Source: Gracilinanus agilis
Lineage: Eukaryota
DNA: 64,000 nt
NCBI RefSeq assembly: GCF_016433145.1
Contig: NC_058131.1
Span: forward strand, 583,183,999 to 583,247,998
Direction of reading: 5' to 3'
The translations under genes and the position numbers were made by a program. Below are positions 1 to 64,000 of this stretch, in pieces. The notes under the pieces are model-generated. The model did not search any database and was not told where the DNA came from. It worked only from the letters and a program-made list of their open reading frames with translations. How positions within the stretch are numbered: the stretch's first letter is position 1; every line of letters starts with the position of its first letter.

Positions 1-350
1 TAAATTGCTTTCTACGAATGTCAACTATTATTATTATGAAATCATGCTGGTCCTTTAGGATGATCCCTTTTTGATCTAGATGTTCACCAACCATTCCAAA
101 ATCTTGACAATAATCAAATTCTACCCTCTTCCCCTTTTTGATATGGCGATATTTTTCCTATTTTGAAAATTTTCAGTTCTACAGACCTTCCCTGCTTTCC
201 AAAAATCTCTCAAAGATCATTGACTGCCATTAATTCAGCAATCACATTCATTAGTTTTCTCTCTAGCCTTTGATGTAGTCTGTCTGGGTCTAGTGATCAA
301 CTCATTAAGAATTAGATGATCCCTTGCTACCTCCCTATTCATCTAGAATT
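1..350 (-). mobile_element. Ancient L3/CR1 LINE fragment
   Basis: Reverse complement resembles CR1 ORF2 (gtgattgctga...cagtcaatgatctttgaga). Confidence 0.55.
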
Positions 351-527
351 TCAACTGTCTGTTCTCTTTTTAGTCTATGGGCTTTGGTTCAAAGATTATT
401 CTCCTAAGCAAAGGAAATGCAAGACAATGAGAATTGACCAAGTCTACCATATCTCTTCAGTTTTTTAGCATCGTCCCATCCTCCCCAAACAGTGACCCTA
501 TTCCTTCATCAACCCTCCTCTTTCCAT

Positions 528-553
528 ATGTGTGTGTGTGTGTGTGTGTGTGT
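528..553. repeat. (TG)n microsatellite
   Basis: Direct reading. Confidence 0.95.
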
Positions 554-645
554 ATGTATGCATATATATAGCTAAAAACACATTCACACAACCCACACCC
601 TTTTTTGGTGTCAGCATTCCTTGCTGCCTTCACTTGAAACACTAC

Positions 646-1150
646 TGTGATATTGGAAATCTGTGGGTCTTAATATTGAGATTCATGATATAAACTTCCT
701 GTGGACGTTTAGGGGACTTGAAAACTATATTTCCCATGATTCAATGGGCTTCCTGTCTTATGTGGTGATGTGAGACAACATAAACAGAAGTTTAAATAGG
801 GAGAACTTGATTGGTACTTCCTGTTTCCTAGGAAGCAGCCAAGGGGAAGGTATGGAGGACCATTTTTGAATTAGATCTTAGCAGGCACGTGGTTCTTTGT
901 AATTATCAATATAGCTGTTAATAAAACCCTAATATCTTTTTTTTTAAACCCTTAACTTCTGTGTATTGACTCCTTGGTGGAAGAGTGGTAAGGGTGGGCA
1001 ATGGGGGTCAAGTGACTTGCCCAGGGTCACACAGCTGGGAAGTGTCTGAGGCCGGATTTGAACCTAGGACCTCCCGTCTCTAGGCCTGGCTCTCAATCCA
1101 CTGAGCTACTCAGTTGCCCCAGGACAATATTATTTTTGATGAGCTATACA
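646..1150 (+). mobile_element. Probable solo LTR interrupted by a SINE
   Basis: TGTGA start, internal AATAAA, ends ...ATACA. No matching TSD found. Confidence 0.45.
937..1120 (-). mobile_element. SINE1_Mdo-type SINE
   Basis: Reverse complement of ggggcagctgggtagctcagtggattgagag...aagggtttaaaaa. Confidence 0.92.
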
Positions 1151-1273
1151 GGGCACAAGTCCATGTACCATGCTTGGGTTATCCACCTATCTTCCCCTTT
1201 TTGCTCCTCACATAACCAGCCCATCTTAATCTCCTGGATGACATTCCTTACTCCAGTCTTCAAAGATCCTAAT

Positions 1274-1278
1274 TATAT

Positions 1279-1313
<35 letters not shown>

Positions 1314-1325
1314 TATATATATATA
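1274..1325. repeat. (TATACA)n/(TA)n microsatellite
   Basis: Direct reading. Confidence 0.95.
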
Positions 1326-1898
1326 TCCAGCTTAAACCCACCAAGCACTTTTCCATTGCCTTCAGCACGATAATCATTTTTAATTTTTTGAAAATTATAA
1401 TGTTCCATGACTTATAGCCAAAAAAAAACAGCAGCATGTTAGTATTAAAAACATAAGTTTATATTTCTGGGAGAAGGTTGCAGTGATTAGAACTTTGCAT
1501 TCTTCTGAAGCAACATATTCTTAATTTTTTCTAGCAGTATCTTGGAAGGAGATCATCCTTCCCTTTGAACCAGTCACTTGGCCTTGACAGGAAGATAAAA
1601 CAATGAGCGCAATTTGTAGGATATTATTACAAAACACTTCCAATTTCCACACTTGCTTGAAGTGAGATTTTCTGTTATTTTTGCTAGTAACCCTAAACTG
1701 CTTATTAAATATGATTTATTTTTTACTATTTGTACTTAATTTTTTCCCTTTGCCATCCCCACATATTTCTACTTATCCCTCAGGGCCCAGCTCAAATGGT
1801 ACTTCTTTGAAAATTTCTCCAATTCCCTAAATCAGAAAAAAAAAAAAAATCTCATGACTTGGCTCTCTTATAGTATTTAATTCTTTTACATACTTATA

Positions 1899-2083
1899 TT
1901 TTTTTTAAAACCCTTATACTTCGGTGTATTGTCTCATAGGTGGCAGAGTGGTATGGGTGGGCAATGGGGGTCAAGTGACTTGCCCAGGGTCACACAGCTG
2001 GGAAGTGGCTGAGGTTGGATTAGAACCTAGGACCTCCTGTCTCTAGGCCTGACTCTCACTCCACTGAGCTACCCAGCTGCCCC
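1899..2083 (-). mobile_element. SINE1_Mdo-type SINE
   Basis: Consensus match. TSD acata(c/t)ttatatt. Confidence 0.92.
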
Positions 2084-2118
2084 TACATATTTATATTTCA
2101 TGATATATTTAGTTAGTC

Positions 2119-2328
2119 TAGGCATTCTTAATCTGAAGTCTATGAACAGATTTTAAGGGGTCAGTGAATTTGTTTATTTGTCTTACATTTTGATAGCTAC
2201 ATATCAGCATCTTTCGTAATATTATGTATTTTGTTTTCTGCCTTAAAAAGATCATTCCGAGAAGAAGCACATGGGTTTCACCAGACTGCCAAAGGGGGCC
2301 ATGTCACAAAAACAATTTGAAGCTTCTG
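2119..2328. mobile_element. Old hAT-Charlie (Charlie4a-like) non-autonomous element
   Basis: Degenerate ...gttcttaa end and ttcaccagactgccaaaggggccatg motif. Related to 14437-14870 and 23590-23780. Confidence 0.5.
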
Positions 2329-2453
2329 GTATATATTTTGACCCAGCAATTTTACCACTAGGTCTGTACCCCAAAGATATCAAAAATAGGAGGAAAGGAT
2401 CTACTTGTAAAAAAATATTTATAGCAGCTCTTTTGGTAAAAGAATAGTATTGG

Positions 2454-2666
2454 TAGGGCAGCTGGGTAGCTCAGTGGATTGAGAGTCAGGCCTAGAGACG
2501 GGACGTCCTAGGTTCAAATCTGGCCTCAGACACTTCCCAGCTGTGTGACCCTGGGCAAGTCACTTGACCCCCATTGCTTACCCTTACCACTCTTCTACAT
2601 TGTATTGACTCCAAGACGGAAGGTAAGGGTTTTAAGAGAAGAAAAGAAAAGAAAAGAAAAGAAAAG

Positions 2667-2693
<27 letters not shown>
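2454..2693 (+). mobile_element. SINE1_Mdo-type SINE with (GAAAA)n tail
   Basis: Consensus match. 16-bp TSD aaaagaatagtattgg. Confidence 0.93.
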
Positions 2694-2697
<4 letters not shown>

Positions 2698-2755
2698 GAA
2701 TAGTATTGGGCCATGAGAAATGGCAAACAAAACAATCACAAAAAAATCCTGGAAA

Positions 2756-2951
2756 GGGGGCAACTGGATAGCTCAGTGGATTGAGAGTCAGGCCTAGAGA
2801 AAGGAGGTCCTAGGTTCAAATCCGGCCTCAGATACTTCCCAGCTATGTGACCTGGGCAAGTCACTTGACCCCCATTGCCCACCCTTACCATTCTTCCACC
2901 TATGAGCCAATACACAGAAGTTAAGGGTTTAAAAATAAAATAAAATAAAAT
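2756..2951 (+). mobile_element. SINE1_Mdo-type SINE with (TAAAA)n tail
   Basis: Consensus match. TSD aaaatcctggaaag. Confidence 0.92.
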
Positions 2952-4847
2952 AAAAATCCTGGAAAGACATGAAGCAAGGCAAAATGAAATGAACAGAACC
3001 AGGAGAACATGGTATACAGTAACACCAATAATGTATGATGATCAACTATGAATTCATTAACTTTTATCAGCAATGAAAGGATCCAGGACAACTCCAAGGG
3101 ACAAAAAAATCTATCCACCTCCAAAAGGAACAGAAGGAGTCTGAATGCAGATTGAAGCATATCATTCTTTATTTCCTCCACAAATTATTCTCTAGTGTAA
3201 GCAATATATGTCTTCTTTCACAACATGATGAACATAGAATTATGATATCACGATATCATAAACATGATAGTACATGTACAACCCATATCATATTACCTGC
3301 TGTCTCCTGGAGGAAGGAGGGGTGAAAGGGAGGGACAGAACATGGAGAGCAAAATGTCAGTAAAGGAGTATTAAAATTATATCTACATGAAAAAAGAAAA
3401 AACTTCTGGCATACTGAATCGTGGAAATAAAATCCTATCATCCTTACTCATTCTCTATTTGTCTCAACCATGCGTTTTTAGAGTACAATGAATCTCTCTG
3501 GTCTGATTTAGTTTATGAAAGAAAATGTCATCTCACCTCCTTGATTATAAACTTCTTGAGGGCAGGGATCGTGTCACAATCACTCAGCTTTGCCTTCAAA
3601 ACTAACAGAGTTCCTTCCATATGGTAAGTGCTTAAATACACTTTCTGAATAGAATGAAAATGCAGTATTCTGTTAAGACTAGACTGCTAATTGCAGACCA
3701 CATGTATTTATGGAACTAAGTTTCTGCATATTTCTTATCAGCCTGAACCGGCTGGAAATCTTGGAATCTGCCTATTTCTGGAATTCCTCCACAAAATCTG
3801 GTCAGTCAATGCCCAGGAAATGACTTGAGAATGTCATGCATTTCTTCCACACTTTTTTTTCCCTCGCTGTGGGTGGGGGAGGAAGAAGAGAGCCTAATGT
3901 GATAGAGACCATTAATTTTTTCCTTTATCCCATATCAACCATCAAATGGTCTCACTCCACTGCTTTTTACAACCCCAATCTTATGACCCACAGAATTAAG
4001 ATCATTCCTAAATTGCATATAGTTGAAACACTTTCTTTTTTTCTGCAAATATTATGGGAATGTTGAAGGGGTTGCATACTTACTCTCTCCACATCATTTA
4101 TTAATTTTTCTAATGGCACAGCCCTGGAGATTGATGTCATATTCCCTTCTTATGAACTCCATAAAACATAAATTTCTTTTTCTTCATTGTAATAGAGCTT
4201 TGTCATAATCACTACATTGTCAGAGATAATATTCATAGATCATATCAAGAGCTGGAATGGACCTCAGAGACCCTTATTATACAGACAACACTACAGAGGT
4301 CAAGGTAGCTAAGTGATTTGTTCAAAGTCACATTGGTGATAAATATCAGAGACAAGATTTGAACCCACAGTCTCTGATTCTAGTTCCAGTGCTCTTTCCA
4401 CTATACCATGCTGATCCCTAGCCCATTGAGAGTCCAAAACTGCTCTGAATTCCTCTGAGTACATAGGGTTCTGCCAATGTGCATGGTCTACAAAGAAATC
4501 CTCTGCCTAAAAGCCATTAAGAATTATAGGCTAGGGAAATATATGAAGAGGAGAAAAGAGAATAAGAATAATACATACTAGAGTTACATAAAAAATAGCC
4601 ATAAAATCAAAAGAAAAAAGTATCAAAACAAAACAAAACCAAAGAGAACTCAAAAGCAGAAGATGTTTATATTAGCACCCATATATAATTCAACTATTTT
4701 TCAACAAATGGTAAATAGTGTTAAGTTTGTGTTTGGAATATAATTTTTTTTGCATTTGTTTATTTAATTTTTTTGTTTTTGATGATGGTTTCTAAGAATA
4801 TAATAAGATGAAAAAAATTTTAAGAAAAAAAAAAGAATTATAAGCTA

Positions 4848-5085
4848 GGGGACAAGTAAGTAGCTCAGTGGATTGAGAGCCAGACCTAGAGACAAGTAGA
4901 TTGAGAGCCAGACGTAGACAGAAGTCCTGGGTTCAAATTTGACCTCAGATACTTCCTAGTTGTGCGACCCTGGGAAAGTCATTTAACCCCAACTGCCTAG
5001 CTCTTACCTCTCTTCTGCCTTGGAACCAATATATAATATTGGTTTTAAGATAAAAGGTAAAGGTATTTTTAAAACAAAAAAAAAT
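4848..5085 (+). mobile_element. SINE1-type SINE with a short internal tandem duplication
   Basis: gattgagagccagac occurs twice at 4871-4915. Confidence 0.85.
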
Positions 5086-5811
5086 TAAACGAATTATAGA
5101 CTCTAGAGTTAAAAGGAACCTTGGGGATCATTGTGTCCCAACCCTTCTGCTTTACCAGTGAGGAACCTAAAGCTCAGGGAGAATGACTGACTCATCAACA
5201 CAAAATAAACAAACCAGAATTCAAATCCAGGTTCTTTCATTCCAAATACAGGGCTCTTTTCACTTCCCAAAACACTCAAAATGAGGAAAACCAGGTTAAC
5301 TGGGGACTGAAAACTCTTGGAGTTTGAGGGAAAGACCCACCTGAGGGCCAAAACCTCATGAATCTGAAGCCAGAGAATATGTAGGTAGGTCAGAAAATGG
5401 AACAGCAACTAACATCAAATAGTTACACTGAATTAGGCAGCCAATTACTGCCTTGGGAAGTCTGCTGGTTGAGGAGTCACTCAGATAACTTTATGGCTTT
5501 TCTTTTCCCTCGAGAAATCCACCTGCTCAACTCCACAGGCTAGTCTAAAATACTGGGAAGTTAAGAGAGTTTAAGGAAGAGAATGGCCTGGGTTCAGTGC
5601 TTGGCCTCTGAGCTTCTTGACCTTCTTAGTAAGAAGCATGGACAGGAGCCACTGGAGGCAAAACATGCAACCAGCATTTCTGTCTCTCCACCAAAGCAAT
5701 CCTGAATGAGAGAACAGGCACTTCTTAGTAGGAGAATAAGAAAAGGCAACCTCAAAAGGAAATTACTCTCCTCTTTCCCATAGAGTGATTGATCTATGTC
5801 CCATTTCCTAC

Positions 5812-6122
5812 TGTTATGTAGAGATGGCAGCATGGAATCCCTGCAAAATACAGGGTCAGCCTCACCCAGAATTCCAGGGGACCCCCCCCTGGAGAACTTT
5901 GGGTGAGGGGGCAGTTGAGAGGGAGTTAAGACAGTTGCTTTCTGGGGGTTGAGGTGAGGGGATCACTGCTTACTGCTCCTGACTTGGGGGTTCACCTGAG
6001 TTGGTTTTTTTCTCAACTGCCCCCTCACCCAAAAGTTCTCCAGGGGGGGGGGTCCCCTGGAATTCTGGGTGAGGCTGACCCTGTATTTTGCAGGGATTCC
6101 TTGTTGCCATCTCTACATAACA
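5812..6122. mobile_element. Fold-back element with ~110-bp inverted arms, TGT...ACA termini and 4-bp TSD (CTAC); family unassigned
   Basis: Arms 5812-5920 and 6011-6122 differ by 2 substitutions and 2 homopolymer-length changes. CTAC at 5808-5811 and 6123-6126. Confidence 0.85.
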
Positions 6123-6499
6123 CTACTCCTTCCAGATTGGAAACCTTCTGTACTGTGAGGTAAGTGAGAGTATAATATAGAGGGAGAAAGCAATGAATGA
6201 ATACAGAGGGAAAGGGTCTGATGCTGCTACTTAAAAGATGTTAGACAAGTCATTTCTTCCTTCCAGGTTTCAGTTTCCTCTTCTATAAAATGAAGAATTT
6301 GAACTGAATGATTTCAAAAGTTCTTTCTAGTACTAGCTTTAAAAAAAAACCAATCTTAATTATTTTAAGTTTTTTTTCAATTTTAAGCTATTAAAAAAAA
6401 AAAAAACAACCTTAACTCTTAGTGTTAACTCTAAAACAGAAAAGCAGCTAGGAATTAGGGTTAAATAATTTGCCTAGGGATATACAGCCATAGCAGTAG

Positions 6500-6925
6500 T
6501 TTTGGTTATTGTTAAGTTGGTTTTTCAGTTGGGTCCTATTATTCATGATTCTATTTGGGGTTTTCTTTTCTTTTTTTTTAAACCCTTACCTCCCCTCTTG
6601 GAGTCAATACTGTGTATTAGCTCCAAGGCAGAAGAGTGGTAAGGGTAGGCAATGGAGGTCAAGTGACTTGCCCAGGGTCACACAGCTGAGAAGTGTCTGA
6701 GGCCAGATTTGAACCTAGGACCTCCTGTCTGTAGGCCTGACTCTCAATCCACTGAGCTACCCAGCTGCTCCCTGGGGTTTTCTTGGCAAAGATACTGGAG
6801 TGGTTTTCCATTTCCTTCTCCAGCTCATTTTACAGATGAGGAAACTGAGGCCAACTGGGTTAAATGATTTGCACTAGGTCACAAACTAGTAAGTGTCTGA
6901 GGCCAGATTTGAATCCAGGAAGACA
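6500..6925 (-). mobile_element. MAR1/core-SINE interrupted by the SINE1 at 6568-6772
   Basis: tggggttttcttggcaaagatactggagtgg...cattttacagatgaggaaactgaggc. TSD tggggttttctt around the inner SINE. Confidence 0.85.
6568..6772 (-). mobile_element. SINE1_Mdo-type SINE
   Basis: Consensus match. Confidence 0.92.
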
Positions 6926-6980
6926 AATTTAGCACATTAGAATTATACAATTCCTGTGATTCCTTCCTGTCAGTTGCCTT

Positions 6981-7183
6981 CTTTTTTTTTAAACCCTTAC
7001 CTTTCATCTTAGAGTCAATACTAGGTATTGGCTCCAAGGCAGAAGAGTGGTAAGTGTAGGCAATGGGGGTCAAGTGACTTGCCCAGGGTCACACAGCTGG
7101 GAAGTGTCTGAGACCAGATTTGAACCTAGGACCTCCTATCTCTAGGCTTGGCTTTCAATCTGCTGAGCTACCCAGCTGCCCCC
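6981..7183 (-). mobile_element. SINE1_Mdo-type SINE
   Basis: Consensus match. TSD agttgccttct. Confidence 0.92.
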
Positions 7184-7214
7184 TCCTAGTTGCCTTCTGT
7201 AATCTCATCTTGAA

Positions 7215-7490
7215 GTCTTCTAACCCTGATATATGGGCAGCTGGGTGATACATTGGAGAGACTTCTAGACCTGGAGTCAGGAAGACTGTTCTTCCTGAGT
7301 TCAAATCTGGTCTCAGATACTTACTAGCTGTATGACCCTGGAAAAGTGACTTAACCTTGTCTGCCTCAGTTTCCTCACCTGTAAAATAAGCTGGAAACAG
7401 AAATGGCAAACCATTCCAGTATCTTTGCCAAGAAAACCCAAAATGGAGTCATGAAGATTCAGACACAACTGAAATGCCTGAATAACAACA
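7215..7490 (+). mobile_element. MAR1 core-SINE
   Basis: Core gcctcagtttcctcacctgtaaaat plus ggcaaaccattccagtatctttgccaagaaaaccc tail. Confidence 0.88.
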
Positions 7491-7914
7491 ACCCCAATTT
7501 ACAGTCAATTCCAGCTTCCCAACAAGTTACCAATGAGATAAAATTGATGGGATTTTGCTGTTTTATTCCCCAGGAAATTTCTACTCACTATGGGGCTAAT
7601 GCTACATGAAGCAATGTTATGTTCTCTGTTTTCCATAATACCTAATAATTGAACAAAGACTATAGAAAACATCCACTCTCCTGAATTATCCTCAAGAGAA
7701 TTTCATTGTGACCAAGTCAAGGGGCCACTGGCCAAGGTTGGAAATATTTGCATAATAATTAACTTTTTATTTATTGTAGTCTTGTTTAATGGCAAAAGGC
7801 TTTAACCTAATTTCTTTCTTTTTACCCTGTGGCATTATTACCCAGTAAAAATTATTTCCCCAGCATCACCTTCTCTCAGACCTATCCTAACAGTAGTTCT
7901 GCTTGAGCTTTGGC

Positions 7915-8310
7915 AAAAATCAGTCAATAAACCTTTATTAAAAATTCTACAATGTGCCATGCACTGGGCTCTGCTGGGGATGCAAAGAAAGGTAAAAGGT
8001 CCACCATGATTTCAAAGAGCTCCCAATGGAATAGAAGAGACAGCATATAATCTACTCATGTAGAAAGAAGCTACTTATAGGATTCATTGAAGATAATGGA
8101 CAGAGGGAAGGCACTAAAATTTAGAAGGATAGGAAAAGACTTCCTGTAGAAGGTGAGATGTTACCTTGGACTTGAAGGAAACCAGGGAAGGCAGGAGGCA
8201 GAGATGAGGAGAGAAAGCATTCTTGGTGATGAGAGACAACCAGTGAAAATTCCTACAGCTGGGAGCTAGAGTGTCCTGCATTAGGAATAGCCAGCAGAGT
8301 TCTTTGCACA
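7915..8310 (+). mobile_element. L2 LINE fragment
   Basis: caataaacctttatta...atgtgcca...ctggg followed by a purine-rich L2 body. Confidence 0.65.
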
Positions 8311-8311
8311 T

Positions 8312-8540
8312 TTGTTGTTGTTCATTTCTTATGGTCCTGTCTGACTCTTATTGATCCCATTTGGAGTCTTCTTGGTAAAGACATTGGAGTAGCTTGCCAT
8401 TTGATTCATTTTACAAATGAAGAAACTGAGGCAAATAGGGTTAAGTGTCTTGCCCAGGGTCACACAGTTGATTTGAATTTGAACTCAGGTCTTCCTGACT
8501 CCAGTCCTAGTGTTCTATCAATTACCCCACCTAACTGCCC
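8312..8540 (-). mobile_element. MAR1 core-SINE
   Basis: Reverse-orientation core and tail. Confidence 0.8.
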
Positions 8541-9042
8541 ATCTTTGTACATAGTAGGAGTTTAATAACAACATACCACCAAACGATTCTCGAAGACCAC
8601 AAGGGGCTTTTCAATTTGCACTGGTAGAGAGGGATTCATTACCTGGGATTTCCTAAAGCAATAAAATTACAGGTCCAGTCCCAAATAGTCACTACCTATC
8701 TACTCTTTTTCCAAGGATACCCCCTGCATGTGGCTTTAATTCCTGCAATCAGTCTATCCCAGAGCTCCTAAAGAGCAACTCAGGAAAATTCCTCCATGGT
8801 TTGTCATTCTAGATGCTGGAGAGCTCTCTGTACCAAAAGAGAGGGTGGTATTTAATCAGCCTGCCAAATTCATGCTAACATTACTCAGAAGAAATTGGCC
8901 AATTTGAGCTATTCCAACTCGTATAGTCCTTTGCTTGCACATATGGCAAAAAGTGAAGAATTTATTATTTTTAAAGAGCAGGGACCTTACTGAAGTGGAA
9001 AGTCCTTCCAACATTGCAGATTACTATCTCTAAATCCTAGGG

Positions 9043-9372
9043 TCTTGGTGGCAGACCTATGGCATGCATGCCAGAGGGGGCACCCAGAGTCCTCTCTGTG
9101 GACACATGCACCGTCGCCCCAACAGAGTTTCCTTCTAGAAAGCCAAAGGGACAGGGGGACAGGCGGCTCTCCTCTCCCTCTCTATGCATACTGTTATGTA
9201 GAGTTGGAAGCTTGGAATCCCTGCAAAATACAGGGACAGTCTCACCCACACCTGGAATTCTGGGTGAGGCTGTCACTGTATTTTGCAGGGATTCCATGCT
9301 TCCAACTCTACATAACAACACCTGGGGACATTTCTCACATCATCCATGCCTCTAAGAGGTTCACCATCACTG
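9043..9372 (+). mobile_element. hAT MITE (CAGTGATGG-type TIR) carrying a nested fold-back element
   Basis: Perfect 8-bp TSD TCCTAGGG (9035-9042, 9373-9380). Right TIR aggttcaccatcactg. Related to 63606-63955. Confidence 0.85.
9192..9317. mobile_element. Short 126-bp copy of the TGT...ACA fold-back element (57-bp arms, 12-nt loop)
   Basis: Arms 9192-9248 and 9261-9317 with 3 mismatches. Flanks ATAC/ACAC. Confidence 0.85.
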
Positions 9373-10305
9373 TCCTAGGGAGTTGCCTAAAATATAAAGA
9401 GGTTAAGTCATTTTCCCAAGATCATAGAGCAAATAAGTGTCAGAAGTAATTTAAAATCACATCTGGCTTCCAAGTGCCACATTCTATCCCCTACACTGGA
9501 CTGGTTCTCCTTGTGTGTGGTAGACAATTAATAAACGTTTGCTTAATTGAATTGAATTCAGTTTCCTCAAATATATGTTGAGAGGGATTCCCTAGGTTCC
9601 TGGTGTGAGCGACAGGATCTTTTGATAGCTGATCTTTGATAAGGGTCAAACAAAAGTAAATTAAAACCATCAATCCATGACTGAACCTTCACCATTCTGA
9701 ACTTTCTCGAAGCCACATCTTGGTTCTTTAGAAACAATTCACAGAAACTCTCAGACAGGGAAAGTCAATTAAATTGCTTTTATAAGCATTTTTTGATAGA
9801 AGCGAAACTCTACAAGCCTTGTCGATTTTCTTGTAAAGAGAGTTTGAGGCAGTGACCTCAGGGGTCACCATCTTAGTCACACCAGCTTAGGCAAGCAAGC
9901 CAAAAGCACAAAACATTCTTTCCAACACACTGAAGAGGAAAGCATTTCATTATGATGAAGAGGCAGAGAAAGGCAATGTACTAGAGGGCCAGTCCTCGAG
10001 CCGAGGAAAGCTTTGGTTTGAGTTCCACTTTTGACATATATATAGGTGGGTAAAACTGGACAAGCCATTTAACCTCTCAGTGATCCGAGTTATTGTCTGT
10101 AACTGTAAGTTGTGAAGTAAACTGCATTGGCAAAGGGAGTTTCCTCATTCAGTGCCCTCAACTGAGTCAGGTCAAAAAAAAAGTGAGAGAATAATATTTT
10201 CAAACCTCATAGAAACTGAAGTGATCTACTGAGTTGAGTTCAGTTACTATATTGAATTTTGTAATTGACTAAAAAGCCAAAAATTTTTAAAAATCAGTCT
10301 TATTG

Positions 10306-10488
10306 GGGTAGCTGGTTAGTACAGTGGTTAGAGTGCCAGGCATGCAAGAGGATCTAGGTTCAACTCTAGCCTCATATACTTTCTAACTGTGTGACCCTGG
10401 GCAAATCACTTAACCCCATTTGCCTACCCTTTTGTAGTTCTTCTGTCTTAGAATTGTTACTAAGATAGAAAGTAAGGGTTTCTTTTTA
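10306..10488 (+). mobile_element. Older SINE1-type SINE
   Basis: gtgtgaccctgggcaaatcacttaacccc...aagtaagggttt. Confidence 0.8.
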
Positions 10489-10563
10489 ATCACTCATATT
10501 TTCATATCAATTTCTTCTCATTCTTTTTGGATTTAGTTTGAAGATTCTAAAAGACCTTTCAAA

Positions 10564-10823
10564 AACAACTGATTGATCACATGGGTAGATGGGGATATGA
10601 TTGGGGATATAGACTCTAAGTGATCACCCTAATGCAAATATTAATAATATGAAAATAGGTCTTGATCAATGACACATGTAAAACCCAGTAGAATTAATCG
10701 TTGGCTACAGGAGTGGGGTGGGAGGAGGGGAGGGAAAGAATATGAATCATGTAACCATGGAAAAAATATTCTAAATCAATTAAATAAATAAATAAGTAGT
10801 TAAATAAAAAAATTTCAAATAAA
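10564..10823 (+). mobile_element. 5'-truncated L1 (3'UTR only)
   Basis: Marsupial L1 3'UTR, A-rich tail, 15-bp TSD aaaagacctttcaaa. Confidence 0.9.
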
Positions 10824-11435
10824 AAAAGACCTTTCAAATAAACAAGCTTCATGACACTTATGTACATAGTTCAATGGAAAGTATTGGATTTGAGGTTAGA
10901 AAACCTGAATTCAAATCTAAAGTTCTGTCACTTACTACCTATGTGACCTTGGGCAAGTTGCTTATCCTTGCTTAACCTCGATTTCCTCAACTGTAAAATG
11001 GAAGGATTAGACTAGATGACTTTGGAGATCCTTTCCATCTCAAAAGCTGCAATCAAATCTTGGAATCACCTTAACACTTCTAACCCAAGTTCACAGGACT
11101 TCCAAGGATTCCCAACAAGTTAAAGAGGAGTAAGGAAATGGTACATCAACCATGTAATCAACAAATATCTATTAAGCTTATTATTATTTACTATATTCCA
11201 TTCTCTCTATCTATGACAATCTCTCTTCTCTCTATGATGGGGGCAGAGCCAAGATGGCAGCTCTGCAAAAGCTGAAACTACTCTGATAATCCTTCTGTTC
11301 TATCAATGATGATCCCAACACTGGGAAGATTAGACTTAGGAATTTTCAGCATCTTGAAGGACTCTGAAGATAGGCTGGAGTATCCAGGTACCCTGATTCC
11401 AAGTATATAACTAGCACTCAAGACTTGGGAAGTCA

Positions 11436-12686
11436 TCTCTACTAGCAACAATGCAATGATCCAGGTCAATTCTGAGGGATTTATGAGAAAGAATACTATT
11501 CACATTCAGAGGAAGAACTGTGGGAGCAGAAACACAGAAGAAAAACAAGTGCTGTAGGATTAGGGAAACTGTGAGATTAGGGGTCAGATGCCAATGGAGT
11601 CTCCCCAATCCCTGGTCTTTGGAGAAGCAGGCAAACTAGACTGGATGGGAGGGGCAGGAGCCTGTGGAGTACTCCTTCACCTCCTCCCACCCTATAAGCA
11701 GTTGGAAATCAGTTAACTGTCTGATTATGGAGGATATTCTAGCTTGGTAACTTTTGGGCCAAGATGGTAAGTGGATAGAAACTTAAACCCTTGTGATGAT
11801 AACTTTCTTTGTTTGAATTACTCTCTCACAGGATGGAAATGTATGAGGTTAAAGTCTTCAGCAAATCTGACCACTGGCCCCCAGTACAAAGGCAGTTACA
11901 GTCCTTGCTTGATGAAATACTTGGCTTGGTGAAAAGAAGGTAGTAAGTATATTCCCCAGCTAACTATACACAAACTCTATCTTTTCACAAACTAAATGTA
12001 TTTAATGATTTCAGGGAACAGGAAAGGTAATCTGTTTAAGGAAAGAGGAGGGAAGGTAATCTGGCTAAAACTGTTAACTGTAGACTAAAGACACACTCCC
12101 CCGAGGGGAATGTAACTGGAATGGCTGAACTCTAATCTAAGGCCTAAATATTCTTCCTTCTAAAACCTGAACTGCTAAACTGAAGGTAAACTGTATTTTT
12201 GCTTGAAGAGACCTTCTTTGTGGTTAGCTACCAAGGTAAAGGTCAGTGACTGAATGCCCCAGCCCAGAGCTACACAGATTGTCCCTCTGCTCAGAGCCAA
12301 GAGCCAAGAGCAAAGAGTCAGCCCCCTTGCAAGAGGGGTGACCTGGCTTTTTATACCAGGACTCCAAATGCCTTTGACTGCACCCTCTTTTAGAGTTCTG
12401 GGGGCACTATGGAATTCTGTGATGCAGCTTGAACCCCTCTCAAAAATATGGATCCCACATTGCTTGATCACACGGGTCGATGGGGATATGATTGGGGATG
12501 TAGATGCTAAACGATAACTCTAGTCCAACTAGCAATAATTAGATCTTGATCAATGGCACATGTAAAACCCAGTGGATTTGTACATTGGCTATGGGAAGGG
12601 GTGGGAGGAAGGGAGGAAAAGAACATGAATCATGAAACCATGAAAAAATTCCTTAATTAATCAATAGAATAAAAATAAATTAAAAA
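11436..12686 (+). mobile_element. 5'-truncated L1 3' end split by a solo LTR and inserted in an older L1 5'UTR-like sequence starting ~11239
   Basis: TSD aagacttgg(g)aagtca at 11420-11435 and 12687-12701. ggggcagagccaagatggc at 11239. Confidence 0.8.
11553..12459 (-). mobile_element. Solo LTR (~907 bp)
   Basis: TGT...ACA ends, flanks GTGC/TTGC, minus-strand TATAAAA near 12350. The L1 sequence resumes on both sides. Confidence 0.7.
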
Positions 12687-13590
12687 AAGACTTGGAAGTC
12701 AGTGAAAGTAGAAGCACATGTGGGTATAGTTGGGACAGGTAGAGAGAGTGAATCTGACTTCCAAGAAGGGCAACAAAGGCAAGAAAGAACAAGTATGCTA
12801 ACAAAGACTAGAGTTGATGGGATCAGAGATTTAGAACTGGAATTCTAACTAGGATTCCTTTTTGTTCATACAAGTGGGGGGCCGGAGAGATGAGAGACCT
12901 TGGGGTGAAATGGCAGGGAGAGACCATGCAGCAGACATCACCTTCATTGCTTCATGAGTGGCTTTCATGAAAGCCATTCGCAGTTGGGTTTTTCTGCCAT
13001 AATGGGTATAGCCATTGGATTCTGGCTCCCCTACATCCTGGATGGAGGTAGCAGGTTAGGGGGCACAAGATATGATGGTGGTCAATCTCCCTGAACCTAA
13101 GATTGTGATAAGAATGTGTAAGAGATTCAGTGGTAAGTCACTGAGCCCTAATGGAGGGGGCCAATAAGAAGCCTGGAGACTGAGTGATCATGCTGTGGAT
13201 GCTGGGAGCTATGAGATGGGACTGGAGGAAGCCTGGGAGGTGCCCCTCTAATTTTCTGCACCCCGAGTAAAGACCTACTCACTCTGCCCCAGTTAGGACT
13301 GATAAAAGTCTAAAATTGTGAGTTCTGACTTTTTGTAACAATCTTAAATTGAGGGACTAATTTCAAATGCTAGAGTTTAGAATTTTGATCATTTCTTCCA
13401 CCTATTCCCCAGTATTTAGCAACACAAATTCTCTCTAAATGGTTAACTTTGGAGTGAACAATACGACCACCCCACTAAAAGGGGACAATAGGATGCATAT
13501 TCCATTAAGGTTTATTGCAGGGTAAAGATAAGGATAGCTGACCGAAGCTGAGGTGAATAGCACGTACAGGGGACAAAAATGCGACCAGAG

Positions 13591-13792
13591 AAGGGCAACT
13601 GGGTGGCTCAATGAAGAGACAGTCCAGCCAAGAGACTGGGGATCCTGGATTCAAATCTTGCCTCAGTCACTTCCTAGCTCTATGACCTTGGGTAAGTCAC
13701 TTAACCCTCATTGCCTGTCCCTTACTGCTCTTCTGCCTTGGAACCAACACACAATATTGATTCTAAGATGGAAGGTGAGGGTTTTTTTTTTT
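13591..13792 (+). mobile_element. SINE1-type SINE
   Basis: Consensus match. TSD aatgc(g/t)accagag. Confidence 0.88.
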
Positions 13793-14436
13793 AATGCTAC
13801 CAGAGCCCCCAGTAAGTGCTTCAAGATGAAGAATGCATCCCCTCCTAAGTGCACAATCCCTGGTTCAAGGCTAGCTATTAGCATGGTGATTCGAGCACCA
13901 GCATCCATATCGAAGGTTGCAAGAACTTTAGACGCAATATGATCTGAAGCTAAATTATTCTTGATTTTGTAGAGGGAAAAAATAGCCTCTTTCCTGATGT
14001 AATTTAGAGGTAAAGTCTCTTCATGATGGGGCCTTGAAAAGCTTCATTCTACAAGCACATGGGGATGAGCTCCTGACTATCTTTTCTGATCAGACTCTTT
14101 GTGTCCTTGTTTTGGGTTTTCTTGACAAAGATGCTCACCACTGGAGGGCTTTATCATTTCCTCCTATAGTTCCTTTTGCATATGAGAAAACTGAGGCCAG
14201 ACAGGATTAACTGACTTGCCCAGGTCATCCGGCTAAGGGTCTGAGGCCCAATTTGACCTGGGGTCTTCCTTACCCCTGACCAGTGCTTTATCCACTGCAC
14301 CACCCAGCTGCCCAAATCAGCCTTTCTAAATATTTAACCACGTTGGCAGCCTCAGAAATAGATGGCAGCCTCTGCCCAGTATGGATGCTATTAATTATCT
14401 TGAGAATGAATTTGGAAGAAGTTATCGTAGTTCTAG

Positions 14437-14870
14437 AAGAGGTTCTTCTACTAGGGTTCATGGATCCTAGAGAGTTCCATAGACTGATTTCAGGAGCCTC
14501 ATGAACTTGGATGGGGAAAAAAAAAAAACCTACATCTTTATTTCCATATAATTGGCTTCCTTTGTAATCTTTTAATTTTATTTTATGCATTTATAAACAT
14601 GTTTCTGAAAAGAGGTTCATAAGCTTTATCAGATTTTTTTTAAATCCCTACTTTCCATCTTAGAATCAATACCATGTAATGGTTCCAAGGCAGAAGAGCG
14701 GTAAGGGCTAGGCAATGGGAGTTAAGTGACTTGCCCAGGGTCACCCAACTAGGAAGATTTGAACCCCAGACCTCCCATCTCTGGGTATGGTTCTCAATCC
14801 ACTGAGCCACCCAGCTTCCCCCTAGATTTTCAAAGTAGCCTATGACACACAAAAAATAGATGCCTTCCTC
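14437..14870. mobile_element. Charlie4a-like hAT element interrupted by a SINE
   Basis: aggttctt...gggttcatgga start and ttattttatgcatttataaacatgtttctgaaaagaggttcata motif. Confidence 0.5.
14634..14823 (-). mobile_element. SINE1-type SINE
   Basis: Consensus match. Confidence 0.9.
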
Positions 14871-14949
14871 CTTCCCCAGTCACAGAGTATGGTTGGAGTA
14901 AGGGTTGGGGAGGGGGAGGGCGAAGGAGAAGAAAAGGGAGTTAAGAAGC

Positions 14950-16960
14950 CCTAGTTAGGCTTCTTGTAAAAGTTACAAAAGAATGGAGGGAAGTGTTACA
15001 TTTAATGCCTATAAACTCTTATTACAAATGGCTGTATTTCAAAGGCAACTATTAACTCAACACAGAAGCAAAAAGATTGCAATAAACTACATTGAATGGG
15101 AATGTTTCTCCTAATTGAGACAGAAATCTTCCTTAAAGGGGAGGGTCATGCTTTTGGTTTAACGATGTGATAAGTTATGAAGAGTTAGAATCTCATGCAG
15201 GAGCTTGGTACATCATTTAGCCTCCCTTCTACAGGGAGAATTCCCATGTCAGAAGATCCTTGAGCTGTGAGGTCAAGAAAAGTTGGTTAACTAAAGCACT
15301 AGCCAATAAAAAGGTAAAAAAATGAGCCATGACATTACCTTTCTGGAGGGCTCTTACCTCATCTTTGGGGAATTTTACATATGTGAATTTCCCAGGAAAC
15401 TCAATGAGATGGGATTAAGGAATAGGACTTAAATCTGTAGCATATCATTAACTTCTCTCCAAAGATTATGAACAGATTGTTCTAAATTCTAAGTAATAGA
15501 CCAATTCTCTCTCCTAGTCTTCTAGAAGACCTAGGATTGTCCCACATGTAGATCCTGGATCCTAAAGAATTTCTTCTAATTGAAGAAATAAAATTTTCAA
15601 ACTATTAGGAATTCAAAGCAACCCCAAATAATGTAGGTCTAAGGGAGAAAGTATTTCCCCTCAGCCATCTTGAAAAATGGATATTTCTAACCTTGGAAAT
15701 TATCTCATGACCTCAAAAGATCCAGAATCATTGAATTAGATGCTAGTCTCCCAGAAGGAGGTGCTTGGAATCTTAAAAGAGAATCTCTGTAGAATGCATA
15801 ATTCTTGTACACATGTAATTATTAACTAAAAGTCCTTCCTTTTTCCTACTTTTTCTTCTCTTTTCTCCCTTTCCTCCTTCCCCTCACCCCAGGAATATTA
15901 AGATGCTCCCTATTAGCCTGGGAAAAATCAAGAGAAAAGTGTGTTGGGTTCAGGAGTTCCTTCCAATAACCACTGCAGTAAGGAAAATCTCTTGTTGGAG
16001 AATTGCCACCTTCCCTTGATCATTACTACTTGAGATTATTGGAGTCTCTCGAAGGAAATCAGATCACACTGGATGGTTTACAATTTTCAGTCTTCATGAG
16101 CAGGCTGAGCCAATAAAAAGAAATTTAATCTGACTTCCAAGTCCCAGAAGAATCTTTGAGATACTTGGGAAAAATGTGTTTCTTTTCAACAATTGCACAA
16201 ATATAACATCTGTATGGGTAAGTGTGCACACACATACATACACACCATCTTAGATATTAACTGATTGTCCCTCCAATGAGGAGAATGGAGGAGATAAAAG
16301 AGATCACTAGGTGGTTGCTGGCAAAACAAAACAAACAAACAAAAAAACCAACCACATGGTATTTGGTGTATTCTAGGGAGACTAGCACTAGCGTCCTTTC
16401 CCCAGGGGTAGTTTGTGTGTGGATGAATGGATATATATACACAAAAAAAGGTAGAATGACCAATAGGTTTATGATTAGAACTCCTGTGTCAAAGGAATTC
16501 TATTAGCCCAGATATTTATTCTTATCTAACCAATTCCTGATTAGTGTGTTCAACGGTACCTAGGGATCTGATTGGTGCGTTTTAAAAAAGATTCCAATTC
16601 TCTTTGACCTCCATATTGTAAAATAGTGTTTGTCCTAATTTCTAAGCCCATTTAGGACCCAGCCTACATTTCTGAGTAGGGCTGGTATTCCTAACCCACC
16701 CCCCCAAGTATGCTATTTCAACTCTTACACCAGAAGAACAGCAAGTTTTGGGGTGATCAGTAAAGCAGAGTAGTATACAAACCCTTCTGTCCTCTGTGTG
16801 TGTATGCAATCAGTAATTGGTATATTGTTAATAAAGCCTGGATCTATGTGTGTATTCCTTGAGGCTCAAGCTGAACTAATAGAACTTGAGCTAAAATATT
16901 TCATTTCTCCTCCCCGAGTTTTGTTGTTTAGTCATTTTCAGTAATGCCTGCTCCTGTGAG
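14950..16960 (+). mobile_element. Highly decayed ERV remnant (integrase-like traces plus a 3' LTR-like segment); boundaries uncertain
   Basis: Frameshifted YNFQSS/EQAEPIKRNL at ~16079-16130 resembles the integrase YHPQSSGQVER motif. AATAAA-containing LTR-like block at ~16500-16960. Confidence 0.4.
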
Positions 16961-16999
16961 ACCTCTTTTTGTTTTTTTGTTTGTTTTTGGGGGGGGGGG

Positions 17000-17190
17000 C
17001 GAAATATACGAGAGTGGTTCACCATTTCCTTCTCCAACTCATTGCACAGATGAGGAAACTGAGGCAAATAGGATTATAGTGATTTGTACAGATACTTACA
17101 CACAATTATATATCTAGAGTCAGATTTGAACTCAGGTTTTCCTGATTCAAGATCCAACACTCCATCTACTGTAGCACCTAGCTGCCCCAC
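17000..17190 (-). mobile_element. MAR1/MIR core-SINE
   Basis: acagatgaggaaactgaggca core. Confidence 0.8.
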
Positions 17191-17834
17191 AAGGTAGGGG
17201 TTAGCATTAGATACCCAGATAAGCTGAACAGTGGGGGAAGTTATGGAGTCATTCGGGATAAATTTCCACCAAAGGAAAGAAGGTGATATCTTTTTGCATC
17301 TTGGAGACTATGGTGCTATTTTGGTCATGCATGCTTGGCAGACTCATTGAGACGTCTAATCATTATCACTTGTATTTAGCATTATAGACTATTAAAGTGA
17401 AAAAGGAATTTGGAGACGAGCCTACCCATTTGACAGATGAAGTAGGTGAGACCTAGAAAGGAGACTCAAGGTCAAACAGTTAGTCAATGACATAGCTGAG
17501 GCCAGGCAGCCCTTTGATCGCAGTCCTTTGCTCCTTCTACTCCTCCACGATGCCTGGCTTTCTTTTCTAAAGGCCTAATGCTCCCACACTTGCCCTATTC
17601 AAACTTTAAAGGGCTCTGTGAGAGAGGCAGGGAGTATACTCATCCTCAGTCTTTTTCACTAGATCACCATCTCCATTCTGCCCCTAACTGCGTGGGTATC
17701 TCCAAAACTCTGGGGCTCTTCCGTCTCGTCACCCTCCCTCTGAGCCTCACCAGCTCTCATGGGATTCAGGGATGATCTCTATGCAGCTGAGTCTCAGATC
17801 TTTCTGGGGGGGCCCTATTCTCTCGCCTGACCTG

Positions 17835-18050
17835 GCAGTGAGGTGACTGGGTGGGTAGAGTGCTGCGTCTGGAGTCAGGAAGACCCAAGTTCAAATTTGA
17901 CCTCAGATGCATCCTAGCTGGAAGACCCTGGATGAGCCACTTAATCTCTGAATCCCAGGCAAAAAAGGATCCACTGGAGAAGGAAATGGCCAACCATTTC
18001 AGTATCTTTACCAAGAAAACTCCATGAATAGCCATGGTCCGTGAGGTAAG
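17835..18050 (+). mobile_element. Core-SINE (MAR1/MIR3-like)
   Basis: tRNA-like head and ccactggagaaggaaatggccaaccatttcagtatcttta tail. Confidence 0.75.
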
Positions 18051-18239
18051 ATAAAAAAAAACAAACAAACAAAAAAACCAATTTAAATAATTAATTAATT
18101 GTGTTTAATCAATTGATATTTCACTAATTAAAATTAATGAAATCTTAATTTTAAATTTAAATTTATTTAAAATAATTTTTAAAAATTTAAAATAATAAAT
18201 AAAATAACACATCAGGAAGTAATACACAACTGAACAACA

Positions 18240-19690
18240 ATAATGAATGTTTCGAACAGAATGTCCCATAAATATCTCAGATTCAAAATGTCCAAACCCC
18301 CAAATCTTTCGAGCATTTTCATTCCTCTCCAGGCTGTGCTGCTGGCTCATCTCCATAGAATTTGCTCCAACATGCCCCCCCAACCCTCTTTTTGCTCCTT
18401 TTTGGGGGGTTTAGGCGTCTTTCCCCTAAGCTCCTTGAGGACAGGACTGTCTTTCTTTCAGTTTGTATGCTTAACCCAGGTGGGCACACACTACCGAAGC
18501 TTAATCAATGCCTATTTACTGCCTAACAGACCCACCCCCTTTTCTAACTTCCTTAGTTATATAAAAAGTACCACCATTGTTGTTGTTCATGGCTCTGACT
18601 CTTTGGGACCCTATTTGGGGCTTTTTTTTGGCAAAGATTTTGGAGTTGTTTGTCATTTCCTTCTCTAGCTCATTTTACAGATGAGGAAACTGAGGCAAGC
18701 AGGGTTCAGTGACTTGGCCAGGGTTACACAGCTAGCAAGTATCTGAGTTCAAATCAGGAAGATGAGTCTTGCTTTGGGCCACCTTGCTGCCCCAGCCATA
18801 ACTCCTCTATAAAGCCATTCTCCATCCTCACTTTCCCACACCTCTTATATCCAATCATTTGCCAAATCTTGTCCCTTCTCTTTCCAAATCTTTCATATCC
18901 ATCCTCTGCTTTCCATCTACATGATCACCACCCTAATTCAGATGCTCATTGCTCCCTCTCCTTGGTTTATTATATTAACTTCCTAACTGGTCTTACTTCT
19001 CTCCAATCCATCCTCAAAATAATCATCAAAGTGATATTCCTAAAGCATAGACCTGGTTCTGTCACACCTCTGCTCAAGAACCTCTAACAGCTCCCTATTA
19101 CTCATAATAGCATCTTAGGAGCATAGAGCAAGAAGGGACCAAAGAAGTCCCCTAGTCCAAACCTCTCACTTTCCAAGAGAGTAAACTGAATCCGTCCCCT
19201 TTCAGTGATATCACTCTGCCTCCCCGGATGACCTCTCAGAATCAAATTCTCAGTCTTTTAACATTTAAAGCCCTTCACATTCTGGTCCTGATCTGCCTGT
19301 CCAGGATTCAGCGTTATTCCCTTGCATGCACTTTAAGGTCCTTCTTGCTCCTTAACAGAACATTCCATCTCCTATGTGTGTGCCTTTGTACAAGATGCTC
19401 CCCATGCCTAGAACGGACTCCTTTCTCACCTGCACTTCCCAGGATCACTAGCTTCTTTCCATCTTCTCAAATGCCACTTCTAACATCATCTCTCCTGATC
19501 CAATCAGTTTCTAGTATCTTTCTGTCCAAATTATCCAAATTTTGTTTTATTTATATTCTAAGTATACATATGTAAGTACAAATTGTTTCCCACAAATGAA
19601 ATTAAGCTCCTTCAGGTCAGGGACTTCAGTTTTGTTTTTTTATCACTAAAACGCCTAGCATGATAGCCTGACACATAGTAGGTATGTAGT
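18240..19690 (-). mobile_element. Fragmented L2 with an embedded MAR1 (18575-18795)
   Basis: Pyrimidine-rich L2 motifs (ctcctaactggtc, aagctccttgaggacaggg, tagtaggtatgtagtaaatg). Confidence 0.65.
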
Positions 19691-19930
19691 AAATGCTTAG
19701 GGTAGTGGCAGAAAGAGCTTGGTGTCAGGAAGATATCTTCCTGAGTTCAAATCTAACCTCAGATACTTTCTAACTTTGGGACTCTGGGCAAGTCGCTTAA
19801 CCCTATTTGCCTCAGTTTCCTCATTTGTAAATTGAGCCAGAAGAAATGGCAAACTACTCCAGCTTCTTTGGCAAGAAAATACCAAATGGGATCATGAAGG
19901 GCATGACTAAAACATAGACTGGAGAACAAT
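19690..19930 (+). mobile_element. MAR1 core-SINE
   Basis: Core gcctcagtttcctcatttgtaaa plus tail. Confidence 0.85.
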
Positions 19931-20108
19931 AAACAAATGTTTGTTATTTAAATAATTGATTGCCTTTACATAGAGGGAAGTTGAGTCTGGAAAGGTTAAA
20001 TGTTTTGGCCAAGTTCAAACAATAACTCATTGGCAAGTTGGGAATCAAGACCTCACTGATGCCTCAATTCAAATCAACAAATATTGATTGATTTCCCACC
20101 CTTTAAAG

Positions 20109-20301
20109 CAGTGGTTCCCAAACTTTTTTGGCTTACCGCCCCCTTTCCAGAAAAAATATTACTTAGTGCCTCCTGGAAATTATGAAACTATTTATTGAAC
20201 TCAGAATGGAATGTAATACAAAAAAACTGTGGCCATCACCACCCTCCCGGATCGCTGCAGCACTCACCAGGGAGCAGTAACACCCACTTTGGGAATCACT
20301 G
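20109..20301 (+). mobile_element. hAT MITE (193 bp, TIR CAGTGGTTCCCAAA / TTTGGGAATCACTG)
   Basis: Perfect 8-bp TSD CTTTAAAG. Second copy at 28994. Confidence 0.92.
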
Positions 20302-21261
20302 CTTTAAAGCAATATATTTTAGGTACCCTGGGTACTCTAGAAGAACCAGACCTCTTCCTGGGCCTTCAGGTTTTGGATGTGTTTAAACATTTAATCACAA
20401 ATCAAAGCTTGAATAAGAGCATTCCTAATTTTTACTCCCATTGCATTCCTAACCCAAATGATCAATTCCACTATAAGATGTTATTTTCCCAAGTAAAAAA
20501 TGGTGTGAATGTCTAAACAGGTCCCTTCCTTTTGGACTTTACTTTTCTCATCTATCATATAATGGGATGAGCTAACATTATGTTAAAGTTTCCTTCCTGC
20601 TCTAAAATTCAATTATTGTATTAGTTCTATACTAAAAACTACAATAAAATTAAACAATTTGATTTAACAAGCATTTGCTTAGTACCCGTTATGTGGCATG
20701 CATAGGTTCTAGATGTTGGGAATTCAAAGATAAAAAAGAAACAGTCCCTTCTCTCAAGCAGATTGACAAGCAGAGAATAGATGACATAAAATAACAATAG
20801 GAAAGGAAGGAAGGAAGTGGGTTGAAGACAAGAGAAATAAATAACTACAAATAAAAAAGGAAGGAAACTTGAAGGAGGAGACAAAGATCTACTATGAATT
20901 GCAATTTGTCAACCACAGAAAGGGAGGTCCAGAGGACACAAAGTAAAGCAGAATGGGATAGGGATAGCTCACTAGAGAAATGGTGGAATTAACAAAATGG
21001 ATATGAGGGAATGACACTATTTCCTCTGCAAATTCTTCCCAACTGGAGATTGTAATGATATTCATTAGGATGTCTAAGTTGATTAAGTAAATTAATTAAG
21101 TAAATCAAAACTAAAAGAATCTTCTATAGTGTCTCTAAATGACCTTCAAGGTCATCCTCTCCAACCTCAACATATTTCAATGTAGAAACATCTTCAACAA
21201 CATCCCTGTCTGATGGCCTTCTGCCTCCTCCTAGAGCTTATTTAATATAATATACTTGTAC

Positions 21262-21500
21262 AGACATTCTCAGTCAGGTCTGATTCTCCATGACCCCATT
21301 TGGGGTTTCCTTGGCAAAGATATTGGAGTGGCTCGCCACTTCCTTCTCTAGTTCAATTAACAGATGAGGAAACTGAGGCAACCAAGGTTAAGTGACTTGC
21401 CCAGGATCACATAGTGTCTGAGCCGGGATTTGAACACAGGAAGATACGTCTTGCTGATTCCAGGACCAGCACTCTATCCTCTGAACCACCTAATTGTCCT
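21262..21500 (-). mobile_element. MAR1 core-SINE
   Basis: Reverse core and tail. Confidence 0.85.
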
Positions 21501-23589
21501 GTTGCAACATCGTTGTTTTTAAGTCATTTCCAATCATGGCGGACTCTTTGTCACCACACTTGGTGTTTCCTGGGCAAAGATGTCATGTAACATACAATTA
21601 TCTTTCTATTTTAAGCAGTGCTAATGAGTAAGGTAATTTTACCAATGCTGATACATTTGACTCAATAGGAAATAAAATCATCATTCTACAGCATTTTAGG
21701 CTTGTCATCACTATTTCCCCAGAGGAGGATCCCAACAGTAGTTTTTTGAACTATCAGTTAGCCACGTGATGACCTTGAGGGAGTCATTATAGTGTCTCTG
21801 GGTCGCAGCTGCCTCCTAAGTAAAGTCAAGGCTTTGGATTAGATGATTCCTTCCAGCTATCTAATTTAATATTGGTTAGTAAATTTAAATTAGTAGAAAG
21901 ATAAGTGATAATTAGATAATTAGATATCTATTAAATATTAGAATGGGCATTTTATACACATACATGGATAATAGATGTGTGTATGTACATAAGCATATAT
22001 TGTACAGGGACATATGCATATATGTGCATATATTTATGTATGTGTATAATAAATATAAATATACACATATATCTTTCTAATGTATTTGACTCTCAAATGG
22101 GTTCTCAGCCCCTTAAGGATTATTTTTTTCTGCTTTTAGTACATCTTCGATGCTATTGCACTCTCTAGAATCCCTACTCCATTGTAGACAAACTGCCCAC
22201 AAAAATGTCATCCCTTCCACCTTTAATAAAATAAAAAGCTCCCTGAGAGGGGGAGACATTGAAGAAACGGAATAGTGGATACGTTAAACCAATTTATTTC
22301 AGCAGGCTTTTGCCAAAACTGACAGGCATTAGTCACTGGGGAATTTTTTCAAATCACAATCCCTGCCTTCAAGGAGTTTATGTTCTCTCGTCATTCGGCT
22401 CAGTGTTCACTGGCAAACATTTGTCAGCTAAATCAGAGCAAAGTTGAGAACAAACCAGGCGAGTGTCTTTTCAGCGTTGTTGATATTTTGTATTTTATAA
22501 CATGATTTAGACGCATGAATAATATCTTTAATACTAAAGATTTTCCCTGTAGTTTGAAAATCATTTTATGCTGGAAGCAAATTCGTTATAACTCTGTTTG
22601 CCATTGGACGGTTCTCTCCATCTCTGCTGGCAAGATGCTGCCCAGCGAGTGTCCTTCTTTTCTCTCTTTGACCACAGCCCCCAGGGATCTCTTTCCTTTC
22701 CCATTGCTCTGACCCTCTCCTCTTGCCCTTCAATTATCCAGTCTGATTTTCTGCCCTTCTTATACCAAATGAAAACTTTTGCTTACCTTCAAAGCCTTCA
22801 CCTCCATTTATTTTCAAGCTCACCTCCTTCTTTTTTATCATGCCCTCTGCCTCCTCCAGCCTGCCATCTTTCAGCTAACCTAGATATAGGAACTGGCCCG
22901 ACAATTAGGACACACCAGCTGTCTCCATCAAACAGACAGCTGCGGGGATCTGTTTCTTTGAAATGGCTCCCACCAATTGATTCTGTAACATTCATGTATT
23001 TGGCATATGCACATTCTGGATATGAATTTGAGGAAATTAGGTCTTCTTAGGCAACAATATGCCCCTCTCTAAAGAGTTCCAGGAGACGTTGAGTGGAACA
23101 AATAGTAAAGCAATGAGATTATTTTAAAAAGAAAAGAAAACAAAAATCCAGGAAAAACTAAACCAAACTAAATTCCTCAGGCTATAGATAAACCTTACCC
23201 AAAGAGGGAGCCAAGCTGTCTACAGTAAGACGTAGAATTTAATAGAAACAGATTTTTTTCCTCTTCATTTTATTCTATTTTTAAGAAAAAGAGTCAAGCC
23301 ACAAAAAAAGTTTATATTCTAAAATGCAGAAGGCAGAAGCAAAAAAAGAAAATGTGAAGCTGCTTTTTTGTGCCAATGTACATTTAGCCCAGGATAGCAT
23401 GATACAGAAACTAATCAATTAATAGTCATTTATTAAGCCTCCATGTGCCAAGCAGCATGTAAGGTGCTGAGAGCACAAAGGAAAAAAAAAGAACCCTTGC
23501 CCTCTAGGGATTTACATTAAATTATAGAAAAAATCTATCACCTGGGCATTGGGAATCCTGGCCTCTAGTCTTAGCCCTACCACCAGGAT

Positions 23590-23780
23590 GGCAGGATAGT
23601 TTCTGTGTCACGGGGTTCTTCTGGCAATTTGATGAAGCCTATGGAGCCATTCTCAGAGCAATTGAAGGAAATACTAATTTTCAGGTAAAGGTTAGTGAAA
23701 ATAAAGATTTTCTCCCCCTATCCAAGTTCATGGACCCTCTGACATCTATCCAAAGACCTGTGAGCCCCAGTTTAAAATCT
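23590..23780. mobile_element. Charlie4a-like hAT fragment
   Basis: ggcaatttgatgaagcctatggagccattctcaga...gttcatggaccc. Confidence 0.5.
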
Positions 23781-24469
23781 GGGACCATCGTCTATTGAAT
23801 TTAACTCAATTTAATGGATTAAGTAAGTCCTTAACATGTGCCAGAAACAGTCGTAGGCAGAGAGAATACACAGGCAGAAATGGAAATGTTTCTGGGCTTT
23901 AGGAGCTGAACCAGGGAGTTAAAAAGAGAACAGAAACAAGGAAGGAAAGTATGTCCAGGAGGAGAAAATTGACCAGTATGAAAAGATCTGGAGAGGTCGT
24001 GGAGAACGAAGACAAGCCAGATTTAGCAGGCAAGAGATCTTTGGTAAACTCAGAGAAATTAGCTTCATTTGTCGTTCTAAGCCAGATTGCAAGGGGATAA
24101 AAAATGAATGCGTGATGGGCAAGTAGAGTCAGTGAGTGCAAACAATTCTTTCTAGGAATCTGGCATGAAAGAGAGCGTGTGTGTAAACTGACAATGTGTC
24201 TAGAACACTGGTTCCCTGAGGCTTTCTGTGTGCTCAGAAGGTGGGATATGCCCTGAACGTGCTGTATAAATAGACAAGAGCAAAAATGTCTAAAATATGC
24301 TCAATAAACACAAAATGTATGTAGAGGACAAACAACACCAAATGATTTGCCTTCAGTTCCACTTATGGGAATGAAACCCTTTCAGGTATTCTCTGAATAC
24401 TCAACTGGCAAAAGCTAGTGCCGATTTTGTCCACAGGATGTCAGCATAAACCAGCTACCGCTGAGCCTG

Positions 24470-24710
24470 GTTTTGTCGTTCAGTTGTTTCTGTCGTGCAC
24501 AATTCTTTGGGATCCCACTGGCGTTTTCTCGGCAAAGAGTGGTTGGCCATTTCCTTCTCTTGCCTTTTTTGCAGATGAAGAAACTGAGACCACCAGAGTT
24601 AAGGGACTTGCCCAGGATCTCACAACCAATAAGTGTCGGAGGCTAGATTTGAACTCAAAATAATAAATCTTCCTGGAGCTCTATCTATTGAGCCATGTAG
24701 CTGCCCTTAT
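24470..24710 (-). mobile_element. Core-SINE (MAR1-like)
   Basis: gcagatgaagaaactgagac...agggacttgcccagg. Confidence 0.75.
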
Positions 24711-26391
24711 CCTGGTTTGGGGTGGACAGTGGGGGGTCGAGGGAGAGGGATAAACAAAAGGAGATCTAAACTCCCAAAGTTTGAAATACGAAAACATGAG
24801 TCTGTCTGAGAATAACTTGAGTTATAAGGCACAGTTTTGTGCAAGAAATGCAGTTTCATTGCTTTCAAACGGATACTAAATAAATGAAGTAGATTAATGG
24901 AAAAAAGTATTAGTCTCAAGTCCTACTCATTATGCTACATTCACTCAGAAACAAAAATCCTTGAGCACAGACTTTATTGCTAGGCTATATGAAGTTGAAG
25001 AACTGTGGAAAGAATCCCTAATTAATTGAGAAGTCTTTTACAAACAGGTACGGTCTGAAAAATTTGGAGAGAAAAAAGTTTGAATCATTTACTGAATAAA
25101 AAAAAAATCACTCACCTGATGATCACAGATTCAGAACCGGCAGGATCCAGATGAATGAAGATATAGTACGAATTATTCTAACTTCTTTAAAGCAAGTTAT
25201 TGGACAGGTATGGGCAATTTTTTAAACTAGAATTTCAATAGGGTGTACTTGATAACTTGATAGTGGGAGTGGGGCACAGAGCAGTAGCCCAGGAGATCAC
25301 TGGTCAAATCTCGTGCTCAGGCTTGCAGGTATAATGACTGAACTAAGTCCAAGGAAGAAAGATGGTGTTTGAAAAGATTTCTATTCTATAGATAGAAAGA
25401 GAGACAGACAGACAGACAGCAGCATATATATATGCAGTATATATGGCAGTATATGACATATGTGGCAATGCAAGAGCTGCCTTCTTCCCCAGAAGCAGGA
25501 GCCTTAGCCTAGAAAATATAATGACAGAAGGAATAAGGATCAGAGATCCGTGTCCTCTCCCCTCTACTGTGAGCACTGATCCTGTTCTGCCCCTCTTGGA
25601 TTCTTTGAGTCCCATTAGACACAACTCCTAGCACAGATTCCAAAGCTGGGTTCCCTTTATGCTGTGAAGGGGTAGGGATGACCGGGTCTGTGTTCAGGAG
25701 TTACTGATCAGAATCATTCCTCCTATCAATGAGATCATAGTGCGACACTTTGTTTGATGGAAACTAAAGCGTACGTCCACAGAGGATGTGGCCATGCTCA
25801 CTGGCAGCACACCAATTTTTACAGTTTCAGAGATGGTGTTTTCCACTTAAGTTTATTTTTGTTTTTATTTGGGGGTTTTGATTTTACATGGATTTTCTCT
25901 TACAATAATGACTGACATGGAAGTAAGTTTTGCATGATAACAGATGTATAACTCAGGTCAAATTGCCTACCTTCTTCCAGAAGAGGAGAGGGAGACGATT
26001 TGGATCTTATAATTTTGGGGGAAATATGCTGAAAATTATTGTTACCTGGAATTAGGAAGATAAAATATCAAAAAAAGACACATGGACCATAAAAGTCATC
26101 TAGTCTATTATGTCTTTGAAATGTCCAGACTACAGCAGAACAGATTATTCTAGGGGGAAAGGGATTTCTCCCTTCTCTTTCCCCTGCCCCTGCCAAGTAG
26201 CAGCAATGGTGATTTATAGCAGAAGTATAGGGTGGTGGGAGACATCTACTAGCATGTAACTAGAGAGGGAAGTTTAAGAATAGTTTCCGAAAACTGGGGA
26301 ATAACTAAATAAATTGTATATATGATGGTAGTGGAATACTAGTGTGCTGTGAAGAATGATGAACAAGATGATTTCAGAAAGGGATGGAAAG

Positions 26392-26612
26392 GGGGGCAGC
26401 TGGGTAGCTCAGTGGATTGGAGAGCCAGGCCTGGAGATGGGAGGTCCTTGGTTCAAATCTGGCCTCAGACACTTCCCAGCTGTGTGACCCTGGGCAAGTC
26501 ACTTGACCCCCATTGCCTACCCTTACCACTCTTCTGCCTTGGAGCCAATACATAATATTGACTCCAAGATGGAAGGCAAGGGTTTAAAAAAAAAAAAAGA
26601 AAAGAAAAAGAA
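26392..26612 (+). mobile_element. SINE1_Mdo-type SINE
   Basis: Consensus match. Confidence 0.92.
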
Positions 26613-26752
26613 AGGCTGGAAACACCTATGTGAACTGATACAAAGTGAAATAAGCAGAATGAGGAGAACATTATACACAGTAACTGCAATAATTTGTAAT
26701 GATCACTTTGCTACTAACAGCAATATAATGATCCAGGACAATTTTGAGGGAC

Positions 26753-27048
26753 TTTTTTTTTTTAAACCCTTATCTTCCATCTTGGAGTCAATACTGTGTA
26801 TTTCAACTGGTCTCTCCAAGACCTGTGATACTACCCTGTGGTTTAGACTCCTCATGGAAAATAAACATACTTTGTGGATTGCTCTCCAAGCAAAACTCCA
26901 AGGCAGAAGAGTGGTAAGGGCTAGGCAATGGGGGCCAAGTGACTTGCCCAGGGTCACACAGCTGGGAAGTGTCTGAGACCAGATTTGAACCCAGGACCTC
27001 CTATCTCTAGGCCTGGCTCTCAAGCCACTGAGCCACCCAGCTGCCCCC
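26753..27048 (-). mobile_element. SINE1_Mdo-type SINE containing a 98-bp non-SINE insertion
   Basis: TSD ttgagggacttt. SINE sequence is interrupted at 26801-26898. Confidence 0.9.
26801..26898 (-). repeat. Inverted copy of 27577-27674 (97/98 identical)
   Basis: Direct reverse-complement alignment. Also visible as a shared peptide in ORFs 26703-27080(-) and 27554-27823(+). Confidence 0.95.
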
Positions 27049-27719
27049 TTGAGGGACTTTTGACAAAGAATGCTTTCCACCTCCAGAGAAAAACTGTTGG
27101 AGTAGAAATAAAGATGAAAACATATGATTTATCACTTGTTTGTTTGGGTATATGTTTTGATGTTTTGGTTTTATAAGATTATTCACTTACAAAAATGAAT
27201 GTATAACCCAGATTGAATTACTAGTCAGCTCCAGGAGAAAGGAAGAAGGGAAGGAGACAATATGGAAAGCTTATGTGGAGATTTGTTATTAAAATTTTTT
27301 TAATTTTTTAAAAATAGTTTCTGAACAAGTTTTTCTTGCATATTGGAGGGGGCTTTAAAATCCCAAGACTGTGAGATCACAGAATCTAGCTTTATGGCAC
27401 AGGAAGATTTTCTAAACAGCAAGCCCTTTGGAATTTACTTCTTGTTTTTAGAGAAAGATTTACCTTATGCTGTAAGCTCCTTGGGGTGAAAAAAAGAGGA
27501 AAGGTCGCATAGCTCCTGTGCAGTTCTAATCAGAGAACAAAGACAAGAGTTTCTTGGCCGGTGCTAGTCTGATGAAGAGTTTTGCTTGGAGAGCAGTCCA
27601 CAAAGTATGTTTATTTTCCATGAGGAGTCTAAACCACAGGGTAGTATCACAGGTCTTGGAGAGACCAGTTGAAAGAAGATTCTTCAAAATGTCAAAGGGC
27701 TGTCACAATAACAACAGTC

Positions 27720-28770
27720 AGACAGTTTGTTATCAAACATTTAGTAAGTATCTTATTCTGTGCAAGCCTTGGAGATGCAAAGAAAGACAAAAATCACTTA
27801 CAAGGAGCCTACAGTTTAATTAGGGAGACAACCTGGAAATAATTATACACAAATAAATATATGTAGGATAAATTATTTCAAAGGAAAGGTACTAAGATTA
27901 AGGAGGGGTTAGGAAAGGTTTCTCATAGAAGTGGGACTTGGGCTGAGCCTGGAAGAAATCCAAGGAAATGAGAAAGAGGAAATGAAGAGGAAGAAAGTTC
28001 CAACTATGGGATAACCAGTGAAGATATTTAAAGCTAGGGCAGCTAGGGAGACAGAGTGCCAGGCATGGAGTCCAGAGGACCTGGGTTTGAATCTAACTTC
28101 AGATATACTTTCCTCTCTGACTCTGGGTAAATCATTTGATCACAATTGCCTAGCCCTTGCCCCTCTTCTGTCTTAGAATTGATACTAAGACAGAAGGGTC
28201 TTAAAAAAAATGCTTGAAGTTGAGAGATGAAGAATGATGAATTAAAGATGAAGAATTAAATGAGGAATAACAATGAGGCCAGTCATTGGATCTCAGAGTA
28301 GATAGAGAGGAATAAAGTGTTAGATGGAAAAGGTAGGAAAGTGTCGAGTTATAAAAGAACCAAACAGAAGATTTTGGATGTGATTACAGGGAGTCATAGA
28401 AAACCATTGGAATTCATTAAGTAAAGGGATGGTTGGACCTATACTTTAAGAAGACCAATTTGACAACCGAATGGAAAATGGAATGGAGGGGAGACCATCC
28501 AAGGAGGCTATTTCGATAGTCCAAACAGAAAGTGATGAGGCGTTGGAGACAGTATTAGAGGAGGGAAAGGGGAGTAAACGAAATGTGAGAAAGACATTAT
28601 TGGTAAGACATGGCAATTGATTGGATATGAGGAAGAAAAGGGTAGAAGAGTGAGGAACCTGAGTGAATGGGAAGATGGTGGTGCCCTCAACAGTAATAAG
28701 GAAGCTTCAAAGGAGGGAGGGTTTGGGGAAGAAGATAAGTTCAGTTTGAAGATGTTGAGTTTAAAACTTA
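27720..28770 (+). mobile_element. L2 fragments with an embedded older SINE (~28025-28210)
   Basis: aaacatttagtaagtatc... and purine-rich L2 body. Confidence 0.6.
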
Positions 28771-28993
28771 ATCCCAAATTTAGTCCTTTTTCAGGTGGAG
28801 CTGATGAGCTATTTATGACTGTGTCTCTTCAAAGGTTCCCTCGAGTTCTTTTGCCTTTTACACATTTTCTTTGGGGGGCAAATAAAAGTTCTCCATACCT
28901 GGGTAGATGATGCAATGGACAGAGTGCTAGGTCTGGAGCCAGAAAGATCTGGATTCAAAACCAGTTTCAGACACTTACTGTGTTACTCTGGAC

Positions 28994-29187
28994 CAGTGGC
29001 TCCCAGATTTTTTTTTGCCTACTGCCCCTTTTCCAGAAAAAATATTACTTAGCCCCCTGGAAATTAATTTTTAAAAAATTTTAATAGCAATTAATAGGAA
29101 AAATAAATGCACCTGTGGGCCATCACCACTCCCTGGATCGCTGCAGCACCCACCAGGGGGTGGTGGCGCCCACTTTGGGAATCACTG
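28994..29187 (+). mobile_element. hAT MITE (same family as 20109) inserted in a MIR (~28905-29370)
   Basis: TSD CTCTGGAC/CTTTGGAC. Shared internal text cttttccagaaaaaatattacttag. Confidence 0.9.
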
Positions 29188-29748
29188 CTTTGGACAAATC
29201 AATTAATCACTATTTGGCTCAGTTCTCTCAATTGTAAAATGAGGATAATAATAGCACCTATTTCATTATTACCTATCACATTATAGTGATATTATAAGAA
29301 TCAAATGAGATGATATTTGCAAAGTACCTATCACACAAGAGGCAGTATCAAAATGCTTATTTCCTTCCTCTTCTGTTCTCCTTCTCTCCAAAACCATAAT
29401 CACTCATTGAGTGATTATATGGGGCTGCTGTAATCCACATTTGGGAGTAACCTAGACTTAAGCTCTACCTAAGTTTTATTTTAGAGACTTCCCAGAAATA
29501 AATTCCAAGATGAGAGCAACAAGCCAGAAAATGACCTTTTGGGATCAGGCCCCCCAGAGTCTTTAGAGGGTCCCTCACTAAAACACATCAGGCAAAGTAT
29601 TAGAGGGACCTAGAATGCCACTCTTTCTAGCTAGTGACTTTAGAAAGAATATCAACCACATGTTTTGGAAAGAACAGAGATCAGAAACTTATTTTTCTAA
29701 CCTTTCTTCCATCTTAAACTATGTATTCTTTCCAAGATATGGCAAGAG

Positions 29749-29930
29749 CACTGATGGGCAAACTACAGTCTGATAGGGGCCCCTGAAATGTTCTATCAAG
29801 CCCTGTGACATTATTCCTAATCTGACAAATACAATGAGTAGGATACAATACAATGAAACTTAGAAACAGATGGACAGATGAGCATTTCCTTTCCTTTGGC
29901 CCCCTCTTTAAAAAAGTTTGACCATCACTG
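29749..29930 (+). mobile_element. hAT MITE (TIR CA[C]TGATGGGCAAACT / AGTTTGACCATCACTG) inserted in a minus-strand SINE1-type element (~29690-30066)
   Basis: Flanks GGCAAGAG/GGCAAGGA (6/8). SINE sequence resumes on both sides. Confidence 0.85.
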
Positions 29931-30259
29931 GGCAAGGATTAGGAAACTGGGGTTAAGTGATACTACTTGGGTCACACAACTAGGAAGTATGTGAGGCCAG
30001 ATTTGAACCCAGGATATCTCATTTCTAGGTCTGGCTCTCTGTCCACTGAGCTACCTAGCTGCCCTGGGATCATCAACTTTTGAAGGGAGAAGCATCATTA
30101 GTTATACTTTTGGACTACAAAAATGATAGAATCAGAGAATTCTGGAATTTAAATTTGGTGGTCATCCAGTTGAGTTCATAAACAAAAATGAATCCTTTAT
30201 ATTATCCTGATTGCAAGTGGCATTACTCGTGGTAACTAAAAGAAAAGAAAATGGTTTCT

Positions 30260-30720
30260 TGAACAAATGCTTGAAATGCCTTTATTTTTAATAATTTTTT
30301 ATGAATTGTTTTAGGTTTTTTACATTATCAGAATTTTTCCCAGCATCCTCCCTCCTCCCAAAGAGCCATCCCATGCAACAAATAATTTTAAAGAAAAAAA
30401 AAGATCAAAAAAACATTTAAAATCAACAAAACCAATCAATGCATCAAAAAAAGTCTGAAAATGTATGCAATGAACTACACTGTGGATCTCCCTTGCGAAG
30501 GGGGTACAGTGAGATTGTCTTCTCATAGCAAAGCCATGTTTGATCTTTGTAATTTTGCAATATTCATTTTTTGGTGGTTTTTCTTTCCATTTACCTTGCT
30601 GTTGTCATTTTGTATATTGTTTTCTTGGCTGTTTACTCTGTATCATATTATGTCAATCTTTCATTTCTTCTTTGTATTCTTCATATTTATAATTTCTTAT
30701 AGCACAGTAAGACAACTGGG
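30260..30720 (-). mobile_element. L1 3' end
   Basis: ttttacattatcag...cccagcatcctccctcc...tgtatgcaatg typical of reverse L1 3' ends. Confidence 0.7.
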
Positions 30721-31099
30721 TCTCAATTAGTGCATGTGCTGAACACCCCCGAGATGGCCAAAGTATTCTAATTTTCAATATTTGAAGTTATAATTATATG
30801 AAATATGGTCATTTGTTTGAACTCAATGGATATATGCAGTTCAAATTCAAATAATGCAATCACTTCACAGGATCCAGGATTCACATCTAGTTATATTTCC
30901 TTACATTTATGTAATACAATTTCTTTAACCATCCTCCAAATGATAGTTATCTACTTTATTTCTAATTCTTTGCGATCACATAAAGGGTTGCTGTAAATCT
31001 TTTAGACACACAATTTTGCATTCTTTGTTTCATTTTTTAAAAAATAATTTTGCTAAGGGTAAACTGAAAGCCAAAAATACATATAATTAAGAATTTAGC

Positions 31100-33560
31100 A
31101 GTGAACTTTTAAAGATCTGTGATTTTACTAATATAGATAACTGATTTAAAAAGCAGCAAGGAAAATCAAATTGACAAAATAAAAGTTAAACAAAGTAAAA
31201 TCACAACAGAGCTAAAAGAAAAAAATCAATTATCAGTCTATCATACATAATTATATGCTAGCAAAACCAAGAATTTAAGAGAAATGGTGAACTACCTACA
31301 AAAATGTAAAATATCTGAATTAACAGAACATTAGCAATCATATAACATCCAATCTCAGAATATAATATTGAACAAGTCATAAAAGCACCATGGAATAGGG
31401 AAACCCCTAGTTCAGACAGATTTTCAAGTGAATTTTACCAAATACTTGAAGCACAATTCCTAGACCACATAAATCATTAGAGAGAAACAGAAACAGAAAC
31501 AGACAGGGGTGCGGTAGGAGGAACATTGTATCATACTCTTTTTATGAGAAAAATACAGTCCAAATACTTGAACCAGGGGTAAAGAAGGCAAAGAAAGAGA
31601 ATTATAAAGCAATTATCACTAATGAATAATGACGAAAAATACTACCCGAAAGATTACAGCAATATATATTTTAAAAATCCACTGATGAAATTGGATTTAT
31701 ACCAAGGATGCTTCAACATTAGGAAAGCTAATCTCATAATGAATCATTAATAAAAAAAAAAAAAAACACCTAAAATCACATGCTTAGATCCATAGACAAA
31801 GAAATTCTTTGATAATATACCATATTTATTTATGCTAAAAGTTTTTTTAAAAATACAAAGAAAAGGGCCATTTTAATGATATAATAGTATATATAATATA
31901 TGTAGGTAGTTAAGAACAATTATATAAAAGTAGTGAAATATAAATATATAATTTTAATATGATATAATAGTATATGTAAATATTTAATTATATATAAATA
32001 TATGCACACCCATATATTTATGGAGTTATTTGTAACAGGAAAACACTAGAAGTTTTTCACAGTGGGTAGAATAGTAAAACAAAAATGCTTCTTTCCATGA
32101 TTATTTTACAATTCTGGAAATAGCAAGTATAGCCTAAGACAATAAAAAGAAATTAAAAGTAGAAGGAANCTCCCAACAGGGATGTTGTGAGGATCAAATG
32201 AGATATTTGTGAAGTGTTCTGCAAATGGTATGATGCTATATAAGTCCTAGTTATTGTTGTTATTGTAGAAGTTGGCATGGCATGGGCACTTCCTAGGCCT
32301 CCCAGAAGTAATTAACAATCATAATGGGGCAAAACTGAGATGCTTGGGAGAGGAATTGTTCTGGNNNNNNNNNNNNNNNNNNNNNNNNNNNNNNNNNNNN
32401 NNNNNNNNNNNNNNNNNNNNNNNNNNNNNNNNNNNNNNNNNNNNNNNNNNNNNNNNNNNNNNNNNNNNNNNNNNNNNNNNNNNNNNNNNNNNNNNNNNNN
32501 NNNNNNNNNNNNNNNNNNNNNNNNNNNNNNNNNNNNNNNNNNNNNNNNNNNNNNNNNNNNNNNNNNNNNNGCCCTATTTGAAGATGGCATGATTTATTTA
32601 GAAAAATTCAGAGAATCATGAACAAAAATAATTGCAACAATTAATAGCTTTGGTAAAGTCCATAACTCCATGGAACACTTCTCTACATTCTTCCTGACCT
32701 CTTCTAATCATGGAAATGCCTCTATCCCTGAGACACATTACTGAATATCTCCCTGAATCTCCATTTGAAAAAAAAGCATCCACAAACAGCTATGATTCAC
32801 TCTTCAAAACCAAACCAGATCACGACTTGGCAGACTATTTCTCTCCCTTTCCCCAACATGGATACCTTTCCTGCATCCTATTTTTCAACTCCCTTTTGTG
32901 TGTTGTCTTTGCTCACTAGAATCTAAGCCCCTGAAGGCAGGAACTATCTTTCTCCTTGTTTGCATTTATATTCCCCGTACTAAGTACAATGCAGGGCACA
33001 TAAATGTTCTAGCTAACTAGCTGTGCGTCTACCCATCAAATACAAAATTAATATACAAATATTGTAAGCATTTCTATGTATCAATAACAAAATCCAGAAG
33101 AAACCAATAATAAAAAGGGATCTCATCCAAAATAACTACAAAATGCATAAAATCTCTGGTACTAGATCTACCAAGATATACTGAAAACTTAAAAAGCATT
33201 CTTTAAATAAATAAATAATAATAACTGGAGGGCTCTTCATTGCTCATTGGTAGATTACATCAATATAATGAAATTGATGTAGTTAAAATTAATCTGCAAA
33301 CAGTGCTATACCAAACTTCAAAGAAGGTAATGTTTACATAAATAATAACAAAAGTAATTGAATAGAATCAATGGTCCAGAATCTCAAGGGAAATTATGAA
33401 AAAGAGGAATTCAGGGCAAATATATTTTCATATCTCAAATTATGTTTTAATTAATAAAACAATTTGATATTTTAAATCAATAGAATACTGTATAATCAAT
33501 AATTAGAAATAATAAAATTCAAGAAACTAATGTTCAATTAATACAAAAACTACTTGAGAA
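31100..33560 (+). mobile_element. Old, decayed L1 ORF2 region (spans a gap)
   Basis: cagacagattttcaagtgaattttacca, ttggatttataccaaggatg, gatggcatgatttatttagaaaa. Confidence 0.75.
32365..32570. other. Assembly gap (206 N); a single N also at 32169
   Basis: N run. Confidence 1.
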
Positions 33561-34139
33561 GAATACTTATTTGACTGAAACATTGAAAAACTGGAAAATT
33601 GTTGGAAAGAAGTTCCTGGAGAGAAATTATCACAGCATCTCATAGGGTATAAAAGGTGACACCATGAAGAAAAAAAGATAGTAAATTCAGGATTAAACGT
33701 GGTGGTCCTGGAAAAGAGTTGGGGGAAAATGCACCTTCCTCCCTTCATTGCAAGGTAAGGTACTATTTTGTGGAATGTTGTACAGAGTGATATGTGAATT
33801 TTTAGGGTAAGCAATGATTTTGACATTTCATTTGGAGACAGCAATGGTCATGTATGTATATTTCTACTGACTCAGATTATGTGATCTTGATGACACTGGA
33901 GCTAGCTGATTCAAGGTCACTAACCTGGAAGAGGGTTTTTGTTCTTGTTTGATTGATTGATCTATTTTTACATTTTCAAATCACGTACATGCATTTTATA
34001 TATTTATTAAATGATTTATTTTTTACTGAGATATGAAGAAAATATTAAAAAAAAAAACAGAAATCAGATGTCAACTGAGAGGGACAACTCTTACTTAGTT
34101 GTGGAGTCTTGGACTGGGTCGTAACAATGGTGCCCTGTA

Positions 34140-35270
34140 TAGCTCATCAAAAATAATACTGTCTTGGGGCAGCTGGGTAGCTCAGTGGATTGAGAGTCAG
34201 GCCTAGAGATGGGAGGTCCTAGGTTCAAATCCGACCTCAGACACTTCCCAGCTGTGTGACCCTGGGCAAGTCACTTGACCCCCATTGCCTAGCCCTTACC
34301 ACTCTTCCACCTAGGAGCCAATACACAGAAGTTAAGGGTTTAAAAATGTAAAATAATAATAATAATAATATTGTCCTAAATTTCATGTTTTATAAATAAA
34401 AATATCATTAGGACACATATTTTAATACACATGCAATTTCCTCATTGCTGTATTGTCAAAAGTTTGGATTCTATTGGACTTGCCTTGCCAATTTGTACTG
34501 AATTTGTTGAACATTTGAAAGGGAATTGATTTTTTTCCATTTTCTCAAAAAAAATCCTCACTTTTATTTAGTTCTTTGTCAGTTGATTGTGAGTTTCATG
34601 AAATTTCATGCATTATGTTGCTTTCTTTTCTTTTGATTTTAATTGTGCTGTTTAAAAAATGGATGTCATTTTTAAGAAAGTCTACAAAAGTTTCTTAAAG
34701 AGTATCTTTTTATGACTATTAGAGATATAGCAAAAGTTGCTGGCATTGGGGAAAACAAGTATTTCAAAAGTAATTCAAGTCCAAAATGAAACAAGATCAA
34801 CTAAATGAAAGGTCAACATGTTGTCTAAAATGAAAAACAAGAACTGACAAATGACCACTGGAAAAAACAGCCTAATTAATCCTCAGAAAAATAAGCAAAT
34901 TGAAATTTACCCAAAGGGCAATGGGAAGGTACATATTTGATATAAATAGATATGATATATTACAAATGATTATGCAAATGGAATGAAAGATATAGGCTGA
35001 TTATACAGAGAGCAAGTGGCATATTACATGCTTTACTTTTTTCCTTGTGATATCAAGAGAAAGTGAAGGCCCCTAATTTATCAAATGGACCCCTTGTGGT
35101 CAATTTGAAAGAAGATATATACAAGTTGCATAGCTTGGACTGCAATATACATTATTGGAAGGAATAGCCATAACAATGAAATCATAAGAGCAATTTCAGT
35201 AGCCATTTGGAATTTCTTACAATATTTAGCATAATGTAACTCTAAACATACTTTCTACTAAACTGCTTTC
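34140..35270 (+). mobile_element. Tc1/mariner transposon remnant (decayed transposase N-terminus); boundaries approximate
   Basis: From 34712, MTIRDIAKVAGIG/KTSISKVIQVQNETRST (one frameshift) resembles the Tc1 paired-like HTH. Confidence 0.55.
34166..34365 (+). mobile_element. SINE1_Mdo-type SINE
   Basis: Consensus match. TSD aataata(c/t)tgtc. Confidence 0.92.
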
Positions 35271-37400
35271 CAGTTGTCTCAGCCATTTTGTTTAGGTCTT
35301 TTTTCTTCTGTTGTATTAAACTTTTAAAATAATTGCTAGTAGGTACTTTAGATAATTACTACTTTATTAATATTTGGCATTCTTGTTTTCCCATATGAAT
35401 TTTTCTCTTTTGTTCAATTCTGTAAAGTAGTCCTTTGATAATCTAAATAACACTAAATCTATAAATTAGATAGTATCATTTTTAAGATGTTGGCAGTGCC
35501 CAAACCATCAGGATTGATGGTCTAATTATTCTGATCTTTATTTTCTGTAGCCATTAGTTATCTTTATATGTCCTGTGTATATTTGGCCAGTCAATCCCCT
35601 AATACTTTTGACCTTTTGGGTTATCTCAAATGGAATTTTTCTTTTTACTTGGATTTTGCAAGTAATATTCTGGTACTTCTTTTGTATGTTTGTGAAATTC
35701 TGCAACATTTGGGAAGCTCTCATCCTGATTAGTATTTTTCATTAAATTCTCTGTTTTCTAAGTAAACTATCATATCACCTGCAAATACGGATTTTTGCTT
35801 CCTTTTTGCCAATGCATATTCCACTAAGTTTTTCTTGGTCCTGTTCCTATCAGTAATATTGTTTATACCACATCAAATAATGACACTGGGAGCAAGGATG
35901 TGTTTCATTCCTAATTTTGTTGGGACAAGATTCCATTATTTCTTTATCATGATAATGCCTTTGGTTTTAGAAAAAATGCTTTTAAGAATACCTGACAAAA
36001 ATTGTTCCATTTTAATGTTTTTCAGAATTCTCAATGAGTGTTAAATTTTAGGGGTGGTTTTTTTATGAATTTGGTATGTAATGCAGGTTTTTCATTGCAA
36101 TGTTTGGCTTAGGCAAACCTGTCAGTTGCCCTGGATGGAATGTTGACCATGGCATGTGCCATGTGCCAGGTGCCAACTGGCAGTTGAACCGAGAGTATAA
36201 AAGCCCCTGGAAACCCAAGCCTGGGTTGTTTTCCCCTGACTTCACCCTGACCACTCATCTATCCCTTCCCCTGGGCCTGGGTGGTGGGAGTGAAAAGGGT
36301 TGAGGGAGGTAGATCATGGGTAGGAAATTAGAATAGCTTAGATCTTAGGACCTTCTTTAAGAGCATCTCAACAATATCTATTTTCATTATCAAAAAGATT
36401 AGCCAATAGACCTGGTCAATTACCTAACCAGAGACTGCTTTGCTCTCACTGTGGGCAGCCTGCTTTTGGTCTGCCAAGACCTCCAAGGACCATCCACTAG
36501 CTTAAGCCATTTTATCTATTACATAGGATAGTGTTACCAAACGCTCTTACCTTGCCCTATTCCTTCCCAGTTATCAATAAATTCCATAGCCTTTAACCAG
36601 ACAATCCTGTGGTTAATTCCTTACCACCAAAGACTAAGAAGGATAGGCAACAAGGAGGGAATTCTGAGCAGTTAGGACTGGCACAAGAATCCATTGCTGA
36701 GGGCAGGAAACACTACAAGCACTTCCTGCCAGTCTGCCATCATCCAAGAGGAGGCAGCTTCCTCAGCAGGGAGGGGTCCGCTGACTGACAAAGGAGTCTA
36801 GCAGCTAGCAGTGAGGTTCACTGGGCACTCAGCTTTTGGGTTTGGATTTGAACATAAAGCAAGTTCATTCCCAGCTGAATTTGCCCATACTTTCACAACA
36901 ACCAACTCCAACCTCCTGCTGGGTTTGTACGGGCTCAAGGCCCTAGTGATCCTTCTTCACCCCTCATAACAAATATTACTATGTAGTTAATGATTTTGTT
37001 GTTTTGATATTAAGCCATCCTTGTAGCCTTAGTATGAAATCCAATTTAATCACAATTTTTATTATACGCATTTTACTAGTTTATGCAAAAATTTTGCATC
37101 AATATTTACTGATATTGTTTTCTACTTCTTTTATACTGCTTTATCCCTCTTTGGTTTGGGTACTGAGTCTATATTTACCTCATAAAAGAAATTTAATACA
37201 GTATCTTTTTTCTCTATTTTTGAGAAGCAGATGCAGAATGGGGATTAACTGAACTATAGATGTTTTCTAGAATTTAGTTATAAATCTTGTCTAGTGCAGG
37301 AATTGTTTTAAGAAAAATTTATTTTCTTTTGTGACTCTCAATTTATTTCAAAGTTGTTTAAAATTTCTATCTCATTTTATATTTTTTTGAAGATATTGAC
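35270..37400 (-). mobile_element. Old L1 ORF2 remnant split by a solo LTR
   Basis: Reverse-strand RT text (ctaagtaaactatcatatcacctgcaaatacgga). Confidence 0.75.
36039..36971 (+). mobile_element. Solo LTR (~930 bp)
   Basis: TGTTA...TAACA, TATAAAAG at ~36196, AATAAA at ~36576. TSD not recovered. Confidence 0.65.
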
Positions 37401-37959
37401 AGGATTGAAGATTTAAATCTGGAAGGAATTTTTAAGGTTTATCTAGATGAAATCCTTCACTTCATAGTTTGGGAAATGGAGTCCAAAGTACTCATGTAAC
37501 TTGCCCAAAGTCACACAGTTATTGAAAAGCAACTTAAGATGTGCATTATGCAATTACCTTATTAAATATAAAATTGTAAATATTCTATCTGTAAAAGTGC
37601 AAACTTGATATAGTTATCTCTAAATGTAATTATGAATATTTGTGGGGGGCATTCTGTAAGCATTAAAAGAATATAGCGAGACCACATAGGCTTATTATTT
37701 AATCTGCAAGATTTCATATTAGACAACTTTTTAAATATAAATAACATTTTAATGAAATAAATTATAATTTGGAAGACATTTCAAAATAACATATTATATG
37801 TAAACTTAAAAGTTTTGAACATGGTCTATATTTGGTTTAACACCAGATACAATCTTAATTTGATTCTGCACTGAATTTCCACATTTGATTTAAAAGAGCA
37901 AAGTAAAAATTATTGCTCACGCAAATATATGGTAGAAAATAGTGGTTTGTGTGTTTATA

Positions 37960-38200
37960 TGCAGTCATTTTCATTCATATCTGATTTTTTGTGTTCCCAT
38001 TTGGAATTTTCTTGACAGATATTGGAATGGCTTGCTATATCAGTATTCATTTCATTTTACAGATGAGGAACCTGAAGCAGAGTTAAGTGACTTGCCTAGG
38101 GTCACACAAATAATAAGTGTCTCCAGTCACTTGAACTGAGGAAAATAAGTTATCCTGCCTCTAGGCTCAGCACATTATTGACTATGCCACCTAGCTTCCC
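37960..38200 (-). mobile_element. MAR1/MIR core-SINE
   Basis: cattttacagatgaggaacctgaagc core. Confidence 0.75.
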
Positions 38201-38354
38201 CAGTTAGAAAATACTAGGAAATGGAAATTCATTTAATTATTTTTACCCAACTAGCCCATCAGTGAAAATGAATAGGTGGTTAAACAACTATAAATTTTTT
38301 TTTCTGCTATCCAATGACAAGTGCTGTATTTAATGATAAATGTATTTCAGGGGA

Positions 38355-38530
38355 TCTAGGTAACACAGTGAAGAGAATTAGCCCTGGAGCCAAGAGGTTC
38401 TGGGTTCAAATCTAGCCTGATACTTCTTGACTGTATGACCCTGGGCAAGTCACTTAACCCTGATTGCCTAACTCTTCTGCTCTTCTGTCTTAGATTTGAT
38501 CCTAAAACAGAAGTTAAGGGTTTTAAAAAA
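38355..38530 (+). mobile_element. Older SINE1-type SINE
   Basis: gaccctgggcaagtcacttaaccc...agttaagggtttt. Confidence 0.8.
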
Positions 38531-39389
38531 TAAATGTTCTTCAAGGTCAGTTGCATATCGCTTTTTAAAATTTTCCTTTAAGACATTATTTTTCTTCCAA
38601 GGATTGCTAGCTGCAACCATAAATTTATACATGTTGTCTTCTTGTTCTCTTTAGAATATTTTTATGATTACTTTTTGGCCCATGACTGATTTAAAGTATG
38701 TCTCATTCTGGTCTTTTTTTTTTTGTTGTTCCTTATTTTCTGTTATTGTTGTTACTGTCATATGTGCATTATGGACTTGAAAATATTTGAATGTTTCTGC
38801 ATATTTATTCTGAGTATTGAAGCCCTAGCACGTAAACAGTTTTAATAAAAGTATCATAGCAAAAATTAACACGCTTTGTAAAATATTAAAGCCAAAAATA
38901 ACCCCATATTTAGTTTTTCAGCATTCTATTGAGCTCTGTAATTTTCTTTCCACTTCTAATTATATTTATCAAATCCTAAAAAAGGGATATTAAAGTCTCT
39001 ATAAGTATTATGCAGTTTTTTTTTCATTTCAGTTAGCTTTCCCTTTAAGTACTTAAGGCACTATGCAATTGGATCTTCATTTCATAAAGTATAATTATCT
39101 ATGGTGCTTGAAAATATAATATTTTCTGTACAATATATATATTCTCTTCCTTCTTAGGGAGGAAGGTGATGAGAAGATGAGAGAACATGGATCACAGAAT
39201 GTCAGAAAACAATTATTTAAAATTGCATCAAATGTAAGGAAAAAGAAAAAAGATAATTCAAAAAATTTCCCTGTTTGCCTCATCAAAAGCTGACTGCAAG
39301 AATCAAGGTTACAATTATTTTTCCTGTCTCAAATTCTATTACCTTAAAAAAAAAACACAGCACTTAGGTTCTTTTGATTCATTTTAAAG

Positions 39390-40510
39390 ATTCCTTTGAG
39401 AAAATTACAAAATATAAAATGAATAACTTTGATTACATTAAATTAAAAAGGTTTTGTACAAACAAAATCAATGCAACCAAAATTAGAAGGAAAGCAACAA
39501 ATTGGGGGGAAATTTTTAAATAAAAACCTTTGATAAAGGTTTCATTTCTCAAATTTATGAGGAACTAAATCAATTGTATGAAAAAAAATCAAGCTATTCT
39601 CCAATTGATAAATGGGCAAGGGACTGAATAGCCAGTTTTCAGAGAAGGAAATCAATAAACACATGAAAGTGTTCTAAATCTCTCATTATTAGAGAAATGC
39701 ACATCAAAACAACTGAGGTAGCACCTCACACCTAGCAGATTGGCCAATATGACAGCAACGTAATAAATGTTGAAGAGAATGGGGGAAAATTGGGACACTA
39801 ATGCATTGCTGGTGGAGTTGTGAATCGATCCAACCATTCTGGAAGGCAATTTGGAATTATGTTCAAAGAGCTTTAAAAGAATGCCTGCCCTTTCATCCAG
39901 CCATACCACCATTGGATTTGTACCCCAAAGAGATAAGGAAAAATACTTGTACAGAAATATTCATAGCCATGCTCTTTGTGGTGGCAAAAAATTGAAAAAT
40001 GAGGGGGTGTCCATCGGCTGGAGAATGGCTTAACAAATTAGAATACTATTGCGTTCAAAGGAATAATAAACTGGAGGAATTCCATGTGAAATGGAAAGAC
40101 CTATAGGAATTGATGCAGAGCCAAAAGGAGCAGAACCAGAACATTGTACACAGAGACTGATATATATAGCACAATCAAATGCAATGGTCTCCTCTACTAG
40201 CAGCAATGCAATGACCCAGGACATTTGTGAGGGACTTATGAAAAAGAACACTATCCACATCAAGAAAGAACTGTGGCAGCAGAAATGCAGAAGAAAAACA
40301 TATGATTGGCCACATGGTTCAATGGGGATACGATTAGGGATGTTGACTTTAAATGATCGCTCTATTGCAAATAGCAATAATATGGAAATGTTTTGAACAA
40401 TGATACATGTAAAACCTAGTGGAATTACTCATTGGCTCTGGGAGGGGGAAGGAAGATGAATCATGTAACCATGGAAAAATATTCTAAATTAAGAAAAATT
40501 AAAAACAAAG
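39390..40510 (+). mobile_element. L1 (end of ORF2 plus 3'UTR)
   Basis: gattacattaaattaaaaaggttttgtaca...cacctcacacctagcagattgg...3'UTR and A-tail. Confidence 0.9.
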
Positions 40511-41093
40511 AATTCTTTGAATGAGTCTTCCTAAATCTATCATCTCCACTATTTGAATAACTTATTAATAGCTCCCCACTCCATTAAAAATTATATTATC
40601 CAGTTCTTTCCCTCCCACACTCTATCCTCTAGGAAACTTCTGATACCCCTTTAGAGATTTCACCCATGAACCATCTTTTTTAACAAGGTGAGACTTTTAC
40701 AAGACATTAACTTTGTCTTCTTTTACCATGTAAACACTAATTTTTCCTGGTCTTTGCTTGGACTTTTAAATTTTGTACTTATTTTCTCTAATGAATTAAG
40801 AAAAAAAATTTAAGTCCTCGTTTCCCCTAGTTTCTTTATTAAGAATGATATAAATTCCTTACTATCTGCATCCCCACCCATTTCCCCACACACACACACA
40901 GTGCAAGTTACATTTGGTCTAAGAGGATTTTTTTGAATGCAAGATTTTTTTTAATCTTTTTTTCCCCACAGTATCATATTCCAGTTCTAATTTCTTACAA
41001 TCAGCATCTAATTCGAAGGACTTATCTTTGATGTGTGAATACTTGCAATATTTTTTCATTAATGAAAAACTTCTGGAGCTTGGTGATTACATT

Positions 41094-41222
41094 AAAAAAA
41101 AATTTTAGACCCTTACCTTCCATCTTGGAGTCAATACTGTGTATTGGCTCCAAGGCAGAAGAGTGGCAAGGGTAGGCAATGGGGGGGTCAAGTGACTTGC
41201 CCAGGGTCACACAGCTGGAAAA
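41094..41222 (-). mobile_element. 5'-truncated SINE1_Mdo-type SINE
   Basis: TSD tggtgattacatt. Confidence 0.88.
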
Positions 41223-44200
41223 TGTGGTGATTACATTTAAAAGGTGATTTATACTTGAGGTTATTTTCTGGTGGTGATCTATGGATTCTACTGACCTATA
41301 TTTTGTGTTGTTTCCAATTATTCTGAACAATTTCAGGGTTTTGTCCCATTGTGCTTTTCTGAGAGAGAAATAATAATCATCAAGATTGTCATGGTCAAGG
41401 TTAATTTCCTTGGCTTATAGGAATTTCAAATGTTCCTTCAATTTTGCTCTAATACTTCTTTGCTGTGTTTCATTTGTGCATTTTGTTTCTCCCATTCATT
41501 TTCAGGTAAACCGCCATTTTAAATTCACCACCCTTGGTTATAAAAGGTCCCTAACTTTGTTCTAACTTTAATTTTCAAACTAAATTTTTTCAGACACTGG
41601 GATTTCTTGCAGTTTTTACATTTGCATTAGTAAAATTCTAACTGCAGTTATTGCAGCATTATGTCCTTCTAATAAGAGTTACCATCTTTAGTGACTTATT
41701 TGTTCCCACAACCCTGGGAGGTTGTTATCCCCATCTTATATTGAGAAAACTGAGGGACCGGATGTTAAGTGATTTGCTCAAGGTCACAATGCTACTGTCT
41801 GAGGTAGGACTTTCACTCAGTCTTCTTGACTCCAAGCCTAGTACTCCCAGTGCAGTACCACTTTTATGGTTACTATTGCTATCTTTTTGCTTACTCATTT
41901 GTTCAGCTTGTATTGGCTTTTCTGCCTAAATTTCCATGGGAAAAATTTATTTTCAGCTTCGTTTTTATTATTCTTTTATTTTACTAAGGTAGGATTCAAA
42001 AGGACCACTTATTCAGTCATTTTCCAATGTCCATCAATCACCAATTTCTTACATATGCTCTATATCATTTATTGGTAATATGATACATGCTCCTCATAGC
42101 CACCATATATTTCTGCATAACCCTTTGAATTAGCCAGGCTTTCGGTTCTTCAGATATGTCATTTTTAAAGGCTAGAACAACATTGAAGTTGCTGTGTCAT
42201 GAGCAGCTTAGGACTGGAAAGGTCACCTCTTATTGTTTGTGATGGTCTGTTTATTTAATAAAGATTTTTAAAGCAGGTAAATTGAAGGCAATAGTTACTT
42301 TCTTTTTGACAGCAATATTTTCTTTTTCTATTCTTTTTCTACTTTTTTTCATTCTGGAGTTCTTATGAAGTGATTATACTAGCTAATATTCATATGGTAC
42401 CTTTAAGGTTTGCAGAGTACATTTATATAATCATTTCATTTGATTTCAAATAACCCTTAATGTTCTCGAAATTTGTGTCACTTCCATCATTACAGATTGA
42501 AATTAGCAGGGCAACAAATAGATGAAAAATGGAACGGATGTCAGTGTTTCTAAAATAAACTAATTTCATTATTAATGAACCATGTGTACTCATTGCTATA
42601 TGAAGAAGTAGATATAACATTTAGATCAGTGAATCATTAAGAATGCCTAAACAAGGATAGAGGAAAACCATTTTAGAAGTAATAATCTTGGAAACTTTGC
42701 ACATAGTAAATTTCTGAAACTTTGTATCTCTTGGTAGACTTTTGACTTTCAGATGCTTTTGTCCACACTCGTGAAAATACTGCTTACACAAATTCAGGTC
42801 TCTATTAGGGAATTATCTATGATCTATTAGCAATGATACTAACCATTGCTACCAAATTAATCCAGGGTCAATCCTGAATGAAATTAAAGAGTCATCTATT
42901 CATATTAGATATTGTACTTGGGATCCATGCCTGTTAGTAGTTAGGGGCTGGCAAACAAGGGAGGAACTCCCATGCACAAAGACAAGCATGATCTAAAGCA
43001 AAATCCAAACAAGAATATAAACCAAATGCTAAGCTAAGAAGTTATTGATAACACTAAGTCCAATGGGCCAAGATAGTGGCAGGAAACTTGGGGTTATAAG
43101 CCAGTGAAATATGCTTTCCTAAGACAATGACTTCCAGAGATTTTGTTATTCTTAATGACTTGTGAGCATTCCTTGTGTAAGCTACAGAATCTTATATCTC
43201 ACCTAAATATCATTTGTGAGGAAAACATCTCATTATCTTTATAGCTATTCTCAGAGATCTGCATATTTTAAACAATCTAAATGTATGTGCAAATGATAAG
43301 TTTCAATTGACCATTATTCAGTATTTAAAATGCAAAGATATTTTCTATTCATAGAAAAAATTTGCATCATTGAACTCATGATCCATTTTTCTGCCAGGTA
43401 TCCTATGTTAAAGTATCAAAGTTGGCCACCTTTTAGATTACTACAGATAAAGACACTGAGACCCTGAGAAGTGCTACTTTTCAAGTTCTTTTAGAATGAT
43501 TGTTGTCCTCAAAAGATGAAAATAGGAACAAAGAGTTTGAAATCATAGTACAAGAAACTGCACTGACATTTCCCCTTAGTGTAAGGGCAAACTAACAGTG
43601 AGCTCCCCAAATATGGAATGAACTCTCGTGCAGAGTTCCCCAACACCAAAAGCTTCCAGCAGAGGCTGAATGGTAAGTTGGGGTCAAGGATGTCATAAAA
43701 GAATTCCAGGTTTCAAAGATTGCACTAAAGAATAACATCTCTTCCAACTTAGATTCTGTAATGTGCTCAAGGTGACATAGCTAATAAAGACTAGGGACTA
43801 AAATCCAAAATGAGTGTTATTTTGGAGGGAATTCTTGCTGCAAGAATCCATTTCTCTGAGATTCTGATTCCTAGTTCCATATGGTCATTCTTCCATTATT
43901 TCCTTACTTTCTTTTTATTGGTTGCCTTTATATAATATGGAATATCAAATACTTGGGGAAAAGTTTTTAATATTTCTTCTATTTCCTCACATTCTTAAAA
44001 GGAGGGCTATACATCTGAACAGATTATTTTTTTCTATGAAATATTCGGGATCACTTTTCTGATTATGCATCAATTTCTATCTCATGGAAAGTGAGTATGA
44101 AAAGGCCAAAGAGGATTATATGCTGTACTTCTTCCTGTTGTATTAATATTAAAATTTTCTCCCAAAAACAACTTTTTCTCTTGAAAAAATATCTTCTGAA

Positions 44201-44724
44201 GAATCTCATTGAACATAAGATTCATTTTTAATTTCAAGTCTGTTTATAATAAAAAAAGAATTCCATGAACAAATTTTTATTCTTCTTAACTCCAAAAGCA
44301 GTATGTAATAATCAGGTAAGAAGTGAACACACTAAATCAAAATGACTAATATTATCTCTAAAATTTCCCTTTCTACTACTGCATAAAAGAAGATGTAGAT
44401 TCACTATTTATGTGGTTAGTCACATCTCTCCAGTTTACATAAAATTTGCACGTAAGGAAAATACAGTCGTACACCTACATCATGAATAGGAGAAATTTTT
44501 ACATCAGATAAAAACATAGCAGGTATTTAGAATTTTTATCTTAAGTGGAAGATATTAGTCTAATGCTGAATGAGAAGGAAATTGTTTAAGTGGTTTGGTG
44601 AAGATAGTGTAATGTCAGAGGTTGATTTTGTGAAGGATAAATTTGAGAAATTGAGGAAAATTGTAAGAATAACCTCCGGGCTCAAACACTGGTTCAGATT
44701 TTATTTGAAAGCGGAGCAGGAGCA

Positions 44725-44880
44725 AGAATAATTCAGAAGAGTAATAGCTGGTCCTGGGTTCAAATATGGCCTCTGACACTTCCCAATTGTGGGACCTTGG
44801 GTAAATCACTTAACTTTATTTGCTTAGCCCTTCCTTGCCCTTCTGAGAGTTGTTACTAAGAGAAAAGATGTTTTTAAAAA
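44725..44880 (+). mobile_element. Older SINE1-type SINE
   Basis: ctgggttcaaatatggcctctgacacttccc. Confidence 0.75.
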
Positions 44881-45539
44881 TAATTCAAACAAATATGAAA
44901 GGATTAAGGATGAGTAGGCAACAAAAAACTGAAGTAGAAAACTCAAGAAAGGTAAGATAACTGACAAAGAAAAGTAAGAATGAAAAGTTAAGTGGATGAT
45001 TTGGAAAGTAAAACAAATTGATACTGAATTGGTGGTATGGCAATAAGAGGTATTGGGACTAAAGAAATTAATTGAAGTTAGCCAGTTTTTAAGGTGATAA
45101 CTGGCTATGAGTCTGGTCCTCAGAATTGAGGTGTATATACACAGAAAGTGTTTTAACAGGTTTTAAGCATCAATCTGTATGGAGAGTAGGGCAAAGTAGG
45201 TAGTGCCTTTGGATTGTGTACAATACTTATATTTCTCCCACAGCTGAGTGTTATTTGTGACCTGAGTGTAGACTTGAAGGAGAAGTGAAGAGACCTGAAG
45301 GATGCTTTTCCACTCTCTAGGTGGCTAGAGACAATTATCCATTTCTAAAGGAAATATGTATAATGCACTAAAGGGATCTGAGCTGAAGGAGAAACACTTG
45401 AGGATAAGAGAATTACAGAGAAAGAAAATGCTGGCTATTATATAGAGTTTTGGTTTCTTTATCTAAAAACTGTTTATATCTTTTGATGATTTATCAATTC
45501 AGATATGGCTCATATTTTTCTAATTGACAAAGTTCTCAA

Positions 45540-46370
45540 AACTATCTCTACAAAATTTTCCCCAACTTAATGCTTTTTCTTTTTAGTCTTGGTTACATTA
45601 ACTTTTAACTGTACAAAAATTTATAAACTTATTGAATTCAAAATTATCCATTTTACATCTCACAATGCTTTCTATCTTATTTATTTGTAAATTCTTCTCC
45701 TATGTGTATGTGATAGGTAATATATTCCCCGTTCTTCTAGTTAGCTCATGATGTCTAGATCATTATCCATTTTGATCTTATCTTAGTAAATGATGTATGT
45801 TATTGGTATATATCTAGTTTCTGCCAGATCGTCTCCCCAAAAATTTCTACCAAATAGTGAAATGGAAACACTAAAACACTATGGTGGAATTGTGAAATGA
45901 TTTTGGAGAGCACTCTGGAATTATGCTCAAAGAGTAACAAATCTGTGATTACTTTTTGACACAGCAATACCACATTAGGTTTATTTCCTAAGTTGATCAG
46001 GGATAAAGGAAAAGAACCTTAATGTTCTAAAATATTTATAGAAGCTCTTTTAAGGGATATCCATCATTTGGGAAATGGCTAAACAAGTTGTGGCACAGGA
46101 TTGTGGTGGAATACGACTGTGCTGTAAGAAATGACAACATTTCAGGTTCAAAATTAACAGCAGGTTAATTTTGGAACAACTAAAAAGACTCAAAATTATC
46201 AAAAGTGAAACAAGCAGAACCAAGAGAGTATGATATACACAGCAACAGAAATGTTTTTTGAAGAAGGACTTGTGTATGTCCACCTCCAAAAAGAATAGAA
46301 ATGACATTGTTATATACAAATATCTTTTTGTCACATGATTTTTTCCTCTAATGGAAAGTGGGGAAGACAG
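45540..46370. mobile_element. L1 fragments in opposite orientation (minus ~45540-45858, plus ~45860-46370)
   Basis: Reverse L1 ORF2 text abuts forward L1 C-terminal/3'UTR text. Confidence 0.65.
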
Positions 46371-46459
46371 TGCATCAGGTCTAGAGTTGGGAAGACCTGG
46401 GTTCAAATCTGACCTCAGACACTTCCTTGCTGTATGACCTTGGAAGAGTCACTTCACCA

Positions 46460-49400
46460 TCAGGTTAGACCTAGAGTATTAGAAGAAAAGCAGTAGTATC
46501 AACTTATGATCCAGTGCTCAGAGGAAATGAGAAAACTTATCAACCTGAGAGCAACAGAGAGGGCTATGGTATTCCCAAATATCTGCCCTAGACAAAAAAA
46601 AAATGCTACCAGAGCCCACTTTGGAGCATGAAGACCCTTCATTAAGCAAATGACATTGTCAAAAGGAACCTAAAAAGTATTAAAATCATTATGAAGTACT
46701 GAATAAGAAACTGATGACCAAAGAGGCATAGGATCTTTTTTCATCAATGCTGTCTACCGAAGTCAAGGAATTCAGAAGAGAAATTTAATTTGTAAGTGAG
46801 AAGACAAAGATACTGAGATCCTGATTTCTGGGATTCAGCTTACTTGCCACAGATGGAATACAACTAGTTTGGTAAGAATTTATTTGCTTAGTGACTTTCA
46901 AATCTAATCACAGGCTGTAAATAAATAGGATGAGAGAGAATGTCTATCCCCAAGCAATCTACTAATCTACTATAAAGGGTAGCTACAAAAATAGCTCCCA
47001 AGACAGCCAGAAGGTCTTGGGAGACAAAATTTTAAAATAGACATTAATAAAATCCATGGCCTTCTAAAAAGTCTATACACAAGTACCTGAAGATTAGACG
47101 ATAAGCAAGGAGAACAGGGCAGCTGGGTGGCTCAGTAGATTGAGAGCCAAGTCTAAAGATGGGAGGTCCTAGGTTCAAATTTGGCCTCAGACTCCTAGTT
47201 GTGTGACCCTGGGCAAGTCACTTGACCCCAATTGCCTAGCCCTTACCACTCTTCTGCCTTGGAACCAATACACAGTATTGATTCTAAGATAGAAGGTAAG
47301 GTTTTTAAAAAATAAAATAAGCAAGGAGAACCACAAGTCCTAGGACAAAGAGAAAAATTTAAAGCCACAGGTATATCAGAGATTTGGTAGAATGAAAGCC
47401 TTGACAGGACCGTGGCTCTGAATGACTGTAATTTACCAAAACACAAATAGGATGAGTAGAATGTGGAGGTGCTAGAATGTTCTCATTAATTAAAAATGGT
47501 AGGCTCAAGTTGAGGGAAATCCTGAAACCAGAGGAGAAGCAAGATGGAAAAGAATTATTTGAGTGAAAAATCAATAAAAGGAGAAACAGAAGTGATTTTT
47601 TTCAAATGTATAAATGCTACAGATCATATGAACAAAAGAAACAAAAAAAAATAAGTTAGAGGAATAGATCACAAGCTTCACACAGAGCAATGTGGTAATA
47701 AGAGATAATTTTCTTGGAATCTATTTAAGAAATAAATTGATCATTCATAAGGTAGAGATATCAAATGGGAGAATTACTATTCATTGAGGGAAGTGACCAT
47801 TCCCTGAAGGATGAGATGGAACAGAAGAAATCCAAGTATACTTTTTGACTGGTAAACTAGATTTTGGGAAAGCAGATTTTAAAGGGGTTAGAGGAAAAAT
47901 AGTTAGAATGCCATAAACTAAAATGTTACAAGGTAAGTTAGTCCAGAGTGAATGAGAAATGCTCTAGAATTAAATTTTTTTAGATATTACCAATGAGGGA
48001 AAAAAATGCAATTGGTCAGAAGAGAATGATATGGATGCTCAGCAGATTGGGCCTTATCACATGAGGAAGAGCGCAAATCAGTCTTTCAAACTGTTTGGCA
48101 TAATAGTAAATGATTTATTAATTAACAAAGGGTAAGGAGGGAGAATTTAGGAATGAGGATGCCCAAATCTCCAAGTTCTATTACTTCCCTCTTTCCTCTA
48201 CATCCATCACGAGATGGAGTCTTCCAAATCTTGAAGCTCCCTATCACTCCCTGCTTCTGGCTAAATATTCCCAAACCCTCTCTCTATGCTACCTGACAAG
48301 TTGAATAAGGGTGAACTCCAATTGATTGAGTCCACCAACGGCTGGACTGGGCCTGAGGCAAACACCTCAGCCCTCACACACCAACAGACTTAGGATGACA
48401 CTTCTCAGTCAGGGTTGACAGTAAAGAGGTCTTCTTTAAGGTTTCTTCTGTGGAAAATGTACTTCCAAAAAGAAATTGAAAGCTTTCCCTTCTCTCACAA
48501 ACAGGCTTGGATAGAAAAGGTCAGCAGTGAGCAGGTCCTTTCTCTCAGGCTTCAGGACAGAAAGAGAGAGAAGTGACCATTGTACCTTCAAAACTCTCCC
48601 TCCTCTTTCCCCTGCATTCCAGAATCTTCTCTTCAGAGTTCCTAGCATGTGCCCATGCTAGCCTCTGCAAGACAACCTTAAACATCACTTAAACTTACTC
48701 TTATTTTTATAATCCTGTCTCTACAACTCAAATATATAAAGACGCAAAGCAAGGTAGCAGAGGGATAAATGCATAAAGAAGTATGGCATGATCATATAAA
48801 AATAGAGAGTAGTGTTAAAATACTGAATGATTTGAGTGAGAGGAAAGAGTATAAAGACAACAAAAAGGTTTGGGTTTTTTAAAGCAATACTGGTTCAAAG
48901 AATGGGATAAAGAAAGAATAGGACTTCTTCTAAATGGATGAATCTTATGAGAGAATACCAATTTAAATAATTTCCCCACCCCAATTTCCTGTTTAACCTT
49001 GGAAGTGAAAAAACAAATGTAACTAATAAGGAATTGAAAGCCAAGATAAAGTAATAGTTAGGGGAGCACCTACTTGCTTCTAATGGATTCAAATCACCTG
49101 ACCCACATACCCTGCATTCTTACATACTAAAAAACTTGGTAAATAATTGCTGAGCCACTGTCAATGATATTTGAAAGATCATGGAAAATGGAAAAGGTAC
49201 TCCAAGAAGGAAGACTAAATGGAAATGACAGAGTGTTGGGCCTGATGTCTAGAAGATGAGTTCAAATCTGGGCTCAGATACTAGTTTTATGAGCTTAGGC
49301 ATGTCATTTGCCTCAATTTCCTCAACTGTAAAATGAAGATTATAACAGCACCTATTTCACAGGCTTGTTGTGAGGATATATACACACACATACATATAAA

Positions 49401-50720
49401 TAAATATATATAAAAAGATAATAGGGTTAAAAAATTAAAAAACTAAAAAGAATAGAATCATATGCAATAATCTAGTGAACTGGACTAATAATACCAGGAA
49501 AATTCTAGAACAGATCATCACTAAAGAGATGGAGATCAAACATTTAGGGAATTATAAAGAGAGCGTTTCCAAAGAAAAGGTCAAGTTCAGTTACCATACA
49601 TTCCTTTTTTTTTTTTGGACATGATTAGTAAATTAGTAGATGTGGTAAATACTACAGATTTAGGTTTACCAATGATTTGATAAAAGTTTCTCAAGTTAAT
49701 GTCATGTGAAAGATGTAGACTAGATGATGATACAATTAGATTAAATAAAAACCAACAATTAGATAATACAATTAATTCAAAACTAGTTGGATGACCAGAG
49801 TCAACAAATAGTTAATGGTTCAATATTAATGTGGCAAGAGGTCGCCAAAGAAGTACCTCAAGGATTTGTGCTATTTACAGTTTTGCAAATGACAAATGCA
49901 TAAAAGGTATGCTCAAAATCCAATGTTAACACAAAGCTGAGAGGGACAGCATACTAAACAACTGTCAGGATCTAGATAGGCAATGGGCTTGGTCTTCAAA
50001 AAGGATAATGGGTTACGTTACATTGCAATTAAAAATTCACAGCTATTAGCATGGTTTGGAAAGAGTTCTAAAAAAGATCTAGAGATTTTAGTGCACTGCA
50101 AACTTAGTGAGTAAAGAACATGATGTGGGAAAATAATAAATGAGCTAACTTGCATTAAAAGGCACAGCTTCCTAGAAATAGGTAAGTGAAAACATTTCTG
50201 TACTCTGCCCTTTTTAGATGTCCTCTGAAATATTATGTTCAGTTCTGGGTGCTACAATTTAAGAAGGATATTGATCAACTGGAGAATGTCTTGAAGAGAG
50301 CAACCAGGATAGTGATTGAAGGGCCTTTAGTCCACATCACATGAGGATTAGTTGAAGGAAATGGGCCTCTTTAGCCTGTAATAAATAAGACTTTTTGTGG
50401 AAACATAATAACTATGTTCAAATATCTGAAGGGCTGTCAGGTGTAGAAATGATTAGACGTTTTCTGTTTGGTTGCAGAAAGTAGGAGGAGGAGGAGCAAA
50501 AGGTGAAAGCTGCAAAAAAAGGCAATTTAAGCTTGCTATTAAGAAAAAATTACTAATAGTGAGTATTGTCCAAAAGTATAATGAGATGCCCTTGAGAAGT
50601 GGTAGGTTTCACCCTCAGGCTGGTGGTCTTCAAATGGAAGCTAGATAAGTACTTCTATATGTAAAATGGAGATTGTTATTAAGAACAAGTTGTACTAGAT
50701 GGCTACTGAGGTCCTGTCTA
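46460..50720 (+). mobile_element. Long fragmented L3/CR1 remnant with younger insertions (SINE 47117-47318, LTR-like ~48045-48724, MIR 49210-49380)
   Basis: CR1 motifs tagattttgggaaagcagatttt, gctgagccactgtcaatgatatttga, aagaaggatattgatcaactggag...gagcaaccagga. Confidence 0.7.
47117..47318 (+). mobile_element. SINE1-type SINE
   Basis: Consensus match. TSD ataagcaaggagaac. Confidence 0.9.
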
Positions 50721-50867
50721 ACTTGAGATTAAGTAAAGAGAACCTACAAAAGTTTTATATTTGATGTCTGGGGGGTTTTCCTGCCAGTTACTAAATGAAG
50801 AATTAAATGAAACTAGTTTGAATATTAAATATGGACATAGAATAATAAGATACAATAACAAAAAACT

Positions 50868-50873
50868 TTTATT
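50868..50873 (-). promoter_or_regulatory. TJP1: Candidate distal polyadenylation signal (AATAAA)
   Basis: tttatt on + strand, followed on the minus strand by U/GU-rich sequence. Last hexamer before repeats resume. Confidence 0.5.
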
Positions 50874-51527
50874 TTTTATCTTAGGAAATATATAACAGAA
50901 CACCATACTAGAAAAAGTGCTAGGATTCTTTTATTCTATATGTAAAATCCCGAAGTCTGGTGAAGACTGCATCAACTTGTTACCCAAATAATGTCAGAAA
51001 TTAGTGGGTAAAGAATAAAAATAATGTATTTCTTGCCAGAGGCAAGAGGTTTAAGTGGCGATGTATCAATGTTAAGAATTTCTAAAACAGAGCCCAAGCC
51101 AGCATTTTATTATTTTAAAAAGTTTTATTCTGCTTATTTAGAAATTTGAATTTTTTAATAACTGCAAAGAAAAAAATCATCCACACCTGAAGAGCTAATA
51201 TAATTGATTAACAGAATGCAGTGGTGTATCATTCTAAACAAATAGTGCTGATGTGCCATAATAAATTGTCTATTAGTAAAAAAATACATTTTAGGGCACA
51301 TAATACAGCATCTGTATCACAAATTACAGTAGGGATACTTTTCAAGAATTTAATCAAACTAGAGAATTTTGAATAATGCATCTTTCAAATGCAGCACTTA
51401 AAAATGTAACAATTCTGCATTCTTGTTCTAAAAAATGTCCTTATATTTTTATCATAGAAATGCTGCTTTATTGCTGCAAGATGTCAAAGTTCAAGGCTCA
51501 AAAGGTATAGGAGAGAATACAAAGATA

Positions 51528-51657
51528 NNNNNNNNNNNNNNNNNNNNNNNNNNNNNNNNNNNNNNNNNNNNNNNNNNNNNNNNNNNNNNNNNNNNNNNNN
51601 NNNNNNNNNNNNNNNNNNNNNNNNNNNNNNNNNNNNNNNNNNNNNNNNNNNNNNNNN
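51528..51657. other. Assembly gap (130 N) inside the TJP1 3'UTR
   Basis: N run. Confidence 1.
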
Positions 51658-63276: not shown

Positions 63277-63605
63277 CTAGTACATGATCAAAAATATAAA
63301 TTACTCACTCATTTTATGATATAAAATTTACAATGAAAAATTCAAAGATATAGAAACAGAGCTGGAAGATATAGGCTATTGCAATTTGGTTAGCGAATAA
63401 TTCACTTTAATTAATTTAATCAAACGAATAATAAAATACCTTATTTACTTGTCAATTAAAAGTTTTCAGAGTCCACCTAAAGAACTAGAAAGCTAAAGCA
63501 GCCAAGATATATGTCACAGAGTCCAAGGATTCAGACTCAATCACCTTAACCGCCAGAGCCACCCAGGTTTTTGCCCATTTCAGACACAATCTTAATGAGG
63601 TAGGC

Positions 63606-63955
63606 CAGTGAAGGAGAACTTATGGCATAAGTGCCAAAGATGGCACACAGAGTGCTCTCCGTGCGCATCACACCTCTTCACCCCTCTGCTCAGCAGCCCA
63701 ATGGGAGCACATAGGGGGCAAGGTGGGTGGCTCATTGATGGCAGAGATGGAGGGGAGCAGAGCCTCCCCGTCTCTACACTTGCTGAGGACATTCCTCATT
63801 TCACTCACCCCTCTGCCCAATGAGAACCCTTTTTCCCTCCCCTGTGCGGGGTCAAGGGGCCGGGCATACCTGGCACTCAGTGGCGGGGAGGGGCATGGCA
63901 CTCGGTCTGGGGGGTGGGGTGGGGGTCTGGCACTCGAAAAGGTTCCCCATCACTG
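63606..63955 (+). mobile_element. hAT MITE (CAGTGATGG-type TIR, 350 bp), intronic
   Basis: TSD AGGTAGGC/AGCTAGGC. Ends cagtgaaggagaactt / aaggttccccatcactg. Related to 9043-9372. Confidence 0.88.
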
Positions 63956-64000
63956 AGCTAGGCTTCCTGGTTTCCTAATTAAAAATTCTAGAGGCATGCT

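Follow-up and report, generated by a model that had tools for sequence, protein, structure and literature searches.

We analysed a 64,000-nucleotide stretch of the Gracilinanus agilis genome (hereafter, the window), in which positions 5812-6122 are occupied by a 311-bp element that starts TGTTATGT and ends ACATAACA. A sequence-only reading had described it as a fold-back mobile element with inverted arms distinguished by two substitutions and two homopolymer-length differences. Realignment and folding bore this structure out: the aligned arms (1-109 against 1-112) show 2 substitutions, plus 2 gap openings at homopolymers, and the palindrome folds with z = -24.5, with 0 of 100 shuffles folding equally well. 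The CTAC copies noted on both sides are also present. The 90-bp "spacer" between the arms proved not to be a separate sequence; instead, it is made up of the LTR, which runs on to position 190, and a filler of 8 nt, TGGTTTTT. The features are as follows.

5808..5811, no strand: left target-site duplication (TSD), CTAC, which fits the CTVB target consensus of XMRV/MLV as given in the accessible part of PMC2857682
5812..6001, plus strand: LTR positions 1-190, the start of U3 with the TGTTATGT end; 5812-5920 pairs with the right arm
5860..5907, plus strand: intrinsic U3 hairpin, LTR ~49-97, the family's fold-back hot spot; the focal copy switches elsewhere
6002..6009, plus strand: junction filler TGGTTTTT, 8 nt, candidate source LTR ~213-220
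6010..6122, minus strand: inverted copy of LTR ~110 to 1, a second U3 end replacing U5, from sequence comparison with the LTR
6123..6126, no strand: right TSD, CTAC, direct rather than inverted, matching the left copy
9192..9317, plus strand: second, independent U3-U3 fold-back of the same family (locus L031), 126 bp, arms of 57 and 67 nt, different subtype

The flanks of the focal element are non-coding and SINE-rich, and no gene-like ORF is evident in the window, which holds four stop-free frames of at least 150 aa. The second fold-back lies only 3 kb from the focal element and has the flanks ATAC/ACAC, a one-mismatch 4-bp TSD. Elsewhere in the window, a 98-bp piece inside a young SINE (26801-26898) matches, inverted and at 99% identity, the DNA 678 bp downstream (27577-27674), which looks like a locally templated inverted insertion.

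A search of the species' own genome with the focal element returned 3283 candidates, 40 of which were scored. The 30 loci returned comprise 3 full fold-backs and 27 one-sided loci (L004-L030) that match only LTR positions 1-190, with 94-97% identity between 5812..6001 and their 5' 190 bp. Most of the one-sided loci continue as a repeat of ~860-895 bp ending ACATAACA, and such repeats either have 4-bp TSDs at their borders or run on into a primer-binding-like stretch and internal sequence. Pfam analysis of the internal stop-to-stop frames yielded Gag_p30 (weak, below the Pfam cut-off), RVT_1, RNase_H, Integrase_H2C2, rve, and MLVIN_C. The best match of the RT is MMLV RT (E 8e-45, versus 1e-21 for foamy), and the best PDB match of the IN is foamy IN, while Pfam gives MLVIN_C. 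By these predicted domains, the parent is a class I, gamma-like (MLV-like) ERV with an LTR of ~870 bp, placed as gamma-like only, from pairwise matches of RT and IN and from Pfam. Thus, the long copies with the same end that were sought following the sequence-only reading do exist, as LTRs followed by MLV-type gag-pro-RT-RNaseH-IN, with a polypurine tract (PPT) preceding the 3' LTRs.

With regard to the ends of the provirus, in 20 of 30 IN-anchored loci a PPT is followed by a spacer of 5-7 nt, usually with ATTAC as its end, and then by a forward LTR, and loci L006, L020, and L093 are likewise 3' LTRs preceded by a PPT. No inverted U3 was present within 1.5 kb downstream of IN in any of these 30 loci. 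We also considered a family devoid of 3' LTRs, none having appeared in the extended internal copies or in 40 U5-anchored loci (taken in list order from 76 U5-motif matches, most already-sampled loci being skipped); the 20 forward LTRs rule this out. In 4 of the 40 U5-anchored loci, GTTT is followed by a TGG-starting, primer-binding-like stretch, a putative site of the tRNA-Arg type. The spacers outside the family's ends are long, at 5-7 nt between PPT and U3 (L006, L020, L093, and L216-L245) and 4 nt between U5 and PBS (L146, L158, L180, and L182), and a short palindrome lies directly before the PPT. Three solo LTRs that lack an exact TSD (L070, L098, and L165) are followed by GTTT, the same as the U5 spacer. 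In addition, L004 has an internal deletion: its 5' LTR and ~300 bp of leader are followed by no more than the final ~45 bp of an LTR, and it has a 4-bp TSD.

Given this LTR parentage and the junction map, the focal element consists of U3 1-190, the 8-nt filler, and inverted U3 ~110-1, and therefore both of its ends are U3. Parent copies read GTGGTTTTTACTCAG at LTR ~213-220, from which the filler TGGTTTTT was probably copied by an extra template hop. A 29-mer across the focal junction has a single genome-wide match at ≤1 mismatch. Neutral substitution proceeds at 2-3 per 10^9 sites per year, and the 2 differences over 109 arm positions would then suggest a rough age of a few million years for the insertion. 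We conclude, with a probability of roughly 85%, that the focal element arose at or near integration as a U3-U3 fold-back of a class I MLV-like ERV. This supports one of the two options offered by the sequence-only reading, in which a retroviral integrase acts on a folded-back ERV1-type LTR end.

To assess how common such structures are, we used an exact 20-mer from LTR 24-43 as a census probe, which has 763 matches in the genome and 0 in the control. The first 100 matches listed correspond to 83 loci on contig C1, and these were sorted by inspection into 35 U3-U3 fold-backs (one without its left end), 35 full LTRs, and 13 copies otherwise truncated at the 3' side. Inverted motif pairs within 4 kb numbered 16, all head-to-head. 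Since fold-backs with two long arms match twice, and the exact motif occurs in only 22 of 38 LTRs, the counts were corrected by hand, giving a fold-back share of 32-39%, i.e., about a third of U3-anchored insertions. Extrapolation at 83 loci per 100 matches suggests 200-300 fold-backs among the exact-motif loci. When the 126-bp copy served as the query, 34 of the 40 places scored were palindromes, although such a query selects for that size. Hence, the locus is not one of a set of one-sided LTR ends only, as might have been the case; recurrent palindromes with 4-bp TSDs are abundant.

Fold-backs range in size from 74 bp to 5.5 kb. The shorter arm is never longer than ~200 nt, whereas the longer one extends to as much as 5.5 kb, and the long examples (L057, L066, and L136) include LTR, leader, gag, and some of pol ahead of the inverted end. 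Other aberrant copies were also seen in the family. U3 stubs of 65-630 bp (L073, L080, L084, L106, and L109) are flanked by a 4-bp duplication and end in a 4-8-nt terminal-like remnant or at an internal site. The truncated copy L131 has a 30-bp host duplication and L091 one of ~15 bp, like one-ended aberrant integrations. L029 and L060 carry short internal LTR inversions (about 199-240 and 280-303), which suggests several strand switches in one event.

The fold-backs are one-sided. None of the 40 fetched U5-anchored loci is a U5-U5 fold-back (38 have a full U3 end and 2 are left-truncated), and the exact matches of two U5 motifs, 76 and 53 in number, include no inverted pair; the imbalance between U3-U3 and U5-U5 has a Fisher p of 6.5e-8. 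In an unrelated control ERV of the same genome, inverted pairs were found at 0 of 99 loci, versus 16 of 83 for the focal family (p = 1.5e-6), and none of 10 fetched control loci is a fold-back. In the control copies seen, the spacers at both the PPT and PBS sides are 2 nt long. A separate 4-kb TG...CA insert, which interrupts a solo LTR (L011/L179) and has a CCAT duplication, ends in a control-family LTR on one side and lacks a direct repeat on the other.

A related LTR family, B, with solo LTRs of ~900 bp and 227 exact motif matches genome-wide, also folds back. It shows 5 inverted pairs in 95 loci and 2 more fold-backs among 10 fetched singles, with a recurrent 134-137-bp class, 4-bp TSDs, and several subtypes (loci L183:864-998, at G000:C2 ~347.154 Mb, and L184-L205). 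The start of U3 folds at -8 to -16 kcal/mol in family B, versus -11 to -14 kcal/mol in control copies, which are not fold-backs. Family B thus folds back with a U3 fold no better than that of the control, and therefore hairpin energy alone is insufficient to explain which families produce fold-backs.

Within the focal family, LTR 1-100 folds as DNA at -22.6 kcal/mol, versus -1 to -14 kcal/mol for other 100-nt windows. The hairpin at LTR 49-97 is the strongest fold of the LTR, and many junctions lie in or at it. In five copies (143-147 bp), the switch falls at the hairpin stem and the overlap is 6-10 nt, yet these copies belong to different LTR subtypes, so that this class reads as repeated self-priming and not as copying of one master. 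The 51 mapped junctions vary, and 18 of them have at least 5 unassigned or re-templated bases. The two arms of one element are of the same LTR subtype, 3.9% apart versus 11.2% for random ends, while different fold-backs represent at least 10 recurring LTR subtypes. A tree of LTR ends (112 nt), in which 5 of 52 branches are well supported and the 16 arms need 11 label changes, weakly indicates that the arms are scattered and nothing beyond that. The tree, the subtype counts, and the 3.9% and 11.2% rates come from an alignment with a few mis-oriented rows and over-long arms. The fold-backs arose independently many times. Accordingly, the description of the focal copy as a "mobile element" does not hold in the sense of a self-amplifying family, as its junction is single in the genome and fold-backs formed separately in many LTR subtypes.

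The TSDs carry the mark of an integrase. Among 57 fold-backs (excluding L092, which has lost its left end), 40 have exact 4-bp TSDs, 4 have exact 5-bp TSDs, 11 have one mismatch, and 2 have none. The corresponding figures for 34 U5-anchored solo LTRs are 20, 5, 6, and 3. At the 40 exact fold-back sites, the frequency of T at position 1 is 0.05 and that of A at position 4 is 0.10, with T at -3 and A at +3. The accessible part of PMC2857682 reports that XMRV/MLV target sites avoid T as the first TSD base and A as the fourth, and reports the consensus CTVB. The fold-back target bias resembles that of XMRV/MLV at positions 1 and 4. The match of the 20 solo sites is partial: A at position 4 is 0, but T at position 1 is 0.3.

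We dated the second arm from 97 LTR ends and 55 arm pairs, leaving out L038 (because of a later insertion) and arms shorter than 18 nt. At three thresholds, 4, 7, and 10 rare alleles were common to both arms, versus 23, 40, and 67 found in one arm, and this split was compared with a uniform post-insertion origin (p = 0.03, 0.004, and 4e-5, respectively). The rate of rare alleles per arm is about equal to the solo LTR rate, and arm-arm divergence is 99/2083 (4.8%), versus 4.3-4.6% between nearest solo neighbours. Given the one-arm alleles and an arm divergence near that of the neighbours, the second arm dates from about the time of insertion.

Further information comes from the PPT-U3 spacer, which is absent from a chromosomal solo or 5' LTR. 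Both of the fold-backs without a TSD (L061 and L072) keep 5-6 nt of this spacer at one end; L114 keeps 5 nt and L054 keeps 4 nt, both of which can also be read as one-mismatch TSDs. The calculated p of 2e-6 for spacer retention is too low, because L114 and L054 are ambiguous and the target sites are rich in TAC. The retained spacer points to unprocessed viral DNA as the template.

The copies display their parent family, U3 at either end, TSDs of the integrase type, one-sidedness, a hot spot at the hairpin, and independent origins. On this basis, we favour, as the probable mechanism, a plus-strand fold-back during reverse transcription, its conversion to a double-ended palindrome, and concerted integration of the two U3 ends. 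In the first step, PPT-primed plus-strand DNA would stall or be displaced and re-prime on plus-sense U3, often at the 49-97 hairpin, and then copy back to its own start. In the second and least certain step, the hairpin would become duplex and acquire its two U3 ends, the simplest route being another priming event at the PPT with strand displacement; our literature search found no paper on PPT re-priming. In the third, integrase would process both U3 ends and join them 4 bp apart. Later central deletions may widen the variety of junctions, and the products appear to be dead on arrival. The evidence for this mechanism consists of genomic fossils throughout. Regarding self-priming itself, minus-strand strong-stop DNA primes on itself at a hairpin in vitro, according to the available text of PMC6088434. 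Several observations count against the favoured mechanism: a simple fold-back gives a one-ended hairpin, leaving the second end as an inference; the focal copy has a filler and switches away from the hairpin; filler-type junctions (18 of 51) also fit host repair; 4-10 rare alleles are common to both arms; ordinary aberrant insertions with one end also occur in the family (L131, where 30 bp of host DNA is duplicated); and family B folds back with a U3 start that folds no better than the control's.

Host repair could contribute more directly if integrase joined one U3 end and a host polymerase then extended the truncated free end on the inverted U3 strand, producing a second U3 end that was subsequently joined. 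The fillers and microhomologies at fold-back junctions and the one-ended insertions L131 and L091 fit such a course, and the part of PMC5041404 available describes free 3' ends of HIV/ASLV DNA that can copy either viral strand with several template hops. However, an end joined by recombination usually gives long duplications or deletions, yet 44 of 57 fold-backs have exact 4-5-bp TSDs, and the restriction to U3-only products is left without a reason; we regard this explanation as unlikely. Exact TSDs, unequal arms, and fillers would all be accounted for if two separate U3-ended DNAs from one particle (hairpins or broken cDNAs) were integrated in concert and the capped break was end-joined in the middle of the element. 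Both arm differences of the focal copy (L001) do recur in other copies, but its two right-arm variants occur together in only 1 other row. Moreover, the arms of an element share one subtype, as described above, and the recurrent 143-147-bp class has the exact geometry of self-priming at the hairpin stem, which makes a two-molecule origin rather improbable. A switch on the chromosome is more doubtful still: a replication fork in a solo LTR or provirus would change strands and return at the 8-bp terminal inverted repeat, so that inverted U3 replaced U5 and the old TSD was kept. The TSD and the target profile would then be retained as a matter of course, the site could be biased by the U3 hairpin, and a few rare alleles are indeed common to both arms. 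Nevertheless, it is opposed by the lack of U5-U5 forms (0 of 40), by the control ERV (0 in 99 pairs and 0 of 10 fetched loci), by the mutation split, which favours formation at or near insertion, and by the viral PPT-U3 spacer kept in the TSD-less copies.

The other option of the sequence-only reading, a Ginger-like MITE, would make the fold-backs a Ginger-type or other family multiplying by cut-and-paste. Outwardly, TGTTA ends, arms of 40-200 bp, and 4-bp TSDs fit the description in the accessible text of PMC2836005, and size classes do recur (143-147 bp here and 134-137 bp in family B). That option nonetheless fell away, and we consider it very improbable: the Ginger signatures CCGG, CCGT, and TATA occur in none of the 40 exact 4-bp TSDs, no Ginger transposase partner was found, the long relatives encode RT and gag, the focal junction is single in the genome at ≤1 mismatch, and copies of the same size carry different LTR subtypes in both arms. 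Fold-back chimeras are a known artefact, and the focal junction is absent from the read-contig pieces listed. In run X1, which is possibly the assembly's own sample, a unique-flank contig enters the focal element by 25 letters (bridging needs 31), and the right flank is without cover; the reads of runs X2 and X3 (organism B) leave the locus uncovered. Even so, an assembly or library chimera can be practically discounted, as the flanks are direct, not inverted, and carry TSDs, the arms differ by ~5%, the right arm of L038 holds a later TG...CA insertion of ~1 kb with its own CTAC duplication, and the X1 read contigs contain four other arm-to-arm junctions at a depth of 22-32, versus 30 in unique flank. 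The same contigs show 67 different flanks at the U3 end.

Retroviral integration is usually regarded as a faithful process that requires a U3 end and a U5 end, aberrant products being rare and without clean TSDs. In this natural family, roughly one germline insertion in three is a clean U3-U3 palindrome, which extrapolates to some 200-300 loci, and these palindromes preserve, as fossils, a probable error of reverse transcription whose hot spot can be mapped. They also offer a one-step route from LTR to TIR and have seeded hundreds of near-palindromes of 100-300 bp in the genome. For annotation, it follows that mammalian TG...CA palindromes with 4-bp TSDs can be LTR fold-backs and not MITEs or Ginger elements. 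More speculatively, and in our view with odds well below even, fold-back could be a regular second replication output of this ERV clade, in which re-primed DNA with two U3 ends is cleanly inserted by integrase. If so, an LTR element would become a TIR-bounded TG...CA element with a 4-bp TSD in one step, up to kilobases long and with viral genes. It would then stand in, as a living model, for the intermediate that is missing between LTR elements and TIR transposons of the Ginger type, and would also be a source of apparent mammalian "MITEs" that never transposed as DNA. The ingredients of fold-back formation are already known. The literature searched, in which coverage of subscription papers and supplements was slight, yielded no description of U3-U3 fold-back ERV insertions; judging from these genomic copies, the class at such frequency would be newly described here, in two related families, as a major product.

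Compared with known systems, the fold-backs share with class I ERV solo LTRs and proviruses the same LTR sequence, TG...CA ends, and mostly 4-bp TSDs, but their right end is inverted U3 and not U5, and therefore they have no direct repeat to recombine; they also span 74 bp to 5.5 kb. The aberrant HIV/ASLV proviruses covered in the available part of PMC5041404 likewise have one normal end; the other is truncated, with template hops, and attached to viral DNA that may run either way. These proviruses usually lack a normal short TSD and needed drugs or mutants, whereas the fold-backs mostly have exact TSDs, are U3-U3 without exception, and account for about a third of the germline insertions. The supplements of that paper list provirus structures and may bear on the U3-U3 class. 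Self-primed minus-strand strong-stop DNA, as the accessible text of PMC6088434 presents it, similarly folds at an LTR hairpin while nascent and copies itself; there, however, the R/U5 minus strand is involved and the product is a dead end in vitro, suppressed by nucleocapsid, whereas in the fold-backs the U3 side is involved and the product reached the chromosome. Finally, Ginger1, Ginger2, and their MITEs have TGTNR ends, TIRs of 40-270 bp, and a 4-bp TSD, according to the part of PMC2836005 available, and the focal element has TGTNR termini and TIRs within the Ginger1 range. The same source gives CCGG or CCGT/ACGG as the Ginger1 TSD and RTATAY as the Ginger2 target, and it proposes that Ginger1 TIRs derive from two LTRs in opposite orientation. 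The fold-backs differ from Ginger in lacking this target bias, a Ginger transposase, and amplification of one structure, and their TIRs are made afresh from the LTR.
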